Assembly (NCBI GenBank): GCA_965203805.1
Contig: OZ241917.1
Coordinates: forward strand, 5,760,001-5,824,000
Direction: 5' to 3'
DNA from: Candidatus Latescibacterota bacterium
GTDB taxonomy: Bacteria > Latescibacterota > UBA2968 > GCA-2709665
Length of the DNA stretch: 64,000 nt
The translations under genes and the position numbers were made by a program. Of the stretch, positions 1 to 64,000 are shown piece after piece. Positions within the stretch are counted from its first letter, which is position 1. Each line of letters starts with the position of its first letter. Below the pieces are notes generated by a model. The model ran no database searches and was not told the DNA's origin. It was given only the letters and a program-made list of their open reading frames with translations.

Positions 1-282
1 CATCGCTCCCCGCAGGACCGCGGTTTCGGGATCCAGCGCGAAATGAACGTTCAGCGGAACGCGGAAGCGGTTGTTGGCCGTAATGTGGGCGTGGGCGTCG
101 ATCAGGGCCGGCATCACCGTCCAGGAGGACCAGTCCAGCGTCTCCCACGTTGGATCCGCGTTCAGGGTCGCCGGCGCGCCCGCGCCCAGGACGCGGTCGC
201 CATCGAGAATCACGACCCCGCCCGGAATCGCAGGCACGTCCGGGTCTGCGATGAGAAGCTTCGACTTGATCAGGGTCGGCAT
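1..282 (-). CDS. Amidohydrolase family protein, N-terminal part (truncated by window edge)
   Basis: Manual translation from ATG at 282: MPTLIKSKLLIADPD...TVMPALIDAHAHIT, containing the amidohydrolase P-x-L-I-D-x-H-x-H metal motif. Confidence 0.8.
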   Translation of the reverse strand, partial: MPTLIKSKLLIADPDVPAIPGGVVILDGDRVLGAGAPATLNADPTWETLDWSSWTVMPALIDAHAHITANNRFRVPLNVHFALDPETAVLRGAM

Positions 283-314
283 AGGCGGTCGGGTGCGCTC
301 TTCGGATGCCGGGG

Positions 315-1253
315 TCAGACTCGGACAAGCTTGCGGAAACTGCGCATTTCTCTTGGCGGGTCCATTTGCGAACCGAATGCGCTCCAGGACACTTCGCCGA
401 CGTAGATATCGCCTCGCGAGTCCACGGCAACCCCGTGCGGCGCCGTAAACTGGCCGGGACCCTCGCCTGCCCGCGGGTCTCCCAGCCGGGCGAGACGCCT
501 GCCCGTCAGGTCGTGAATGCTCACGCACGAACCCACGTTCGGATAGGTTGCGTTGACCTCAAGCTGGGTGGGTAGTTGTCCGATATAGACGAGGTCGTTG
601 TCGATATGCAGCCCGCACGGTCGGTGAAGGTTGTTCCACTGCGTGAGAAAATTGCCCTGCGGATCGAACACCTGTACCCGGTGGTTTTCCCGGTCGGCGA
701 TATAGACCGATCCGCGGCTGTCGGTGCAGACGCTGTGGACCAGGTTGAACTGCCCGGGATCGGTTCCGTAGTCTCCCCAGGAGAAGAGATGTTCGCCCGC
801 CGGCGAGTACTTGTGCACCCGCGCGTTGCCGTAGCCGTCCGAGATGTAGAGGTCTCCCGTGGACGGGTCGAAGGCCACCTTCGTGGGCTGATTGAACGGC
901 GCTCCGCTCTGGTCCGGGGCGCCCCGGCCGGGGGTCCCGATGACCATCAGGACCTCGCCTTCGAGCGTGCACTTGCGTACACAGTGGCCCTGGTCGTCCA
1001 CGCAATAGAGCATCCCGTCGGGACCCAGGGTGAGGCCATGGGGGCGTACGAACAGGCCCTCGCCCCAGGAACCCAGGAATCGTCCCTCCCGGTCGAATAC
1101 GATGACCGGATGTTCGCCACGGTTGAACACGTACACCCGGTCTTCCGAATCCACCGCCATGTCCACGACCTCTTTAAATCGCCAACCGTCGGGCAGACGC
1201 GCCCAATCGGTCTGTTCTTCATACTGATATTCGCCGCTGCCGAGAAGAGCCAT
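315..1253 (-). CDS. NHL-repeat protein, peptidyl-alpha-hydroxyglycine alpha-amidating lyase-like
   Basis: Repeated NHL motifs (FNQPTKVAFD, FNLVHSV..D, FTAPHGVAVD, DGYGNARVHKY); start MALLGSG after AGGAG. Confidence 0.8.
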   Translation of the reverse strand: MALLGSGEYQYEEQTDWARLPDGWRFKEVVDMAVDSEDRVYVFNRGEHPVIVFDREGRFLGSWGEGLFVRPHGLTLGPDGMLYCVDDQGHCVRKCTLEGEVLMVIGTPGRGAPDQSGAPFNQPTKVAFDPSTGDLYISDGYGNARVHKYSPAGEHLFSWGDYGTDPGQFNLVHSVCTDSRGSVYIADRENHRVQVFDPQGNFLTQWNNLHRPCGLHIDNDLVYIGQLPTQLEVNATYPNVGSCVSIHDLTGRRLARLGDPRAGEGPGQFTAPHGVAVDSRGDIYVGEVSWSAFGSQMDPPREMRSFRKLVRV

Positions 1254-1560
1254 AAAGTGCTCCTGTTTTTCCGGGTTAATGGTTGACCCGACCGCTCCGG
1301 TGGGGCGATTCCGGGAGTCGCACGGTTCTGCGAGCTTGCTCGGATTTCTCAGCCAATCCGACCGGTGTCCAGTATACGCCTCCGCGTTCGGGCGTGTCAA
1401 CAGGTACGCGCGCCCGCGCTGTTCGTCGGGACGCCTGCGCCGTGGGTCTACAACGCACAATTTGCTTGTCTGCAACCATACACCGCGCTATCTTTTCCCG
1501 CAGGAAGATCGAGTAATGCGTGGAGTCGAGCGGACCCCAAGACAACCGGAATCCGGAACC

Positions 1561-1866
1561 ATGCACATTTCTCCCGTTCACGTGGCCTTCCGGGGCTTTC
1601 ATTTCAATCTCCCGGATGCCAGAATCCTGGACTGCATCCACCAGGGGCTGAGTGCGGGAAGGGTGAAGCGTCCCGCGTTCACGCGCTGGCCCGGGAACGA
1701 ACCGATCTCCGTCCAGATCGGGGAGTCGCACCTGGTGAACTGGAGGCGCCAGTTCGAAGACGGCGTGAGCGTGGACGTCCCCGATGAAACGGCGCGGGAG
1801 CTGGACGATATTCTGGGCGTTCCGGACATTGCTCCCCGCAGCCCCGCCCCTCCGGGGGAGACGTAA
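1561..1866 (+). CDS. Hypothetical protein (~101 aa)
   Basis: ORF with protein-like composition, divergent from the NHL gene; no motif recognised. Confidence 0.45.
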   Translation: MHISPVHVAFRGFHFNLPDARILDCIHQGLSAGRVKRPAFTRWPGNEPISVQIGESHLVNWRRQFEDGVSVDVPDETARELDDILGVPDIAPRSPAPPGET

Positions 1867-2045
1867 GACGTGAGAGGGGAGAGGAAATCAATGCCCTATG
1901 GTCTTTCCGGTCGTTACGATGACGGTAAATTAGCAGGCACGGTTTATGTGGAAACACTGCTGTAAATGTCTTCATTTACCGTCTACCCTCTTACGTTTCA
2001 CCGCTTTCAGGCCTTTCATCTACCCTCTCCCGTCTCCCCGTCTGT
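1858..2045. repeat. Heptamer-based inverted repeat element (AGACGTA/GAGACG ... CCGTCT(A/C)C)
   Basis: gagacgtaagacgtgagaggggagagg on the left; ctaccctctcccgtctccccg and tcaccgctttcag on the right; related copies at 14924-15150 and 21206-21330. Confidence 0.6.
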
Positions 2046-2118
2046 CGAAAGGTGAAGGGTACTGGTGAAGTTTGAGGGGTGGGGAGATTCTCCCTCCAAT
2101 CTGCAAAAGGAGCCCGAA

Positions 2119-2928
2119 ATGGACGATGAAGAGAGATATTTCTTCGATCTCAACGGCTATCTCGTGGTCGAGAACGCGCTCTCATCCGAGGAAGTTGCCG
2201 CATGCAACGAGGCCATAGACCGGAACGCCCACCGCATGCGCGAACGATCCGGCGAACAGTCCCTGTCCGGAAAATCCAGAACGCTGAAGGGTCTGCAGGG
2301 CCGCGGCGATCTCGGCGGCATGCTCACGTGGCCTAAGCCCTGGTGCCAGCCGTTCAGGGATCTTCTGGCCCATCCTGCGATCGTGCCGTATCTCAACGAG
2401 GTGTTGCGCGAGGGCTTCCGCCTGGACCACGTCTACGGCATCATCATGCGCAAGGGCACGGAAGGACACGTGCTGCATGGCGGCGGCACCACCGATGACC
2501 TGACCCATTTCTACCAGTTTCACAACGGCAGAATGCGCTGCGGCCTGACCGTTGTCGCATGGATGTTTACAGACTGCGGACCCGGGGACGGCGGTTTTGC
2601 ATGCATACCGGGAAGCCACAAATCGAATTATCCAACGCCGCGGGGCGTGGCCCTGCTGGACAGAGACATCGGTGTGGTGCGGCAGGTGGAAGCGAAAGCG
2701 GGTTCGGCCGTGATCTTCACCGAAGCCCTGACGCACGGGACGATGCCGTGGACGGCCGACCACCAGCGGCGATCCATCCTCTACAAATACTCGCCGGGCC
2801 CGCTGACTTATGCAAGCGTTTACGTGCCCGAGGGCGTGGATGAAGTGCTGGACGAGTTCACGCCCCGGCAGCGCGCCGTGCTGGAGCCGCCGTACCGCCC
2901 GGCCCGCCCGACCGTGTCTGCCGGCTGA
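2119..2928 (+). CDS. Phytanoyl-CoA dioxygenase (PhyH) family Fe/2OG enzyme
   Basis: FDLNGYLVV N-terminus, LHGG, GGF..IPGSH and FTEALTHG motifs; AAGGAG SD. Confidence 0.85.
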   Translation: MDDEERYFFDLNGYLVVENALSSEEVAACNEAIDRNAHRMRERSGEQSLSGKSRTLKGLQGRGDLGGMLTWPKPWCQPFRDLLAHPAIVPYLNEVLREGFRLDHVYGIIMRKGTEGHVLHGGGTTDDLTHFYQFHNGRMRCGLTVVAWMFTDCGPGDGGFACIPGSHKSNYPTPRGVALLDRDIGVVRQVEAKAGSAVIFTEALTHGTMPWTADHQRRSILYKYSPGPLTYASVYVPEGVDEVLDEFTPRQRAVLEPPYRPARPTVSAG

Positions 2929-3002
2929 ACGTCGTCATTCCCGCTTTGCCGGCGCCGGTCGACGGATCGAAAATCGTGCAAATCCGTATTGACCCAACGC
3001 AG

Positions 3003-3030
3003 AAGCCCCGGTTGGATTCAACCGGGGCTT
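3003..3030. terminator. Bidirectional terminator hairpin
   Basis: AAGCCCCGGTTG-GATT-CAACCGGGGCTT between convergent genes. Confidence 0.75.
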
Positions 3031-3068
3031 TGGTACGTTCGCGATCTGCAACGGCGCCGGAACCGCCA

Positions 3069-4217
3069 CTAAAGGTAGTTCACTCCGTACCACAGCGCCG
3101 GAATCGGGAACACCTCAGCCAGGACCTCGCCGGCGCGCCCTCCTGATTCAAGCAGCGCGTCTTCGGCGCCGTCAAGCGTGCCGAATATCAGCTGCACCGC
3201 GGCGCCCTGGTCCGGCGCCACCACCCGGTCGCCCCCATACGAAAAGATCATCTCGTCTCCCTGCTGCCTGAAGACAAGGCTTTGCGCCGCCGACTCTCCC
3301 ACCACTTCCGCGAAATAAGGCCGCATCCGCTCCATGAACTGCACGAAGTTAATCAGCGTAACCGTCCCCGATGAATTGGCCGGCGCGCCGGTGATCCCTC
3401 TGGCCTGAAGGCAGTCCTGGAACCAGCGGTCGCAGCCCATGACGTGGAGTCCGAGCGACTGGATGCCCAGCGTACGGACCAGCTTGCCCAGGGCGCCGGT
3501 CAGGCATCGGCGGTCGCCTGCCGCCTCCTGTACCGGTATGCTGCCGTCACCTTCGTGCGGCTGTTGCACGATCATATATCCGCGCGTCAGCCCTGCCTCA
3601 CACACTTTGAAGACCAGTGCGGGACGGTTCATGACAAACCCGCTGAAGGCGTAGGCGTAGTCGGACGGGGGGCGCATCCATCGCACGTGCTCCTCCCGGT
3701 ACACCGAAGCCATTGCGGGCACATCGTCAGGACAGGCCGCCACCAGTTCCACGCCCGCGTCATCGAAATCCCCGGCCCGATCCGCGTTGAGCGTGAAGTT
3801 CCAGTCGCGGCCGACGTACCGGCAACCGTACCGGTGGTACATCTTGCGGTACCCGGAAACCAGCATGAAGTCCACCCCGTCCTCCCGGCAGACACGCATC
3901 GTGTCTTCGAACAGGGCCGTTGCGTACCCGTTTCCGCGGTGTTCTTCGTACGTGGCCACCCCGCCAAGGGACGACGCGCGCACGGTGCATCCGAATATGG
4001 ACGCGTTCCGCCGCAGCGCGCCGATGTGAGACACGACGCGACCATCCACGACCACCACCCGCATTTCACCGGCGTGCGCCGGGGTATAGAAGTGGGGATA
4101 TTCGTCGACCAGACCCGGCCGGAACACGGTGTGGACCAGTTCGGACAGGCTTTCGAATTCGCCCGGATGCAGGCTGCGCATGCCATCGCGCCATGAGGGT
4201 TCGGTTTCTCTGGGCAT
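3069..4217 (-). CDS. Eis-like GNAT acetyltransferase
   Basis: LGGVAT.EEHRGNGYA acetyl-CoA motif; tandem GNAT length. Confidence 0.8.
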   Translation of the reverse strand: MPRETEPSWRDGMRSLHPGEFESLSELVHTVFRPGLVDEYPHFYTPAHAGEMRVVVVDGRVVSHIGALRRNASIFGCTVRASSLGGVATYEEHRGNGYATALFEDTMRVCREDGVDFMLVSGYRKMYHRYGCRYVGRDWNFTLNADRAGDFDDAGVELVAACPDDVPAMASVYREEHVRWMRPPSDYAYAFSGFVMNRPALVFKVCEAGLTRGYMIVQQPHEGDGSIPVQEAAGDRRCLTGALGKLVRTLGIQSLGLHVMGCDRWFQDCLQARGITGAPANSSGTVTLINFVQFMERMRPYFAEVVGESAAQSLVFRQQGDEMIFSYGGDRVVAPDQGAAVQLIFGTLDGAEDALLESGGRAGEVLAEVFPIPALWYGVNYL

Positions 4218-4293
4218 TCTGGCCTCCCTTCAACGGGGACCGGGGGTCCCCAGCGAGTCAGACAGGAACTCCGGCTGTTTCCTACACCTTCGA

Positions 4294-5241
4294 CTACGCC
4301 TCTACTCCCGACATAAAACCCGGTACGCTGAAGTACCGTTCCGCCGAATCGCAGATCACCGTGGCCACGCGTTTGCCTTCGCCCAACTCTTTTGCCACCC
4401 GGAGCGCGGCCCATACGTTCGCGCCCGCCGAAATGCCGCTCAGGATGCCCTCTTCGGACGCGAGGCGCTTCGAGGTTTCGAACGCGTCGGCCTCGGTCGC
4501 GCAGATCACGTGGTCGTAGATCTCCCGGTTCAGTACCTCGGGTACGAATCCCGCGCCGATGCCCTGGATATCGTGAAGTCCCGGCGCGCCGCCGGAAAGC
4601 ACGTTTGACTGTTGCGGCTCCACCGCCACCACCAGGACCCCGGGCAGTTCCGCCTTCAGCACCTCGCCCACGCCGGTGATGGTGCCGCCCGTGCCCACGC
4701 CGGCCACGAACGCGTCCAGGCGCCCCTCCACCGCAACCAGGATCTCGCGCGCGGTTGTGCGGCGGTGAACCTCGGGATTCGCCGGATTTGCGAACTGCTG
4801 GGGCATGAATGTCTCGTCGGGGGCCTCCCGCGTGATGCGTACTGCCTCGTCCACGGCGCCCTGCATGTCCTCCGCGCCCGGCGTCAGGACCACTTCGGCC
4901 CCGAAGCTCTGCAAGAGATCCCGTCTCTCGCGGCTCATGGAATCCGGCATGGTCAGTATCAGGCGATATCCCTTCGCCGCGGCCACCAGGGCCAGGCCGA
5001 TGCCCGTATTCCCGCTGGTGGGTTCCACAACGGTCATGCCACGCTTCAGGCTGCCGTCGCGCTCGGCGGCATCGATCATAGCGTACGCAATCCGGTCCTT
5101 CACCGAACAGACCGGGTTGGAGGCCTCGATTTTCACGGCCACTTCGGCCATGCCCGGTTCCACCATCCGGTTCAGCCGCACCATCGGCGTCTCGCCGATC
5201 AGTTCAAGAATATCGTCCGCCACCGCGTTCGCCAATGGCAT
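4294..5241 (-). CDS. cysK: Cysteine synthase A
   Basis: IGETPMV, SVKDRIA (PLP lysine), EPTSGNTG, GVGTGGT, IQGIGAGF. Confidence 0.95.
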   Translation of the reverse strand: MPLANAVADDILELIGETPMVRLNRMVEPGMAEVAVKIEASNPVCSVKDRIAYAMIDAAERDGSLKRGMTVVEPTSGNTGIGLALVAAAKGYRLILTMPDSMSRERRDLLQSFGAEVVLTPGAEDMQGAVDEAVRITREAPDETFMPQQFANPANPEVHRRTTAREILVAVEGRLDAFVAGVGTGGTITGVGEVLKAELPGVLVVAVEPQQSNVLSGGAPGLHDIQGIGAGFVPEVLNREIYDHVICATEADAFETSKRLASEEGILSGISAGANVWAALRVAKELGEGKRVATVICDSAERYFSVPGFMSGVEA

Positions 5242-5250
5242 GTCGCTCCT

Positions 5251-5700
5251 TTATTGTTCTGTCCCGCGGGTCTCCACGGCCTCGATCGCCAGTTTTCCCA
5301 GCCGCTGAATGTCTTCCGCGATCGTATCGTCCTCGAGGTCGTCGGAGCCGCACCACCGGTATCCCTCCGCCTCGGAAGCCGACACCTTCAGGCTGCCGCC
5401 CGTGACTCGCGCGAAATAGATCAGGTCGATGTGCTGGTGGCCGGCTGAAATCTGTTCCAGGAGAATGCATTCGGGGCGGCTAAGCACGTCCACCGTGCCC
5501 ATCCTCGAGCGCGGAGAGAGCAGGGCTACCTCCAGACCGCATTCTTCCCGGACTTCCCGGACGGCCGCGTCACACGGCAGTTCGTTCTTGTCGATATGCC
5601 CGCCCGGAGGAAGCCACAGCCTGAGCCGCTTGTGAAACAGCAACAACGTCCTGCCGTCCCGGACGACGAACGTGGTTGCGGTGAAATCTCGCGTCGTCAT
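5251..5700 (-). CDS. NUDIX hydrolase
   Basis: Nudix box GGHIDKNELPCDAAVREVREECG; HQHIDLIY. Confidence 0.9.
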   Translation of the reverse strand: MTTRDFTATTFVVRDGRTLLLFHKRLRLWLPPGGHIDKNELPCDAAVREVREECGLEVALLSPRSRMGTVDVLSRPECILLEQISAGHQHIDLIYFARVTGGSLKVSASEAEGYRWCGSDDLEDDTIAEDIQRLGKLAIEAVETRGTEQ

Positions 5701-6226
5701 CACTCTGAATATACCTTGCGCGACCGGGGTGTGAAAGAACAAACGGACTGTGATTGGCGTGATTAAAACCTGATTGCCGTGATTAAGGCAAAGGCGGGGA
5801 CATGATGAGAAGGACAGAACCAGAAGAACGGGAAGAGGTGGTGGAAGCTGAGTGGGCTGATTGCCGGAATCCGGGGCGTTTACGCCGGCACGAAGGCACG
5901 TGGAATTCGCAAGTCAAAACCAACAATCATGGATATACAGGATGAACAGGATAAAACCCAAAGAACCGGGCAGGGGCGGTGGAAGCTGATTATGCTTGTT
6001 GCACGAAACCGATGTCCGTCCAGCGACGAGGACTCGGGTGGAATTCGCAGATCAAAAGCAAAAAACATGGATGGGCAGGATGGGCAGGATAAAACCAAAC
6101 GAAAAGGCAAACCCGGTGGAAGCTGAGCGGCCAGGCTGCGCGGAACCGGTCATGAACGCCGACCCGGATGTCCGGACGTCCCAACTGACCTGGTTTCTCG
6201 TACCGCCTTTTCCGGTTTTACGCCTT

Positions 6227-6782
6227 TATCCTGCCTATCCTGTGTATCCATGTTCCACTGCATCAATTCTCGATGGTCATTCGCTACCAACCATTACCGA
6301 CATGGATGGACAGGATAAACAGGATAACATCCAAACCGGAAACACCAGGTCAAGCCAGCACATCAATTAAACCTGCCGTTGCAGTTCCTGATTCAGGCTT
6401 CACGAGATCGATGTCGCACACTGCCTCAGCGTGCTTGTAATGTACTACGGAGTCTCGTCATCGGCCGCAGACCGACCCCTGTTTTGCCTCTATCCTGCCT
6501 ATCCTGTGTATCCATGTTCCACTGCATCAATTCTCGATGGTCATTCGCTACCAACCATTACCGACATGGATGGACAGGATAAACAGGATAACATCCAAAC
6601 CGGAAACACCAGGTCAAGCCAGCACATCAATTAAACCTGCCGTTGCAGTTCCTGATTCAGGCTTCACGAGATCGATGTCGCACACTGCCTCAGCGTGCTT
6701 GTAATGTACTACGGAGTCTCGTCATCGGCCGCAGACCGACCCCTGTTTTGCCTCTATCCTGCCTATCCTGTGTATCCATGTT
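6227..6782. repeat. Exact 264 bp tandem duplication (~2.1 copies)
   Basis: 6227-6490 is repeated from 6491; the ORF track shows identical peptides 264 nt apart (e.g. 6379 and 6643). Confidence 0.9.
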
Positions 6783-6825
6783 AAATCGTGTGTTGCTTCT
6801 TGGGTTGTGGGGTGTCGTCATCCGT

Positions 6826-7209
6826 CTACCAGATGGTTTGTGCGTAATACGCACGGATGATCGCATCGGAGGTGACGATGGGGCAGGCGTTCAGGCTGGC
6901 CGTGGCGACGATGGTCCGATCGGCGGGGTCGCGATGGTCCCAGTCGAGTTCGAGATTTCCGAGCCACGTCCGGACGCAGACAGGGAGGATTTCGATGCGG
7001 TCGACCTGTTCCAACCTGTCAGCGAATTCCCGGATTGGAATCGGTATAAACAGTTGTTCTTTCTTGACCTTGATACCGATTTCCCAAATCGAAATCGCAC
7101 TGAGGGCAATCCTGTCGGCGTCCGCAATCGCCTGTGTGGCAGCATTCGACAGCCGATCTCGATCGAGCGTCCAGAATATGAGGGCGGAGGTGTCCAGGAG
7201 GACCATCAC
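6826..7209 (-). CDS. vapC: VapC/PIN-domain toxin
   Basis: VLLDTSALIFW...SAISIWEI...HRDPADRTIVATA...VTSD PIN signature; overlaps antitoxin stop. Confidence 0.9.
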   Translation of the reverse strand: MMVLLDTSALIFWTLDRDRLSNAATQAIADADRIALSAISIWEIGIKVKKEQLFIPIPIREFADRLEQVDRIEILPVCVRTWLGNLELDWDHRDPADRTIVATASLNACPIVTSDAIIRAYYAQTIW

Positions 7210-7436
7210 ATTTCCGTCCATTCATCGGCGGTCGGAAGGTTGACGTCGTCGCGGTAGATGACCTGGCCCGAAAGCGCGCCGAACACGTCGTCGACCGTCT
7301 TCTTTCTCGAAATCGGCTGGATGCGCAACACCGGGCGCCTGCGATCCGTTACGATCAACGACTCGCCGGATTCTTCAAGCTCGCGAAAGATGCGAAGCAT
7401 ATTGGCTTTCAATTTGCTCTTTGAGATGGAATTCAT
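7206..7436 (-). CDS. Phd/YefM family antitoxin
   Basis: ISKSKLKANML...GESLIVTDRRRPVLRI; 76 aa, directly upstream of PIN toxin. Confidence 0.85.
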   Translation of the reverse strand: MNSISKSKLKANMLRIFRELEESGESLIVTDRRRPVLRIQPISRKKTVDDVFGALSGQVIYRDDVNLPTADEWTEM

Positions 7437-7458
7437 ACGATCTCCTTACGTACTAGAA

Positions 7459-7513
7459 ATGACTATAGTCATAACTATGGTCATAATATACATAAATCAA
7501 GATATACTGTCAA
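7459..7513 (-). promoter_or_regulatory. Sigma70 promoter and palindromic operator of the TA operon
   Basis: Minus-strand TTGACA (7508-7513) N17 TATATT (7485-7490); palindrome ATGACTATAGTCAT (7459-7472) with an adjacent near-copy. Confidence 0.7.
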
Positions 7514-7681
7514 TTGAAACGACAGGGTATGACTAACCGGGACAAATCGAAAATTTCACATGGATGGACAGGATAGTGCTATCAAAAGTCCAAATTTCCG
7601 GCTGGCGGCGCACGGGAAATCTTGATTCTGTCGCGACGTTGGTTAAATTAGCCTTATTATCATAAGGAGAAGAAAATGCAC

Positions 7682-7966
7682 ATGAAGAATCCGCCGCATC
7701 CCGGGCTTTCGATACGGTTCGACTGTCTGGAGCCACTTGGATTGACTGTAGAACACGCAGCGCGAAAACTCGGCGTTGACAGGAAGGAGTTGTCAGATGT
7801 CGTTCACGGCCGAGCCGGCATCTCGCCCGAAATGGCGATTCGTCTGGACAAAGCCTTCGGCGGTGGCGCGCAAACGTGGTACCGGATGCAGGCGGCCTAC
7901 GACCTGGCTCAGGCGATTGCGAAGGCCGAAGAGATTCGCGTTGAGCGCCTCGTGGTTCACAGATGA
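7682..7966 (+). CDS. higA: HigA family HTH antitoxin (no adjacent HigB toxin)
   Basis: MKNPPHPG...AARKLGV...[14 protein letters not shown]...W.RMQAAYDL. Confidence 0.9.
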
Positions 7967-8280
7967 TTCCTGACTCGGCCCCGAGCACAATGGCTATTCT
8001 GTTCCTTCTTCTGACGGCATGATGCCGTTTTCGTTTCACCTGACCTGGTTTCTCGTACCGCCTTTTTTGATTTTACGCCTTTATCCTGTCTATCCTGTGC
8101 CGCTATGTTTCATTTTTCCTTGTCAGGATGATTGAGAATAAGATCAGTTTAAATCTCTCAAAGGTACAACTGTCCAATTAATGAAGCACAGGGGATTTTG
8201 ATTCCTCGAGACGATACGTTATATTCATCCCAATAGAAAACGTCAGGGATCGCATCACAACCCAAACCCGGAGGGTCACC

Positions 8281-8499
8281 ATGCAGACCACAACGCCCGC
8301 CGGCGATTTCGACGCCAGGCTTTCCCGCGTCGAGGGGATCGTTGAGCAGCAAAGCCAACGCTTGACGGCCCTCGAAACACGCGTTGACGCCGGTTTTCGC
8401 GAAGTGAACGCCCGCCTCGATAGCGGGTTTCGCTGGATTGTCGGCATTCAGTTTACTACGCTGGTTGCGCTTGGTACGCTGATTCTCTTGAAACTCTAA
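8281..8499 (+). CDS. Small coiled-coil protein with C-terminal transmembrane helix (DUF1640-like)
   Basis: GGAGG SD; heptad pattern then FRWIVGIQFTTLVALGTLILLKL. Confidence 0.65.
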   Translation: MQTTTPAGDFDARLSRVEGIVEQQSQRLTALETRVDAGFREVNARLDSGFRWIVGIQFTTLVALGTLILLKL

Positions 8500-8516
8500 C
8501 CCACCATCGGGCGCTG

Positions 8517-8671
8517 GGCCGGCATCTCGCCCGAGATGGCGATTCGTCTGGACAAAGCCTTCGGCGGTGGCGCGCAAACGTGGTACCGGATGCAGGCTGC
8601 GTACTACCTGGCTCAGGCGATGGAGAAGGCCGAAGAGATTCGCGTTGAGTGCCTTGTTTTCCACGAATAAA
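8517..8671 (+). pseudogene. 5'-truncated second copy of higA
   Basis: Near-identical to 7814-7966 (GCCGGCATCTCGCCCGA..ATGGCGATTCGTCTGGACAAAGCC...) but lacks the 5' half. Confidence 0.85.
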
Positions 8672-8744
8672 TCCGACTCGATTCCGAGCGCATCTGCCAC
8701 GCGGATTTTCTAATATCTCCAACTGCCTTTTATACATGGATGGA

Positions 8745-8777
8745 CCTGTCTGCGTGCGTGCCACACGCACAGGCAGG
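8745..8777. mobile_element. 33 bp palindromic element inserted in a CAGGAT repeat
   Basis: CCTGTCTGCGTGCGTGCCACACGCACAGGCAGG splits CATGGATGGA^CAGGATGAACAGGAT; identical copy at 15960-15992. Confidence 0.75.
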
Positions 8778-8960
8778 CAGGATGAACAGGATAAAGATCA
8801 CATACCTGCAATTTCCAGTCATCCCTGCGCACGATTCATTCCCGTCTTGTAGGATTTTCCTCCGCACGACATGAGCTCATTACGTCCCACCTGACCTGGT
8901 TTCTCGTACCGCCTTTTTTGATTTTACGCCTTTATCCTGCCTATCCTGTGTATCCATGTT

Positions 8961-9572
8961 TCATGTTTCGTTCTTCCGGTTTTCGTCGGTTTCTTCCCAT
9001 GCCTTCGTGAACGTCTCCGGCTCCACTCCGAGCGCATCGGCCACGCGGTTGATGTAGTTGAAAAAGCCGATGATCTGGACGGCATCGTGGATGGCGCGGT
9101 CGTCGAAACCGTGCTCGCGCAGCCGCTTGATATCCGCGGCGGTCGAGTCTCGCGGGTCCAGGCTGAGCTTCTCCGCGAAGGCGCACAGCGTACGGTCGGC
9201 GGGGGAGAGGGGGGCCTGGCGCCAGTCGGCGGCAATCAGATGCACCAGCCGGTCGGCCTCACTGTCATCTTCAACGCTGAAATCCGCGGCGACCTCGGCA
9301 CGGAGGTCGTGGGCGTGGGCGCGTATTCAGTACACGCAATGGTTCGCTGCTGAAACGACCACGGCGAGCATCTCTCGCTGCGCGCGGCTGAGCGGGGAGG
9401 GGCCGTGCATCAACGCGCCGTAGAAATCCAGCGACGCCTTCATCGCGCGGGGGTTCTGGCTCATCGCGGAGACAATGCCCCAGACGCGCCCCTCCCGCCC
9501 CATCGCGGCGTCATATTGTTGCTTCAACAAACCCGTCGCGGCCTCCGGAGGAATGACGTCGATATAGGGCAT
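8961..9572 (-). CDS. AhpD/carboxymuconolactone-decarboxylase family peroxidase-related protein, candidate selenoprotein (CxxU)
   Basis: ATG at 9572 after AAGGAGG; in-frame TGA at 9327-9329 in EMLAVVVSAANHCVY*IRAH; same frame continues to FFNYINRVADALGV; hairpin CGACCTC-CGTGCC-GAGGTCG just downstream of the TGA. Confidence 0.8.
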
Positions 9573-9665
9573 CGCGGCCTCCTTCGCAATATGGATCAAT
9601 GCGGAAACGGCAAAACCAAAAAGGCAAGGCAACTTCAACGACACAAAACAACAAACATGGATGAA

Positions 9666-9698
9666 CCTGTCTGCCGTGCCGGGCACGGCACAGGCAGG
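9666..9698. mobile_element. 33 bp palindromic element inserted in a CAGGAT repeat
   Basis: CCTGTCTGCCGTGCCGGGCACGGCACAGGCAGG at the same register as 8745; the duplicated locus at 12270 lacks it. Confidence 0.75.
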
Positions 9699-10150
9699 CA
9701 GGATGGGCAGGATAAAACCGTAAGAAACTACGAAAATCGCGAGAGTCACGAAAACCGCAAAGAACAGGCCAAGTCAAAACCGCCAAACATGGATGGACAG
9801 GATGAAACCACAACAACAGGGCAAAATCGGTGACAATTGTCTGCGCTCTTTGCTTGAGACCGACGCTCGAATTACGACACGGAGTCACGTGGACTACGCA
9901 AGTCAAAGACAATAAACATGGATAGACAGGATGAACAGGATAAAACCACTAAAACAGGCCAAATTCGGTAGAAGCTGACTGTCTACGTTGCCGGAAACCG
10001 AGGCACGAACGCCAACACGGACTCAGGTGGGAAAACCTAAACAACAAACATGAACAGACAGGATGGACAGGAAAAAAAGGAAAACAGAGCCGCAAAACCA
10101 GATCAACTGAATTGTTTCAAATTGCCAGATTCAGATTATCCATCGACATC

Positions 10151-10178
10151 TTGACAATCGCTCCAAATATACTATACT
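10151..10178 (+). promoter_or_regulatory. Putative sigma70 promoter
   Basis: TTGACA N16 TATACT. Confidence 0.5.
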
Positions 10179-10373
10179 TATGTGCAGTATTTGAGTTTGG
10201 CCTGCTATGCGATTCTGTATTGTGCCGACATATCGACGATTCGTCTGTGCAGTACCGGTTCGCGATTACTTTATTCACCCATCAACATAAGATACGACAG
10301 ACTGAAGATTCAAATCTGCAGATTTACGTTGTCGTCGTAGAGTTCGGGACGTCGGTTGCTGAGGTTAAGAAAA

Positions 10374-10703
10374 ATGAGTGCCGTTGACAAATTCCACGAC
10401 GAAGCCATGGAAGCCGCTTTTTTCGCCGATCAAGAACGGCGTAGGGGAAACAAAGAGCGGTCAGAGGAGTTGTTTGACCAGGCCCTGAGCCTGGAACTCA
10501 AGGCGCTCAGTGAAATGTCCGAGCCGGTGGAGCCAACTTATTCGATACTACACCGTAGTGCCGGGTGGCTGGCTTTGGACTGCAACCAGCCGCGCCTGGC
10601 AGAGCAGTTAGCCAGCAAAGCGCTTGCTGGCGAGCCGGACCCTCGAATTGCCGAGGAGCTCCGCAACCTGTTGGAAAAGATTAAAACCAATAAACATGGA
10701 TAG
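10374..10703 (+). CDS. Small helical (TPR-like) hypothetical protein
   Basis: MSAVDKFHDEAM...EPTYSILHRSAGWLALDC; stop codon falls inside a repeat copy. Confidence 0.6.
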   Translation: MSAVDKFHDEAMEAAFFADQERRRGNKERSEELFDQALSLELKALSEMSEPVEPTYSILHRSAGWLALDCNQPRLAEQLASKALAGEPDPRIAEELRNLLEKIKTNKHG

Positions 10704-10877
10704 ACAGGATGAACAGGATAAGACCAACAAAACCGGGCGAATTCGGTGGAAGCTCATTACGCATGTTGCCGAAGCCGATGTCCGAACGCCAACACGGAGT
10801 GACGTGTAATTCGCAGATCAAGACCAACAAGCATGGATGAACAGGATAAAACCGGAAGGCAGGGCAGATGCGGATAC

Positions 10878-10980
10878 TATAGAGAAAAGGATGTTTGACA
10901 AATGCTTCAAAAAATCACGCTGATCATTGCCTTCAACAAGCGGTTGTATTTTCGAATTTATCCCCTCGGCTCGCGACCTC
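10878..10980 (-). pseudogene. Possible remnant of DUF3226-like ATPase partner gene
   Basis: Immediately downstream of the ATPase: INSKIQPLVEGNDQRDF/(frameshift)/EAFVKH, then truncated near the repeat array. Confidence 0.45.
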
Positions 10981-10981
10981 C

Positions 10982-12025
10982 CTATCGAACCTCGAGATTA
11001 TTTCGGATTGCGGAATCGATTGCATCAGGTTCATAGGTGATACAACGGCTTGTTTTCTCGGCAATCTCGAGCCTGTGTAGCCGAAACCTGTCGTTGCTGA
11101 GAGAATCATGAGCTGCCACTATGCATTCCATACTGTGCGTGGTTGCGAATATCTGAGTCCGAAACTGCCTGGCCGCTTCATCGATAACGCGCCATACATC
11201 AGGTAGTGCCGTGTGGTGTATGCCGTTTTCGAGTTCATCTATCAAAACGACACCATCCGGTACGGAAGCGATACTCAATACAAGGCGGGCGACCTGGGTC
11301 ATGCCTTCGCCCATTACGGATAGCGGTACCAATTCGGACCATCCGATATCTCCCCAGATCATAGGTGAACCACTGGAAGATTTGTCCTCAATGCTCAGTA
11401 ATCTCGGTTCGAAAACCCGCAGTGCCTTCAGGAGCATATCTCCCCGCTCTTGCTGCCTTAACCGTCCAAACCTTACTGCGTCTTCGTGAATATTCCGATT
11501 TCGAGACGCGAGGATTATCGCCTGAAACGGGGGACTTGTCGGAGGCTGATCTACCTGAAAGCCCTGTTCCTTCATACGTATCTGGCTCGTTACCGAATTC
11601 GCTGACGGTCCAGTATACTCAAACGCGAGCAATTGCTCGTTGAGGAAATTTGTAGTGGACGTTCCATTCGTTCGGTCAAGGGGTATTTCGGTCGTCGGCT
11701 GTCTTTCCGAAGTGATCTTAAGGGTCAATTGAACGCGTGTTGAACGACGCGCGGTAATCTCGATCGATCGTCCCATATCCCGATTGAAAAAAAGCTGTTT
11801 CCAGAACGGATCGCCCGTAGAAACCCCGTGTGGCGCCAGGTCCCGAATGCCATTGTCATTCATTGCCAACTGAGTATTCCCCGCTCCGGACAGAAGAAAA
11901 ACCGCTTCAAGCAGGCTTGTCTTTCCAGAGTTGTTTTTCCCGGCAATCAGGTTGATGGCACTCAAGTGGTCAATCTCAAGCGCACCAAACCCACGGAAAT
12001 TACGTATCTGCAGGCGTGTCAACAT
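10982..12025 (-). CDS. ABC-type AAA ATPase (AAA_15/AAA_21, defence/TA-associated)
   Basis: IRNFRGF, Walker A GKNNSGKT, signature GEG, Walker B LIDELENGIH, TTHS; lower GC than core genes. Confidence 0.9.
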   Translation of the reverse strand: MLTRLQIRNFRGFGALEIDHLSAINLIAGKNNSGKTSLLEAVFLLSGAGNTQLAMNDNGIRDLAPHGVSTGDPFWKQLFFNRDMGRSIEITARRSTRVQLTLKITSERQPTTEIPLDRTNGTSTTNFLNEQLLAFEYTGPSANSVTSQIRMKEQGFQVDQPPTSPPFQAIILASRNRNIHEDAVRFGRLRQQERGDMLLKALRVFEPRLLSIEDKSSSGSPMIWGDIGWSELVPLSVMGEGMTQVARLVLSIASVPDGVVLIDELENGIHHTALPDVWRVIDEAARQFRTQIFATTHSMECIVAAHDSLSNDRFRLHRLEIAEKTSRCITYEPDAIDSAIRNNLEVR

Positions 12026-12126
12026 CGCCGCGTCTCCCGGCTTTCAGCCAACGACCCAAACTGATGCGGTTCGGACATTATATCGAAAATGATTGTGTAA
12101 ATCAAATCGTTCAACGATGACGCCGA

Positions 12127-12186
12127 ATACTGCTGCTTCAACAAACCCGTCGCGGCTTCCGAAGGAATGACGTGGATATAGGGCAT
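12127..12186 (-). pseudogene. Duplicated 5' fragment of the AhpD-like gene with its upstream region
   Basis: MPYIHVIPSEAATGLLKQQY vs MPYIDVIPPEAATGLLKQQY; ~12128-12300 matches ~9515-9720. Confidence 0.85.
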
Positions 12187-12816
12187 TCGCGGCCTTTTTC
12201 CGACATGGATCAATGCGGAAACGGAAAAACCAAAAAGGCAAGGCAACTTCAACGACACAAAACATCAAACATGGATGGACAGGATAGTCAGGATAAAACC
12301 ACAACAACAGGGCAAATGCGGTGGAAGCCGAATGCCTTGGCTGTCAGCGGACCCTCCAACGCTGACACGGAGTCACGTGGAATAATCGAAACCAAAACAA
12401 CAAACATGGATGGACAGGATACACAGGATAAGTGCATAAGAACGGGGCAAATACGGCGGAAGCTGAATGCCTTGGCTGTCCAGCGGACCCTCCAACGCTG
12501 ACACGGAGTCACGTGGAATAATCGAAACCAAAACAACAAACATGGATGGACAGGATACACAGGATAAAACCACTAAAACAGGGCAGAAACGGCGAAGCAG
12601 ACTATGCTTGTTGCTTGACGCCGACGCCTGAACGCCGACACGGACTCATGTGGACTTCGCAAGTCAAAGACAATAAACATGGATGGACAGGATGAACAGG
12701 ATAAAACCACTAAAACAGGGCAGAAGCGTTGAAGCCGATTATGCTTGTTGTACGAAACCGACATCCGGCTGCCGACAAGGACCAGGTTTTTTCCAATCAA
12801 TCCAGAGGTGTCGTTT

Positions 12817-13227
12817 TTATTCCTGCCCTTTCTGAGTCCGTGTAAATCGTTTAAACTCCAACTTAGGCTTCCCGAAGTTGATCAGCAGCCCCACCTCAAC
12901 GCGGGTGGCATTCAGATAGTTGATGATCTGGGCTTCGTGCTCCCTGGTGATGGCTCTGACCGCCTTGAGTTCCACGATCACTTTGTTCTCCACCAGAATA
13001 TCAGCGACATAATCGCCGACCGTTTCACCTCGAAAACGCACACGAATAGGCCGCTGTGTTTCGTGCGAAATACCGGCGTCGGTTAAGGCAACTTTCATCG
13101 CCTTCTCGTAAACTGATTCCAGGAATCCACTCCCGAGTTCTTTCGTCACGTCCAAAGCACATCCGATTATCTTCCGGGTCAAGCCAGCGTGTAACAACCC
13201 TTTATCTTGCCTATCCTGTCTATCCAT
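12817..13227 (-). CDS. GxxExxY protein (PD-(D/E)XK nuclease superfamily)
   Basis: LT.KIIGCA..V..ELGSGFLESVY, ADILVENKVIVELKAV, AQIINYL, GLLINFG; N-terminus MDRQDRQDK encoded by a repeat copy. Confidence 0.92.
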   Translation of the reverse strand: MDRQDRQDKGLLHAGLTRKIIGCALDVTKELGSGFLESVYEKAMKVALTDAGISHETQRPIRVRFRGETVGDYVADILVENKVIVELKAVRAITREHEAQIINYLNATRVEVGLLINFGKPKLEFKRFTRTQKGQE

Positions 13228-13699
13228 AGTTTCCCTGTTTCAAATCTCGATGGACCTTCGCTACCGTTTGCAACTTACATGGATGGACAGGATACACAGG
13301 ATGAAAACCTACAAAAGCCGGCAAAGCCCGTCAGTGATTCGAGTCGATGTTGTCTGATTCTCGTTCTTCGACTTGTTTCTTCCCCGTTACTTGTCTTTCT
13401 GCTTTTATCCTGCCTATCCTGTTCATCCGTGTTGTATGGTTTTGATCTTTCGTCTTGGTTCTTCCCCGTTGTTGTCTGGCTCTTATCCTGCCTATCCTGT
13501 GTATCCATGTTTCGTGGTCTTGATTTTTCGATTTGCTTTTCCCCGTTGTTGTCCCGCTCTCTGGTTTTCAGGTTTTGTCCTGTTTCTCCATGATTCCTGG
13601 GTCTTCGGTTTGCTTCTTCCCGTTTTTTTGGCTTTCCGCTTTTATCCTGTCCATCCTGTATATCCATGTTCCCCTGTATCAATCCTCGATGGTCTCTCG

Positions 13700-14197
13700 C
13701 TACCACCCGCCCACCTGCGTCCGGTCCACGATATCCCGTGTGAGGATGTCGAACGCGGCGCCGAGGCCTGCGTGCCGGGCTTCCTCGCGCTGGCCGGCGG
13801 CGCTGTAGATACCGTATCCCTTCAGGCGCTTCTCCTCCCACAACAGCTTCTTGTTCTTCACGTCGAAACAGCTGACGTCCAGGAAGACCGAAATCTGGAA
13901 CTGGTCCTCCTGGCCGCGGTAGGTGAACGGGTCGTCCCGCACCTCCACGATCGTGCCGCGAAGCACGACGTCCGCACGGTCCTCGTCCGTCACGCGCAGC
14001 GCCGCGTCCTGGATGAACGCCTGGATCAGGCTGTCCGTTAGGGCCTGCTGGATCTCCGGCTCCAGGCTCTCGTTCTCCATCAGCGGAATGGCCACCGAGC
14101 GGAAACCCGATCCGCCGGTCGCGGAGGTCGAATAGTACGCGCATCCGCCCAGCCCGAACAGGACCAGCGCGGCGCAGGGAAGGAGAGAACGCTTCAA
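13700..14197 (-). CDS. lptE: LptE-like lipoprotein
   Basis: Lipobox LGGC, SVAIPLMENES, ADVVLRGTI. Confidence 0.75.
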   Translation of the reverse strand: MKRSLLPCAALVLFGLGGCAYYSTSATGGSGFRSVAIPLMENESLEPEIQQALTDSLIQAFIQDAALRVTDEDRADVVLRGTIVEVRDDPFTYRGQEDQFQISVFLDVSCFDVKNKKLLWEEKRLKGYGIYSAAGQREEARHAGLGAAFDILTRDIVDRTQVGGW

Positions 14198-14646
14198 TCC
14201 GATTCCTCCTTCGCTTCCGAGGCGTCCTCCGCCGGCGGATCCGCTGACTTCGCTTCCTCTGGCGTCTCGGCTTCATCGCTTTCGGCGGTATCGTCCCCGG
14301 CAGTCGCTTCGACGTCCGCGGCGGGCGCCTCGGCCTCATCCTCGGACGCCTCCGCCTCGTCCGGACCCTTGTTCGCTTCGTCCACGTAGTTCATCCTCAA
14401 CTCGTACAGCGCGTGCTCCAGAAACTTCTGTTCGTTGTCGCTGAGATTGCCCTTCGTCTTCGCCTGAAGCATGCCCAGGATATCAATGGTGTTCTTCGCC
14501 TGCGCGAGGTCCCGTTCCACCTTGTTGGTCGCCGGGTTCATCACCTTGCCCAGATGCTGCCAGGCCGCCCCCTGAAACATCAGCACGACCTGCGTAAACA
14601 GAAACTCGTTCATCTGCTCCTGGGAGATGGATTCACTTTCAGCCAT
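14194..14646 (-). CDS. DUF1844 domain protein with acidic tail
   Basis: AWQHLGK..NP...RDL.QAK.TIDILGMLQ.KTKGNL..E...L..ALYELRMNYV. Confidence 0.85.
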   Translation of the reverse strand: MAESESISQEQMNEFLFTQVVLMFQGAAWQHLGKVMNPATNKVERDLAQAKNTIDILGMLQAKTKGNLSDNEQKFLEHALYELRMNYVDEANKGPDEAEASEDEAEAPAADVEATAGDDTAESDEAETPEEAKSADPPAEDASEAKEESD

Positions 14647-14923
14647 GTCAATAACCTCCTTGAAATGATTGACTTATTCACTTCGTGGCAATGTGCTGAT
14701 ATGGTCCTGAATCGTTGTGTGGGTAGACGTTAGCCTCAATCCGAAAAAAACAGCAACGCGGCGACGCGATAAAACCTTCCGAAACGGGGTGTTATCGACG
14801 TATAGAAGGACGTTCTTTCCCTTCACGTCCAGTGACCTGGTGTATCCTGGTAATCCGCCGTCTAATCGCCTTTATTTACAAGCACATATTCGAATTTACG
14901 TCCCCGAAGACTTACGAATCAAG

Positions 14924-15150
14924 GTTAGACGTAAGAGGGGAGAGATTACCAGCCCTGTGAGGTCTCAATTCAGGCCGGAGGCTTTAAGGAAGAGCATATC
15001 GGGCAAGGACTTCCTCTACCGTCTTGCGTCTCACGTCTCACCGGTTTTATGGAAGAACCAATCGGGCAAAGATGTCCTCTACCGTCTACCGTCTCCCGTC
15101 TCACCGCTTTCAGTTCTTCCTTCTTCCTTCTTCCTTTTCCCTTCTCACCT
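14924..15150. repeat. Heptamer-based repeat element
   Basis: ttagacgtaagagggagaga ... tcgggcaa.ga..tcctctaccgtct..cgtctc.cgtctcaccg present twice (~14999, ~15062); shared with 21245-21300. Confidence 0.65.
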
Positions 15151-15777
15151 CTTCCCCCCTATCGCTTCCTTTAATTTCGCCATCGCCGTCCCGGCGTCCG
15201 CCCATCCGCGGACGATGTCCATCTGCGCGTCGCCCCGTTTCACGACCACGCTGGGAAACTCCCTCACGCCCATCGACCTGCGCAGGTTGAAGCCCGCCTG
15301 CAATTCCGCCTCGATTTCCCGAGACCGGATATCCCGGTCGAACCGTTGCGCGTCCAGCGGCGGAGAAAGCGACCTGGCAACCGCGGTCAGCGTATCGACG
15401 TCCGAGGGGTTCCGCGCCTCCCGATAATATGCCCGCTGGATGGCATCGAACATTTCGGGCGCGGCGTCGTCCCGCTGCGCCCCTGCCGCCAGCACCGCTC
15501 GGCAGGCCGGGTAGGTCGACCGGCGAGGTTTGCAGTTGCGCCAGAAGTCCCAGTTGAATTCAGCCCCCGTCGTCTTTGTGACCTCACGCCAGTTCATCTG
15601 TACGTACGCGCGGGTCTCTTCCGGCATCGGATCCTCCGAATCCCTGGCCAGTCCGCCCATCACGTAGATCACCGGGATGGAATCCGGAAGCGCCGCCACA
15701 ATTTCCTGAAGTACCGGCCGGAACCCCCAGCACCACGAACACATGGGGTCGGCCACGTAATAGAGTCTGTGATCCAC
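15145..15777 (-). CDS. DsbA-like thioredoxin-fold protein
   Basis: YVADPMCSWCWGF, GGLA, RRSTYPACRAV, GV.EFPSV. Confidence 0.9.
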   Translation of the reverse strand: MDHRLYYVADPMCSWCWGFRPVLQEIVAALPDSIPVIYVMGGLARDSEDPMPEETRAYVQMNWREVTKTTGAEFNWDFWRNCKPRRSTYPACRAVLAAGAQRDDAAPEMFDAIQRAYYREARNPSDVDTLTAVARSLSPPLDAQRFDRDIRSREIEAELQAGFNLRRSMGVREFPSVVVKRGDAQMDIVRGWADAGTAMAKLKEAIGGKR

Positions 15778-16414
15778 GATTCGTCCCTTTGAAGGATGCG
15801 TACGAAGAGGCAGACGTTAGCGAGGGTTGAATGACCTCGGACGGTCCGGCTTGCGACGCCGGATTTCACAACCGCCGCCAAGGTACAATATTAACCTCAA
15901 TTCGAAAAAAGAAAACCGAAAAATCGGCCACGAAAAGCACAAAAGGCCTGCCTGCAGCGCCTGTCTGCGTGCGTGCCACACGCACAGGCAGGCACAGAAA
16001 GCATCGGTGCAATGCGGCGTGTGTCGTAACGCGGTGACCCTGCAGTTATTTCCTCACCGGGCCGAAAAGGTCGTCCGGAAGCACACTTTTTTTGTTTACG
16101 TCCAATGACCCGCAGGTTCCTGGAAATCCGACGTTAACTCACGTTTATCAACTTGCATATGTTCGAACTGACGTTCCCGAAAAATGACGAATGGAGGTTA
16201 AAGACGGGAGTCCAAAAAGGCAGGCCCGTCGACCCCGTATGAATCTGTACAATCGCGTCTCAGCGCGCCTTTCCTGCGGCCCGACAGAATCCGCTTGCGC
16301 GGGCGCGACAGTTGTGCGTACTTTCCACAACACTGTTCCTGCGTGATCCGTCCCGTGCACTCGAGCTGCATCGGGACCGGTTTATCGGAAATTCATCAGA
16401 AAAGGAGGTCGCCC

Positions 16415-16879
16415 GTGAACGTGGAAGTCACTATTAACGGCGAGCGCCACAGCCACGACGTGGAGCCCAGGCTGCTGCTTGTGCATTATCTGCGCGACGT
16501 CGTTGGTCTCACCGGCACCCACGTCGGCTGCGAAACGAGCCTTTGCGGCGCCTGCACGGTGATGCTCGACGGGCAGGCTGTGAAATCCTGTACACTGCTC
16601 GCGGTACAGGCGAACGGCGCCGAGATTACCACCATCGAGGGCCTGGCCGAGAACGGCGAACTTCATCCCGTACAGGAGGGCTTCTGGGAATGTCACGGCC
16701 TTCAGTGCGGTTTCTGCACGCCCGGGATGATCATCGCCGCCCACCAGTTGTTGCAGCGCAACTCGCGGCCCACCGAGGCGCAGATCCGTCGCGGCATCGA
16801 GGGCAACCTGTGCCGCTGCACCGGGTACCAGCACATTGTGGACGCCGTCCAGTACGCGGCCCGAAAGATGAGATCCTGA
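16415..16879 (+). CDS. coxS: Molybdenum hydroxylase small [2Fe-2S] subunit (CoxS/CutS-like)
   Basis: [27 protein letters not shown]; AAGGAGG SD with GTG start. Confidence 0.9.
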
Positions 16880-16892
16880 AAGGAGATCTTCC

Positions 16893-19223
16893 ATGCCTGT
16901 CAGCAAATCCGTAGGCGCCAGAATCAAGCGCAGGGAAGATCCCAGGCTGATCCAGGGCCTTGCGCAATACGTAGACGACATCCAGTTGCCGGGCACGCTG
17001 CACGTCGCGGTGCTCCGCAGCCCGTACGGGCACGCGCACATCCGCGGCATCGACGCCTCGGCCGCCTCGGACCATCCGGGCGTGGTGGCCGTGGTTACCG
17101 GCGAAGATCTGAAGGACAACATCGGCACCATTCCCTGCGCCACCACCGATCCCGAGGGCTTTCCGGGCATCCAGGTCCCGGAACATCCGGTCCTGGCGCA
17201 GGGTAAGGTACGGTTCGTCGGGGAGCCGGTTGCGGCCGTGGTCGCCGACAGTTCGTATGCCGCCAGGGACGCTGCTGAACTCATCGAGGTGGACTACGAC
17301 CCGCTCGACGCCGTCAACTCGTCCGAGGCGGCGCTGGCTGACGGCGCCCCGCTTCTGCACGAACAATTCGGCAGCAACCAGGCCTTCACCTGGGCGATTG
17401 CCGGCGGCGACATCGACGACGCCTTCGCTCAGGCCGACCGCGTGGTCAAACAGCGTTTCAACCACCAGCGGCTGGTGCCCAACCCGCTGGAAACCCGGGG
17501 TGTGGTCGCACAGTTTCAACCCGGCGACGGAAAGCTCACGGTCTGGTCGTCCACGCAGATCCCGCATCTGCTCAGGACCCAGCTTTCGGTCATTCTCAAC
17601 CGGCCGGAGCAACTCGTGCAGGTCATCGCTCCCGAGGTGGGCGGCGGATTCGGCTGCAAGCTGAACGTCTACGCCGAGGAAGCCCTGGTGGGTCACCTGG
17701 CCATCCAGCTCAAGAGGCCGGTCAAGTGGATCGAAAGCCGGAGGGAGAACTTCCTGCACACCATCCACGGGCGGGACCAGGTCGGCGACGTGGAGATCCC
17801 CGTCAAGAACGACGGGACCATCCTGGGCCTCAAATACACCGTGGAGGCCGACGTGGGCGCGTACTACCAGTTGCTCACGCCGGCGATCCCCACCCTCACG
17901 GGGCTGATGCTCTGCGGTTGTTACAGGTTCCAGAACGTCTCGATGGAACTCACCGCGGCCTTCACCAACAAGATGGCCACCGACGCGTACCGCGGCGCGG
18001 GCAGGCCGGAAGCCACGTACCTCATCGAACGCATGCTGGACTGCGTGGCTCACGATCTGGACATGGATCCCCTGGAGGTCCGCCGAAGGAACTTCATCGG
18101 CAAGGACGAGTTTCCCTTCGAAACCGGCACGGCAGTCGCCTACGACAGCGGCGACTACGAGATCGCGCTCAACAAGGCGCTCAGGAAGATTGACTACGAA
18201 GGCTTCCGCAAGGAACAGGCGGACGCCCGCGAACAGGGCCGGTACCTGGGCATCGGCTTCTCCACGTACGTGGAGATCTGCGGCATGGGGCCCTCGGCGG
18301 CCATGCCGGCGGGCGGCTGGGAGAGCGGCACCGTAAGGGTGGACCCGACGGGCAAAGTCACCGTTCTCACCGGTGTCTCGCCCCACGGCCAGGGGCAGGA
18401 AACCACGTTTGCGCAGCTCATCGCCGACGGGCTCGGGGTGGATATCGACGACGTGCGGATCATCCACGGCGATACCGAAGCCGTGCAGTACGGCATCGGC
18501 ACGTTCGGTTCCCGCGCGACCGCGGTGGGCGGTACGGCCATGGTAATGGCGATGGAAAAGATCAAGGAAAAGGCCGTCAACATCGCCGCGCACCTGCTGG
18601 AGAGCAACCCGCAGGACATCGTCGTCGACGACGGCAAGTACGGCGTCAAGGGCTCGCCCGACCAGGGCGTCACCCTGGCGGAGATATCCATGGCCGCACA
18701 CGGGGGCGTGAATCTGCCGCCGGATACCGAGCCGGGTATGGCGGCCACCCATTTCTTCGAGCCGTCCAACTTCACCTACCCGTTCGGCACGCACATCGCC
18801 ATCGTGGAAGTGGACGCGGACACCGGAGAGGTGGACATCCTGCGGTATATCGCCGTTGACGACTGCGGCCAGATCATCAACCCGCTGATCGTCGAGGGTC
18901 AGATCCACGGGGGCATCGCCCAGGGTCTGGGCCAGGCGCTATATGAAGAGGCCATCTACGACGAGAGCGGGCAGATGCTCACCGGCTCGTTCATGGACTA
19001 TGCGCTGCCCAAGGCGCACAACTTCCCGCGCTTCGAGCTCGACAACACGGTCACGCCCTCGCCGGTGAATCCGATGGGCGTCAAGGGCGTGGGAGAGGCG
19101 GGCACCATCGGCTCCACGCCGTCCATCGTCAACGCGGTGGTGGACGCGCTCAAACCGTTCGGCGTGCGGCACATCGACATGCCGCTGCGTCCCGAAAAAC
19201 TCTGGAAGCTCATGCAGGGGTAG
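16893..19223 (+). CDS. coxL: Molybdenum hydroxylase large subunit (form II CoxL-like / xanthine dehydrogenase family)
   Basis: VGGGFGCK, AYRGAGR, HGQGQET, GQIHGG, GVKGVGE. Confidence 0.88.
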   Translation: MPVSKSVGARIKRREDPRLIQGLAQYVDDIQLPGTLHVAVLRSPYGHAHIRGIDASAASDHPGVVAVVTGEDLKDNIGTIPCATTDPEGFPGIQVPEHPVLAQGKVRFVGEPVAAVVADSSYAARDAAELIEVDYDPLDAVNSSEAALADGAPLLHEQFGSNQAFTWAIAGGDIDDAFAQADRVVKQRFNHQRLVPNPLETRGVVAQFQPGDGKLTVWSSTQIPHLLRTQLSVILNRPEQLVQVIAPEVGGGFGCKLNVYAEEALVGHLAIQLKRPVKWIESRRENFLHTIHGRDQVGDVEIPVKNDGTILGLKYTVEADVGAYYQLLTPAIPTLTGLMLCGCYRFQNVSMELTAAFTNKMATDAYRGAGRPEATYLIERMLDCVAHDLDMDPLEVRRRNFIGKDEFPFETGTAVAYDSGDYEIALNKALRKIDYEGFRKEQADAREQGRYLGIGFSTYVEICGMGPSAAMPAGGWESGTVRVDPTGKVTVLTGVSPHGQGQETTFAQLIADGLGVDIDDVRIIHGDTEAVQYGIGTFGSRATAVGGTAMVMAMEKIKEKAVNIAAHLLESNPQDIVVDDGKYGVKGSPDQGVTLAEISMAAHGGVNLPPDTEPGMAATHFFEPSNFTYPFGTHIAIVEVDADTGEVDILRYIAVDDCGQIINPLIVEGQIHGGIAQGLGQALYEEAIYDESGQMLTGSFMDYALPKAHNFPRFELDNTVTPSPVNPMGVKGVGEAGTIGSTPSIVNAVVDALKPFGVRHIDMPLRPEKLWKLMQG

Positions 19224-19323
19224 GTCGCATGCCCGTTCCGTCAGGGCGCGCGGAAAACCGGCCGACGATCGGTTGGACGCGCCCGCGCGGATGTTCAAAT
19301 CTTCGATACCTGGAGAGAAGCCA

Positions 19324-20190
19324 ATGATTCCCAGCCCATTCGACTATCACGCGCCGAAGACCCTGAGAAAGGCGCTCAGTCTGCTTCAGGAACACGGCGG
19401 CGACGCGAAGATCCTGGCAGGCGGCCACAGCCTGATCCCGCTGATGAAGCTGCGGTTCGCCTCGCCGGCAACCCTCATCGACCTGGGCGGCATTTCGGGT
19501 CTGCGGAAGGTCGTCGCGGGAAACGAAACCATCTCGATCGGCGCCCTTGCGACGCACCATGCCGTCGAGAGCCACCGGCTGCTGAAATCCAGATGCGGCC
19601 TGCTCCCTGAAACCGCGACGGCGATCGGCGACGTCCAGGTGCGCAATCGCGGCACGGTAGGCGGAAGCCTGGTCCATGCGGATCCCGCAGCGGACTGGCC
19701 GGCCACCATGCTGGCGTTGAACGCGGAACTCGACGTCTCCGGCCCCGGGGGCGACCGGAGCGTTGCCATCGGCGATTTCTTCGAAGACCTGCTCACCACC
19801 GCCATCGGCGACGACGAAATCCTCACCCGCATCCGCATCGCCACGCCGCCGGACGGTTCCGGAGGCGCGTACGTCAAGATGCATCAGTCCGCTTCGGGAT
19901 TCGCCATCTGCGGCGTTGCCGCGCAGGTCACACGGAGCAACGGCGCCTGCGCGTCGGTCGCCATCGGCGTGACGGGCGTTTCGGCGGTGGCCTACAGGGC
20001 TTCTGCCGCGGAAGCCGCGCTGCAGGGCGGACCGCTCAACGCCGAGACCATCGCCGCGGCAGCCGACAAGGCCGCCGACGGCGTGGACGACTATCAGGAA
20101 GACCACCACGCCTCGGGCGAGTACCGGGCGCACCTGGCCAGGGTCTTCACCCGCCAGGCGCTTACTCGTGCCGCCGAGCGTGCCGCCTGA
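19324..20190 (+). CDS. coxM: FAD-binding medium subunit (CoxM-like)
   Basis: AGGHSLIPLMKLR, VRNRGTVGG, HADPAAD. Confidence 0.9.
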   Translation: MIPSPFDYHAPKTLRKALSLLQEHGGDAKILAGGHSLIPLMKLRFASPATLIDLGGISGLRKVVAGNETISIGALATHHAVESHRLLKSRCGLLPETATAIGDVQVRNRGTVGGSLVHADPAADWPATMLALNAELDVSGPGGDRSVAIGDFFEDLLTTAIGDDEILTRIRIATPPDGSGGAYVKMHQSASGFAICGVAAQVTRSNGACASVAIGVTGVSAVAYRASAAEAALQGGPLNAETIAAAADKAADGVDDYQEDHHASGEYRAHLARVFTRQALTRAAERAA

Positions 20191-20290
20191 AAGCGTCAGA
20201 GCATCCGAACAGATCATCGCGTGCGCCCGGTAGAATCGCCGGGCGCACGCGAGCACGTACCCACCCGCCGTTACCCCGGAGGAGGCGCAT

Positions 20291-20800
20291 TTGAGACTGA
20301 AGGGCACGCATACGATCAACGCGCCGCGCCAGCGGGTCTTCGACCTGCTCACCGACCCCGAGGCCCTCGCCAGGTGCATTCCCGGCGCCCGCAAGCTGGC
20401 GCTTGTCGGCGAGAACACGTACGAACTGGAGATCAACGCCGGCGTGGGGCCCATCAGAGGCAGTTACAGCGGTACGGTCCGCCTGGAAGACCTGGATCCG
20501 CCCGGACACTATCGCATGGTCGTGGATGCGAAGGGCAAGACCGGGTTTGTCAAGGGTGAGGGAAGCATCGACCTCGCCGACGAGGACGACGGTACGCAGG
20601 TATCCTACAACGGCAACGTGCAGCTTGGCGGCCCCGTGGCGGCGGTGGGACAGCGGCTGCACCTGAGTGTCTCGAAAATGATGACGCGCCAGCTCTTCGG
20701 CGCCATCGAGGCCGAAGCCAACGCTGCGCCCGGAGAATCCGTCAAGCATGGCATCCTGCGGGACTATCTGCGCGGCAAGAAGCCAGGCGCCGGGCAATAG
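20291..20800 (+). CDS. coxG: CoxG / SRPBCC family protein
   Basis: DP..LARCIPG, VGPI.G.Y.G, GG.VA.VGQRL; follows the SLM genes. Confidence 0.85.
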   Translation: MRLKGTHTINAPRQRVFDLLTDPEALARCIPGARKLALVGENTYELEINAGVGPIRGSYSGTVRLEDLDPPGHYRMVVDAKGKTGFVKGEGSIDLADEDDGTQVSYNGNVQLGGPVAAVGQRLHLSVSKMMTRQLFGAIEAEANAAPGESVKHGILRDYLRGKKPGAGQ

Positions 20801-20834
20801 CGTTGCGAGCCCGGACCGGAGAGTCGAGTTCCCC

Positions 20835-21200
20835 ATGCCCCATATCAACTGGAACGACGTCCCCGTCAACGACCTCGCGCCCGGCGTGCGTATCCGCGCG
20901 CCGTACGGCGAGAATCTCATGATCTCCCTGCTGGAAATGGACGAAGGCGCGGTGGTGCCGCTGCACCATCATCCTCACGAGCAGGGCGGAATCATGCTCG
21001 AAGGACGGGTCGAGCTGACGATTGGCGACGTCACCCGTACGGTCGAGAAGGACGACGCCTACCTCATCCCGCCCGATGTGCCACATCGAGCGGTGGCCGT
21101 GGACGGCCCGGCGGTTGTGCTGGACATCTTCAGCCCGGTCAGGGAAGACTACGTGGAACTGGGCAACCGCTACATTCCTCCGGATGACCGGTCGGGATAG
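20835..21200 (+). CDS. Cupin domain protein
   Basis: VP.HHHPHEQ...IP.DVPH...LDIFSPVREDY. Confidence 0.85.
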   Translation: MPHINWNDVPVNDLAPGVRIRAPYGENLMISLLEMDEGAVVPLHHHPHEQGGIMLEGRVELTIGDVTRTVEKDDAYLIPPDVPHRAVAVDGPAVVLDIFSPVREDYVELGNRYIPPDDRSG

Positions 21201-21205
21201 CCAGG

Positions 21206-21330
21206 CCGTGAGACGGGAGACCGGAGGCATAAAGGAAGAACCAATCGGGCAAGGACGTCTTCTACCGTCTCCCGTCTCCCCTCTCACCGCTTTCAGTTCT
21301 TCATTCTTCCTTTTTCAGGTTTTTACCCTA
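21206..21330. repeat. Heptamer-based inverted repeat element
   Basis: cgtgagacgggagaccgg ... ctaccgtctcccgtctcccctctcaccgctttcag between convergent genes. Confidence 0.65.
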
Positions 21331-24300
21331 CTGTGACTTCGCAGGATCCGTAGACTTGAGTAAATTCCCTGCAAACCCCCTCAGAAAACGCCTCAGGTCA
21401 TCCAGATACGTATAGAACAGCGGAACCACGAAGAGCGTCAGGACCGTGGACGACAAGAGGCCGCCGATCATCGTGATGCCCAGCGGAGCGTAGGGCGTAC
21501 CGAGCATGGTCGCGGATCCCGCGGCCATCGGGAACAGTCCGAAGACCGTTGTGAAGGTGGTCATCAGAATCGGCCGGAACCGGTTGTATCCGGCCTCCTC
21601 GATCGCCTGCGACCGGCTCATGCCGCTCCCCCTCAACCGATTGATCATATCCACCAGCACGATCGCGTTGTTCACGACCACGCCGATAAGCAGAATGATA
21701 CCCATCTGGGCCATTTTCCCCATGACGGTGTTCGTCAGGAACAGACTCCAGTACACGCCCAGAAACGCGAAGGGGATCGACAGCAGGACCGCGAACGGAA
21801 GCACGAAGGACTCGAACAGCACGCCCATTAACAGGAAGACGCAGGTAATCGCCATCGCGATTGCGAACGACATCGTATCGTCGGACTCCTGGAACCTGGA
21901 ATAGGTCTCTCCCTTGTTCCAGGAATACCCCCGCGGCATGGCGAATCCCACCATCGCGCGGTCGATCTGTTCCCACAACCCTTTCAGGTCTTCCTGCGTT
22001 GTAAATGCCCGCACCCGCATCCGCATCTTTCCGTCCTCGCGCCGAATATTGCCGCTGCCTTCCGTAATGTTGAACGAGGCGAATGCCGAGAGGGGAATCT
22101 GGGTACCGGTATTCGAGCGAAATGGGAACTTCTTGAGTTGTGCCAGCGTCTGGCGATCGTCTTCGTCCATGAACAGCCGGACCGAAATCATCCGGTCGTC
22201 GTCGTGATACGGCGCCAGGTTGACCCCGCGCAACTGGTAGGAAATGCTGCGGCCCACGGCCCGGGCGGAAATCCCGTACGCGTGCGCCTGTTCCTTGTTG
22301 ATGAGCACCTGCACTTCCTTTTCCGCGTATTCCAGGTCGCTGTCCACGCTGACGACGTCCGGAATCGCCTCCACCCGCTGTCGCACGGCCTCCGACAGCC
22401 GCGCCAGCAGATCGATGTCGTCTCCGTAGAGATAAACCGAGACTCCCGGCTCACTGCGCCACCGCGTCTGAACCATCACCCGCACACCGACGAATTTCGG
22501 TATGTGTTTCTTGGTGTCTTCGATCACCTCGGCTCGCGTCATCCACCCCTTTACGGGAATACCGGCCTTCTTTCGAACGCTCTTGTAAAACTGGTACCAC
22601 CAGTCCCTGTTCGGTTCTTCTTGAAGATACACCCGGATAAAGCCCCGCTGCCGCCAGTATCCCAGCCGCACGGTTTCTATCCGGTAGGTGTCCCGTTTGC
22701 TGTCCAGGAAATCTTCGATCTGAGTCGCGATACGCTCCATTTCCGCCCGCTTGAAAAACGGAGGGGCGTTGAAACGAATGAAAAACTCGTTATTTACCCG
22801 GGCGCGTCCTGTGGTTTCTTTAACGTTCGACGCCGGATAGAAGACGGAAACGAACAGGATGATAAAAACAAGCGAAGCATCCCGCCGGTGGTTCAGAACC
22901 CACCCCAGGCCGCGCTGGTACCGGCGCCGCAGCCACCGGATCGACCGCGGGTCCTTCCTGGCGGCGTGCCTCCCCAGAAGCTTCGCCGCAAGGGGTATGA
23001 AGATCAGCGCTACGAAGAGAGACCCCAACAGCGACACGACCACCGGAATACCGACCCTGGTGAGTTCAAAGGTCAGCCCGGCTCTTCCCGTCATAAACAT
23101 CAACGGCATGAAGACCACCACCGTGGTCAGCGTCGCCATCGATATGGCCATGCCCACCTCGCTGGCCCCGGTAACGGACGCCTCGTGCGCATCCATTCCC
23201 TTCGCCCGCATCCGATAGATGTTTTCCACGATCACGATCGCGTTATCCACCACCATTCCCATCCCCACCATCAGGCCCATCATGGTCAGCAGATTCAACG
23301 ACCAGTCCAGAAAATAGAGCGCGGAAATCGTCATCATGATGCACAATGGGATCGACAGGGTAATCAGGGCCGTCATCCGCACGGCACGGAGGAAATACAG
23401 CAGGATCAGGGAGGCGAACAGGGCCCCCCAGATCGCGGTCGTTCGAATATTGTCTATCGAATCCCGCACCGCCCGGCCTTGATCCCACATGACGTTGAAT
23501 TGTGCTCCGGTTTCCTCGCCGATCCGTTCCAGTTCCTCCTTCACCCGGACCGAAACGTCCACGACGTTGGCGCTCGATTCCTTGTACACGTCGAGCCCGA
23601 CGGCTTCCTTGCCATTGATTCGCCAGGATCCCAGGCGCGGCGGCATTCCGAACAGCACGCCTCCCACGTCGGATACGGTGACGGGATCCAGACCGTTCGA
23701 CCGCCTGATAGGTATCCGGCGGATCTCGTCCATGTCCCTATACCGCGCCAGGGAGCGGATGAAGTACTTCTTACCGCCCTCCTGCAGGTAACCGCCGGCC
23801 AGCGCGAAGTTCTCTCCCTGCAACGCCTGCACAACGTCTGCGGGCCGGACGCCGAGGGAACGCATGCGCGCCTGTAGCACAACGACCATGATCTCCTTCT
23901 GGAATCTCCCCCAGAAGGAAATTTTCGCCACACCGTCGATCCGCTCCAGGCGTCGTTGAACCCTGTCTTCGATGAAGGACTGGATATCGTCCAGGCCCTC
24001 CGGCGGGGCCACCCCCATCCATATGATCTCCTGGTCGGTCTCCTCGTTGTATTTCCACACCCCCGTCCTTTCGCGTTTCTCGGGAGGCAATTCCAGTTTC
24101 ATGCGGTCCAGCCGGTCCATGACCTGGTTATAGGCCAGAGACATGTCGGTTTCCGGGCGAAACCTCAGACCGGCATTCGCCCAGTCCTTGCCGGCCCACG
24201 TTCGCATTGACTCGAGGTTTTTCACCGTTCCGAGATAGGTCTCGAACAGCCTGCAAATTTCCTGGTCGTTCTCCTTGGGCGACGTATCCCGGCTATCCAC

Positions 24301-24462
24301 CCACACCCACAGCCGTTTCCACTCCCACCCGGACGGAAAGGCCTGAAGGCGTATCTTCGCATATGACACGCAACCGATCACCAGCAGCGCCACGAGGCAC
24401 ATGGCCACCGTGACCGGCCGGGAAATGGAAATCCGCGGCAAGAGCGCTTGTCGGTCTTTCAC
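21328..24462 (-). CDS. RND efflux transporter permease (AcrB/SwrC family)
   Basis: ISRPVT, GMVVDNAIVIVENIYR, GVVVNNAIVLVD, RFRPILMTT; GTG start after AGGAG. Confidence 0.92.
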   Translation of the reverse strand: MKDRQALLPRISISRPVTVAMCLVALLVIGCVSYAKIRLQAFPSGWEWKRLWVWVDSRDTSPKENDQEICRLFETYLGTVKNLESMRTWAGKDWANAGLRFRPETDMSLAYNQVMDRLDRMKLELPPEKRERTGVWKYNEETDQEIIWMGVAPPEGLDDIQSFIEDRVQRRLERIDGVAKISFWGRFQKEIMVVVLQARMRSLGVRPADVVQALQGENFALAGGYLQEGGKKYFIRSLARYRDMDEIRRIPIRRSNGLDPVTVSDVGGVLFGMPPRLGSWRINGKEAVGLDVYKESSANVVDVSVRVKEELERIGEETGAQFNVMWDQGRAVRDSIDNIRTTAIWGALFASLILLYFLRAVRMTALITLSIPLCIMMTISALYFLDWSLNLLTMMGLMVGMGMVVDNAIVIVENIYRMRAKGMDAHEASVTGASEVGMAISMATLTTVVVFMPLMFMTGRAGLTFELTRVGIPVVVSLLGSLFVALIFIPLAAKLLGRHAARKDPRSIRWLRRRYQRGLGWVLNHRRDASLVFIILFVSVFYPASNVKETTGRARVNNEFFIRFNAPPFFKRAEMERIATQIEDFLDSKRDTYRIETVRLGYWRQRGFIRVYLQEEPNRDWWYQFYKSVRKKAGIPVKGWMTRAEVIEDTKKHIPKFVGVRVMVQTRWRSEPGVSVYLYGDDIDLLARLSEAVRQRVEAIPDVVSVDSDLEYAEKEVQVLINKEQAHAYGISARAVGRSISYQLRGVNLAPYHDDDRMISVRLFMDEDDRQTLAQLKKFPFRSNTGTQIPLSAFASFNITEGSGNIRREDGKMRMRVRAFTTQEDLKGLWEQIDRAMVGFAMPRGYSWNKGETYSRFQESDDTMSFAIAMAITCVFLLMGVLFESFVLPFAVLLSIPFAFLGVYWSLFLTNTVMGKMAQMGIILLIGVVVNNAIVLVDMINRLRGSGMSRSQAIEEAGYNRFRPILMTTFTTVFGLFPMAAGSATMLGTPYAPLGITMIGGLLSSTVLTLFVVPLFYTYLDDLRRFLRGFAGNLLKSTDPAKSQ

Positions 24463-24643
24463 GCGAAACTCCTGAAGGATTCGGAGTCGAACAACCGGTT
24501 CATCGAAAGCGGTACAGATAAAAGATACACATCCGGTGTCTCGGAAAGCAAATATTCGATGCGGACGGACGCGGGCATGTCCGCAAAAGGCAAGCATGAA
24601 GACACTCACACGGAGGCACAAAGGGAAAAACAGCAATTGGCAT

Positions 24644-25111
24644 TCAGCGATCAGCCGTCAGCTTGAAGCAAAAGACATACAGCCGGAGGCAAACCAATTG
24701 ACGTCAGCGCCGTGGAGCGGTAAGCCCGGAAGCACACAGACCTCTCCCCCCGGCCTGCCTGCGCCTGCCTGTCCCGTTGGAACGGCAGACAGGCCGAGTT
24801 CTGCTCGGCAGGCAGGCCCCCTCTCCCGGGGGGAGAGGGGGAGGAAAACCAGGATTTGGACCAACATATCGAGCGAAATGGGATCGTGGTTTCGATGGAT
24901 AAATCGACGCCGCACGGAATCCGTAGGGGCGGCGCATGAGTCGCCCCTACAATCGCCATAAGGCCACGAATGCCATCGTCTTCGTCAACGACGTATCTGT
25001 AGGGGCAACCCTTGTGGTTGCCCGCATTTCCGAACCGGGCTTGTGTGGCTGCTGCCTTTGATTTTCGTTTTTGATTCTGGCTGACTGCTGACGGCTGAGA
25101 GCTGATAGCTG
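24644..25111. repeat. Nested repeat cluster (heptamer inverted ends, REP-like palindromes)
   Basis: (TCAGCnn)n at 24644-24662 and (GCTGAnn)n at 25080-25111; CCTCTCCC..GGGAGAGG hairpin 24741-24844; GTAGGGGC REP-like units 24923-24950 and 24999-25023. Confidence 0.75.
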
Positions 25112-25140
25112 CATTTGACGGCCTTTTTTTCCGTTTCCCC

Positions 25141-25169
25141 TTGACAGATGATGGTCAAAATCCTATGTT
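25141..25169 (+). promoter_or_regulatory. Sigma70 promoter of pheST leader
   Basis: TTGACA N17 TATGTT. Confidence 0.7.
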
Positions 25170-25177
25170 CTCACCCA

Positions 25178-25490
25178 AAGCGATGACGGAGGAAAGTAAG
25201 CCGTCCCCAGCCGGAAAGGGAGGGGGCGCCCCGGACTGAAAGCGCCCTCGCGGCATGAACGGCCGAAGTTCCCTCTCGAGCTGCAACGCTGAATGCGATT
25301 GCCGGATATGGTCCCGTTTCGAAAGTAGATCCCGGCAACCGTTACTAGGTGGCGCCGGTGGCTCCCGCCGACAACAGGGAGGGGCGGTAACGGCCGCCTG
25401 TCAAGCGGCGCCTGAAGGGCGCAAATAGGGTGGTACCGCGGAAGACGTCACGTCCTTTCGTCCCTATGGGGATGAGAGGATTTTTCGTTT
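25178..25490 (+). ncRNA. T-box riboswitch (Phe)
   Basis: GCGATGA..AGTA start, GnCTGAA motif, specifier GAAG-TTC (Phe, 25269-25271), T-box AATAGGGTGGTACCGCG (25424-25440), TTCGTCCC antiterminator and U-rich terminator. Confidence 0.9.
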
Positions 25491-25550
25491 CGGCGGCCCT
25501 GCCGCACGGTCTTCCGTCTGTCTCGAACCCGGACTCAAGGGAGCACTGTC

Positions 25551-27137
25551 GTGGATCAATCGATCGACCTGTCGTCCCTTCACGCCCTCGAAGTCAAGAC
25601 GTTGCGCGCCTTCGAGCCCAGTGACGAACACGAGCTGACCGACGCCGTCCTGCCCGAAGCGGCGGGCATCGGTCCCGGACAGGCCCGGCGCGCCGTGGAA
25701 TGGCTGCGTTCCAAGGGTCTCCTGGACGTCGCCGGCGAAGCCACGGTCTCGACCGTGAGCCTCACCGATTCGGGTGTCGCCCAGGCCGGTCTCGGCTCAA
25801 CGCCGGAGGCCGCGCTTCTGCTGCGCGCCCAGGGAGAGCCCGCACCCACGCTGAAGCACCTGCAGGCGGATACCCGCTTCGACCGCGGAGAATGGGGCAG
25901 CGCCTTCGGCGGGCTGAAGGCCGAAGGCACGATCACGCAGGACGGCGCCTCCATCCGCATCGCCGATCCCGACAGAGCCGCCTTCTACACCGAGCGGCTC
26001 GTGCCGGGGCTGTTCGGGCGCTTTCGGGAGGCCGGCGAGGGGGCCGCGCTGAATCTGGACGACTTTACCGAAGAGATGCAGTCATATATCCGGGAAAGAA
26101 CGAGCAAACGCGGCAAGGGCAAGGCCGCCATCCGAGTGGACGAACGCCTGGAACGCACGTACAGGCTCACGCCGGCCGGTGTGGGGACGCTGGAGCGCAT
26201 TCTGGAAACCGGGCTGACGGGCGACGAGGTCTCCCGCCTCACGCCGGAGATGTTGCAGTCGGGCGCCTGGAGAAACGTCTCGTTCCGGCGTTACGACATC
26301 AGCATCAAGCCCCCGCGTATTCTCATCGGCCGCCTGCACCCGTACCGCGCCTATCTCGACGGTGTCCGGCGCAAACTGCTGTCTCTCGGGTTCGAGGAAA
26401 TGAAGGGCCCGCTGGTCGAGACCGAATTCTGGAATATGGATGCCCTTTTCATGCCGCAGTTCCACGCGGCGCGAAATATCCATGACGCCTACTACGTCAA
26501 AGAGCCCGTCCGTTCGGATGCGCCCGAAGAACCCTTCTTCTCGAATGTGGCCGCCGCCCACGCCCACGGCGGCGACACCGGCTCCCGAGGCTGGCGGTAC
26601 GAATTCAGTCCGGCCCGCGCGCGCCGCCTCATCCTGCGCAGCCAGGGTACCGCGCTGTCGGGCCGCACGCTTGCATCCGGTCCGAACGTCCCGGGGAAGT
26701 ATTTCGCGGTTGCGCGATGCTTCCGGTACGACGACGTCGACGCCACCCACGCCGCCGATTTCTTCCAGGTGGAGGGTATCGTCCTGGGCGAGGGCATCAA
26801 TTTCCGGAGTCTGCTGGGCCTGCTGAAGCTGTTTGCGCTGGAAATCGCGCAGTCGGACGAATGCCGGTTTGTGCCGGACTATTTCCCGTTCACCGAGCCC
26901 TCGGTCGAGCTCCAGGCCAGGCACCCGTCGCTGGGCTGGATCGAATTCGGCGGCGCCGGCCTGTTCCGGCCCGAACTCACGCGCCCGCTGGGCGTCGAGG
27001 TTCCGGTCATCGCATGGGGTCTGGGCATCGACCGGATGGCGATGGTGGCCCTGGACATAGACGACATCCGCGACCTGTTCAGCACGGACCTGGACCTGAT
27101 CCGGAACGAAAGAGAAAACAGGCCGGCCGCCACCTGA
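25551..27137 (+). CDS. pheS: Phenylalanyl-tRNA synthetase alpha subunit, long archaeal/eukaryote-type
   Basis: GRLHP, FWNMDALF.PQ.H.AR, FRYD..DATH..FFQVEG, YFPFTEPS, AWGLGIDR; 528 aa with N-terminal extension. Confidence 0.95.
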   Translation: MDQSIDLSSLHALEVKTLRAFEPSDEHELTDAVLPEAAGIGPGQARRAVEWLRSKGLLDVAGEATVSTVSLTDSGVAQAGLGSTPEAALLLRAQGEPAPTLKHLQADTRFDRGEWGSAFGGLKAEGTITQDGASIRIADPDRAAFYTERLVPGLFGRFREAGEGAALNLDDFTEEMQSYIRERTSKRGKGKAAIRVDERLERTYRLTPAGVGTLERILETGLTGDEVSRLTPEMLQSGAWRNVSFRRYDISIKPPRILIGRLHPYRAYLDGVRRKLLSLGFEEMKGPLVETEFWNMDALFMPQFHAARNIHDAYYVKEPVRSDAPEEPFFSNVAAAHAHGGDTGSRGWRYEFSPARARRLILRSQGTALSGRTLASGPNVPGKYFAVARCFRYDDVDATHAADFFQVEGIVLGEGINFRSLLGLLKLFALEIAQSDECRFVPDYFPFTEPSVELQARHPSLGWIEFGGAGLFRPELTRPLGVEVPVIAWGLGIDRMAMVALDIDDIRDLFSTDLDLIRNERENRPAAT

Positions 27138-27190
27138 CGCGCTGGGAAACGGAATTCGCGCATCCCGCGCGTATGTATCAAGGAGCACGC

Positions 27191-28876
27191 ATGCCCACCA
27201 TCACCGTGATCAGGAAAGACCTCGAACGGCTCGCGGGTCAGGCCTACGACCTGCCCGAGCTCGAACGCGCCCTCGAGGCCGTCAAAGCCGAGGTCAAGGT
27301 CGAAGACGACGATCTGTTGAAGATCCAGCTGAAGGATACCAATCGGCCGGACCTGTGGTCGTCGGAGGGTGTCGCCCGGCTGCTCAAGGGTCAACGCGAG
27401 GGTGTGCACGAACCCTATGGGTTTTTCGATGACCCGCCAGGGGAACTCGAACTGCGCGTCGACCCCGCGCTGGAAGGCCTCCGTCCCTACATCGCCGCCT
27501 TCGCCTGCGAAGGGATCTCGGTGGACGAAGCGGCCCTCGATCAGCTCATCGAGGCTCAGGAAAAACTGGCGGAAGGCTACGGGCGCGGTCGAAGCGCCGT
27601 CGCCATCGGCATCTACGACGCTTCCGACGTCGCCTTTCCCGTCCGCTACGCCGCGGCCGATCCGGATGCGACCCGCTTTGTCCCGCTGGGGATGGAGACC
27701 GGGCTGACCCTTCGGGATATCCTGAGCGAACACGCCACGGGCCGAACGTACGCGCACCTGCTGGAAGGCTTCAGCGCCTTTCCCCTCATCACCGACAGCC
27801 GGGGCGAGGTCCTCTCCATGCCTCCCGTGATCAACAGCCGGAACCCGGGCGCGGTTGAGGTCGGGGACTCGTTTCTCTTCTGCGAGGCCACCGGAACGGA
27901 CCTCGACGCCGTGCTGCTTTCCGTTGCCATCATGGCCGCCAACATGGCCGACCGGGGAGGACGCATCCTGCCCGTGAACACCATCTATCCTTACGATACG
28001 CCGCGCGGGCGCGAGATCCGGTGCCCTCTGGATATGACCGAAACCGTCGAAGTCGACCTGGACGACCTCCGGCGCGTGATCGGCGGCGCCATAGACAACG
28101 AAAGCATCGAACGCGCCCTGGCCGCCATGGGGTACCGGGACGTCGCGCTGGACCGCAACCGCGTCCGGGCCCGGCCGGCGCCGTACCGGGACGATATCCT
28201 CCATCCCGTGGACCTCATCGAAGACGTTATCGTGGCGGTGGGCTTCGACAACTTCGAACCCGAATTGCCGCACGATTTCACCGTTGGCAAGTCCGCGCCC
28301 GAGGAGGACCTTGCCGACCGCATCCGCGGCCTGATGGTCGGCTGCGGATTCCAGGAAGTCTTTCTGCCGATTCTCTCGTCGCGCGCCGACCTGACGGAGG
28401 GCGTGCGCGACACCGGCGCCGGGATTGTCGAGATCTCCAACCCTATGTCCGAGAACTACAGCGCGGTTCGTAACGCCCTGCTGCCCGGGCTTCTGCGCGT
28501 GGAAGCCGCGAGCCGGAAAGCCCCCTATCCCCATCATATCTTCGAGGTGGGCGAGGTCTGCGTCATCGCGCGGGACGACCTTTACGGCACCCGTACCGAA
28601 ATCTGCCTGGCGGCGCTGGAGGCCCACGCCGACGCCAATCTCTCGGGGATCCAGAGCCATCTCGAAGCCATCGCCTACTACCTCGGATTCGACTATCGTC
28701 TCACGCCGTCCGAGCACCCCACGTTTCTGCCCGGGCGGGCGGGCGAAATCCGTTTGGACGGGAATCGCTTCGGCATCATCGGCGAAATCCATCCCGAGGT
28801 TCTGGAGAACTGGGGAATATCCGTGCCCGTGAGCGCGTTCGAGGTCAACATCGATATCGCCGGAACGCAATCGTAA
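27191..28876 (+). CDS. pheT: Phenylalanyl-tRNA synthetase beta subunit, short archaeal-type
   Basis: MPTITV start, NRPDLWS.EG, VLSMPPVINS, R.DILH.VD..ED, GEIHPEVL; 561 aa. Confidence 0.95.
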   Translation: MPTITVIRKDLERLAGQAYDLPELERALEAVKAEVKVEDDDLLKIQLKDTNRPDLWSSEGVARLLKGQREGVHEPYGFFDDPPGELELRVDPALEGLRPYIAAFACEGISVDEAALDQLIEAQEKLAEGYGRGRSAVAIGIYDASDVAFPVRYAAADPDATRFVPLGMETGLTLRDILSEHATGRTYAHLLEGFSAFPLITDSRGEVLSMPPVINSRNPGAVEVGDSFLFCEATGTDLDAVLLSVAIMAANMADRGGRILPVNTIYPYDTPRGREIRCPLDMTETVEVDLDDLRRVIGGAIDNESIERALAAMGYRDVALDRNRVRARPAPYRDDILHPVDLIEDVIVAVGFDNFEPELPHDFTVGKSAPEEDLADRIRGLMVGCGFQEVFLPILSSRADLTEGVRDTGAGIVEISNPMSENYSAVRNALLPGLLRVEAASRKAPYPHHIFEVGEVCVIARDDLYGTRTEICLAALEAHADANLSGIQSHLEAIAYYLGFDYRLTPSEHPTFLPGRAGEIRLDGNRFGIIGEIHPEVLENWGISVPVSAFEVNIDIAGTQS

Positions 28877-28919
28877 ATGCCGAACGAGGCCGCGGAATCC
28901 TGCCGCCAACACGGATAAC

Positions 28920-30278
28920 TCAACCGTTACTCCCCAGGATTTCGTAGACTCTCGGCGGATGACGGTGGTCCCCGACCTCGCGGAACAGCGCTTCGGCCTT
29001 TTGCATCATCCCGGCGCGGCCGTAATAATAGATCAGGTTGCCGGCTTCGTTGGGTCTGCGTGCAAGCGCCCATACCTTTTCCTGTAGGCCCACGGCCCGT
29101 TTCCAATCTCCCAGGTGAAATGCCAGATACGTACCCATCTGCCTGAGTGCGACGTACGCCCAGACGGTCTTTTTGTCCAGTCTGTACACCCGCTCATATA
29201 GCGGATAGGCCTCGGCCCAACGTTTCTGCCGCGCAAGCGACAGTGCCAGGTAGTTGAGACACTCCTGGTTGTCCGGGGCGTATCCGGCCGCTCGCCGCGC
29301 AACCGCCTCCATTGCTTCGAATTCCCGCTTCCACAGGAACATCTGCGATTTCGCGGTAAGCGCGACGATGTCATCCGGAGCATGCGAGAGCCGGGCATCG
29401 CACAGCACGATGCAGCTGTCAACCGCCCGTGCCTGCGCTTCTGCGTCGTGCCGCCGCGCGGCAGCGAGCGCCATCGCAACCTCGATCGAATCCGGCCGCG
29501 CCTTTGCGGCTCTTTGCAGCGTTGCCGCTTCTTCCTCGGTTGGTCCATCGAACGGGTCGCCGGTACGGCCCAGTTCCATCATCGCCGCGGGATGGTCGGG
29601 GCATACTTCCAGCGCTTCCCTGAACCGCGCCCGAGCCGCATCGGTCCTCAGGTACAAACGATCTGTCCGTCCCTGCTCCAGGAGACGGGCGATGGTCTGC
29701 GCGACGAAACCGTCGGGCAGGTCGTTCCTGCTCCTTTCGTCCCGTGCCATGCGGAAGACCTCCTTTTGAAGCTGCCTGCGCGCCCGATAGAGGCGCTGTT
29801 TTACAGCCCCCTGGGTCGATCCCACCCGAAGGGCCACGTCCCGGATGGTATATCCCTCAAGATAATGCAGCGTGAACGCACGTACGCTGGCGCCCGGAAG
29901 GCGCGCGAGCAGTTCCTGTATTGCCGCGTTGCGAAGAACCGGTTCGTCACGACGTGGTTTCGGTTCCGTCGCCGTGCCGGCCGATTCGTTCATGGCCAGC
30001 CGCCGTCGAACCTGCCTCAGCCTGTTCAGGCAGAGGTTCCGAAGGATCCGGCCGACCCATGGTAGAAAACGGGAGGGATCCTCCAGTGCATCCAGCCGCA
30101 CAAATGCTTTCAGGAATGCCTCCTGAAGCGCATCCCGTGCGTCTTCGTCGGCGTGCAGGTAACCCAGCGCCTGGCGGAAGAGGCGATTTCCGTGGCGCTT
30201 CACCAGGGTCTCGAAAGCGGCGAGGTCGCCCGAACGCACTGCGGCGACCAACCGGGCGTCTGTTGACGGATTTTCCAT
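28920..30278 (-). CDS. ECF sigma factor with C-terminal TPR extension
   Basis: D..LV....GD..AF..LV, DA.DA.QEAFLKAF, AVKQRLYRAR, then TPR-like helices. Confidence 0.85.
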   Translation of the reverse strand: MENPSTDARLVAAVRSGDLAAFETLVKRHGNRLFRQALGYLHADEDARDALQEAFLKAFVRLDALEDPSRFLPWVGRILRNLCLNRLRQVRRRLAMNESAGTATEPKPRRDEPVLRNAAIQELLARLPGASVRAFTLHYLEGYTIRDVALRVGSTQGAVKQRLYRARRQLQKEVFRMARDERSRNDLPDGFVAQTIARLLEQGRTDRLYLRTDAARARFREALEVCPDHPAAMMELGRTGDPFDGPTEEEAATLQRAAKARPDSIEVAMALAAARRHDAEAQARAVDSCIVLCDARLSHAPDDIVALTAKSQMFLWKREFEAMEAVARRAAGYAPDNQECLNYLALSLARQKRWAEAYPLYERVYRLDKKTVWAYVALRQMGTYLAFHLGDWKRAVGLQEKVWALARRPNEAGNLIYYYGRAGMMQKAEALFREVGDHRHPPRVYEILGSNG

Positions 30279-30387
30279 GGGTCTACCAGAAAGACACCGC
30301 ACCGTGGAGGCAGGTAACACCCCGGACTCGTGAGGCGTAGCTTCCACGCAAAGTTGAAAGCCGATTATTCCTGTATCCCAAAAGTAC

Positions 30388-30427
30388 AACAACGGGTTAC
30401 GTCAATTCGACGTAACCCGTTGTTTTT
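30388..30427. terminator. Terminator downstream of tRNA-Leu
   Basis: AACAACGGGTTACGTC-AATTC-GACGTAACCCGTTGTT. Confidence 0.8.
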
Positions 30428-30515
30428 TGGTGCCGAAGGGGGGATTCGAACCCCCACGAGCACAAGGCTCACTGCGCCCTGAACGCAGCGCGTCTACCAG
30501 TTCCACCACTTCGGC
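30428..30515 (-). tRNA. tRNA-Leu (anticodon CAG)
   Basis: GCCGAAGTGGTGGAACTGGTAGACGCG-CTGCG TT CAG GG CGCAG-long variable arm-GGTTCGAATCC-CTTCGGCACCA. Confidence 0.97.
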
Positions 30516-30560
30516 ACATGAGCCATGGGCCTGGAGCCGGAACCCGCAGACCGGAAAGGA

Positions 30561-30589
30561 AATATATAAAACCGCCTCGACCTTGTCAA
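30561..30589 (-). promoter_or_regulatory. tRNA promoter
   Basis: Minus-strand TTGACA N17 TATATT. Confidence 0.7.
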
Positions 30590-31020
30590 GATTCCTCGGC
30601 CGCGAACAGGTTGCGGAATCCTCCGGGCATCCGCTTCGGTTTCCGGGTGGCGTAATCCAGGAAGGCGATCCCGGTTTTCGCCCGGGCGACTTCGATGCCG
30701 GTGTCCCGGTCGGTTACGCGGTAATAGATGTCGCATCCGATGCGGGTCAGGCCATCGACGGCGACGTGAAAGGTCAGGGTCTGGCCGTAAAACGCTTCGG
30801 ACTTGTACTGGATGACGGCGTCGACCATGATGATGCCCACCCCGTCCACGTTCAGTTCGGTGAAGCCGTGGCTTTCGAGAAAACGCACCCTGGCCTCGTG
30901 GACGAGCGACAGGACGGCGTTGTTGTCCATGTGCCCGCCGTAATTGATATCGGATACGCGAAGCCGGACGTCGGTAGCGAAACCGAAGGTCTCGGGAAGT
31001 TCGAGCTTGACGCGAGACAT
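30586..31020 (-). CDS. Thioesterase (hot-dog fold)
   Basis: RVSDINYGGHMDN...HEAR.RF. Confidence 0.88.
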   Translation of the reverse strand: MSRVKLELPETFGFATDVRLRVSDINYGGHMDNNAVLSLVHEARVRFLESHGFTELNVDGVGIIMVDAVIQYKSEAFYGQTLTFHVAVDGLTRIGCDIYYRVTDRDTGIEVARAKTGIAFLDYATRKPKRMPGGFRNLFAAEES

Positions 31021-31123
31021 GATCGAGAATAATCTACGCAGGTGGTGGAGGTTGCGGGTTAAGGGAAAACAAGCCTGAGAGGGTAGATTCAGTATTGTGG
31101 TTGATATTAGATTTCGGTCGATA

Positions 31124-31149
31124 AAAAAGCCCAGGCGGCGGCCTGGGTT
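31124..31149 (-). terminator. Rho-independent terminator
   Basis: AAAAAAGCCCAGGC-GGCG-GCCTGGGTT; U-tract on the minus strand. Confidence 0.7.
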
Positions 31150-31176
31150 ATCTTCATCAACAGAATCTACTCCTGG

Positions 31177-31479
31177 TCACTTATTCAGGGCTTGGTAGAA
31201 CTGATCATGATTTCCAATTTCAATGACCTCAATTGCTGTAACAACGTCATCCTCTCCATATACTCGAAAGGCAATACGAAATTTGTCATTTAAATAAGCC
31301 TTCCAGACATTTTCCCACATATGTTCGAAATGTCTACCAGGTAATTGTATGCCTGCTTCTATTTCGGAGAAAAACCGCTCTACTTGATACTTGATGGTTG
31401 GATTACGATTAAGACGTTTTAATTTTTTATGTACGGTCTTATTAAATTCACGTATCTCGACAGGTGGTTTAAAAACCAT
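31177..31479 (-). CDS. RelE/ParE-like toxin
   Basis: 100 aa, W.A.LN.KFRI.F...IEIG.HD.FY C-terminal RelE/YafQ-like pattern; AT-rich. Confidence 0.7.
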   Translation of the reverse strand: MVFKPPVEIREFNKTVHKKLKRLNRNPTIKYQVERFFSEIEAGIQLPGRHFEHMWENVWKAYLNDKFRIAFRVYGEDDVVTAIEVIEIGNHDQFYQALNK

Positions 31480-31488
31480 GTTCGAATC

Positions 31489-31989
31489 CTACAGACTGGC
31501 AAGAGCGGCCTTTGCTGACGAGTACGTCCTTTTACTTTTCGGTTGTTCATTGGCAAGCAATACCATAATCCACCAACGATATTCCTGAAAATAGGCTATA
31601 ATTTCACAGGTTAATTGGTCAACAACCTTGAGTTTTTCGTACAAATTCACCTTTTTATATATTTCCTCCAAAGATGCCAAAAATCCCCGCCAATCTTTAA
31701 ATTCTTGTTCCGCCTCCTCGATTTGCCGTATCGTATTTTCAGGATCATTATCTATGCAACCGTCCTGAATATATCTCTCCGGCGCTTTTTTCAACGTTTC
31801 AAAAGCCTGAGCTGCATCGTCACGTAATTTCGTGAATTTCCTTATCTCTCCATCCAACATCTGTCGTTTTTCTTCAATTTCGCGAATTTGAGCACGCGTG
31901 AGATAGCCTGTCTTGCGTCTTTGTTGCGAAATCTTATAAATGATCTGCGATTCTGCAACATCTAAAGATGGAGTTATCACCGCTGGCAT
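31489..31989 (-). CDS. Coiled-coil hypothetical protein, putative cognate antitoxin
   Basis: AGGAGG SD; directly upstream of the RelE-like gene; AT-rich. Confidence 0.55.
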   Translation of the reverse strand: MPAVITPSLDVAESQIIYKISQQRRKTGYLTRAQIREIEEKRQMLDGEIRKFTKLRDDAAQAFETLKKAPERYIQDGCIDNDPENTIRQIEEAEQEFKDWRGFLASLEEIYKKVNLYEKLKVVDQLTCEIIAYFQEYRWWIMVLLANEQPKSKRTYSSAKAALASL

Positions 31990-32178
31990 TGTCTTCCTCC
32001 TTTACAAAACCAGGCCGTACGCTAAACCCTTCAATCGCAAACCCATAGCATAAAAGCCACATATTGCAATATACGTGAATTGGACGTTTAGGGCAATTCC
32101 ATTTAAATTCTGTCCACCCATGTAAATTCCGTTATCTACTCCTACCTCCTGATCTTTCCATACAAGCCCGACCACACG

Positions 32179-35100
32179 TCAGGGCAGCGTCAGCCGCCAC
32201 ACGTCGTTCACGACCGGCCATGTATTGCCCGCAACAACCCAGAGGCTGTTCCGGAACACGTAGCACGTGGATTCGTGACGGGGTGCAAAGCGGGTGTCGG
32301 GTTCGAATTCGCGCCACTCGCGGCCGTTTTCGGTAAACCAGACGTCGCCCAGGTTCACCGAATTGGCGTTGTCGTACCCGCCGATGATCCAGAGTTTGCC
32401 CGCGTAGACCTTCGGAATGAACCACATCCGCGGCGACCAGGGGGCGTGTTCGAGTACGCGCGTCCAGTTGACGCCGTCCTCCGAACACCAGACGTCGTTC
32501 AGGGTCGTGTAATGCGGGTAGCCCTTTTCGGGCGGGTGGTTGCGCCCGTCGATCCGGCCCCCCATCACCCACAGCCTGTTGTCGTACGCGGCCACGGCGG
32601 CGGCGGACCGGTCTCCGTAAGGGGCGTTGGACGCGACCTGTGTCCAGTCGACGCCGTCGCCGGTGTGCCAGACGTCGGTACCGCTGCCAAGCTGCCACAT
32701 GCGGTCACGGTGGACAACCAGTTCGCCGTAGCCCCTCGGCCCGAAGGGGGTTTCTTCCAGTACCCTGGTCCAGTCGACGCCGTCCGGCGATGTCCAGACG
32801 CTTCCCTTCACGGCCCACATCCTGTCCTTGTAGGCAATCATTTCGCTATAGCCGTCGTAGGGCGTGGCTTCGCTTACCAGATGCCAGCTGATGCCGTCGG
32901 ATGAGTTCCAGAGGTCCCGGGTGAGGATACCGGAATGGTAGTAGGCGTTGCTGATCCAGAGCTTGTCCTGAAACACAACGTCTTCGGACGTATCGCGCGG
33001 GGTGAACGGCGCGTTGCGGACCAGGTTGATCCAGTCGCCGGTTCGGGTGGCGTTGACGTCGGCCGTGTTGATGCGCATGCTGGACACGGTGGGGATTTCG
33101 ATCGTTGCCGGGCCGGTCCATGAGCGCCCCGGAAAGAAGAGGAGGCGGCCGCCGTCCGCCGTGATTTCATACCCGGGGTCATCCTCCAGTTCGATCAGGG
33201 CGCCGCCGGCGTCCGGGTGATGGATGGCTTTGATCGTGTGCCCGTAGGTGAACCCGTCGCCGTCCGTCACAATGCCGGTGAGGCCCGCGAGGTCCACGCC
33301 GGTGGGAAGATCGGCGTCTAGGACGAGCCCGTCCACGTCGTCGCCGTCAGCCTTGCGCAGTGTCTTGAGGACGTTCCCGCAGCGCGTGCCCCGGCCGCCG
33401 AGCCTGCGGTTTCCTTTCTCCAGCAGCGTGCCCCCGATCAGAATCATTTCTTCAACTTCGCCGCCTCGTTCTCTGACGAAGCCGACTCGCCCCTGGAAGC
33501 GGAGGTCGCCGCACTCGAGCGTGCGGTTCTCGTCCGACGCGGACAGGATATAGTCTGTGACGCCGCCGGCGTCGACTCTCAGGACGATGTCCTCGCCGGT
33601 GCCGCCTTCCGCGTCGAGGCGGTCCACGCCGGTGACGGCGGGCCGGCCGCCGCGGGGTTCCAGGACGGTACTGAAGAGGGTGGAGAGGTTCTCGCCTTCG
33701 CGGCGGTGGATGAGCATGGGCATGGTGACGGCGTCCAGCCGGTTGTCATCCTCGTCGGCATTCCGGATGGAGGGCGCCCGGGCGGTGAAGAGGTCACCGC
33801 CGGGACCGGTGAGGCTGTAGACGCGGACCGAACCCTCGGGTGACGCCTGGCTGGTGAACGTCGCACGCCACGGCCGGGTGACTCCGGCGCGCCGTACGTC
33901 GCGTATGAACGCGTATCCCAGGTTGTGTCCCCCGGCGTCGCCCTTGACGCTCTCTCCGGTGGGCAGGGTGGCGGTCACGCCCGCGGGGAGCAGCGTTTCG
34001 CCATAGGGCCTGGCGGGGAGGTCGGTTTCAACGGCGCCGTCGTGGTCCGCGTCGCCCGCCAGGATGTACTCGTGACGATGGCCGCCCGTGACCCGGAACA
34101 GGTCGACGACGTACGTCTGTTCGGGCGAGAGGCCGATCTGTAGCAGCATCCGCCGGTAGGTGGACGTGACGCCCGGATAGGCGCGGTCGCCCGAGGCTTC
34201 GATCGCCTGGAACGTGTCGCTGTGCGGGACGAAGAGCAGGAGGTTGCCGTCCGAGGGCGCGTTTTCGGAGCCGAACGCCTGGTCCTTGCCGTCCACGGCA
34301 ACCGTGTTATGCGACAGCGTGCTGATCGTCCAGCACCGGTGGCGCGTGTGGGTATAGCCGATGTCGCTCAGGCGCTCCTGGCCGCGCGCGTAGAGGGTGA
34401 TGCTCAGGAGATCCGCGTGCTGGTGGCCGTATCCGCCGGAGAAGTGGAGGTACGTCTGGGTGCGGTCGTCGCCGCTTCCCGTACTCAGGCGGGCGTGGCC
34501 CATGCCCGGCAGGAGCATGGGACCCGTCGACTCGGGGGCGTCTCGCCGTTCTTTCGCCCATGTGTCATGGGTGGGGACCACGCGGCCGTTGGGATAGCGG
34601 AGAAGCTCCGGGATCTGCCGGGCTTTTTCCAGAATGGGAAAACGGGCGTTCAGGTCCAGATTGTCGTAGCGCTCCCCGTCTTCGGGATGCACATATTCGT
34701 CCGGGTCGCTGTAGCCGTCCAGTCTTTCGATGACCTGCCGCAGCCCGCCGATGGTCTGGTTGTGGTACGAGACCGCGCCTTCGCGCCATACGCCGTCCAC
34801 GAGGAAGTTGGCAGCGATGAGCCGGGAGATGCGGTCTACCACGGCATGAATATAATCCGGTTCCTTCAGAACCCTCCCCGCGGCGACCATGCCCCGCAGA
34901 AGCGTGGGATCCATGTTTCCGAGCGCCGGCGGGAATCCCCGGACAAAGGCCACGCTCGCATGGAAAAACCCGTCTTCGATGCGTCGAATCCCCGGTTCGT
35001 CCAGTTCACCGCTGTCCCGGATCAGGTCGTAGGCGTAGATCAGATTCTCCGGTATGTCCATATAGGCCCACCAGTCCCACTTGGAGGCGCGATAGTCCTG

Positions 35101-35724
35101 GACCGGATAGGGAAAGCCCTGGCTGCCAGGGAAGATGATCTTCTGCCGGAAGGGCAGGTCGTGGTGGACGCAGTATCCCGGATAAACCTCGGCGAAGCGG
35201 TTCAGAATGAGGGCCGCACGCCGGGCGAAGGAACGGTCTCCCGTCGCAAAGTAGAGTGTCGCCAGGTCATAGGCGGCGTTGGCGAACCAGGCCCGCGCCC
35301 GGTACCACCCCTTCGCCTGGAAGAAGTGCCTGTACCCGGAGTCGTCCTCCCAGTACGGATACGCCTGTGTCTGGCCAACGGGATTGACGACGCTCAGGAT
35401 TTCGGTGTCGGGGAATTTTGCGTTGGGATATTTCAGGCCGCAGTACTTGCAGAAGACGCGGTCCGGGTCTTCGATCGTCCAGTCGATCTGGCCCTCCTGG
35501 GCGCCGCCGTCGCAGTTGGGACAGTCCACGAAATAGATGCCCGCGCGGTCTGGAATGAGGCGCAGAAGTTCGCGTTCCGGCAGCGAAATGACGGGTTCGA
35601 GGTTCCGGCGCAGGCGCTCCACGTCGGAATCGTCCAGGTCGGGCGGAAAGACAGGGTCCGCGCCGGCGGGGTCCGGCCGGAGTGCGAGAAGGATCAGGAC
35701 GAGTACGAGGGCGAACATCAGCAT
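32179..35724 (-). CDS. Secreted heparinase II/III-like protein with C-terminal Kelch-like repeats
   Basis: Signal peptide; EG..SYH, GHQH.D.L.I, DIGY, T..HNTV.VDG; C-terminal W..GG/DVW.S.DG.W repeats. Confidence 0.8.
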   Translation of the reverse strand: MLMFALVLVLILLALRPDPAGADPVFPPDLDDSDVERLRRNLEPVISLPERELLRLIPDRAGIYFVDCPNCDGGAQEGQIDWTIEDPDRVFCKYCGLKYPNAKFPDTEILSVVNPVGQTQAYPYWEDDSGYRHFFQAKGWYRARAWFANAAYDLATLYFATGDRSFARRAALILNRFAEVYPGYCVHHDLPFRQKIIFPGSQGFPYPVQDYRASKWDWWAYMDIPENLIYAYDLIRDSGELDEPGIRRIEDGFFHASVAFVRGFPPALGNMDPTLLRGMVAAGRVLKEPDYIHAVVDRISRLIAANFLVDGVWREGAVSYHNQTIGGLRQVIERLDGYSDPDEYVHPEDGERYDNLDLNARFPILEKARQIPELLRYPNGRVVPTHDTWAKERRDAPESTGPMLLPGMGHARLSTGSGDDRTQTYLHFSGGYGHQHADLLSITLYARGQERLSDIGYTHTRHRCWTISTLSHNTVAVDGKDQAFGSENAPSDGNLLLFVPHSDTFQAIEASGDRAYPGVTSTYRRMLLQIGLSPEQTYVVDLFRVTGGHRHEYILAGDADHDGAVETDLPARPYGETLLPAGVTATLPTGESVKGDAGGHNLGYAFIRDVRRAGVTRPWRATFTSQASPEGSVRVYSLTGPGGDLFTARAPSIRNADEDDNRLDAVTMPMLIHRREGENLSTLFSTVLEPRGGRPAVTGVDRLDAEGGTGEDIVLRVDAGGVTDYILSASDENRTLECGDLRFQGRVGFVRERGGEVEEMILIGGTLLEKGNRRLGGRGTRCGNVLKTLRKADGDDVDGLVLDADLPTGVDLAGLTGIVTDGDGFTYGHTIKAIHHPDAGGALIELEDDPGYEITADGGRLLFFPGRSWTGPATIEIPTVSSMRINTADVNATRTGDWINLVRNAPFTPRDTSEDVVFQDKLWISNAYYHSGILTRDLWNSSDGISWHLVSEATPYDGYSEMIAYKDRMWAVKGSVWTSPDGVDWTRVLEETPFGPRGYGELVVHRDRMWQLGSGTDVWHTGDGVDWTQVASNAPYGDRSAAAVAAYDNRLWVMGGRIDGRNHPPEKGYPHYTTLNDVWCSEDGVNWTRVLEHAPWSPRMWFIPKVYAGKLWIIGGYDNANSVNLGDVWFTENGREWREFEPDTRFAPRHESTCYVFRNSLWVVAGNTWPVVNDVWRLTLP

Positions 35725-35860
35725 GTCGGGACATCCTCTCGGTTCTGAACGATTCGCAAAGGCTGCAACGCACATGTCGGAAACGAGCGGCCGGCGTCGG
35801 TTCGCGCGCCGGAAGACGGTCGGGTTCTAAACGTCGCACCGTCGGGGTTCGCGGCGTGCG

Positions 35861-37426
35861 TCATGGTCGGCTCGCCGGCGATGCGTTGCGGCGCAGCACC
35901 CTGCCCGGCAGCGCGCCGGTGGGGGCGCCCCCCTCCACGGCCGGCGTCCCGTTGACCAGCACGTACTGGATCCCCACGGGACCTCCGGTGGGGTTCTCGA
36001 ACGTGGCGGTTGAGTTGACGGTCTCCGGATCGAAGATCACGATGTCGGCGGCGTTGCCTTCGGCGATTTCGCCGCGGTCGGCAAGGCCGAATCGCCGGGC
36101 GGGGAAGCCGCTCATTTTGTGGATGGCTTCCGTGAGAGAGAGAAGCTTCTTCTCGCGGACGATTTCGCCGGGTACGCGTGCAAAGCACCCGAATCCCCTG
36201 GGGTGGGGGTGGCGCACGTTGTAGATGCCGTCGCTCGCGACCATCATCCGAGGGTGCGTTGCGGTATTCCTCACCGTGGTTTCGTTGTTTTCGGGGGTGT
36301 CCTGCCACGGGAAAATGTACGTGGACAGGCCGTCCTCCTCCAGGATGAGATCGTAGGCGAAGTCCTCCGGAGCGACGCCCGCCCCCGCGGCCAGGTCCGA
36401 CAGGGTGGCGCCGACGTAGCGTCCTGATCGGGTATGACCGACCACCTGGTTGCACGCGCCCAGCCAGCCGCGGAGATGGGGAAGGACCCGTTCCTTCACA
36501 CCGGGGTCCGCCAGGTGATCCAAGACGTCTGCCGGAGCGCCGATCTGGTCCGGGACGGGAAGCATGATGGTCATGTGGGACATGCCGGCGGGGTAGAGAT
36601 AGGACTCGAAGGTGAGGTCGATATCCTCCCTGTCGGCAATATCGAGAAGCTCGGCCCCCTCCCGGTCTGCCCGCTCATGGGAATGGTGGACGGGAATGCC
36701 GGACTGCCGGAAGATCTCGAAGGTCTCCTTCCAGGCATCCGCGCGACCCAGTATGTGGTTGCGGACGTGGGCGGCGTAAATGCCGCCGTAGGAAGCGGCC
36801 ACTTTGCACAGTTCCACCAGTTCGCGCAGGTCGGAATTTGCGCTCGGCTGGTAGTCCAGCCCCAGGCAGAGGCAGCCCGCGCCCGCTTCCATCCATTGCC
36901 GCACCAGGTCGGCCATGGCGTCGATCTGCGTATCGGTGGCGGGACCGGGCGACCAGCCGCAGACGTTCAGACGCACGGCGCAGTGGGGCACCTGCGGGTA
37001 GACGTTGCAGGGACTGTTCCCGGGAAACAGGTTCAGGTAGTCTTCAATGGATTCCCAGGTGAGGTCCAGATCCGCCGATCCGGCGGCGAACCGGGTGTAC
37101 TCCCACATCTGCCCTCGCAGGTCCGGAGACAACGGCGCCCATCCGAAGCCGTCGGGCGCGAGGAGCTGCGTCGTAACGCCCTGGACGACACCCGCAAAAC
37201 GGTGGATTCCGGTCAGAAGGGCGGGCTCGCAATGCACGTGCACGTCGATGAATCCGGGGCAGACCACGTGGCCGCGGGCGTCGATCTCCCGTCTCGCCTC
37301 AACATTCGAGAGGTTGTCCACGGCGGCGATCCGGTCGTCCTGTACGGCGATATCCGCCGGGAACGGGTCTCCACGGCCTGTCCCGTCGACCACGAGGCCG
37401 TTGCGGATGAGGGTGTCGAACGTCAT
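35861..37426 (-). CDS. N-acyl-D-amino-acid deacylase family amidohydrolase
   Basis: IRNGLVVDGTG, PGFIDVHVH, HPRGFGCFAR, DRG.I..G.AADIVIFDP. Confidence 0.9.
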   Translation of the reverse strand: MTFDTLIRNGLVVDGTGRGDPFPADIAVQDDRIAAVDNLSNVEARREIDARGHVVCPGFIDVHVHCEPALLTGIHRFAGVVQGVTTQLLAPDGFGWAPLSPDLRGQMWEYTRFAAGSADLDLTWESIEDYLNLFPGNSPCNVYPQVPHCAVRLNVCGWSPGPATDTQIDAMADLVRQWMEAGAGCLCLGLDYQPSANSDLRELVELCKVAASYGGIYAAHVRNHILGRADAWKETFEIFRQSGIPVHHSHERADREGAELLDIADREDIDLTFESYLYPAGMSHMTIMLPVPDQIGAPADVLDHLADPGVKERVLPHLRGWLGACNQVVGHTRSGRYVGATLSDLAAGAGVAPEDFAYDLILEEDGLSTYIFPWQDTPENNETTVRNTATHPRMMVASDGIYNVRHPHPRGFGCFARVPGEIVREKKLLSLTEAIHKMSGFPARRFGLADRGEIAEGNAADIVIFDPETVNSTATFENPTGGPVGIQYVLVNGTPAVEGGAPTGALPGRVLRRNASPASRP

Positions 37427-37526
37427 GGGATACACCTTCTGAGAAGCGCGTTGGCGGGCCGGTTGAGATTGCGGACTGAAGATAAACAGGATTTCTCTTC
37501 GGCGCACCGGATTTCAAACCAGCTTC

Positions 37527-39494
37527 CTACCAGTCGTTGAGCTTGTGGCCGTCTCCGTTGAACCAGATAACGTCCGCGACGACCCCCAGACCCACGCCGA
37601 CGAGATATCCCATGAACATGCCCAGAAAGAGGGGTGTCAGGCGTCTGTAGCTGTTGAGGCCGCCGAATCTCATGATAAGGGCTTTGGTGAACCACGCGAT
37701 GAAGATGGAGGTGACGCTGCTTCTGAGCACGTTGGAGGCGGAAATGGTGAATCCGATGGGATGGATGGGGAATCCCGGAAAGCGGTATCGCAGAAAGACG
37801 AGGAGGCCGGTGAACGCGGCGCCGATGCCGAAGAACCCGACGCGGTCCCAGCTTGTGCCGGCCGTCCCCTGCTGGATGCGGGCGGCCGTATATCGCCAGA
37901 TGCCAACGGCGCCGTCACCGGAGCCGTTGAAGCTGACCACGCCGAAGTTGTAGCTGCCCACGCCGTAATAGCCGTGGTAGAGAATGAAGGCGATCACCGA
38001 AAGGGCGCCGCCAAGGGCGCCCAGAAGAACGCCGGGCGCCAGCAGCCGCCGGCGTTCGGGCCGCATGGCCACGCCCAGCCTGGGGACGTGGGCCAGGGCG
38101 GTGATCGCCCAGGTCTTTGCGTCGCAGAAAAAGGTGTAGGTCAGGCCCAGGGCAACCGCGCTGTGCGGACCCATTCCGGAAATGCCGAAAAGGTGCCACG
38201 TAAACGCCTGCGCCGTAATGGGGCCGCGCAGATACACGAGGCCGCTTTCCACGATAATGCGCGCCAGACCCAGGTAGAGCGCGAGGGTGGCGAACCAAAA
38301 AGCGATCAGGGGGCCGGCGGCCATCCCGGCGCGGAAGAGCCACACGAGCAGGTACGCACATCCGGCCAGGAGCAGATATACCGCCGTGCGGTAGGAGATG
38401 AGTTCGTTTGAGTCGTCGACGTCGTCGACCGCGCCCGGTCGTCGGGTGCCCGCCGCGCGCGCAAAGGCCTTCCTGAATACCGCGGCCAGGTGGCTCCGGG
38501 CAACCCAGAGGCCCCAGCCCGCAAAAACACTGAGACCGCCGAAGCTCTGCCAGCCGATGGCGGGATCGAACGAGCACCACATATCAGAACCGCCGATACT
38601 GAAGCCCAGGCGGTTGAAGACGCCCACCTGCAGGATGGCCAGAAGGTGGAAGAGCCAGATGCTGAACAGGACGCTGGATTCGGTGAAGTACGCGAACGCG
38701 ATCGTCATCGGATGGATGGAGAATGCAAAGTAGGGAAAACCTTCGCCGATCCGGATCACCTTGCGGCTGAGGACCGTCATGGGTACGTCCAGGACGGGTA
38801 TGGCCCTGACGAACCAGGTCGCGATATTCCAGCAGAAGATGGCGACGACCAGCCAGAAACCGAACCGGAACAGGCGCGACCGGACCAGGGTGGCCAGACT
38901 GCGCCCGGAACCGGAGTCGCCGGTGAGCTCCAGGACGGCGGTGGCGATCGGGAACGTGAGGCGTTCGTTGTCCATCCACTGTTTGCGGAGGATGACGACC
39001 AGGCAGAAGCTGACGGTAAGCACCGAACCGAGGAATCCGCCCCACCAGAAAACCGGCGCCGCCCAGGCGCTCCAGGGGAATTCCTGGCCCTTGAACAGAC
39101 TCTCGTAGAAGCCGGTTGCGGCCCCCGGATCCGCGACGATGGTCCAGGAGGGAACCCTGGAGAGCAGGTGTTCGGCCCATTGATTCTCGGGTGTCGCAAA
39201 ATAGGTGGGCGCCGTAACCACGCCCAGCAGGTATCCCGAAAGCCACTCTCCCTGCATGGTCGCCGCGACCATTCCGATACAGCAGATGGACACCAATTCC
39301 GAGGCCGACAGGCCGCGTCCGCGACGATAGAGGGGCAGATTGAGTGCGAGCAGGCAAATGAAGGGTATCAGCAGGGCTACCGACAGGTGCGCATAGTCGG
39401 CGCGCGAGGAATGCGCGATGAGGCTGGAGTAGGTGGGCCAGAGGTTGACCCAGACGGCCATGGACAGGCCGACGAGGAGCGCGCGCAGCGTCAT
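37527..39494 (-). CDS. DUF6785-type polytopic membrane protein (putative transporter)
   Basis: ILRKQW.DNERL.FPI, F.IHPIG, RFGG...YRR..PLF.G; many TM helices. Confidence 0.7.
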   Translation of the reverse strand: MTLRALLVGLSMAVWVNLWPTYSSLIAHSSRADYAHLSVALLIPFICLLALNLPLYRRGRGLSASELVSICCIGMVAATMQGEWLSGYLLGVVTAPTYFATPENQWAEHLLSRVPSWTIVADPGAATGFYESLFKGQEFPWSAWAAPVFWWGGFLGSVLTVSFCLVVILRKQWMDNERLTFPIATAVLELTGDSGSGRSLATLVRSRLFRFGFWLVVAIFCWNIATWFVRAIPVLDVPMTVLSRKVIRIGEGFPYFAFSIHPMTIAFAYFTESSVLFSIWLFHLLAILQVGVFNRLGFSIGGSDMWCSFDPAIGWQSFGGLSVFAGWGLWVARSHLAAVFRKAFARAAGTRRPGAVDDVDDSNELISYRTAVYLLLAGCAYLLVWLFRAGMAAGPLIAFWFATLALYLGLARIIVESGLVYLRGPITAQAFTWHLFGISGMGPHSAVALGLTYTFFCDAKTWAITALAHVPRLGVAMRPERRRLLAPGVLLGALGGALSVIAFILYHGYYGVGSYNFGVVSFNGSGDGAVGIWRYTAARIQQGTAGTSWDRVGFFGIGAAFTGLLVFLRYRFPGFPIHPIGFTISASNVLRSSVTSIFIAWFTKALIMRFGGLNSYRRLTPLFLGMFMGYLVGVGLGVVADVIWFNGDGHKLNDW

Positions 39495-39586
39495 GATGTC
39501 CGCCGTCGGATGTCGGTACGCGGTGGGGCCGAACCTGATGGTGCGGTCGGCGCTCGACTTCGGTTCATGTCGATACGGGGTTGGGT

Positions 39587-40639
39587 CTACAGACTTCCGG
39601 ACACCGCAATCTTGATGGCGTCCTTTCCGTCCAGGCGATAGCTGCCGGCCAATGCGTTGAAGCCTTCGGGCACGCGGTCCAGCGGGATGGTGTGGCTGAC
39701 CATATCCGCAAAGGGGAACTCGTTTCTCTCCAGGATGGGAAGGCCGCGCACGAAGTGTTCCGCGTAACTCGCCCAGACCGCTTCGAAACGCAGGTTCTTG
39801 CGCATGAACATCCGATTGGGATTGCATTCGAAGGAACCGACGTCGACGAAATGGCCCATTTCGACGTAGGTGCCGTCCTGCCGGAGATAATCCAGACCCT
39901 CAGGGATGGCTTGCAGAAAGCCCGCGCACTCGAAGACGACGTCGGCGCCGGCCCCCTTCGGCGTGGCGTCCCGAACCATTCGCTTGCGTTCTTCCGGGTC
40001 CGGGACGTCGGCGATGTCGACCGTGACGTCCGCGCCGATTTCCCGTGCGAGCGCCAGGCGTCCCGGGGGGCCGCCGACCATGATCAGCCGGCCGGCGCCG
40101 CTGACCTTCGCGCAGATGAGGGTGACAAGGCCGATGGCGCCGGAACCCTGAACGACGACGGTGTCTCCGAATTGGATCCCCGCCCGCATAACGCCGTGTA
40201 CGCCGATCGTGAAGGGCTCGAGCAGAACGGCGACCTCGGCCGGCAGATCGGTCTTGAAGAAAACGGTCTCCGGATTCCAGAGATAGATGTACTCGGCAAA
40301 GCCGCCGCGCAGATAGGGCTGCTCTCCGGCAGGGATGAATCCGTACGCGCCATCAGACGTTCCCGGCACCAGGGCGATCCGGTCGCCGGGTCTGACGGGA
40401 CGTCCCAGGTAATCGTGGGTCACGCCGTCGCCAAGCGTGTCGACGATCCCCACGTTCTCGTGCCCCAGAATAATCTCGTCGTCCAATCTCTGGTATTCCC
40501 AGTTGTGCAGGTCGGTGCCGCAGATGCCGGCGAGTTCCTGTCTCAACAGGACCGTTCCGGGCGCCGGTTCCGGTACGGGGTACTCCCGGACTTCAAATCG
40601 TTCGCCGACCACGACCGAGGCGCGACCGGTTCGGGGCAT
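39587..40639 (-). CDS. Zinc-binding alcohol dehydrogenase family protein
   Basis: GICGTD.H, LGHE..G, GSGAIGL, DVVFECAG. Confidence 0.9.
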   Translation of the reverse strand: MPRTGRASVVVGERFEVREYPVPEPAPGTVLLRQELAGICGTDLHNWEYQRLDDEIILGHENVGIVDTLGDGVTHDYLGRPVRPGDRIALVPGTSDGAYGFIPAGEQPYLRGGFAEYIYLWNPETVFFKTDLPAEVAVLLEPFTIGVHGVMRAGIQFGDTVVVQGSGAIGLVTLICAKVSGAGRLIMVGGPPGRLALAREIGADVTVDIADVPDPEERKRMVRDATPKGAGADVVFECAGFLQAIPEGLDYLRQDGTYVEMGHFVDVGSFECNPNRMFMRKNLRFEAVWASYAEHFVRGLPILERNEFPFADMVSHTIPLDRVPEGFNALAGSYRLDGKDAIKIAVSGSL

Positions 40640-40660
40640 AGGAAAATCCCTCCCTCCAGA

Positions 40661-40864
40661 CAGCCCGTTGATAAAGTCCATCCGGTCTGCGTCCGGCCCT
40701 TGTGACCGAAATACGGCGTTGCGCTCCCTCCCCGAATCCAGGGATTCGCGTCGGTCGCCTGCCTGTGCGTGTCCGCACGCAGACAGGCGCGCCTTGTCTT
40801 CGGCCACAATCACTCGGCCACAATCACTCGGCCTCGCCTGCAGAGCGACTCTTCCAACGGACTG
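40661..40864. mobile_element. MITE-like element carrying a 30 bp palindrome
   Basis: Terminal inverted repeats CAGCCCGTTG...CAACGGACTG; inverted related copy at 52360-52493; palindrome at 40758-40787. Confidence 0.65.
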
Positions 40865-40875
40865 CTAAGAACGTG

Positions 40876-41676
40876 TCAGGATTGCGCGAAGAAACAGATG
40901 TTCGGGACGTTGTCAATACTGCCCATTTCGTAGGCGTATCTGCAAAAAAGATCCAGACCCTCCTGTTCGGCCCGGCCGAAGTCATAATGGATCCTGTTGC
41001 TCAGGTAGTCCTCGTAGAACCTGCCCGAACCGGCGCGTGGCGACGCATGGTTCGCTGCGATACCGGGAATTTCCCGCACACCCAGTGCTTTGGCCCGGAT
41101 CAGTTGCCGGGTCTGATCCGGACGCAGTGCGCCCGCCCGTCCCGTCCAGCAGGCGTAGACAAACGGAAGCCCCGTAAGCCGGGTCCAGGCTTCACCGAGG
41201 TCCATCACGCGGTAAGGCGCGGTATCGAGAGCCAGCGCCGCGTCTCCGATGATGACGGCGGCATCGGCATGATCGAGCATGCGCACAGCGTCGGGGAGAT
41301 GGTGGAAGGCCTCGGGTTCGCATCGGAATTGTTTCTTAAGGACAATACGGCTGAGGACGGTGGACGTCCGGGAATTGACGTCAAGCGCCAGCGTCCGGAT
41401 ATCGGCAGGGTCTCTCCGGTGCAGAAGCAGTACGCTTCGCACCCGGCCCCGGGAAGAGATACTCACTTCGGGGACGACGCTGTATGGGTCCGGGCCGCGT
41501 GCGATTTCGATGGAGGGGATAAGCGCGACGTCGGTTTCGCGGCCGTGAAGACGTTCCGCACAGCGGGATGGCACGTCGTAGACGAAATCGAAGCGGTGTT
41601 CGATGCGGCCGGTTTCCAGGGCGTGCACCAGCGGATGGGTGTTCAGGAAAGAGACGACACCGAGGCGGGTTGTCAT
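40876..41676 (-). CDS. mqnA: Chorismate dehydratase (futalosine pathway)
   Basis: V.FLN..PL, G.V.SV, SRTS..L, IIGD.AL, DLG.AW...TGLPFV.A.W. Confidence 0.93.
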   Translation of the reverse strand: MTTRLGVVSFLNTHPLVHALETGRIEHRFDFVYDVPSRCAERLHGRETDVALIPSIEIARGPDPYSVVPEVSISSRGRVRSVLLLHRRDPADIRTLALDVNSRTSTVLSRIVLKKQFRCEPEAFHHLPDAVRMLDHADAAVIIGDAALALDTAPYRVMDLGEAWTRLTGLPFVYACWTGRAGALRPDQTRQLIRAKALGVREIPGIAANHASPRAGSGRFYEDYLSNRIHYDFGRAEQEGLDLFCRYAYEMGSIDNVPNICFFAQS

Positions 41677-41687
41677 TCGCGCGGCTT

Positions 41688-42803
41688 TCAGTTCACCATT
41701 TCGTACCGGGTGTTTCGTCTCGCCGGCCGGTAGCCGGCGTCCCGGATGAGGCGCAGCATGGCGCCAGGACTCATTTCGTCAGTGTGGCTTGTACCCGCGG
41801 CGGAGACGACGTTCTCCTCCATCATGGTGCTCCCGAAGTCGTTGACGCCGTATTTGAGCCCGACCTGGGCGATCTTGGGGCCCTGCGTTACCCACGACGC
41901 CTGGAAACTCGGAATATTGTCCAGGAACAGCCGGGAGACCGCAATGGTGCGGAGGTAGTCGTAGCCGGTGGCTTTCCTCCCGTTCCAGCGGGCATTGTCC
42001 GCGGCCAGATCGGTGTCGTCCGGCTGAAAATTCCACGCAATGAAGGCGGTCATGCCGCCCGTGTCGTCCTGGAGGTCCCGGATGTGTTTCAGGTGTTCGA
42101 GGCGCTGCTCGACGGATTCGACGTGGCCGTACATCATTGTGGCGGTGGTGTGCATGCCGAGTTCGTGCGCGGCGCGGTGTACCGCCAGCCATTCGTGCAC
42201 GCGGTCCTTGCGGAAGCCGATGACGTCGCGGACCTCGTCCGAGAGAATTTCGGCGCCGGCGCCGGGAATGGAATCCAGACCGGCGTCCCGCAGGCGGCGG
42301 ATACAGTCGGGGATGGACAGCCGCGAGATGTGCGCCACGTAGATGATCTCCGTGGCCGAAAGGCAGTGCTGGTGGACGGACGGATATCGTTCCCGGATAC
42401 TGGAGAAGAGATCTTCATAGTAGTCGATGCGCAGTTTTGGATTCAGGCCGCCCTGCATGAGAATTTCGTTCGATTTGGGGGCCTGCCCGCCCGCGGCGAC
42501 CAGTTCGTCGATTTTCCGAAAGATCTGTTCGTGCGGCAGGACGTACCCCTCGGCGGACCCCGGCGGGCGGTAGAACGCGCAGAAGTCGCAGCGCACCCAG
42601 CAGACGTTGGTGTAGTTGATGTTCCGGCCGACATTGTAGGTCACCACGTCTTCCGGCCATCTGCGCCTGCGTACCGTATCCGCAAGCATGCCCAGCTCCG
42701 TGACGTTGGGATGCGCCATCAGCCGCCGGGCGTCTTCCATCGTGATACGCGCTTCTGCGTGGATCTTCTCAGCGATATCATCGATCATCGATCGGTTCTC
42801 CAT
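41688..42803 (-). CDS. mqnC: Cyclic dehypoxanthine futalosine synthase (radical SAM)
   Basis: NINYTNVC...C.FCAFYR, QGG, SIPGAGAEIL, QASWVTQG, GVNDFGSTMMEENVV; start uncertain. Confidence 0.92.
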   Translation of the reverse strand: MENRSMIDDIAEKIHAEARITMEDARRLMAHPNVTELGMLADTVRRRRWPEDVVTYNVGRNINYTNVCWVRCDFCAFYRPPGSAEGYVLPHEQIFRKIDELVAAGGQAPKSNEILMQGGLNPKLRIDYYEDLFSSIRERYPSVHQHCLSATEIIYVAHISRLSIPDCIRRLRDAGLDSIPGAGAEILSDEVRDVIGFRKDRVHEWLAVHRAAHELGMHTTATMMYGHVESVEQRLEHLKHIRDLQDDTGGMTAFIAWNFQPDDTDLAADNARWNGRKATGYDYLRTIAVSRLFLDNIPSFQASWVTQGPKIAQVGLKYGVNDFGSTMMEENVVSAAGTSHTDEMSPGAMLRLIRDAGYRPARRNTRYEMVN

Positions 42804-42884
42804 GTCGTATGTCTCTTTGCCCTTGCTCGCGATGACGATTCTCCCGAGCGGACGCAGTAGCGATGCGACGACCGTCAACGTGTT

Positions 42885-44036
42885 TCATGACAACACTGGC
42901 ATTTCACCGGGGACGGCAACGGGTTCCTCGTCTTCCGGGATCTCACGTTCCGTGCGGACCCGGTTATAGAGATTGTCGCGTTCCGCGGGCTCGCGCCCGG
43001 CTTCAACGATGCGTTCCACGAGTTGGCTACGGGTGAGCACCTGCCGGGTCTCCTCGTACGTGCGCCTTGTGATTTCGTATTCCTGAATCGTGCCGTCGAT
43101 GTCGTCCGCCCCGTACCAGAGCGCCACCTGAGAAATTTCGATGGTGTTCATGATCCAGAACGACTTGATATGCGGGAAATTGTCCAGCATCAGCCGGGCG
43201 ACCGCGATTTCGCGCAGGTCGGCCTCGCCCGTAGGGGCCGGCAGGTCTTCCAGTTCGGTTCGTTCAGGGTGGAAGGAAAGCGGAATGTAGGCCAGAAAAC
43301 CGCCGGTCTCGTCCTGAAGCTCTCTCAGGCTGACCAGGTGCTGGACCCGTTCGTCCGGATTCTCGATGTGGCCGTAGAGCATCGTGGCATTGGTGGGCAG
43401 GCCCACTTCGTGCGCGGTGCGGGCAACCCGCATCCATTCGTCGGAGTCGGCCTTGGTCCAGAACATCTCCGCCTGCACCCGATCGCTGAAGACTTCCGCG
43501 CCGCCGCCGGGGATCGACGACACCCCGGCAGCCTTGAGTTCCACCATCACTTCCCTGAGCGGTTTTTTTGCGATTCTGGCGATCTGCACCCACTCGATGG
43601 CCGTAAAGGCCTTAACGGCAACCTCCGGGCGGACGTCCTTGACGGCGTGAACGATGTCGATATAGTACGAATAGGGCAGCTTGGGATTGATTCCCGCGAC
43701 CATATGGATTTCGGTTATGGGAATGTGCAGATACTGCCTGACGCGCTCCTGAACGTCTTCGGGCGAAAGGACGTATCCCCGACCGTCTTTCGGCGGGACG
43801 TAAAAGGAGCAGAATCTGCAGAGCTTGTTGCAGATGTTGGTATAGTTGATATGCTGATTGCGCACGTACCAGGCCACGTTGCCGCAATGACGTTCGCGTA
43901 CGATGTTGGCCATGTACCCCACCGCGTTGAGATGCGGCGAATCGTAAAGCCGCAACCCTTCGTCGGCGGAAAGCCTTTCGCCGGCAATGACCTTCCTGTA
44001 AATGTCGTCAAGCTGGTTCGGAATCTTCGGTTTCAC
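42885..44036 (-). CDS. mqnE: Aminofutalosine synthase (radical SAM)
   Basis: HINYTNIC...C.FCSF, KAFTA.E, NATMLYGHIE, NFPHIKSFWIM, GADDIDGT. Confidence 0.92.
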   Translation of the reverse strand: MKPKIPNQLDDIYRKVIAGERLSADEGLRLYDSPHLNAVGYMANIVRERHCGNVAWYVRNQHINYTNICNKLCRFCSFYVPPKDGRGYVLSPEDVQERVRQYLHIPITEIHMVAGINPKLPYSYYIDIVHAVKDVRPEVAVKAFTAIEWVQIARIAKKPLREVMVELKAAGVSSIPGGGAEVFSDRVQAEMFWTKADSDEWMRVARTAHEVGLPTNATMLYGHIENPDERVQHLVSLRELQDETGGFLAYIPLSFHPERTELEDLPAPTGEADLREIAVARLMLDNFPHIKSFWIMNTIEISQVALWYGADDIDGTIQEYEITRRTYEETRQVLTRSQLVERIVEAGREPAERDNLYNRVRTEREIPEDEEPVAVPGEMPVLS

Positions 44037-44089
44037 CGGGGAGTCCTTCCCTTTGTGGCAGCCGGCGGCGACCCGTGGTATGCGCGCCT

Positions 44090-45790
44090 TCAGTTCCGGC
44101 TCAGCAATTCGCGGGCGTGTTCCATGGTAAGCGCCGATATTTTTTCTCCACCGAGCAACTTGGCGATTTCGCGCGCCCGTTCATCGTCGCCGAGGCGGGC
44201 CACCCGGGTGACGGTGCGCCCGTTCGTTACGGCCTTGTGCACGGCAAGGTGGGTATCCGCCTTTCTGGCAATCTGTGGGAGATGCGTAATGCAGATGGTC
44301 TGGCGCGCGCAAGACAGGCCCTTGAGCTTCCTGCCCACCACGTCGGCGATTCGTCCGGAAATGCCGATATCGATTTCGTCGAAGATGAGGACCTGTACCG
44401 GATCGGTTTGGGAGAGCACGGATTTGAGCGCCAGCATGATCCGGGACACCTCTCCGCCGGAAGCCACCCTGGCCAGCGGCCTGAGGGCCTCGCCGGGGTT
44501 CGTGGATATGTGGAATTCCACGCGCTCGATGCCCTTCGGGCCGACGCGAAACCGCCGGTTTTCCACGGTTACCCAACCGTCGGGGGACTCGTCCCGGATC
44601 AGCTCAACGTGGAATTCAGCTCGCGGAATCCCCAGGTCGCCGAGCGCGTCCATCGTTGCGCGCGCCAGGTCTCGCGCGGCGGCTTCGCGCGCTCCGGAAA
44701 GCCGGGCGCACAGGTCCGCCAGGCCGGCGCGGGCGGCGTCGATTTCTCCTTCCACCTCGGCCAGCGAACGGTCCAGACGCTCCGATTGCGCCAGTTCCTT
44801 CTCCGCGTCCTCACGATACTCGAGCACCGTTTCCAGGCTGCCGCCGTATTTCTTCTTCAGGTGCGCCAGGTCGTCCAGGCGACCGGTGACTTCCGCCAGG
44901 CGTTCCGGGTTGTGCTCGACGCTTCGTGCATAGTCCGAAAAGAAACGGGCCAGTTCTTCGATGGCATAGCGCTGGGCGGTCACTTCATCGGCTTGAAGGC
45001 GGAGCGATTCGTCCATCTGCACGGCGTCTTTCAGGAGCTGTTCTGCCGCGCCCAGGCGATCCACGATGGAGTCGTCGCCCTGATAGAGCAGGGCTTCCAG
45101 GCTGACGGCGGTTTCGATCAGTCGTTCGGCGTGGGTGAGCAGCGATCGTTCCTGAAAAAGCCGCTCGTCTTCGTCCGGTTCCGGGTCTGCCGCGGCGATT
45201 TCCTCAACCTGAAATTCGAGAAGTTCCCGGCGGTCGCGCATGCGCCGGGCTTCGGCGTCGGCGTTTTCCCGCTTCGCGAGCAGGTCCGCCAGACGACCGT
45301 GGGCGATACCGACCGATTCCCGGAGTTCGCCGAGGCTGCCGAACCCGTCCAGAAAGTCGATATGACGATCCGCATAAAGCAGCGACTGGTGATCGTGTTG
45401 TCCGTGAAGGTCGACCAGGGCCCGGGCCAGGTCGAGCAGCCCCCGGACGGGAACGGCCAGACCGTTGACGAAACAGCGGCTGCGACCGTTCGCGGTGACC
45501 TCCCGGCGGATGATGAGTTCACCGTGCTCGGCCTCGATGCCCATGGCGTCCAGAAGCGGCAGACAGCGGTGATCGGGCTGCAGCTGGAAAATGGCCTCGA
45601 CGAGACACCGTTTCTCGCTCGTCCGGATCACGTCCGCGCTCGCCCGCGTTCCGAGAACCAGACCCAGGGCGCCGATGAGGATGGATTTGCCCGCGCCGGT
45701 TTCACCCGTAATGATGTTCAGCCCGGGTCCGAATTCGATTTCAACTCTGTCGATCAACGCGTAGTTGACGACCAGCAGGCGGCAGAGCAC
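44090..45790 (-). CDS. recN: DNA repair protein RecN
   Basis: TGETGAGKS, HGQHDHQ, ASGGEVSRIMLA, IFDEID.G, ITHLPQIA. Confidence 0.96.
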   Translation of the reverse strand: MLCRLLVVNYALIDRVEIEFGPGLNIITGETGAGKSILIGALGLVLGTRASADVIRTSEKRCLVEAIFQLQPDHRCLPLLDAMGIEAEHGELIIRREVTANGRSRCFVNGLAVPVRGLLDLARALVDLHGQHDHQSLLYADRHIDFLDGFGSLGELRESVGIAHGRLADLLAKRENADAEARRMRDRRELLEFQVEEIAAADPEPDEDERLFQERSLLTHAERLIETAVSLEALLYQGDDSIVDRLGAAEQLLKDAVQMDESLRLQADEVTAQRYAIEELARFFSDYARSVEHNPERLAEVTGRLDDLAHLKKKYGGSLETVLEYREDAEKELAQSERLDRSLAEVEGEIDAARAGLADLCARLSGAREAAARDLARATMDALGDLGIPRAEFHVELIRDESPDGWVTVENRRFRVGPKGIERVEFHISTNPGEALRPLARVASGGEVSRIMLALKSVLSQTDPVQVLIFDEIDIGISGRIADVVGRKLKGLSCARQTICITHLPQIARKADTHLAVHKAVTNGRTVTRVARLGDDERAREIAKLLGGEKISALTMEHARELLSRN

Positions 45791-45792
45791 GT

Positions 45793-46659
45793 TCAGGACT
45801 CCCGAGTTTCGCGCCGGTCCAGACTCCAGTCCAGTTTTCGACTGAGCAACTGATAGAACGACAGTCCCTGGAGGTTGATCAGGCGGGTCGTATGGGCGGC
45901 CTGTCGGATGTGCACGCGTTCTTCAGGCTGTATAGGTGAGACGATCTTGCCGTCGGCAGTTACCATGATATCGGTGTGTTCGGCGATCACCTGGACGGTG
46001 ATCGACTGACTGTCCGGTACGACGGCGGGACGCAACGATAGCGAGTGCGCGCAGATTGGCGTGACGATGAATGCCCGCAAATCCGGATGGACGATGGGCC
46101 CTCCCGCAGAAAGGCTGTAACTGGTTGATCCCGTTGGGGTTGAAACGATAATGCCGTTCCCGAAAAAGGAGCTGAACGGCGTTTCGGAAATCCAGGACTT
46201 CACCTGGACCAGGCGGGCGAGCACCGCTTTTTCGAATGTGAACTCGTTGAGCGCGAAGAAGGTCCTGTCGCCGATTTCCGCTTCGAGGACCATGCGTTCC
46301 TCGAGCTGGTATTCCCCCCGCCTCAGTCTGCCCAGACTCTCCCGCAACTCTTCTGGCGCGGCCCCGGCCAGAAACCCCAGCCGCCCGAGGTTGACGCCCA
46401 GAATGGGCTTCTGCGAAGCGCCGACCAGGTTGGCCGCGCGCAGAATGGTGCCGTCTCCTCCCAGGGCGACAACGATATCCGAACAACCGGCCAGGTGGGC
46501 GCCGGGCCGGTAAGAGACTCCGCTGGAGACGCAGACTTCCCTTAACGGTTCCTCCAGAATGAGCTCGATGTCCTGGTCCTGCGCGAGCCGCACGAAATTC
46601 TGGATGAGGGGACCGATGCCGTCCCGTTCGGTATATGCAAGAATGCCGATGCGCTTCAT
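45793..46659 (-). CDS. nadK: NAD kinase
   Basis: GGDGTIL, GVN.G.LGFL, ALNE, TPTGST.Y..SAGGP. Confidence 0.95.
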   Translation of the reverse strand: MKRIGILAYTERDGIGPLIQNFVRLAQDQDIELILEEPLREVCVSSGVSYRPGAHLAGCSDIVVALGGDGTILRAANLVGASQKPILGVNLGRLGFLAGAAPEELRESLGRLRRGEYQLEERMVLEAEIGDRTFFALNEFTFEKAVLARLVQVKSWISETPFSSFFGNGIIVSTPTGSTSYSLSAGGPIVHPDLRAFIVTPICAHSLSLRPAVVPDSQSITVQVIAEHTDIMVTADGKIVSPIQPEERVHIRQAAHTTRLINLQGLSFYQLLSRKLDWSLDRRETRES

Positions 46660-46770
46660 GATCAGGATTTACAGGATTTACGGGATTGAGCAGGATTAGA
46701 AACCAAGAGCAGGATCAAAACCGATCAGGATCTACGGGATTGAGCAGGATTTAGATTCCAAGAGCAGGAC
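46660..46770 (+). repeat. Second cluster of 9-nt periodic C(A/G)GGAT repeats
   Basis: caggatttacaggatttacgggattgagcaggatta...caggatctacgggattgagcaggattt. Confidence 0.8.
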
Positions 46771-46988
46771 AAATGCTCACTTTCCGGGCCAAAGCGATGA
46801 ATCTGACCCTGTAGAAGACCGCAGAAGTTCACACTGACCATTCAGATTCTTGGATGCTGTCGTATGAGACTTCGCTGATTGTGACTGAAATACAACCGGT
46901 TATACAATAAGACCACCGGTCGTCGTGGAAAATTCTCTCTGGCTGCAGAAATCAATGTAGCCTGAATTTCCGGATCTCGCAATCGGTG

Positions 46989-47243
46989 TTACGCACCCTG
47001 TTCCGGGGGTTCCGCGTCGGCATCCAGATCGGTCAGCTGAAAGTCGTTCCCGCTTTCTGCCGCGAGGACTTCGACGCGTTGTCTGGCCTCTTCGAGCCGT
47101 GCGCGGCAGTGGTTCGACGCTTTCAGCCCCTCTTCGAAGAGTCGGAGCGCTTCCGCCAGGGGCAGGTTTCCGCCTTCCAGGGTCTCTACCGCGGTCTCGA
47201 GTTTTTTCAGCGCCTCTTCGAAAGTGGATTCTTCTTCGGCCAT
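46989..47243 (-). CDS. xseB: Exodeoxyribonuclease VII small subunit
   Basis: TFEEAL.KLE..V..LE.G..PL.EA..LFEEG. Confidence 0.93.
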   Translation of the reverse strand: MAEEESTFEEALKKLETAVETLEGGNLPLAEALRLFEEGLKASNHCRARLEEARQRVEVLAAESGNDFQLTDLDADAEPPEQGA

Positions 47244-47328
47244 CGGATTCCTCGTGGGTTTGAAGGGCCTGTAATGTTCGAGTACTCGCCCGAACCGCGT
47301 AGCCGTCCGGAGGGAAAGCCGGTGACTC

Positions 47329-48540
47329 TCAAGCCACTGTCGGACTTTCGGCCAGAATACTGTCGATCGTGCAGAAGATCTCGCCTCTCGACAGGCGAAC
47401 GCGGACCTGTTCGTCTTTCGAAAGCGATTCGGCCCGGGTGACCAGCGCATTGTTGTCGGCCCGATGCGTGAGGCTGTACCCCCGGCTCAGGACGGAGAGC
47501 GGGCTGAGCGCACCGAGTTCGACGGTGCGGCGGCGATACGATTCCACGCGCAGGTCGAAACTACGCCTGAGGCCGTTCTGAAGGGCCCTTTGAAGGTCGT
47601 CGACGGCCTGGATGTTCTGGAGGATGTTGTCTTCGACCTTTCGCAATCCGTACCGCCCCATGTAGCCGCTGAGCAGGTCCTGGTTCTCTTTCAGATAGCG
47701 GTTCAGTGCGACGAAGGAGCGCCTTGCCAGGTTTTGAATCCGGGCGCGCAACTCGCCGGCGTCGCGGACGGCCAGTTCGGCCGCCGCCGACGGCGTGGGC
47801 GCCCTGCAATCGGCGGCCAGGTCGGCCAGGGTGACGTCAACTTCGTGTCCTACGGCGGAGATTACGGGAATGCCGGAGCCGCAGATGGCACGAACGACGA
47901 CCTCGGTGTTGAACGCGGCCAGATCTTCCACGGAACCTCCGCCGCGCCCCACGATCAGCACGTCGGCCTTTCCGTGCGCATTCAGCTCTCCGATGGCACG
48001 TGCGATGTCTTCCGGTGCGGCGTCGCCCTGAACCAGCGTCGGCCGGAGTATGATGTTGACACCGGGAAACCGCCGATCCAGGACATGAAGAATGTCCCGA
48101 ATCGCCGCTCCCGTCCGGGACGTGGCCACACCGATCGAAAGCGGGAACGCCGGCAGCGCGCGTTTCCGCGCCTGATCGAACAGCCCTTCCTGCTGAAGCT
48201 TCCGCTTCAGCGCTTCCAGTGCGAGCTGCTGCTGGCCGCTGCCCGCGGGGAAGAGTTGCGTGACGACAAGCTGATACGCGCCGTTGCGTTCATAGACCGT
48301 AATCCGCCCCCGGGCGAGTACCTTGACGCCGGTTTCCGGTCTGAATGCCGGCGTCGCAGACCGCCACATCACGCACCGGAGCTGGCAGGTCTGGTCGATG
48401 AGGGTAAAGTAACGATGGCCCGAAGCCGCCTGGCTGTATTGGGAAATTTCACCCACAATCCACAGGACGGGAAATTCCGCTTCGAGGTTTTTTCGGATTG
48501 CCTGCGTTATTTCTGTAACGGTATAGGGCCGTTCCGCCAC
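47329..48540 (-). CDS. xseA: Exodeoxyribonuclease VII large subunit
   Basis: GEIS, SGH.YF.L, TS..GAAIRD, RGGGSVEDL..FN, SAVGHE.D, PTPSAAAE. Confidence 0.96.
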   Translation of the reverse strand: MAERPYTVTEITQAIRKNLEAEFPVLWIVGEISQYSQAASGHRYFTLIDQTCQLRCVMWRSATPAFRPETGVKVLARGRITVYERNGAYQLVVTQLFPAGSGQQQLALEALKRKLQQEGLFDQARKRALPAFPLSIGVATSRTGAAIRDILHVLDRRFPGVNIILRPTLVQGDAAPEDIARAIGELNAHGKADVLIVGRGGGSVEDLAAFNTEVVVRAICGSGIPVISAVGHEVDVTLADLAADCRAPTPSAAAELAVRDAGELRARIQNLARRSFVALNRYLKENQDLLSGYMGRYGLRKVEDNILQNIQAVDDLQRALQNGLRRSFDLRVESYRRRTVELGALSPLSVLSRGYSLTHRADNNALVTRAESLSKDEQVRVRLSRGEIFCTIDSILAESPTVA

Positions 48541-48542
48541 GG

Positions 48543-49346
48543 TCAGGCCTCCTGCCAGTCAATCCGCAGTCGTTCGATGCGGGTGGCTCTGCCGGATTCG
48601 TCTTCGACTTCCACGATAACGCCGCAAAGCTTGATGTCTTTCTCGGCCGGCTCAAACCGCACAGGCGTCCGATCCAGAAACCGATGGATCACGGCCTCTT
48701 TCCGCGCGCCGATGACGGAGTCGTGGGGCCCGGTCATGCCGGCATCCGACACGTAGGCCGTTCCGCCCGGCAGAATGCGCTCATCGGCGGTCTGTACGTG
48801 GGTGTGGGTGCCAAGAACGGCGCTGGCGCGGCCGTCCATAAACCATCCGTAGGCGATTTTTTCGGAACTCGCCTCGGCGTGAAAATCGATGAGAATCACA
48901 GGGGTCTGCCGGCGGAGGCGGTCCACAATATCCCTGCCGACGCGAAAGGGGCAGTCCAGGTCGAGCATATGCACCCGGCCCTGGATGCAGACAACGCCAA
49001 CAGGGACCCCGTTCGAGGCGGTGAAGATGCCGCAGCCGGCCCCGCCGACGCTCTCCGGGAAATTCGCCGGCCTCAGAACGCGGTCGGCGCCGAGTATGTA
49101 CGGGATCGCGTCTTTTCGGTCCCAGACGTGGTTTCCCGTGGTGATCACGTCGGCGCCGTAGGCGAAGAGTTTTTTCGCGATGTTTTCCGTGAGGCCGAAG
49201 CCGCCGGCGGCGTTTTCTCCGTTGGCGATACAGAGATCGATCCGATGGCTTTCCCTGAGCCGGGGTATCAGATCGGCGGCCGCTTTTCTGCCCGGCTTGC
49301 CGTAGATATCGCCGATAAACAGGATATTCAAGTGGACACCTGTCAA
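48543..49346 (-). CDS. ymdB: YmdB-like metallophosphoesterase
   Basis: FIGDI.G.PGR, NGENAAGG.G, GNH.WD, DFHAEA.SEK, GTHTHVQTAD. Confidence 0.92.
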   Translation of the reverse strand: MTGVHLNILFIGDIYGKPGRKAAADLIPRLRESHRIDLCIANGENAAGGFGLTENIAKKLFAYGADVITTGNHVWDRKDAIPYILGADRVLRPANFPESVGGAGCGIFTASNGVPVGVVCIQGRVHMLDLDCPFRVGRDIVDRLRRQTPVILIDFHAEASSEKIAYGWFMDGRASAVLGTHTHVQTADERILPGGTAYVSDAGMTGPHDSVIGARKEAVIHRFLDRTPVRFEPAEKDIKLCGVIVEVEDESGRATRIERLRIDWQEA

Positions 49347-49479
49347 TTACGGTCGAAGATTGGCGTCGCGTTCCACGCCGCGCGCGGGCGAAACGACCGC
49401 GTACGGAAGAACAACAGGTAACGGACAGCGGAGCATCCGGATACGGATGCAGGGGGAATCAGGGACGGCGCCGGAGACA

Positions 49480-51093
49480 TCAGCGCGCGAAGTCCACCGA
49501 GCGCGTTTCTCTGATGACGGTTACCTTGACCGGCCCCGGACAGGTGGCGTCCTCCGTGAGCCGGGAGACGATCTGCGTGGCCAGGCGTTCCGTGTCGGCG
49601 TCGCTCATCATATCTGAGTCCGCCACCACACGGACCTCCTGTCCGGCCTTGATGGCGAAGACCGATTCGACGCCCTGTACCATCTTGGCGATGGACTCCA
49701 GTCGTTCCAGACGTCGGACGTAATTCTCGATCTGTTCGCGCTGCGCACCCGGCCGAGACCTGGAAATAGAGTCGGCCGCGTCGACCAGTACGGCAACCGG
49801 CGAAATGGCGTCCGAATCTCCATGATGCGCCTCGATTGCGTTAATCACAATCGCGTCTTCACCGTATTTGCGCGCCAGGTCAGCGCCATTCTCCCCGTAC
49901 GTGCCCTCGGCTTCGTGCGCCAACCCCTTGCCGATGTCGTGAAGCAATCCCGCGCGTTTGGCCAGTTGGGCGTCGAGCCCAAGCGAAGTGGCCATCATAC
50001 CCGAGAGAAAGGCCACCTCTTTGCTGTGATTCAGTACATTCTGGCCGTAGCTCGTGCGGTATTTGAGTCGGCCCAGGCAGGCGATGAGACGATCGTGCAG
50101 GCCCGGTACGCCCACGTCGAATGCCGCCTGAACGCCGGCATCGTGCATGACCTCCTGAATCGACTCCCTCGACTTCTGCACGATCTCTTCGATCCGTCCC
50201 GGGTGGATGCGGCCGTCCAGAATCAGTTGTTCCATGGCAATCTGCGCGATCGCGCGGCGGATGGGGTCGAACCCCGACAGGATGACCGCTTCGGGAGTGT
50301 CATCGATCGTGACATCCACGCCGGTGGCCATTTCAAAGGCCCGGATATTCCTGCCCTCACGCCCGATAATCCGCCCCTTCATCTCGTCGGAAGGAAGGCG
50401 TACGACCGCAACGGTAGACTCGATGGTATGGTCCGCGGCCAATCGTTGAATCGCTCCGGCGATAATTTCCCGGGCTTCATCGTTAGACCGGACGAGAGCG
50501 TCGTCGCGAATCTCCTTCAGCCGCCATTCCGCATCGCGTTCAGCCTCCGCTTCCATATTGGCCATCAGGACATGCTTTGCCTCTTCCTTCGTAAGACCCG
50601 CGATTTGTTCCAGGCGCCTGTTCTGCCGCAGTCGGCCCTGTTCCAGTTCCCGCGCCCGGTCCGCGAGCTGTTCCTCCAGATGCCGGAGCTGCTCATTCGT
50701 CTCCGTAGCCAGTTTTTCCTTGTCGTTCAACAGGTCCGCACGTTTGTCGAGTTGCCGCCTGAGGCTGCTCAGTTTCGATTCTTCCCTGTTGGACCGATTG
50801 CGTTTTTCTTCCAGTTCCTGGTCGAACCGGAGCCGCTCCTGCTGTATCCTGTCTTTGGCCTCCAGGACCGCCGTCCGCTTCATTGCGTCCGCTTCGGCCC
50901 GGGCATCTTCCAGAATCTTCTCCGCGGAGAGTTCGGCGCGATGAATCTTTCGTTTCGCGAGCTTGCCGCTGATCAGCCATCCCAGGATGAATACCAGTAT
51001 AAGCAGCCCGGCCGACAGCATGATGATCGTCACGACTTCCATGGTCGTGTCTATCGGCAGGTTCATTTCGGCCTCCACGTCAATTGGGACCAC
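49480..51093 (-). CDS. rny: Ribonuclease Y
   Basis: N-terminal TM, coiled coil, KH (MKGRIIGREGRNIR), HD (GLLHDIGK); exact start uncertain. Confidence 0.96.
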   Translation of the reverse strand: MVPIDVEAEMNLPIDTTMEVVTIIMLSAGLLILVFILGWLISGKLAKRKIHRAELSAEKILEDARAEADAMKRTAVLEAKDRIQQERLRFDQELEEKRNRSNREESKLSSLRRQLDKRADLLNDKEKLATETNEQLRHLEEQLADRARELEQGRLRQNRRLEQIAGLTKEEAKHVLMANMEAEAERDAEWRLKEIRDDALVRSNDEAREIIAGAIQRLAADHTIESTVAVVRLPSDEMKGRIIGREGRNIRAFEMATGVDVTIDDTPEAVILSGFDPIRRAIAQIAMEQLILDGRIHPGRIEEIVQKSRESIQEVMHDAGVQAAFDVGVPGLHDRLIACLGRLKYRTSYGQNVLNHSKEVAFLSGMMATSLGLDAQLAKRAGLLHDIGKGLAHEAEGTYGENGADLARKYGEDAIVINAIEAHHGDSDAISPVAVLVDAADSISRSRPGAQREQIENYVRRLERLESIAKMVQGVESVFAIKAGQEVRVVADSDMMSDADTERLATQIVSRLTEDATCPGPVKVTVIRETRSVDFAR

Positions 51094-51109
51094 GCATCAG
51101 TTCTCAAAC

Positions 51110-51265
51110 AAAAAAACCCGCTTGCGCTCATCCGGTTCCGCACATCCCGTCCGGGTAACGGCGATCGCTCCGGATGGTTACAGATGAACGCAGCAGGCAG
51201 CACCGGAATCATTGATCCGGCAGGGGTGCGCGGAGTTGCCGGCACGCCCTTTATGATCGAGGTCG
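51110..51265 (-). ncRNA. Possible 6S RNA or structured RNA between zapA and rny
   Basis: Position zapA-[ssrS]-rny is the conserved 6S locus; several stems visible, but consensus not confirmed by eye. Confidence 0.35.
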
Positions 51266-51268
51266 TCT

Positions 51269-51553
51269 CTACGCAATCCGGTTTGTTAAAGAGGCAAGAT
51301 TGTGGGTCTTGTCCGTCAGGGTCTTACCCAACTTTCGACTGGTTTCTTCCTCTTTGAGCAGTTCGTGCGCGAGATTGACGGCGGCTACAACTGCAATCTT
51401 GGCAACCGAACGAAGTGAAATGGTGTTCGCGACGTCACGCATTTTCTGGTCGACGTACCGTGCCACGGCCCGGGCGTGGTCCGGGTCGCCTTCCGAGTGG
51501 ATGTTGTATTCGGTGCCGAAAATCTGGACGCATATTACCGGTTGTTCAGACAT
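51269..51553 (-). CDS. zapA: Cell division protein ZapA
   Basis: V.IFG.EY.I...VA.YVD.KM...KIAV.AAVN.A.EL. Confidence 0.9.
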   Translation of the reverse strand: MSEQPVICVQIFGTEYNIHSEGDPDHARAVARYVDQKMRDVANTISLRSVAKIAVVAAVNLAHELLKEEETSRKLGKTLTDKTHNLASLTNRIA

Positions 51554-51620
51554 GAGACCTCAGGACATCCGGACGCAGCGTGATGCTCTGGGGCGCGGCG
51601 TGGATGTCGGCGGCGCTGTT

Positions 51621-52274
51621 TTACGCTGTATTCACTGAATCCAGACGCGAGATCATGGTTTCGATTTTGCGTTGGATCTCCTCCTTGTTTTCAATCAGTG
51701 ACGCATTGTCATCGTAAATGGACCGGAGACGTTCCCTCTCTTCCCGCAATCCGGAGATCGCCTGGCCCTTGTTTTCCAGTCGTTCCTGAAGTTCCCGGTT
51801 CCTCTCGTTGAGTTCGGCGTTCTGCTGTCGCAACTGCCGGATAATCCCTACGGCGCGGTCGATTTCACTTATAAGGTGATCCAGCTGCTCGAACACCCGG
51901 TTTTCCGACTCCAGCCGGGCTTCTTCAACGTCGCCGGCGTCTGTCTGCCGGTCTGTACGATCCTCCGTTTCAACGCGCGGTTCTTCAGTTTCGTCCGAAT
52001 CCGCCGGCTCATCCGAACGGTCGGAGGATTCGAAGAGTTCGTCCTGCCGGTCCTGGAGATCGAGCTGCCCATGTTCGGGATTCTCGAATTCCGTCTGTAC
52101 GGCTGCCTCGTGGACTGCCCCGACGGCGTCTTCGTTCCGATCCTGGGGATTGAACTGTCCGTGTTCCTGGTTGCCTGTTTCCGTCGTTCTGTACGTCTGG
52201 CCGTCGGACTCGAAAGGTCTGTCGTCCCCGGTCTCCGACGCCGGCTTTTCGTTTGCCCGATCTTGCGCTTCCAT
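51621..52274 (-). CDS. ZapB-like coiled-coil protein with acidic disordered N-terminus
   Basis: C-terminal heptads (L..L...ID....I..LR..N..L); upstream of zapA. Confidence 0.65.
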   Translation of the reverse strand: MEAQDRANEKPASETGDDRPFESDGQTYRTTETGNQEHGQFNPQDRNEDAVGAVHEAAVQTEFENPEHGQLDLQDRQDELFESSDRSDEPADSDETEEPRVETEDRTDRQTDAGDVEEARLESENRVFEQLDHLISEIDRAVGIIRQLRQQNAELNERNRELQERLENKGQAISGLREERERLRSIYDDNASLIENKEEIQRKIETMISRLDSVNTA

Positions 52275-52359
52275 GGTCTCACCCTTTCGTGGATGACTTC
52301 GTTTTCGGTCCGTCTTTGCAGTCAGAGACCAAAATTCAGCTCGTGTGTCCGTGCTCTAA

Positions 52360-52493
52360 CAGTCCGTTGAAAACGTCGCTCTGCAGGCGGGGCCGAGTCA
52401 TTGTGGCGGAAGACAAGGCGCGCCTGTCTGCGTGCGGACACGCACAGGCAGGCGGCCAACGCGAATCCCCGGATGGACTCTATCTACGGGCTG
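52360..52493. mobile_element. MITE-like element (shorter inverted copy of 40661-40864)
   Basis: CAGTCCGTTG...CTACGGGCTG ends; palindrome at 52423-52452. Confidence 0.65.
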
Positions 52494-52609
52494 CTAAGAA
52501 ATGTAAACCCACCATGGCCTGAAGTCAAGGGCGGGATACCGTTTGCACAGGGAGCGAAAACGGAATCGGGGTGGATTCCGGCGGACGTCTCTTCGATGGT
52601 TTCCGCGAT

Positions 52610-52963
52610 CTACAGGGCTCGTTGAGCCTGTTCCGCAAGCGCCGTGAACGCCGCTGCGTCCGTGACGGCGAGGTTGGCCAGGACTTTTCTGTCAACGGCT
52701 ATGTCGGCTTTTTTGAGGCCGTTGATCAGGCTGCTGTACGAGAGTCCGTTAAGCCGGGCGGCGGCATTGATTCGAACGATCCACAGAGAGCGGAAATTCC
52801 TCTTTTTCTGGCGACGGTCCCTGTATGCATAGGCAAGCGCACGATGAACGGCGTCGTCCGCGGTGCGATAGAGCTTGCTTCGTCCTCCGCGGTAGCCGCG
52901 CGCTGCCTTAAGGACCTTTTTCCGCCTGCGCCGGGATGCGACGCTGTTCGTTGTTCTGGCCAT
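52610..52963 (-). CDS. rplT: 50S ribosomal protein L20
   Basis: [30 protein letters not shown]. Confidence 0.97.
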
Positions 52964-53090
52964 ATCGATGGTCTCCTGGTAGCGCCTGGGGGCGCCGGGT
53001 GCGGTCTTTGCCTCCGGTCCGCCGTGGCCTCAACTCCAACTCCGCACGGACGCGGGAAGAGTACTCGCGTTTTCGTGGCGTCTCGGCCTG

Positions 53091-53285
53091 TCAGTTGGGC
53101 AGCAGGCGCTGTACCCGGTCCTGGTCCGATTTGTGCACCACCGTGGACTTGCGCAGGTGCATCTTGCGTTTGCTGCTCTTGCTCGTCAGGTTATGCGTGA
53201 CCGTTGACTTTTTGCGGCCGATCGTACCGGATTTCCGGCGCTTGAACCGCTTCGCGGCTCCCCGGTGGGTTTTCATTTTGGGCAC
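53091..53285 (-). CDS. rpmI: 50S ribosomal protein L35
   Basis: [15 protein letters not shown]. Confidence 0.96.
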
Positions 53286-53425
53286 GTTCTACTCCTTTGG
53301 TTGGATCGTTTTCGCCGCACGCGCGGCGTGCGACAGCGGGGGACCGGACCGGGCGAACCGGAGACAACCGGGTTTTCCACGACATTGGGTTCCGATTCCT
53401 GGAGTGCCGGCGCCGCCGGCGGATG

Positions 53426-53962
53426 TTATTTCGGAGCGATAATGATGACGATGTTGCGCCCCTCGTCCTTGATAGGCACTTCGGCCGCGCCGATCTCCCG
53501 GAGGTCCTCTTCGGCGCGTTCCAGCAGTTCTCTGCCCTGCATTCGGTACATATTCTGCCGTCCGCGAAACTCCACGGAGATCCTGACTTTGTGCCGGTGT
53601 TTCAGGAAGTTTTCGGCGTGGCGTATCTTGAATTCGTAATCGTGGTCGCTGATTCGGGGGCCCAGGCGTATCTCTTTCAGTTGCGACCCGCTCTTCTTGC
53701 CTTTCTTCTGCTTCTTGCTCTGCTCATATCGGTACTTGCCGTAATTCATGATCCGGCAGACCGGCGGGCGGGCGTTGGGAGCGACTTCGACCAGGTCGAG
53801 TTCGGCTTCCATTGCCATTTCCATCGCCTTCCGGGTTTCAACAATGCCGACCTGTTCGCCGTCTTTGTCGACCAGTCGGACCTGAGGTATGCGAATCTGC
53901 TCGTTGACGCGGGGCGCCCTTTCCTGCTTTCGATCTCTGAAAACTCTTCGACCTCTGTTGAT
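53426..53962 (-). CDS. infC: Translation initiation factor IF-3 (probable ATC start)
   Basis: NEQIR..VRL, LDLVEVAP.A.PPVCRIM.YGK; GGAGG SD 8 nt before an in-frame ATC. Confidence 0.95.
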   Translation of the reverse strand: MNRGRRVFRDRKQERAPRVNEQIRIPQVRLVDKDGEQVGIVETRKAMEMAMEAELDLVEVAPNARPPVCRIMNYGKYRYEQSKKQKKGKKSGSQLKEIRLGPRISDHDYEFKIRHAENFLKHRHKVRISVEFRGRQNMYRMQGRELLERAEEDLREIGAAEVPIKDEGRNIVIIIAPK

Positions 53963-54021
53963 ACCGATCACCTCCGAAATTGATCCATGCCGTTTTGGGG
54001 CCTGATTGGAAAAATAGGGAC

Positions 54022-55968
54022 TCAGCCGACGCTTTTCGTCTCGACTTCCTGCTGCATCCTGGCAATCAGATCGAGCGTGGACATGCTTCCGAGGTCGCCG
54101 GCGCCATGTCTGCGAACCGAGATGGTCTGCGCGGCGACCTCCTGTTTTCCCACAATAATCATATATGGAATTTTCTGGATCTCGGCCTCGCGGATCTTGA
54201 ATCCGAGCTTTGCATCCTGCGGGTCCACTTCGGCGCGGAGCCCCGCGCTGTTGAGGCGGCGGGCGACCTCGCCGGCGTATTCGGCATAGGGATCGGATAC
54301 CGGAAGTACGGCGGCCTGCACGGGCGCCAGCCAGAGTGGAAAGTTCCCCGCGTAGTGTTCGATCAGCAGGCCGAAGAACCGTTCCATTGCGCCCAGAAGG
54401 GCGCGATGGACCATATACGGGCGGTGGAATTTTCCATCGGGTCCTACGTAGCTGAGGTCGAAGCGTTCCGGAAGGTTAAAATCGAACTGAATGGTGGTGC
54501 ATTGCCACTCCCTGTTCAGGGCATCGTTGATGGTCACGTCGATCTTGGGACCGTAGAACGCACCGGCGCCTTCGTCGATCCGATAGGGCAACTGCTGGGA
54601 GTCGACGGCCCGCTTGAGCGCGTCGGTGGCTCGTTCCCAGTCGGCGGGATCTCCAACCGCTTTATCGGGCCGCGTCGAGATATATACGTTGAAGTCCTCA
54701 AAGCCGAATGACTTGAGGATGAACATCGTGAAGTCGATAACCCGTGCGACTTCCTCTTCGACCTGGTCGGGGCGGCAGAAGATATGGGCGTCGTCCTGGG
54801 TGAATCCGCGGACACGCAGCAGGCCGTGAAGCGTACCGGCCATTTCATAGCGGTAGACGGTGCCAAGCTCCGCCCATCGAAAGGGAAGCTCCCGATAGCT
54901 GCGCCGCCGCGATTTGTAGATGAGGCTGTGGAAGGGGCAATTCATCGGCTTGGCGAAATAGCCCTGGCCGTCGATATCCATCGGGGGGTACATGTTCTCG
55001 TGAAAGAAATCCAGGTGTCCGCTGGTTTCCCAGAGGCGGGAGCGGCCGATGTGGGGCGAACCGACCAGTTCGTACCCGCCGCTGTAGTGCGCTTCGCGCC
55101 AGAAATCTTCGATCTGGTGCCTGATTCGCGCGCCCTTTGGATGCCAGAGAACCAGGCCGGGTCCGGCGGTATCGTTTATCGAGAAAAGATCGAGGTTCCC
55201 GCCGATGGTACGGTGGTCGCGGTTCCTGGCTTCTTCCAGGTATTCCAGATAGGCGTTGAGGTCTTTCTTGCCCGGAAACGAGATGCCGTAGATGCGCTGG
55301 AGCATGACGTTGTTCTCGTCTCCCCGCCAGTATGCGCCCGAGGAACTCAGCAGTTTGACCGACTTGATACGGCCGGTGTCGGGGACATGCGGCCCGCGGC
55401 AGAGGTCCAGCCACCTGTCTGCATTCCTATAGATGCTGATCGTTTCGCCGGGTTCAATTTCCTCCAGGATTTCCAGTTTGTAGGTTTCGCCGCGCGCTCT
55501 GAAGAGTTCGATCGCGGCCTCCCGGGTGATTTCCTGGCGCTCGAAGGGTTGGGCTTCCGCAATGAGTTCACGCATGCGGACTTCGATCCGGTGCAATTCG
55601 TCCGGCGTGAAAGGCTTTTCCCGGTCGAAGTCGTAATAAAAGCCGTTTTCAATGGGCGGGCCCAGCGTGACTTTCACGTCCGGAAACAGGTCCTGTACCG
55701 CCTGCGCCATTATATGAGCCGTACTGTGCCAGTACACTTCCTTGCCGGCGTCGCTGGAGAAGGTGAGGATCTCCAGGTCGGCGTTGCCGTCCAGTGACGA
55801 TTTGAGGTCCACGGCCCGTCCGTTGACCTTGCCGGCCAGCGCCGCGCGCGCAAGTCCCGATCCGATGGACTCCGCCACCTGCAGGATGGTGACGCCGGCG
55901 CGAAAGTCTTTCCGCGACCCATCGGGCAGTGTGACCGTGATTTTCTGGTTTTCAGACATGGTTTCCAA
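54022..55968 (-). CDS. thrS: Threonyl-tRNA synthetase
   Basis: TGS domain, HSTAH, DLCRGPH, RDHR, KPMNCP.H, GAFYGPK. Confidence 0.97.
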   Translation of the reverse strand: METMSENQKITVTLPDGSRKDFRAGVTILQVAESIGSGLARAALAGKVNGRAVDLKSSLDGNADLEILTFSSDAGKEVYWHSTAHIMAQAVQDLFPDVKVTLGPPIENGFYYDFDREKPFTPDELHRIEVRMRELIAEAQPFERQEITREAAIELFRARGETYKLEILEEIEPGETISIYRNADRWLDLCRGPHVPDTGRIKSVKLLSSSGAYWRGDENNVMLQRIYGISFPGKKDLNAYLEYLEEARNRDHRTIGGNLDLFSINDTAGPGLVLWHPKGARIRHQIEDFWREAHYSGGYELVGSPHIGRSRLWETSGHLDFFHENMYPPMDIDGQGYFAKPMNCPFHSLIYKSRRRSYRELPFRWAELGTVYRYEMAGTLHGLLRVRGFTQDDAHIFCRPDQVEEEVARVIDFTMFILKSFGFEDFNVYISTRPDKAVGDPADWERATDALKRAVDSQQLPYRIDEGAGAFYGPKIDVTINDALNREWQCTTIQFDFNLPERFDLSYVGPDGKFHRPYMVHRALLGAMERFFGLLIEHYAGNFPLWLAPVQAAVLPVSDPYAEYAGEVARRLNSAGLRAEVDPQDAKLGFKIREAEIQKIPYMIIVGKQEVAAQTISVRRHGAGDLGSMSTLDLIARMQQEVETKSVG

Positions 55969-56379
55969 CGAATTACCGGCCCTTGGTCCGGTATCTGAAG
56001 AAGCTCGAATCGAGACCAGTCGACACCGGCCGGATCAGAGCGGCCTGAATCTGTGCGAAACCACTATGGAAACGCTCCTCGACGTTCGAAGAACCGGTTG
56101 TATTGCATCCCGTATAAAAAAAACGCGCGACTTTCCTGCTTGCGCGTCGAACTCAGTAAAGCACCTTGTGAAAACCGGCCCTTTCCGTTGATACTCCTCC
56201 GCAAGAAGGTTCGCAGGTACGCAATTATAATATCAGCCAAATTTATATTATCGGGGGCGGGATGTCAAGCGAAAACTCCCGAAATCATCGCATCGAAAAA
56301 GGTGCATGCGGTACGTGAACGCGCCCCCTTGCGCACGACGTTCAAGATTACCGGCGCGGTCCGCATCCGGGACAGGACG

Positions 56380-57012
56380 TCAGGGCAGATGGAGCATCTT
56401 GTGGATCCTGCACGAGAGTCGCCACGACGGGTGACGGGTCAGGATATCCAGGGCTTTGCGTATGTACTCGGGTTTGCTCGACTCGGGCTGAAGGTAGACG
56501 AACTCTGCGCGCGCTTCCTCCACGATGTCTTCATGGAAAGATCTGCCGACCACATATTTCAGTTCGGTGATATAGCTGAGGCCGCCGGCAATGGTCTTTT
56601 TCTTGGGGGAGACGGTCCAGTGCTCGATCAGATCGTAGAGTTCCGGATCCGGATCGACCGCGCCGTTGGTCTCGATGTGGATGCGGTAGTTGGCGGCCCG
56701 GAGTTGCCGGCAGAGCGGGACGACGTTCTGGCCGAGGGGCTCTCCGCCGGTCAGGCAGACCCAGGAGGCGGTGTGGCGGCGGACCTCGGCCAGGACCTCC
56801 CCAATACCGAGCTCGGAATATGAATCGAATTCGGTGTCGCAGAAGAAGCAGCGCAGATTGCATCGGGCGAGGCGGACGAAAGTCGTGGGCTGGCCGACGC
56901 GCAGCCCCTCACCTTCTATAGAGTAGAAGACCTCGTTTATCTGCAGCGTCCGTCCGTCTTCGCGCCAGAGCGGCATCCGATCGTCCGGCGCGGAAGGAAT
57001 GCCTTCCAGCAT
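56380..57012 (-). CDS. queE: 7-carboxy-7-deazaguanine synthase (radical SAM)
   Basis: EVFYSIEGEG, FVRL..CNLRC.FCDT, LTGGEP, IETNG, SPK, LQP. Confidence 0.9.
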   Translation of the reverse strand: MLEGIPSAPDDRMPLWREDGRTLQINEVFYSIEGEGLRVGQPTTFVRLARCNLRCFFCDTEFDSYSELGIGEVLAEVRRHTASWVCLTGGEPLGQNVVPLCRQLRAANYRIHIETNGAVDPDPELYDLIEHWTVSPKKKTIAGGLSYITELKYVVGRSFHEDIVEEARAEFVYLQPESSKPEYIRKALDILTRHPSWRLSCRIHKMLHLP

Positions 57013-57284
57013 GTGGGGGTCTCTGGGGGACAAGTCGGGCTCCGGTCGGGCGGGTGTGACGGGATTCCGGCGAACGCAGATGAAGTAATGGAAAACAGGG
57101 ACATGAGACAAGGAAAATCCTTGACATCGTCCACCGCCCCATCAATATTGTCGACCGCTCGGGGCATCCATCGTGGCACGCTCCGATTTTTGTTGCGAGT
57201 TCGGCAGGCGTCCGCGTTGCCGCGGGCGGGTCGATGAAATCTTCCGGCAGGCTGCGGCCCACGGCTTTACTGGATGGTCAGTGT

Positions 57285-57965
57285 GTGGCAGACAGGACGT
57301 ACGATGCCATCATATTCGACGTGGACGGCGTAATCGTCGATTCCGAGGCGGTATACTGCGACACGTTCAATACCACGCTGGGCGATTTCGGAGCCGGGAT
57401 CAGCCGGAGCGACTATGCGGTCTGTGTGGGCCACCCCGTGGAAGAAAACAGCGCGTACGCCGTGGAACGATACGGGTTGGACGTCGCGCCTGCCGTGTTC
57501 CGGGACCTCTGGATGGGTCGATTCGAGGAAGCGATTTCAAGCCCGGACCGGGTGCTGCTGATGCCGGGATTCCAGGAACTTCTGGCGCACGTCCGGGCCG
57601 TAGGCTACCCGCTCGGGGTGGCATCTTCCACGCAGCGTGAGCGGATGATGAAAACGCTGCTCAGCGGTCTGCTGTCCAGATTGGGTGGCGTCCTCGACCC
57701 GGCCGAGGTGTTCGACGTTGTGCTGTCCGGGACCGACGTGGGTCGGCTGAAACCGGCGCCGGACATCTATCTGAAGGCGGCCCGGAAACTGAACGTCGAA
57801 CCGGCGCGGTGTGCAGTTGTCGAAGACAGCGAGGCGGGGGTCCGGGCTGGCAAAGCCGCCGGAATGACCGTTTTCGCGGTGCCGAATTTCTTCACCGCCC
57901 GTCAGCGCCACGAAGACGCCGATTTCGTTCTGGGCGGACTGACCGATCTGTTGGGGTATCTTTGA
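57285..57965 (+). CDS. HAD family phosphatase
   Basis: IFDVDGVIVDSE, ASS, KPAPDIY, EDS..G. Confidence 0.9.
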   Translation: MADRTYDAIIFDVDGVIVDSEAVYCDTFNTTLGDFGAGISRSDYAVCVGHPVEENSAYAVERYGLDVAPAVFRDLWMGRFEEAISSPDRVLLMPGFQELLAHVRAVGYPLGVASSTQRERMMKTLLSGLLSRLGGVLDPAEVFDVVLSGTDVGRLKPAPDIYLKAARKLNVEPARCAVVEDSEAGVRAGKAAGMTVFAVPNFFTARQRHEDADFVLGGLTDLLGYL

Positions 57966-58012
57966 ATCCGGAAACGAACCTGCGGGGCGTACGGCTGTTT
58001 CCGGTCCGGACG

Positions 58013-58735
58013 TCAGGCGTGGGTCTCTGCGTCGTCTTCGGGGGCGTAGCCGAGTTCCTCGCGGGCGTTTCGGAGGTCCCAGTACGCGCGGGTATTGTTC
58101 GATATGCCATAGTAAATGCCGAAGTGAACGTCGGCTTCGATGCTGCACCGCACGAGTTGGACGGTGTCGCGGTGGCTGAGCCAGGACGCGAGGATCCGGT
58201 CGCTCGTTCGGTCGATCACCGAACCGACGGGTTGAAAGGATCCGATGCGCAGACAGATCACCGAGAGTCCGAAGGCGTCCGCGTAGTACCGGCCGAGATC
58301 TTCACCGAAGGCCTTGCTCGCGCCGTAGAAACTGTCGGGCCGCGCGTTCACCTCGGTCGTGGTGCCGATGCCGTTCTTTTCGTAGAACCCGGTAACGTGG
58401 TTGCTGCTGGCGAACACGACGCGGCCGACGCCGGTCCGGCGGGCCGCCTCGTACACCGTGTAGGCGCCGCGGATGTTGGCCTCGAGGATGTCTTCGAAGG
58501 AAGCGTTTCCGTTCGGATTTCCGGCCATGTGGACAACGGCGTCCACGCCGTCCACCGCCCGGACCACCTTGTCCACGTCCGTAATGCCTGAGATATGCAC
58601 CTCTTCGCCGGGTCGGGCCGGAATGACCGTGTTGTGATACAGCAGGCTGAGGCGGTAGTCGTCCTTCAATCCCTCTCGCAGAACGCGTCCGATTCGGCCG
58701 GCCGCGCCTGTGATGAGGATTTTCTTTTTTTTCAC
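58013..58735 (-). CDS. NAD-dependent epimerase / uronate dehydrogenase-like
   Basis: ITGAAGRIG, FASSNHVTG, RPDS.YG.SK, LRIGS, WLS.RD. Confidence 0.88.
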   Translation of the reverse strand: MKKKKILITGAAGRIGRVLREGLKDDYRLSLLYHNTVIPARPGEEVHISGITDVDKVVRAVDGVDAVVHMAGNPNGNASFEDILEANIRGAYTVYEAARRTGVGRVVFASSNHVTGFYEKNGIGTTTEVNARPDSFYGASKAFGEDLGRYYADAFGLSVICLRIGSFQPVGSVIDRTSDRILASWLSHRDTVQLVRCSIEADVHFGIYYGISNNTRAYWDLRNAREELGYAPEDDAETHA

Positions 58736-58778
58736 GAGAGGCCCTTTGTGGGGGACGTGGACAGTGTTCCTTTCTCGT

Positions 58779-59615
58779 TTACAGGGGCTTCACGCCGGCC
58801 CATTCGGGAAGGAGCCTGGCCGCATTGTTCCAGAGGATGTCTCTCTTCGTCGCTTCTGAAAGATCGGCGCCGAGGGTCTTTCCCAGGCACTGCCCGAACA
58901 GGCGGACCGGCAGGTCGGACGCGAAAACGACGCGCCGGCCTCCCAGGGCATCCACCGCGGTTTCGACGATGCCGGCTTCGGGGTCGCCGCCGCCGGTGTC
59001 CACCACCAGGTTCGGGCAGTCCACGACGTGCTCAATGCCCCTGAGCCCGCATCCGTTGAGGTGGGCCATGATGATTTTTGCTGCGGGGTGTTTACGCGCG
59101 AGATCGGCCACGTCCTGCGGAAAGGATTCGCCGGGCAGGTTGCCGGTGGTCTTGTCCCACGCGTGCTGCAGCACCGGGACGCCGAGTTCGGCGGCGCGTC
59201 GCATAACAGGGTCCAGGCCGGCGTCGGTAGCCCGGCGGGCCACCCAGAGCTTGACCCCGCACATGCGTTCTTCCAGGATGCAGCGGTCGATCTCGCGGAC
59301 GGACTCCTCGGGAAAGGCGGGATTGACGTAGCAGAATGGCAGGAAAGCCTCCGGCGCCAGATCGCGCATCCGCAGGTTGTAGTCGTTGCCGTCCCTGCAG
59401 TGTTGCATGGCAGGTTCGTACAGGGGGCGGCCGGCGCCGGATGCGGGATGCAGCAGAAAGATGCACATCTTCACGATCCCGGCCCGCCCGGCGGCGTCCA
59501 GGATCTTCGCGGCGTCGGCCTGGACGGAGGGCGCGCGCGGGCCGAGCGGGTGGACGTGCACGTCAAGCACGGCGCAGGGCGGTTTCAGTGCGTCTCTCAA
59601 CGTTGTGAGGTCCAC
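58779..59615 (-). CDS. Amidohydrolase_2 family protein
   Basis: DVHVH, GVKL, PVLQH, IMAH..G, FASD.P. Confidence 0.85.
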   Translation of the reverse strand: MDLTTLRDALKPPCAVLDVHVHPLGPRAPSVQADAAKILDAAGRAGIVKMCIFLLHPASGAGRPLYEPAMQHCRDGNDYNLRMRDLAPEAFLPFCYVNPAFPEESVREIDRCILEERMCGVKLWVARRATDAGLDPVMRRAAELGVPVLQHAWDKTTGNLPGESFPQDVADLARKHPAAKIIMAHLNGCGLRGIEHVVDCPNLVVDTGGGDPEAGIVETAVDALGGRRVVFASDLPVRLFGQCLGKTLGADLSEATKRDILWNNAARLLPEWAGVKPL

Positions 59616-59627
59616 CCGGAACTCCTG

Positions 59628-60380
59628 TTACCAATCGATGATTCGCCCGGCGTTCCCGCCGAGGATGGCCGATGCGTCGTCGTCGGAAAGGTCGGTGGCC
59701 ACGCGCGAGAGGGCCGAGTAAGGGATGAAGAGCGGCGCGTGAGAGCCGAACAGCAATCGGTCCCGCAGGCCGTCTTCGACCAGCACCTTTATCGCATCCA
59801 TGCCGTCCGCCTGGGAGACGTCGGCGTACAGGTTAGGCAGGTCGGGGAATCTGTCCTTGAGCGCTCTGATTTCTCCCGTACGGGGGCCGCCGATGATCAT
59901 GAGAAGATCGGCATGCCGTTCCGCGGCGTCCGCGACCGCCGCGGCGGGGACGTCGGAAACCTGCGCGAGCGGATGCTGACGGCGGGGATCCTCGAGCCGG
60001 GTCTGGACGATGACCCCGAGCCCGGCGCCGGCGAGGGCGGCGAACAGGTCGGACGCGGAGTTCAGATCGTACCCGGAATAGGCCGGCTGGAGTTTGACCA
60101 GCCGGACCCGCGGCTGCGCTTTCGCCCGCTCGAGTTCGCCGCGCCATGTGGCGATCGTCGGGTCCAGGACGGGTACGGGCCAGACGTCGTCGGTTCCGCC
60201 CGATGCGACGTAGAGGTCGTCGTTGAACCGATGGGGGTTGCGGCACCAGGCGGCGTCGAGCGGCGAGACGCAGATGCGGTCCACCCCATATTCTCTCAGC
60301 GATGCGCGCACCCGGCCCAGGGCGCCCGCGACGGGATGGGTCGGCCAGTGTCCGGTGTAGGCGTTGACGTCGATAATCAT
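59628..60380 (-). CDS. Amidohydrolase_2-like protein (degenerate metal ligands)
   Basis: MIIDVNAY.G.WP, VKL.P.Y.GY, LLFGS.AP, ILGGNA. Confidence 0.8.
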   Translation of the reverse strand: MIIDVNAYTGHWPTHPVAGALGRVRASLREYGVDRICVSPLDAAWCRNPHRFNDDLYVASGGTDDVWPVPVLDPTIATWRGELERAKAQPRVRLVKLQPAYSGYDLNSASDLFAALAGAGLGVIVQTRLEDPRRQHPLAQVSDVPAAAVADAAERHADLLMIIGGPRTGEIRALKDRFPDLPNLYADVSQADGMDAIKVLVEDGLRDRLLFGSHAPLFIPYSALSRVATDLSDDDASAILGGNAGRIIDW

Positions 60381-60456
60381 GGCGTTCTCCGCTGCGTGGA
60401 TTTTGTTTCTGACAGGGCCGGACGGACCCGCGCTGCTCCGGTTCCGCGACAACCGG

Positions 60457-61290
60457 TCAGATGGGTTCGACGCCGGCCCACGCCGGCAGAAGACGGGCAG
60501 TGTTGTTCCACAGGATCTCTTTCTTGACGGCGTCCGGGAGATCGGTTCCCAGCGTCTTGCCCAGCTGCACGCCAAAATGGCGGATCGGGGCGTCTGAGCC
60601 GTAGACGATGCGTTCGGTCCCGATGGTCGCCGCGGCGGCTTCGACGATTCCGCTGTCCGGGTCTCCTCCGGATGTGTCCACGTGAATGTTCGGACAGTCT
60701 GCCACGTCTTCCATGCCGGCCAGACCGCACCCGTTCATGTGAGCCATGATGATGTCGGCCGCAGGGTGGCGACGCGCCAGGTGCGCCACGTCGGCCGGAA
60801 TGGATTCACCCACAAGATTGCCGTTGGTCTTGATCCATGCGTGTTGCAGCACGGGAACGCCGAATTGTACGGCCCGTTCCAGGATGGGGTCCAGTCCCGG
60901 ATCCGTAGCGCGGCGGGCAACCCACAACTTGATCCCGCACATACGCTCGCTTTCGACGCAGCGGTCGATTTCCGCAACGGATTCGACCGGGTACATCGGA
61001 TTGACGTAGCAGAAGGGGATAAAGATCTCCGGCGCGACGTCCCGCATCGCCAGAGCATAGTCGTTCGCCTGCCTGAACGCTTCAACCGACGGCTCCCGCG
61101 GGCAGGTGGTGTGCAGGGAAAAAAGGCACATCTTTTCCACTCCCGAGCGCCTGGCGGATTCAATGATCAGGCGCGCGTCTTCCCTGACGTCGGCAATCCT
61201 GTAGAGTCCGAAGCAGTCCAGCGGATGCACATGGACGTCCAGGGCCGGGCAGAGCGGTTGCAGGCGGTTCTTCATTTCGGAAGCCGTCAT
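60457..61290 (-). CDS. Amidohydrolase_2 family protein (paralog of 58779-59615)
   Basis: LDVHVHP, PFCYVNP, GIKLWVARRATD, GSDAP. Confidence 0.85.
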   Translation of the reverse strand: MTASEMKNRLQPLCPALDVHVHPLDCFGLYRIADVREDARLIIESARRSGVEKMCLFSLHTTCPREPSVEAFRQANDYALAMRDVAPEIFIPFCYVNPMYPVESVAEIDRCVESERMCGIKLWVARRATDPGLDPILERAVQFGVPVLQHAWIKTNGNLVGESIPADVAHLARRHPAADIIMAHMNGCGLAGMEDVADCPNIHVDTSGGDPDSGIVEAAAATIGTERIVYGSDAPIRHFGVQLGKTLGTDLPDAVKKEILWNNTARLLPAWAGVEPI

Positions 61291-61433
61291 CGCTTTCTCC
61301 GGGATGAAGCACAACGTCTAAGAAGCACACGATCCGGTGGGTGCTTTTTTCGATAAATCCCTTGCCCCCGCAATTCGTCCCATATATAATTAACTTGCGC
61401 GCAAATGTCAGCAGATTTCGGCACGGGAGGAAG

Positions 61434-62207
61434 ATGAAAGCGATTATCATGGCGGCGGGTTACGCCACCCGCCTGTACCCGCTGACCCTGAATTTCCCGA
61501 AAGGGCTCCTCAAGGTGGGCGGGCGCACGATTGTGGACTATCTGATGGATCAGATCGAGTCCTTACCCGGGCTCGACGGGGTCTATCTGATAACCAACCG
61601 GCGGTTCGCCGGCCACTTCGAGCGGTGGGCGGCAGGGTGGAACGGTCGCCTGAACATCGACGTGATCGACGACGGCACCACCTCCAACGAGAACCGGCTG
61701 GGGGCGGTGGGGGACATCCGGTTCGCCATTCGCGCGCGGGCGGTATCGGATGATATTCTGGTGTGCGGATCGGACAATCTGCTTCAATTTCGCCTGAAGG
61801 ATCTGGTGGCCGACTTCCGCGCGAATCCGGCCGCCCACGTCTGCGTGGGTCGCGTGGACGATCCGGAGGACCGCAGGCGCCGCGGCATCGCGGTGCTGGA
61901 TGCAGACAACCGGGTGGTCAGGTTTGCCGAAAAACCCGATCGGCCGGAGTCGTCCTGGGGCTCGGCGGCCATCTATGTATATCCCGCGTCGACGCTGACG
62001 CGGTTCGACGAATATATCGAGAGCGGCCGGACGCCGGACGCGCCGGGTCACTTTGTGGAGTGGCTCTGCCAGGTGGAACCCGTCTACGCGCACAGGATTT
62101 CCGGCGGCGTGGTCGATATCGGAACTCCGGAAGCTCTGGAGCAGGCCAGGCGCGAGTACGGGGGCGCGGGGCGTCGGCCGGTTCAACGCAATCAGTGCGG
62201 GCAATGA
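61434..62207 (+). CDS. Sugar-phosphate nucleotidyltransferase
   Basis: MKAIIMAAGYATRLYPLT...PK.LL, EKP, DIGTPE. Confidence 0.92.
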   Translation: MKAIIMAAGYATRLYPLTLNFPKGLLKVGGRTIVDYLMDQIESLPGLDGVYLITNRRFAGHFERWAAGWNGRLNIDVIDDGTTSNENRLGAVGDIRFAIRARAVSDDILVCGSDNLLQFRLKDLVADFRANPAAHVCVGRVDDPEDRRRRGIAVLDADNRVVRFAEKPDRPESSWGSAAIYVYPASTLTRFDEYIESGRTPDAPGHFVEWLCQVEPVYAHRISGGVVDIGTPEALEQARREYGGAGRRPVQRNQCGQ

Positions 62208-63697
62208 CCATGTTTCATCTGATTCACCAAATGCGGTTCATTCATTCGAAGGCGGAGAAGGTGCTCAGGGGCGTATTCGCACTGCTTCTGATTCCGGTTG
62301 CGGCGTATGCCCACAGCCTCGGGGCGGATTTCGACGGGGACGGCGAAGTCGGCTTCGCGGATTTTCTGCTGTTTGCCGAAGCGTACGGGTCCACGAACGT
62401 CCGCTTCGATCTGAACGACGATGGAAATGTGGATTTCAACGACTTTCTGCTGTTCGCGGCGGACTTCGGCAGGGTGACGAATGAGGAGGGGGATACGGAC
62501 GTCGGGGGCGTCCGCTCCACGTTCGAGGCGATACAGGACCACATATTCAATGAAAGCTGCATCAGCAGTTCCTGCCACAGTTCGGCGTGGGCGGCCGCCG
62601 GACTTTCGCTCGAACCCGACGTGGCATATGAGCAACTGGTGGGGCGGGTGCCGCAGAACGCGAAGGCGCGGGAAGAAGGGATGCTGCTGGTCACGGCGGG
62701 GGATCCCGGAAAGAGCTTTCTGATCACGAAGCTGACCGGGTCCGGGGTGGGGTACGGCGATCGGATGCCCAGGTCGTATTCCAGTCTGAGCGGTGTCGCG
62801 ATCGACGCGGTCCGCGCGTGGGTCGCGGCCGGTGCGCCCCGGGACAGCGTGGTGGCGGACGCGCCCGATCTGGACAGGGTCCTGCACAGGACGGAGTTCC
62901 ACTTCCAGCCGCCCGCGCCGCCACGGCGGGGAATTCAGCTTCACCTGGAACCCTTCGCGGTCGCGCCGCGTTCGGAGCGTGAGATATTCTCAACCACCCG
63001 GCTCGGGGTCGTGGAAGACCTGATGGTGAACAGGATCGAGGTGGCGCAGCCGGAGGGCAGCCATCACTTCATTCTCTACCAGGCGACCGACGAAAACCCG
63101 CCCCCGCCGGGTATTCGCGACCTGGATCCGATTGAAGCTCTCGGGATCTTCCGGAAACGGTTTGTCGTGGGCAGCCAGTCTCCGAAGGCGGAGTTCGAAT
63201 TCCCCGAGGGCATTGCAATTCCGATGCCTGCCGACGCGGCCTACGAGCTGAACTCTCATTTCGTGAACACCTCGGGGGAGAACACGCTCATCGGCGAGGT
63301 CTACGTCAATCTGCACACGATACCCGCCGACAGCGTCAGGGAGGTGGCAAAGCCCATCTTCATCAGCAATTTCGGCATATCCGTTCCGCCGGGTCGAACG
63401 GAGACCACCGCGCGTGACTGGACGCTGGAGCGCGACGTCAACGTGATCATGCTGTCCTCGCACATGCATCGCCATGGCAGGCGATTCGATATCTTCCTGG
63501 GCGAGGAACGCATCTACCGGAACGAGGAATGGGACGAGCCGGTGACACTCGTATTCAATCCCGCGCTCGAGGTCAAGGCGGGAGAGCGGGTGAGGTTCGA
63601 GTGCACGCACGAAAACGACGACAAGGACTTCACAATCCGCTTCGGATTCACCGCCGAGAACGACGAAATGTGCATTATGCTGGGATATTACTATTAA
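62204..63697 (+). CDS. Secreted protein with EF-hand/dockerin-like repeats, CxxxxCH motif and copper type II (PHM-like) monooxygenase domain
   Basis: DFDGDGEVGFADF and DLNDDGNVDFNDF; CISSSCH...RMP; SHHF, NSH, SHMH, EMC copper-ligand pattern. Confidence 0.75.
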   Translation: MTMFHLIHQMRFIHSKAEKVLRGVFALLLIPVAAYAHSLGADFDGDGEVGFADFLLFAEAYGSTNVRFDLNDDGNVDFNDFLLFAADFGRVTNEEGDTDVGGVRSTFEAIQDHIFNESCISSSCHSSAWAAAGLSLEPDVAYEQLVGRVPQNAKAREEGMLLVTAGDPGKSFLITKLTGSGVGYGDRMPRSYSSLSGVAIDAVRAWVAAGAPRDSVVADAPDLDRVLHRTEFHFQPPAPPRRGIQLHLEPFAVAPRSEREIFSTTRLGVVEDLMVNRIEVAQPEGSHHFILYQATDENPPPPGIRDLDPIEALGIFRKRFVVGSQSPKAEFEFPEGIAIPMPADAAYELNSHFVNTSGENTLIGEVYVNLHTIPADSVREVAKPIFISNFGISVPPGRTETTARDWTLERDVNVIMLSSHMHRHGRRFDIFLGEERIYRNEEWDEPVTLVFNPALEVKAGERVRFECTHENDDKDFTIRFGFTAENDEMCIMLGYYY

Positions 63698-63999
63698 GCG
63701 GGCCGGGAACGGCCTGCCTGCGAAGGATGGATGCCGGAGGCAGACAAAGGCGGTCGGCGTCCCTGCGCGACGTTCCTCATGACCTCGTCGAACAAAGCCC
63801 CGTTGGTGGAAATGGCTTCGCCGCCCGCGATGGTCGCGTTTCCGCTCCAGTCGGTAAAGGTGCCGCCCGCTTCTTCCAGAATGGGCTGAAGCGCGGCGCA
63901 GTCCCACACGGCCATAATGGGGTCCAGCATGATCTCGGCGCGGCCGGTGGCGACCAGGATGTGTCCGTAGCAGTCCCCCCACCCCCTGCAATAGGCGAC
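63694..63999 (-). CDS. Inositol monophosphatase / HisN family, C-terminal part
   Basis: RGWGDCYGHILVATGRAEIMLDP.M..WD.AAL.PILEEAGG.FTDW; continues beyond window. Confidence 0.88.
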   Translation of the reverse strand, partial: VAYCRGWGDCYGHILVATGRAEIMLDPIMAVWDCAALQPILEEAGGTFTDWSGNATIAGGEAISTNGALFDEVMRNVAQGRRPPLSASGIHPSQAGRSRPA

Positions 64000-64000
64000 T

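Follow-up and report, generated by a model that had tools for sequence, protein, structure and literature searches.

Is the GxxExxY gene in this 64-kb stretch of DNA (hereafter the window) functionally tied to the short periodic repeats around it, or do gene and repeats merely share a neighbourhood? A first-pass annotation had argued for a link, placing the gene at the centre of an island of ~27 motif copies that was confined to ~8 kb, carried cargo genes and might yield small RNAs. We re-examined the island (Table 1) and compared it with the rest of the genome, the genus, and GxxExxY loci in the same and other phyla.

The GxxExxY gene is nested in inverted arms at the edge of a repeat island

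The motif ATGGAT-nnn-CAGGAT-nnn-CAGGAT (pattern ATGGATNNNCAGGATNNNCAGGAT) matched 19 times in the window with at most two mismatches, always within 5929-13667, compared with an expectation of 0 from 100 shuffles of the window. Allowing up to four mismatches raised the island count to 24, and partial copies at 5799, 7558, 9787 and 10831 (repeat families D5 and D11) bring it close to the 27 claimed. The plus-strand arrays, annotated at ~129-138 bp, have units of ~137 nt (families D1, D3, D4 and D6), with tandem arrays of period 136-137 nt in 3.4-3.9 copies, and the minus-strand array, annotated at ~79 bp, has a 78-nt unit (13367-13560), with an additional minus-strand copy at 13644 that lies 33 nt past the lptE stop codon TAG. 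The 137-nt unit combines a 30-45-nt motif core, which has copies in other parts of the genome, with ~90 nt that are found only in the island. These units fold no better than shuffles (z -0.2 to -2.2), and neither folding nor Rfam supports the idea that the arrays give rise to small RNAs. Each copy of the 264-nt duplication carries a hairpin-capable, outward-facing inverted motif pair (6222-6330, folding z -6.46). The 37-nt spacer inside the inverted pair at 13194-13310 occurs four times in the island, and the palindrome-split design of the copy at 8737-8790 recurs at 9656-9720 and in at least ten other places in the genome.

The GxxExxY ORF indeed lies between the largest plus-strand array and the minus-strand array, but at the right edge of the island and not at its centre. 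Its first eight codons (MDRQDRQD) are themselves a motif copy with one mismatch (13204-13227), and an inverted copy, the last of the largest array, lies 115 nt beyond its stop codon (12679-12702). Each of these arms consists of three 9-nt units (ATGGATnnn, CAGGATnnn and CAGGAT), and the gene and both flanking copies form one unit of ~0.55 kb, a nuclease gene nested in inverted arms. The catalytic residues of the E...D...ExK signature (E37, D76, E86 and K88) are intact and invariant in 61 GxxExxY sequences, and the AF2 model (pLDDT 91.9) predicts a PD-(D/E)XK fold, with Cas4 and lambda exonuclease as the nearest folds. The genome encodes three GxxExxY paralogues, each with different arms.

Table 1 Features of the repeat island and its borders, in window coordinates.
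Feature	Position	Strand	Details
NUDIX hydrolase gene, left conserved border	5251..5742	-	PF00293 E 2e-14
~2.2 units of island-only 137-nt repeat, motif at each unit start (5929, 6067)	5844..6140	+	Families D1, D3, D6, D12
264-nt tandem duplication, 2.1 copies, 99-100% identical	6222..6782 (exact duplication 6222-6749)	.	Family D9
vapC (PIN, 6826-7221) and vapB (Phd/YefM-like, 7206-7436)	6826..7436	-	Conserved neighbour pair
higA antitoxin gene, conserved neighbour	7676..7966	+	TIGR02607 E 3.8e-28
Motif copy split by ~30-nt palindrome between ATGGATGGA and CAGGAT	8737..8790	+	
Motif copy immediately past the AhpD-like gene stop codon	8924..8967	-	Family D7; position kept in relatives
AhpD/CMD-family peroxidase-related gene, in-frame TGA 9327-9329 (CVY-U, CxxU site)	8961..9572	-	
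Palindrome-split copy (9656-9720), partial copy (9787), ~2 units of 137-nt repeat (9833-10080)	9656..10080	+	
115-aa ORF, variable cargo	10356..10703	+	No family match; also in G009
~1.3 units of 137-nt repeat	10683..10860	+	Families D1, D3
AAA_21 ATPase gene, AbiLi-like, variable cargo	10982..12025	-	PF13304 E 5.5e-23; PADLOC AbiLi E 3.9e-53
Copy of AhpD gene 5' end and upstream region	12127..12280	.	Family D16, 87% identical to 9513-9666
Largest array, 3.9 units of 136-137 nt	12258..12782	+	
GxxExxY PD-(D/E)XK gene, ORF intact	12817..13227	-	PF13366 E 2.8e-42; TIGR04256 E 1e-42
Outward-facing inverted motif pair (13204-13227 -, 13279-13302 +)	13194..13310	.	Family D18, folding z -6.68
78-nt array (motif copies 13407, 13485) plus copy at 13644	13367..13677	-	
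lptE, right conserved border	13700..14197	-	PF04390 E 1.7e-11

The motif is dispersed in the genome and follows the gene clade in two phyla

Confinement of the motif to ~8 kb held within the window but not genome-wide, where we found 57 exact copies in 33 intergenic clusters, 17 copies in the island and one or two in each other cluster. All 74 copies with at most two mismatches are intergenic, with the 5' side mostly 21-76 nt from a gene end, and their orientation to neighbouring genes is mixed (24 versus 9 copies beside a divergent start and 19 versus 3 past a stop). The first-pass annotation had named genome-wide spread beforehand as evidence against a gene-repeat link, and this spread was found in part; it is not decisive, because the REP sequences of RAYT systems are also distributed genome-wide.

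Across the genus, each of the 14 other species compared had the motif (5-86 copies), and its position is kept after lptE, after the AhpD stop codon and before the AhpD start. The cognate GxxExxY gene was found only in G008, with a broken version in G011; the species with most copies (G012, 86) lacks the cognate gene, and G009 has 24 copies without any PF13366 gene. Motif numbers within the genus thus do not track gene presence. At one orthologous site compared in five species, four of them without the gene, the hexamers are 98% identical, versus 37% and 59% for the flanks, and this conservation points to a use independent of the GxxExxY protein.

On a larger scale, we found that the dispersed CAGGAT motif is present in every carrier of the clade and missing from most non-carriers in both phyla analysed. 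Among 125 genomes of the source phylum, the exact motif occurred in 18 and was absent from 107; all four carriers of the CAGGAT clade (at least 75% identity) had it, with 11-57 copies each, and in 13 genomes the motif occurred but the cognate gene did not. Among 41 genomes from a family in another phylum, the three carriers had 75, 56 and 37 loose copies, ranking first, second and fourth, while four non-carriers, whose genomes may be incomplete, had 18-42. The association of gene and motif gave Fisher p values of 0.0002 (source phylum) and 0.003 (other-phylum family), computed over related and hence non-independent genomes. G053-G056 each combine a single GxxExxY gene with several motif copies (9, 4, 52 and 75, respectively). 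In a second arm family, of the CTACGAA type, the excess in carriers over non-carriers depended on the copies at the locus of the gene itself (p 0.02 with them, p 0.16 by hand count after their removal).

These distributions bear on a rival explanation, in which the motif is a cis element serving the host and read on DNA or RNA by a host factor at gene ends; GxxExxY, hicAB and other small genes would be passengers that home to it or are tolerated there, and the nuclease would not spread the repeats. The intergenic placement, mostly near gene ends, the positions kept around lptE and the AhpD gene, the hexamers conserved in species without the gene, the 13 genomes with the motif alone and the targeting of the motif itself by a small palindrome insertion all favour such an element. 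However, its absence from 107 of the 125 phylum genomes indicates that it is not a general host signal, and it reappears in other phyla along with the gene clade. Moreover, the motif has no fixed orientation to neighbouring genes, no promoter-like match was found at motif sites, and the genome lacks CsrA, which would be the obvious reader of GGA motifs. We regard a host-serving element as rather unlikely.

Periodic arms are a general property of GxxExxY loci

As the first-pass annotation proposed, GxxExxY genes are linked to flanking periodic repeats elsewhere. In 29 PF13366 loci of relatives, found without bias by HMM, 24 had arms that were inverted (11), direct (12) or built with an 8-10-nt period (15), compared with 2 of 28 controls displaced by 700 nt in the same loci. 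The cross-phylum loci gave a similar result (51 of 74 versus 3 of 63 displaced controls), and inverted arms were present in 31 of 67 that the motif peptide could not have seeded. Complementary arms enclose the ORF in 11 of the 29 and 36 of the 74 loci, respectively.

The arm sequence follows the protein clade across phyla, bearing out the suggested co-variation of repeat and protein phylogeny: at least three common arm 8-mers were shared by 3.8% of locus pairs below 40% protein identity, 41% at 60-70% and 77% at 70-90%. CAGGAT arms accompany the clade in records of Dehalococcoidia, Opitutales, Nitrospirae, Brocadiaceae, Pirellula and Leptospira. Genes other than GxxExxY, hicAB among them, are likewise found as cargo between the arms. 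Genes of the small-protein family PF05635 in the searched relatives have arms of the same design, with short periodic units of 7 nt (13-17 of 27 flanks versus 3-5 of 26-27 controls), and the repeat period therefore goes with the encoded protein; since the PF05635 protein is not a nuclease, a shared mechanism independent of the encoded protein is possible.

The junction between the type I restriction-modification genes hsdR and hsdM, compared in 23 homologous operons, is polymorphic, being empty, arm-only or gene-filled. No arm motif was seen in G022; G028 and G026 have a single arm unit; G021 and G023 each have ORF-less arm hairpins twice; and filled junctions hold GxxExxY genes from at least three clades, each with its own arms. 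In G012, CAGGAT arms surround other cargo at this junction. The compared loci showed neither a target-site duplication nor a clean insertion boundary.

It has to be considered whether the arms act in RNA, like the ORF-enclosing stem of 23S rRNA intervening sequences. In that case, the 5' and 3' arms would pair in the transcript, the stem would be processed (for example by RNase III) or would stabilise the mRNA, and mobility would come from elsewhere. The ORFs enclosed by complementary arms, the same design in the PF05635 family of those intervening sequences and the cassettes inside operons, between hsdR and hsdM, are in line with this idea, but mismatches between arms show no bias to RNA wobble pairs (46 G:T versus 58 A:C; G:U-compatible mismatches are not enriched on the sense strand), which fits recognition on DNA. 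In addition, 12 of 29 loci have direct instead of inverted arms, most copies in the source genome are solo, the 137-nt units have no folding advantage over shuffles, and a stem alone leaves the periodic units and the protein-family-specific period unexplained. We regard an RNA stem as improbable. A further proposal, that the repeats are slippage-born short tandem repeats or local satellites piling up in dispensable DNA with GxxExxY merely in the same neighbourhood, could draw on the several other short-period intergenic repeat families of the genome (periods 7 and 8), the plain duplications in the island and the high variability of intergenic regions between species. We consider it highly improbable, as it sits poorly with the rarity of arms in displaced controls, with arms that track the protein clade across phyla and with the co-occurrence of gene and motif in two phyla.

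Conserved neighbours and variable cargo

The genes between the repeat blocks, annotated as cargo, proved to be of two kinds. The NUDIX hydrolase gene is syntenic in 8 of 13 relatives' loci, and lptE has matches at 88-98% identity in 13 of 14 genus genomes. Between these borders, the PIN/Phd pair (7 of 13 loci, 68-86% identity), higA (6 of 13) and the AhpD-like gene (11 of 13) are syntenic, conserved neighbours and not cargo; vapBC, higA and the AhpD-like gene share 68-89% amino-acid identity with the relatives' loci. The AAA_21 ATPase gene is cargo, as annotated, and variable; it also occurs in G014 (85% identity). The stop codon of the 115-aa ORF lies inside a motif copy (10696), and a promoter-like site lies at 10151-10178.

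The AhpD-like gene probably encodes an intact selenoprotein: read with TGA as U it matches TIGR01926 (E 2.5e-41) over residues 7-185, the same 84 nt lie in frame between both halves in 11 relatives' loci, and the genome has a tRNA-SeC. A broken gene was rejected, given the in-frame TGA at a CxxU site. A 162-nt copy of the 3' part of higA is present at 8513-8674 (90% identical to 7809-7970; family D15). The copy of the AhpD 5' end, which encodes residues 1-23 of the N-terminal half at 83%, is a trace of repeat-mediated rearrangement.

Like integron cassette arrays and CALINs, the island has small single-gene cassettes, including toxin-antitoxin pairs, with repeats of uniform orientation between them, and variable cargo between conserved borders, and G015 has GxxExxY and hicAB cassettes with imperfect palindromes between them; however, no integron integrase (IntI) was found (best TIGR02249 score 93 bits versus a cut-off of 265), the 137-nt unit is neither an imperfect palindrome nor an attC-like hairpin, and inspection by eye revealed no GTTRRRY / RYYYAAC core sites. 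An attC-site cluster without integrase is extremely improbable.

A candidate RAYT/REP-like partnership

RAYT systems combine an HUH/Y1 transposase gene with dispersed, GTAG-headed palindromic REP repeats. The present system resembles RAYTs with REPs or REPINs in having a single-copy gene between short repeats in inverted orientation, in the tens of dispersed intergenic copies, some of them tight inverted doublets, and in a repeat family that tracks the gene clade. It differs in its enzyme, a PD-(D/E)XK nuclease (PF01797 gave only two weak matches in the source genome, both elsewhere), in arms that are non-palindromic triplets of 9-nt units, and in a gene that moves between phyla while many relatives keep the repeats without it. 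The system shares with insertion sequences and their MITE derivatives one gene enclosed by inverted terminal arms, arm-to-arm versions lacking the ORF at the same site (G021, G023; L070) and presence/absence polymorphism, but the GxxExxY gene is single-copy and outside the known transposase families, and its unit of only ~0.55 kb lacks a detected target-site duplication. Cyanobacterial STRRs, which are heptamer short tandem repeats, are likewise fixed-period units in intergenic DNA; they are not known to be linked to an encoded protein, whereas period and sequence of the GxxExxY repeats go with the enclosed gene. The PF05635 family, a four-helix-bundle protein, is described in passages of PMC3936711 and PMC11270868 from 23S rRNA intervening sequences, and a passage of the latter terms its function uncharacterised. 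Those elements also place a small ORF within complementary arms, inserted in operons or genes; unlike them, the GxxExxY unit lies outside rRNA, encodes an unrelated protein, has 9-10-nt instead of 7-nt units and shows no sign of selection for RNA pairing.

Taken together, we tentatively prefer the explanation that the product of this single-copy PD-(D/E)XK gene works on its own arm repeats, in a RAYT/REP-like manner with another enzyme and another repeat design. It builds on the architecture and its generality, the co-variation of arms and clade, the co-distribution in two phyla, the junction polymorphism and the intact catalytic residues. On DNA, the protein would bind its arm repeats with one protomer on each unit, and it may cut or recombine at the arms. 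Present or past activity of this kind could have seeded intergenic DNA with solo arms and with arm hairpins that lack an ORF, and recombination between dispersed copies might account for the tandem growth of 137-nt and 78-nt units, for local duplications and for small cargo genes being gained and lost in the interval from lptE to the AhpD gene. Of the first-pass interpretation, the gene-repeat link stands, whereas a motif private to the island and conserved neighbours as cargo do not.

Full-text literature searches found no published description of a GxxExxY-repeat partnership. A gene between inverted repeats, with those repeats scattered both here and in unrelated carriers, points to an undescribed partnership of gene and repeat.

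A GxxExxY gene in a repeat-packed interval

The GxxExxY ORF of the window scores above the cut-offs of both family models (PF13366, 144.2 bits against 22; TIGR04256, 145.2 bits against 35). PF13366/TIGR04256 is a large family found across phyla, and a survey table in PMC3424549 gives the function of PF13366 as 'Unknown'. The motif region reads G32-S-G-F-L-E37-S-V-Y40, i.e. G34-x-x-E37-x-x-Y40. E37, Y40, D76, E86 and K88 are invariant in an alignment of 61 sequences, in which G32 and G34 vary very little, and an 11-sequence alignment shows no variation at these two glycines; the predicted catalytic residues D...ExK are present. The AF2 model (pLDDT 91.9) predicts a PD-(D/E)XK (restriction-endonuclease-like) fold. 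No sequence-level match to the protein was found in the PDB, and the top Foldseek matches there, with modest TM scores (~0.5), were Cas4 SSO0001 (E 1.8e-4, TM 0.55), lambda exonuclease and LHK-Exo; Hjc ranked below these.

The gene is embedded in its own repeat: codons 1-8 (MDRQDRQD) are themselves a copy of the motif ATGGAT-nnn-CAGGAT-nnn-CAGGAT, and an inverted copy lies 115 nt beyond the stop codon. With up to 2 mismatches, 19 copies occur in the 64-kb window, all within 5929-13667, and none in shuffled sequence; the total of about 27 counted in the first-pass annotation is attained with looser matching and partial copies. AAAACC usually follows the island motif. The copies on the + strand head larger tandem units.

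Principal features of the window, in window positions
Feature	Position	Strand	Remarks
NUDIX gene	5251-5742	-	left border of the motif-packed 8-kb stretch
~137-nt units headed by the motif	5844-6140; 9833-10080; 10683-10860; 12258-12782 (3.9 copies)	+	four blocks
ORF of 72 aa	8281-8499	+	no family match; between higA and a copied higA fragment (region 8158-8700)
Palindrome-split motif copies	8737-8790; 9656-9720
AhpD/CMD-family gene	8961-9572	-	in-frame TGA at 9327-9329, CVY-TGA context (CxxU)
AbiLi-like AAA_21 ATPase	10982-12025	-	PADLOC AbiLi E 3.9e-53
GxxExxY gene	12817-13227	-	full-length; PF13366 E 2.8e-42, TIGR04256 E 1e-42
78-nt motif array	13367-13560	-	one further - copy right behind the lptE stop codon
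lptE	13700-14197	-	PF04390; right border of the motif-packed 8-kb stretch
63-nt tandem repeat	14980-15155		2 copies, 83% identical
Second 9-nt periodic family	46640-46760		genome position 5806663

The motif is not local to this island, as had been supposed. The genome, a single contig of 5,865,457 bp (59% G+C, 99.8% complete) of which the window covers 5,760,001-5,824,000, contains 57 exact copies in 33 clusters, 17 copies being in the island and 1-2 in every other cluster, and 75 copies at up to 2 mismatches. By our own crude gene caller (4470 genes), all 74 placed copies are intergenic, the 5' side mostly lying 21-76 nt from a gene end, either a same-strand stop (often TAG) or a divergent start. 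Only the 30-45-nt motif core of the 137-nt unit recurs elsewhere in the genome, the remainder being private to the island. The island also contains a perfect 264-nt tandem repeat and copies of the 3' part of higA and of the 5' end of the AhpD gene; these duplications are marks of repeat-repeat recombination. Three public contig sets over 5500-14300 break at motif copies, and since the joint sides are only motif-long (20-27 nt), the joints tell nothing about strain polymorphism.

One strand of the motif is rich in purines. The motif lacks self-complementarity, and hairpins form from pairs of copies only. At least 12 copies, the two in the window and at least 10 more places in the genome, are interrupted at the same point, between ATGGATGGA and CAGGAT, by a GC-rich palindrome of ~27-36 nt (CCTGCCTGC...GCAGGCAGG type), which is also present in the motif copy behind lptE in two species of the genus (G003 and G007). 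This palindrome is a second-order element targeting the motif. Another 9-nt periodic family, GGATCAGGATTTACAGGATTA..GGATTAAGCAGGATTAGAAACC, lies outside the island in the window and at ~12 other places in the genome, where it often adjoins the CAGGAT motif.

Periodic arms accompany GxxExxY genes in general

We examined the flanks of PF13366 genes in 30 relatives and found, in nearly all, a short periodic motif upstream that recurs downstream, either reverse-complemented or in direct orientation. The type of these arms follows the protein clade (ACGAA, CACRAAG, AATCACA, CGCAGAT/CGCGGAT or CAGGAT). The genome of the window has three full GxxExxY genes; the CAGGAT motif is found near the window's gene only, and the two other paralogues, at genome positions 865176-865520 and 3308074-3308412, obey the same arm rule. 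Among 29 relatives' loci collected without bias by an HMM search, 11 have inverted arms, 12 direct arms and 15 an 8-10-nt periodic flank, with at least one kind at 24 of the 29; control positions displaced by 700 nt show any kind in 2 of 28.

A one-genome-per-species search for relatives of the window's clade, using two peptide seed patterns of which one is motif-encoded, returned 80 loci. Arms were detected at 51 of the 74 scored cross-phylum loci, compared with 3 of 63 controls. Dependence on the motif-encoded seed is limited: a motif-coding arm is present at only 9 of 76 scored cross-phylum loci, and 31 of the other 67 have inverted arms. Inverted arms scoring at least 14 occurred at 11/29 loci in the relatives and 36/74 across phyla, and in none of the respective controls (0/28 and 0/63). 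The closest loci (60-74% identity) are in Dehalococcoidia, Opitutales, Chloroflexota, Limisphaerales, Chthoniobacter, Nitrospirae, Brocadiaceae, Anaerolineae, Pirellula and Leptospira records; they carry ACATGGAT-nnn-CAGGAT-nnn-CAGGAT before the gene and the reverse complement after it, often straight behind the stop codon. Arm similarity climbs steadily with protein identity. This covariation, together with the presence of CAGGAT arms with this clade in distant phyla, indicates that gene and arms travel together between phyla. We give a little less than even odds to the two being a self-serving unit, with the PD-(D/E)XK protein working on the periodic arms of its own gene. Flanking periodic repeats at GxxExxY, PDDEXK_3 or PF05635 genes are undescribed in the main texts of the full-text collection searched, which takes in a minority of subscription journals.

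The motif is distributed with, and beyond, its cognate gene

Of 125 genomes surveyed in the phylum, 18 have exact copies of the motif: the 15 of the genus, G015, G021 (5 copies) and G105 (1 copy). The cognate clade (at least 75% identity) occurs in four, the window's genome, G008, G015 and, as a broken gene, G011, and all four contain the motif. Five carriers in other phyla hold 9, 4, 52, 75 and 41 copies of the loose motif and none of a reversed control pattern; four of them (G053-G056) have a single PF13366 gene each. As an independent replicate, we surveyed 41 genomes of the family around one of these carriers. Its three carriers, with 75, 56 and 37 copies, rank first, second and fourth. 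Among the non-carriers, counts are 18-42 in four genomes, 11 in another and no more than 7 in the remaining 33. No genome with the clade gene lacked the motif; the motif did at times occur where the gene was missing, and each such genome was closely related to a carrier. Fisher p values for gene against motif were 0.0002 (phylum) and 0.003 (other-phylum family), figures from two lineages with kinship ignored that overstate the case because related genomes are not independent. A second arm family, of CTACGAA type, showed a weak carrier excess, which was no longer clear once the copies at the gene's own locus had been subtracted by hand count.

It is rather unlikely, though still worth weighing, that the motif is a host-read cis element into which GxxExxY-type cassettes settle. 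Most species of the genus indeed retain the motif without the cognate gene: exact copies, 5-86 per genome, are present in 14 of 14 other species. Beyond the genus they were found in a single genome of a second genus and in one of 12 from a sister family, and three further members of the family gave none, with no match to the reversed control in any genome of this survey. Moreover, at one orthologous intergenic site shared by five species, four of which have no cognate gene, the three hexamers are 98% identical against 37% and 59% for the flanks; other sites are lineage-specific. The gene-less species that keep the motif and conserve its hexamers, the lineage-specific sites, the palindrome that targets the motif and the weak excess for the second arm family speak against a simple view in which the nuclease spreads the repeats. 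The copies are either maintained by another agent, such as a host factor or a non-cognate enzyme, or gained a host use after spreading.

We consider it improbable that the arms act as an RNA-level stem. Where paired arms differ, the mismatches show no excess of pairs compatible with G:U in the sense RNA (46 vs 58), so selection for RNA pairing was rejected; the missing wobble bias, together with the many arms that are direct and not inverted, implies that an RNA stem is not what is conserved.

That GxxExxY genes and repeats have no functional link at all seems very improbable. Taken by itself, the genus survey would agree with the refuting condition set in the first-pass annotation, a motif spread genome-wide without enrichment near GxxExxY genes: PF13366 gene counts do not track motif counts, G009 having 24 copies and zero PF13366 genes and G012 having 86 copies and one such gene of another clade. 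GxxExxY loci at large point the other way.

Comparison with known systems

The arrangement resembles RAYT/REP partnerships in that a single-copy gene lies between inverted copies of a repeat dispersed through the genome. It differs in that the flanked gene encodes a PD-(D/E)XK protein, whereas RAYT is an HUH/Y1 (IS200/IS605-like) transposase, and in that REP is a short imperfect palindrome whereas the CAGGAT motif is not palindromic. RAYT itself was rejected as an identity; PF01797 (Y1_Tnp) gave only weak matches (35-37 bits) at genome positions 4533812 and 4547970, far from the island. The repeats described in the first-pass annotation are confirmed, and its interpretation is supported in part: the idea of a RAYT/REP-like link between nuclease and repeat gained comparative support at its core and failed in taking the island genes as cargo and the repeats as local. 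Insertion sequences and MITEs share the terminal inverted repeats (11/29 and 36/74 loci); however, an insertion sequence has several near-identical autonomous copies per genome, and the window's genome has one cognate gene. Unlike rRNA intervening sequences, the gene-arm unit of the window is not in rRNA.

Several other identities were tried and rejected. The stretches between motif copies in the arrays are themselves repeated, and no Cas family was found among the tested island ORFs (Pfam, PADLOC), which speaks against a CRISPR array. The CAGGAU units look like CsrB repeats; a CsrB-like CsrA sponge was discarded on finding 0 matches to PF02599 in this 99.8% complete one-contig genome, with control genomes positive. 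No consensus promoter-like site fell on a motif copy (0/10). The suggestion that the arrays yield small RNAs was not upheld: on either strand the 137-nt units fold like shuffles (z -0.2 to -2.2) with no shared fold, and an Rfam E-value search of 5000-15000 returned only sub-threshold matches to microRNA models, on an inverted motif pair, and no rRNA. An integron-like array (or CALIN) is scarcely credible, as the 137-nt units do not fold and no IntI was found, the best whole-genome match to TIGR02249 reaching 93 bits against a cut-off of 265.

Apparent turnover at the hsdR-hsdM junction

Ten of 110 GxxExxY loci occupy the hsdR-hsdM junction of a single family of type I restriction operons. We compared this junction in 23 such operons of the order (L173-L195), whose hsdM sequences share 80-100% identity. 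No arm motif was seen at the junction in G022; one arm unit is present in G028 and G026, and an ORF-less arm-to-arm hairpin in two operons each of G021 and G023. Genes of three or more GxxExxY clades, each with its own arms, fill it in G027 and G050, in G045, G051 and G046, and in G008, G011 and G015. In G012, CAGGAT arms enclose an unrelated filling of ~330 nt, and G015 has two cassettes, GxxExxY and hicAB, with motif hairpins between them. Judged from the operon sequences, these states are the pattern of a fast-turnover element with autonomous and non-autonomous forms at a favoured site. The G008 spacer also holds a group II intron reverse transcriptase gene (RVT_1 and GIIM).

Comparison of empty and filled hsdR-hsdM junctions gave no clean target-site duplication, an arm-like unit being common to both. 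Neither was a clean one found at genome position 3603072, where a 400-nt composite that is not in the nearest relatives resembles a replacement. A 155-nt piece of this composite (3603263-3603417; positions 1264-1418 of the fetched locus L203) matches 17 places in G001, of the same genus, over ~143-160 nt at 85-98% identity, and 4 shorter ones besides. By its copies, this family in G001 looks like a recently active, MITE-like one.

Resident genes and variable genes of the island

The other island ORFs comprise vapBC, higA, an AAA_21 ATPase, the AhpD/CMD gene and two ORFs without a family match; no transposase families were among the Pfam matches of the tested island ORFs. We located lptE in 13 of the 14 other genomes of the genus and retrieved up to 18 kb beside each. 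PIN/Phd genes are present at 7, higA at 6 and the AhpD gene at 11 of the 13 loci, in the same order and with 68-89% amino acid identity. Hence vapBC, higA and the AhpD gene, which had been taken for cargo between the repeats, are by synteny resident genes. Motif positions are also kept across relatives, ~33 nt past the lptE stop, right behind the AhpD stop and ahead of the AhpD start.

The variable part is mainly the interval between the AhpD gene and lptE. This holds a hicAB pair in G006, G010, G004 and G002, as read from spacer translation only, and, in five genomes, inserts exceeding 12 kb. Type I restriction systems are encoded in at least some of the large inserts, where G008 has a GxxExxY gene, G011 a broken copy and G013 one of another clade. 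The G009 counterpart of a 115-aa ORF is placed elsewhere, between higA and the AhpD gene. Variable genes between conserved motif copies indicate that the lptE locus is, across the genus, a hot spot for the gain and loss of small genes.

G014 carries a copy of the AbiLi-like ATPase, 85% identical, at the corresponding position. AbiL systems consist of two genes; no recognisable partner gene adjoins the ATPase, with only ~120 nt from its stop to the repeat block. Distant copies of the 72-aa ORF (31-36% identity) occur in the islands of G001, G009 and G013.

In plain translation the AhpD-like gene looks broken, and ordinary ORF calling divides it in two. Its halves are in frame around the TGA, an arrangement repeated at the loci of 11 relatives, and with TGA read as selenocysteine the gene fits TIGR01926 over its whole length (E 2.5e-41). 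A tRNA-SeC gene lies at genome positions 1837979-1838076, and a hairpin is present 3' of the TGA. The shared in-frame TGA, the TIGR01926 fit and the tRNA-SeC gene suggest that this is most likely an intact CxxU selenoprotein gene.

A parallel arrangement at PF05635 genes

PF05635 four-helix-bundle proteins, unrelated to GxxExxY proteins, are known from rRNA intervening sequences (PMC3936711, PMC11270868), and PMC11270868 calls the PF05635 protein uncharacterised. We found the same nested design at PF05635 genes of these genomes with units of 7 nt (13-17 of 27 flanks vs 3-5 of 26-27 controls), as against 8-10 nt in GxxExxY flanks. A repeat period specific to the protein is most simply explained if the enclosed protein contacts its repeat units.

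One PF05635 gene of the window's genome (1101813-1102130, locus L143) has 7-nt periodic inverted arms and lies inside a seemingly continuous coding gene that reads ...GEPDI, insert, VHGVDVFHPNTGEV...; the placement is the same in two genomes of a sister family (L156 in G021 and L157 in G023). The host gene looks like a methyltransferase, judged by eye from the flanking residues. In the window, just beyond a DUF1844 gene, the 63-nt tandem repeat consists of 7-nt units of CGTCTCA / TCTACCG type and is followed by TTCTTCC heptamers. These heptamer families rank first among the genome's intergenic repeats of period 7 (~55 doubles) and look similar to the arms found at PF05635 genes in relatives.

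Implications

We propose tentatively, and with more doubt than confidence, that GxxExxY proteins are trans-acting nucleases of widespread, horizontally moving gene-plus-repeat systems. Each clade would read its own arm of 8-10-nt units and would spread or maintain solo arms, that is, copies without the gene, and arm hairpins in intergenic DNA. In this way they would build islands of cassettes and hot spots of repeated insertion, the hsdR-hsdM junction being an example. A parallel class with 7-nt units would be formed by the four-helix-bundle proteins known from rRNA intervening sequences, and both classes would belong to a family of very compact mobile cassettes with arrays of protein-binding units at their ends.

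If GxxExxY proteins act on their own flanking repeats, the PF13366/TIGR04256 family would gain a function, and the RAYT/REP partnership would be joined by a PD-(D/E)XK counterpart. Such an activity would also explain common intergenic periodic repeats that otherwise seem junk-like and break assemblies, and would account for the turnover of small defence and toxin-antitoxin genes at fixed chromosomal spots without an integrase or transposase.

Follow-up and report, generated by a model that had tools for sequence, protein, structure and literature searches.

The window analysed here, a stretch of DNA of 64,000 nucleotides taken as a whole, carries on its minus strand an AhpD-like gene that is split by an in-frame TGA and that contains a hairpin downstream of this codon, which confirms the observation made in an earlier note on this DNA. 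With high confidence, this gene is considered to encode a single AhpD-like thiol/selenol oxidoreductase of 203 amino acids with a CxxU active site. The selenocysteine interpretation that the earlier note had given to codon 82 is thus supported and very likely, on the basis of a conserved TGA, a SECIS-type hairpin selected at the RNA level, a complete AhpD spacing of catalytic residues, and the use of TGA as an ordinary stop codon in the window. A nonsense mutation, a recoded genome or a two-gene split are unlikely in view of the conserved TGA and hairpin, the locked synonymous codons and the compensatory changes. If this reading is true, the annotation would be mended, one intact enzyme replacing two fragments, and the host would be a likely selenocysteine user.

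Gene structure

The feature is located on the minus strand, the strand being absent from the earlier note; a plus-strand reading of 8961-9572 was discarded, a meaningful protein being absent. The following elements were identified:

8961..9572, minus strand: AhpD-like (TIGR01926, CMD fold) selenoprotein gene, predicted, 203 amino acids with the internal UGA read through
9578..9584, minus strand: Shine-Dalgarno-like AAGGAGG, 5 nt upstream of the ATG at 9572, proposed from the sequence
9327..9329, minus strand: in-frame TGA at codon 82, a predicted selenocysteine where CxxC has its second Cys, TGA in 80/80 best relatives

The frame opens with the ATG at 9572, runs through 81 open codons to the TGA at 9329-9327 (codon 82, in the context HCVY*IRAH) and ends with a terminal TGA at 8963-8961. 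As had been described, two same-frame ORFs are separated by the TGA at 9327-9329 alone: the internal stop is single, the read-through product counts 203 amino acids and the TGA is codon 82 of the minus-strand frame, which is where selenocysteine had been placed. ORF calling with table 11 also reproduced the expected pair of fragments, namely 9327-9749 (with an upstream GTG start) and 8961-9245. The first matched codon is ATG in 74 of 80 relatives (the best 80 of at least 593 found in GTDB). No sigma-70-like promoter was found between positions 8700 and 9900 of the window.

Protein family, fold and catalytic residues

The read-through protein, in which U was scored as C for the profile comparison, matches TIGR01926 with 141.5 bits (cut-off 81.8) over model positions 6-175 of 178; the fragments taken alone score 50.6 and 73.8 bits, both below this cut-off. 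The read-through protein also matches Pfam CMD and passes the core domain model TIGR00778 (44.6 vs 27.8). Two further models were failed, namely TIGR00777 for the mycobacterial AhpD (22.5 vs 191.95 bits) and NF041238 AhpD_rel_CFYUT (69.8 bits vs a cut-off of 175), which likewise describes an AhpD-related CxxU (seleno)protein but represents a separate and longer family (357 positions).

By sequence, the nearest solved structures are 6K40 (E 2e-29), 2OYO, 2PFX, 3C1L and 2PRR, Cys homologs whose fold is common to the window protein (TM 0.79-0.82). A Cys faces the TGA codon in the alignments with 6K40 and 2OYO, and Cys is also found opposite codon 82 in 16 more distant CxxC homologs among the proteins listed by a protein search; the TGA does stand where CxxC homologs have their second Cys. 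The solved Cys homologs carry CxxC whereas the window protein would carry CxxU, and the clade of the window gene differs from them by a conserved, SECIS-constrained AHAHDLRxEV stretch, followed by an insertion of about 10 residues.

An AlphaFold2 model, built from a 92-sequence alignment with Cys in place of Sec (pLDDT 96, pTM 0.91), superimposes on 6K40 with a TM of 0.80 and suggests that the read-through product folds as one AhpD-like domain. A single-sequence structure prediction was discarded (pLDDT 41.6). The model contains a two-helix hairpin made of helices 63-76 and 80-98, with the TGA near the start of the second one. The following residues occupy catalytic positions:

9372..9374, minus strand: Glu67, glutamate of the proton relay (equivalent to PA0269 Glu36 and Mtb AhpD Glu118), Glu in 80/80 best relatives
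9336..9338, minus strand: Cys79, first residue of CxxU, Cys in 80/80 best relatives
9315..9317, minus strand: His86, histidine of the proton relay (equivalent to PA0269 His55 and Mtb His137), His in 80/80 best relatives

Tyr81 is kept in all 80 relatives as well (best 80 of at least 593). According to the available part of PMC3141380, the relay of PA0269 consists of Glu36, Cys48, Tyr50, Cys51 and His55, with Glu118, Cys130, His132, Cys133 and His137 as counterparts in Mtb AhpD. The offsets between Glu67, Cys79, Tyr81, codon 82 and His86 are exactly those of the PA0269 relay, and the same Glu(-12)/Cys/Tyr(+2)/(+3)/His(+7) spacing is shared with Cys homologs including 6K40 of D. radiodurans and PA0269 of P. 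aeruginosa (2O4D). Mtb AhpD (TIGR00777) has the two-helix catalytic hairpin too, and its Glu118, Cys130, Cys133 and His137 have equivalents in the window protein; it differs by His132, where the window protein has Tyr81, and no ahpC adjoins the window gene. A more remote likeness of fold was found with the debrominase Bmp8 (6OHI and 6OHJ, TM 0.70-0.71) and with sestrin2 (TM 0.59-0.63), at 17-19% identity; these two proteins show that the fold is capable of chemistry beyond peroxide reduction.

Conservation of the in-frame TGA

A scan of GTDB, for which the pattern was taken from the C-terminal region of the protein, returned at least 593 relatives, of which the best 80 were analysed. The TGA was not favoured by this selection of loci, since the scan pattern was C-terminal and the query carried Cys at position 82. 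The earlier note had named an unconserved UGA in close homologs as one of two observations that would speak against its reading, and this check did not contradict it: codon 82 is TGA in 80/80 of these best relatives (of at least 593), and never TAA or TAG. None of the best 80 relatives has a further internal stop, a terminal stop being present at the match edge in three. Pairwise identities among them range from 47 to 98% (median 60%), and the window gene is at most 70% identical to its best GTDB relative. The best 80 relatives belong to Chloroflexota (40), Gemmatimonadota (18), Planctomycetota (9), Pseudomonadota (4), Latescibacterota (3), Actinomycetota (2) and Calditrichota (1), and three are unlabelled.

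If the UGA were a real stop, the locus would be either a pair of genes born from a split or a pseudogene with a nonsense mutation. Gene calls do come as fragments: a protein search gave 347 matches at E <= 1e-10, and position 82 is uncovered in 57 of the 120 matches listed, 41 of these starting exactly at residue 83. However, the codon remains TGA, never TAA or TAG, across 80/80 best relatives with a median identity of 60%, and an ATG, GTG or TTG that could serve as a restart lies within codons 83-86 in just 2 of the 80, so that a true split fails. Moreover, such a stop would sever the catalytic helix 80-98 and lose the second redox residue. This explanation is consequently regarded as extremely improbable.

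Where position 82 is covered among the 120 listed proteins, it is occupied by W (36), C (22), R (2), and G, L or D (1 each). Many of the 36 proteins with W at the Sec position come from contigs of about 1 kb, and the two with R are P0017 and P0097. The W-bearing proteins are probably products of gene calls made with code 4 or otherwise mis-coded, since they are interleaved with TGA loci in the tree. These W residues are also what could be invoked for a genome-wide reading of UGA as Trp or Gly (code 4 or 25), which would give a CxxW or CxxG protein. Several observations argue against it: TGA ends 13 of the 19 other window genes checked, and the TGA-ended genes for RNase Y, RecN, ThrRS and MqnC match their family models through to the end (514/514, 562/563, 564/565 and 342/342, respectively); Trp is encoded by TGG 219 times in 43 ORFs; among the best 80 relatives, 36 of the 79 with a visible stop end the AhpD-like gene itself in TGA; and the W proteins do not stand apart from TGA loci in the tree. 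The terminal TGAs of the window genes therefore dismiss recoding in this host, and almost no weight is left to it.

A small T-x-Y-C clade (P0019-P0022 and P0027), located amid the TGA and W forms, has Cys at the Sec position and has lost the first Cys. It looks like a reversion from Sec to Cys, giving a one-Cys enzyme.

SECIS-type hairpin

The hairpin that the earlier note had described, CGACCTC-CGTGCC-GAGGTCG with a GU-containing loop 24 nt past the UGA, was found at 9309-9290 within the coding sequence:

9290..9309, minus strand: bacterial SECIS-type hairpin, within the coding sequence (codons 88-95), with a 7-bp stem and the loop CGUGCC at 9302-9297

It has a 6-nt loop, which is separated from the UGA by 24 nt and in which the second nucleotide is a G and the third a U. 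The bSECIS rules given in the available part of PMC13188914 consist of a loop of 3-9 nt, a stem of 4-16 bp and a G in the first two loop positions, together with a loop located 16-37 nt after the UGA and an MFE <= -7.5 kcal/mol. These rules were coded anew for the scan, and the window hairpin conforms to them (loop 6, stem 7, spacer 24, -10.5 kcal/mol). The bacterial SECIS prediction that had been proposed as a check is thus positive, though 116 of the 1649 TGA triplets of the window (7%) pass as well. In the single sequence, the stability of the hairpin is not above chance (z = -0.79; 40/200 shuffles fold equally well), and stability was dropped as evidence for a SECIS on account of this z of -0.79. 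It is by its conservation that the hairpin rises above chance, the TGA and the loop start CG(U/G)G at spacer 24 both being present in 80/80 relatives (best 80 of at least 593 in GTDB). Furthermore, 61 of the 80 internal TGAs pass the full bSECIS rules, whereas among the terminal TGAs of these genes 1 of 36 does; 19 of the 80 loci miss the energy cut-off.

The hairpin is under selection at the RNA level, as seen from a lock on synonymous codons and from compensatory changes. Indeed (i) Leu90 is encoded by CTC in 78/78 cases, CTC making up 29% of the codons at other Leu sites of those genes, (ii) Arg91 is encoded by CGT (48) or CGG (32) and by CGC in 0/80, CGC reaching 43% elsewhere, (iii) the first base of codon 92 is G in 80/80 though the residue varies (Ala, Glu, Val, Asp), (iv) Glu93 is GAG in 78 genes, and the two GAA cases coincide with both genes that have Phe90 (TTC), and (v) the genes with Ile94 have GAT at codon 89 in 10/10 cases, by which the pair is kept, GAT occurring in just 13/80 overall. 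Stem pairing is observed in 98% of 546 cells (78 distinct rows), with two-sided changes in 3 of the 7 pairs (16 cells, which are sequences and not events). In a shuffle control, which ignores kinship, 0/500 shuffles reached the observed values for pairing, cell count or covariation, the pair count being reached by 19/500 and the pair-type count by 373/500. The same helix was recovered unprompted by RNAalifold.

A second match to the UGA-plus-hairpin covariance model is located at 56316-56348 on the plus strand. It is weak, with 13.6 bits as against 62 for the true site in the AhpD-like gene, is without a matching gene and was taken as a chance match.

Selenocysteine machinery and placement of the gene in the tree

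Neither selA, selB, selD nor a tRNA-Sec was found when the 64-kb window and the flanks of the 80 loci (1.22 Mb) were searched with short motifs and ARAGORN, and with Rfam for the window only. This is weak evidence, since the window and the flanks are small parts of each genome. A tRNA-Sec-like pattern match at one of the 80 loci (L050) was rejected, being un-tRNA-like on reading and not called by ARAGORN. A six-frame scan of the window for redox motifs at TGA, judged by eye, gave no other convincing selenoprotein candidate.

In a quick tree, the window gene groups with two Latescibacterota genes, both of which keep the TGA (SH-aLRT 86, weak); by path length, Chloroflexota rows lie nearest to it, and the terminal branch of the window gene is 0.31. 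Two genes labelled 'Klebsiella' (L010, L011) are placed among Roseiflexaceae (SH-aLRT 99), whereas L058, labelled 'Gammaproteobacteria', groups with Gemmatimonadota (100); these look like wrong record labels or gene transfer.

This negative search for the machinery bears on whether the UGA could be decoded, with the aid of the hairpin, by a non-standard route other than selABC, for instance with insertion of cysteine. In addition to the lack of Sec machinery in the window and flanks, a literature search gave no report of SelB for Latescibacterota, the phylum to which the two genes next to it in the tree are assigned, the passages retrieved dealing with Deltaproteobacteria. On the other hand, the hairpin fits published SelB-type rules, sel genes may sit far from their clients, and Sec is reported in two of the main host phyla, with Sec machinery and selenoproteins in some Planctomycetes (PMC4807772) and selenoproteins in Chloroflexi (PMC1794560), according to the available parts of these papers. 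Such a route is accordingly given little credit. The same low standing is given to a broader version of it, in which the clade would carry an unusually rigid and portable SECIS (same spacer and loop start in 80/80 genes of several phyla), some of its hosts, perhaps including this one, would have no recognisable selA, selB or selC, and decoding of the UGA would fall to a system that is divergent or as yet undescribed.

The gene could also be a correct selenoprotein gene that is silent in its host, having been gained, or retained once the Sec machinery was lost, and yielding a useless 81-amino acid piece. Its repeat-rich surroundings, with toxin-antitoxin genes and scraps of a second copy, would fit this, as would the mixing of phyla in the gene tree, which suggests transfer. 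However, the frame, the ribosome-binding site, the catalytic residues and the hairpin are all intact, the terminal branch of 0.31 is ordinary, and the window gene groups, though weakly (SH-aLRT 86), with the two Latescibacterota genes that retain the TGA. A silent gene is therefore improbable, and a functional selenoprotein gene is the preferred reading.

Previously predicted AhpD-like selenoproteins

The window gene is a further member of a family predicted since 2005. In the available parts of the publications, AhpD-like CxxU selenoproteins are described for the Sargasso Sea (2005, 27 sequences; PMC1088965) and for the GOS data (2008, 299 sequences, as 'AhpD-like 1'; PMC2398784). The family goes under the labels 'AhpD-like 1', COG2128, TIGR01926 and CxxU. 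In the part of supplement file 3 of the GOS study that was available (PMC2398784), YUIRAH occurs 134 times and a 16-residue Sec motif identical to that of the window gene occurs 4 times; by position and neighbours, these four entries are among 'AhpD-like 1'. More recently, 'AhpD-like protein, TIGR01926, CxxU' is listed in a 2026 review with MCB9421940.1 as representative (PMC13188914), and the browsing example of BSepDB is the AhpD-like family (PMC13326102), as given in the available text of both. Table 1 of a 2022 review, in the portion available, places the family under 'Predicted', as unverified (PMC9312934). No literature combining AhpD-like, selenocysteine and 75Se was found in a search that left most subscription journals outside.

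With the TIGR01926 model, the CxxU motif and the 16-residue motif in common, the window gene shows nothing different in kind from this family, and selenium specialists would expect no surprise from it. The clade is nonetheless under-counted, because databases mostly carry fragments or probably false Trp forms, and the shortness of the gene and its very clean SECIS would make it a handy test case for a family predicted for twenty years and unverified in 2022.

Proposed mechanism

By the established bacterial Sec pathway, SelB would bind the G(U/G) loop located 24 nt past the UGA and deliver Sec-tRNA(Sec); without selenium or SelB, translation would end at 81 amino acids. By analogy to AhpD, a Glu-water-His relay could activate residue 82, the selenolate could then attack either a hydroperoxide or a disulfide in an oxidised partner protein, for example a peroxiredoxin, and Cys79 could resolve the intermediate to a selenenyl-sulfide that would be recycled by a cellular reductant. 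In AhpD, the second Cys of CxxC is the attacking residue. A role of residue 82 as the key residue fits the five clade-nested proteins in which position 82 is Cys and Cys79 is replaced by Thr. Cys130, the first Cys of Mtb AhpD, is termed essential in the available part of PMC3141380, where the reduction of H2O2 by PA0269 is described as weak only.

A peroxide or a partner disulfide is the best guess for the substrate and, by analogy, a likely one. The substrate is uncertain in view of the weak H2O2 activity of PA0269, the presence of the debrominase Bmp8 in the fold and the lack of a conserved partner gene nearby. Indeed, no conserved adjacent partner gene was found in the flanks of the best 80 loci, where the largest neighbour cluster, ABC ATPase-like by eye, is present at 19 loci and at scattered distances; the peroxide role consequently rests on analogy.

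Genomic surroundings

Scraps of a second copy of the gene are present on both of its sides. A second copy of its upstream region and first 20 codons or so is located at 12127-12280 on the minus strand (91% over 155 nt); it diverges well before the UGA, and its Shine-Dalgarno sequence is altered. A 33-nt match (88%) to the 3' part of the gene (RVADALG.E) is located at 8672-8704 on the minus strand, the match being weak at the protein level (E 0.73). With one scrap at 8672-8704 and the other at 12.2 kb, the two lie on either side of the intact gene in the correct order, which looks like a copy broken up by an insertion.

The region 5800-13700 contains degenerate repeats with a core of about CATGGATGGACAGGAT..ACAGGATAA, in up to 15 copies and in both orientations, some copies being spaced by 135-138 nt, and an exact 264-nt tandem duplication is present at 6222-6749. 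The small genes of this region encode a PIN and Phd-like pair, HigA with a partial second copy, an AAA_21 ATPase and a GxxExxY protein. Further along the window, a molybdenum hydroxylase cluster of three subunits is encoded at 16295-20190 on the plus strand; its large subunit scores 780 for glyceraldehyde dehydrogenase (cut-off 790) and is also below the cut-off for aerobic CO dehydrogenase. An archaeal-type phenylalanyl-tRNA synthetase is encoded amid a bacterial context at 25551-28876 on the plus strand, its beta subunit passing TIGR00471 pheT_arch (477 vs 283) and failing pheT_bact.
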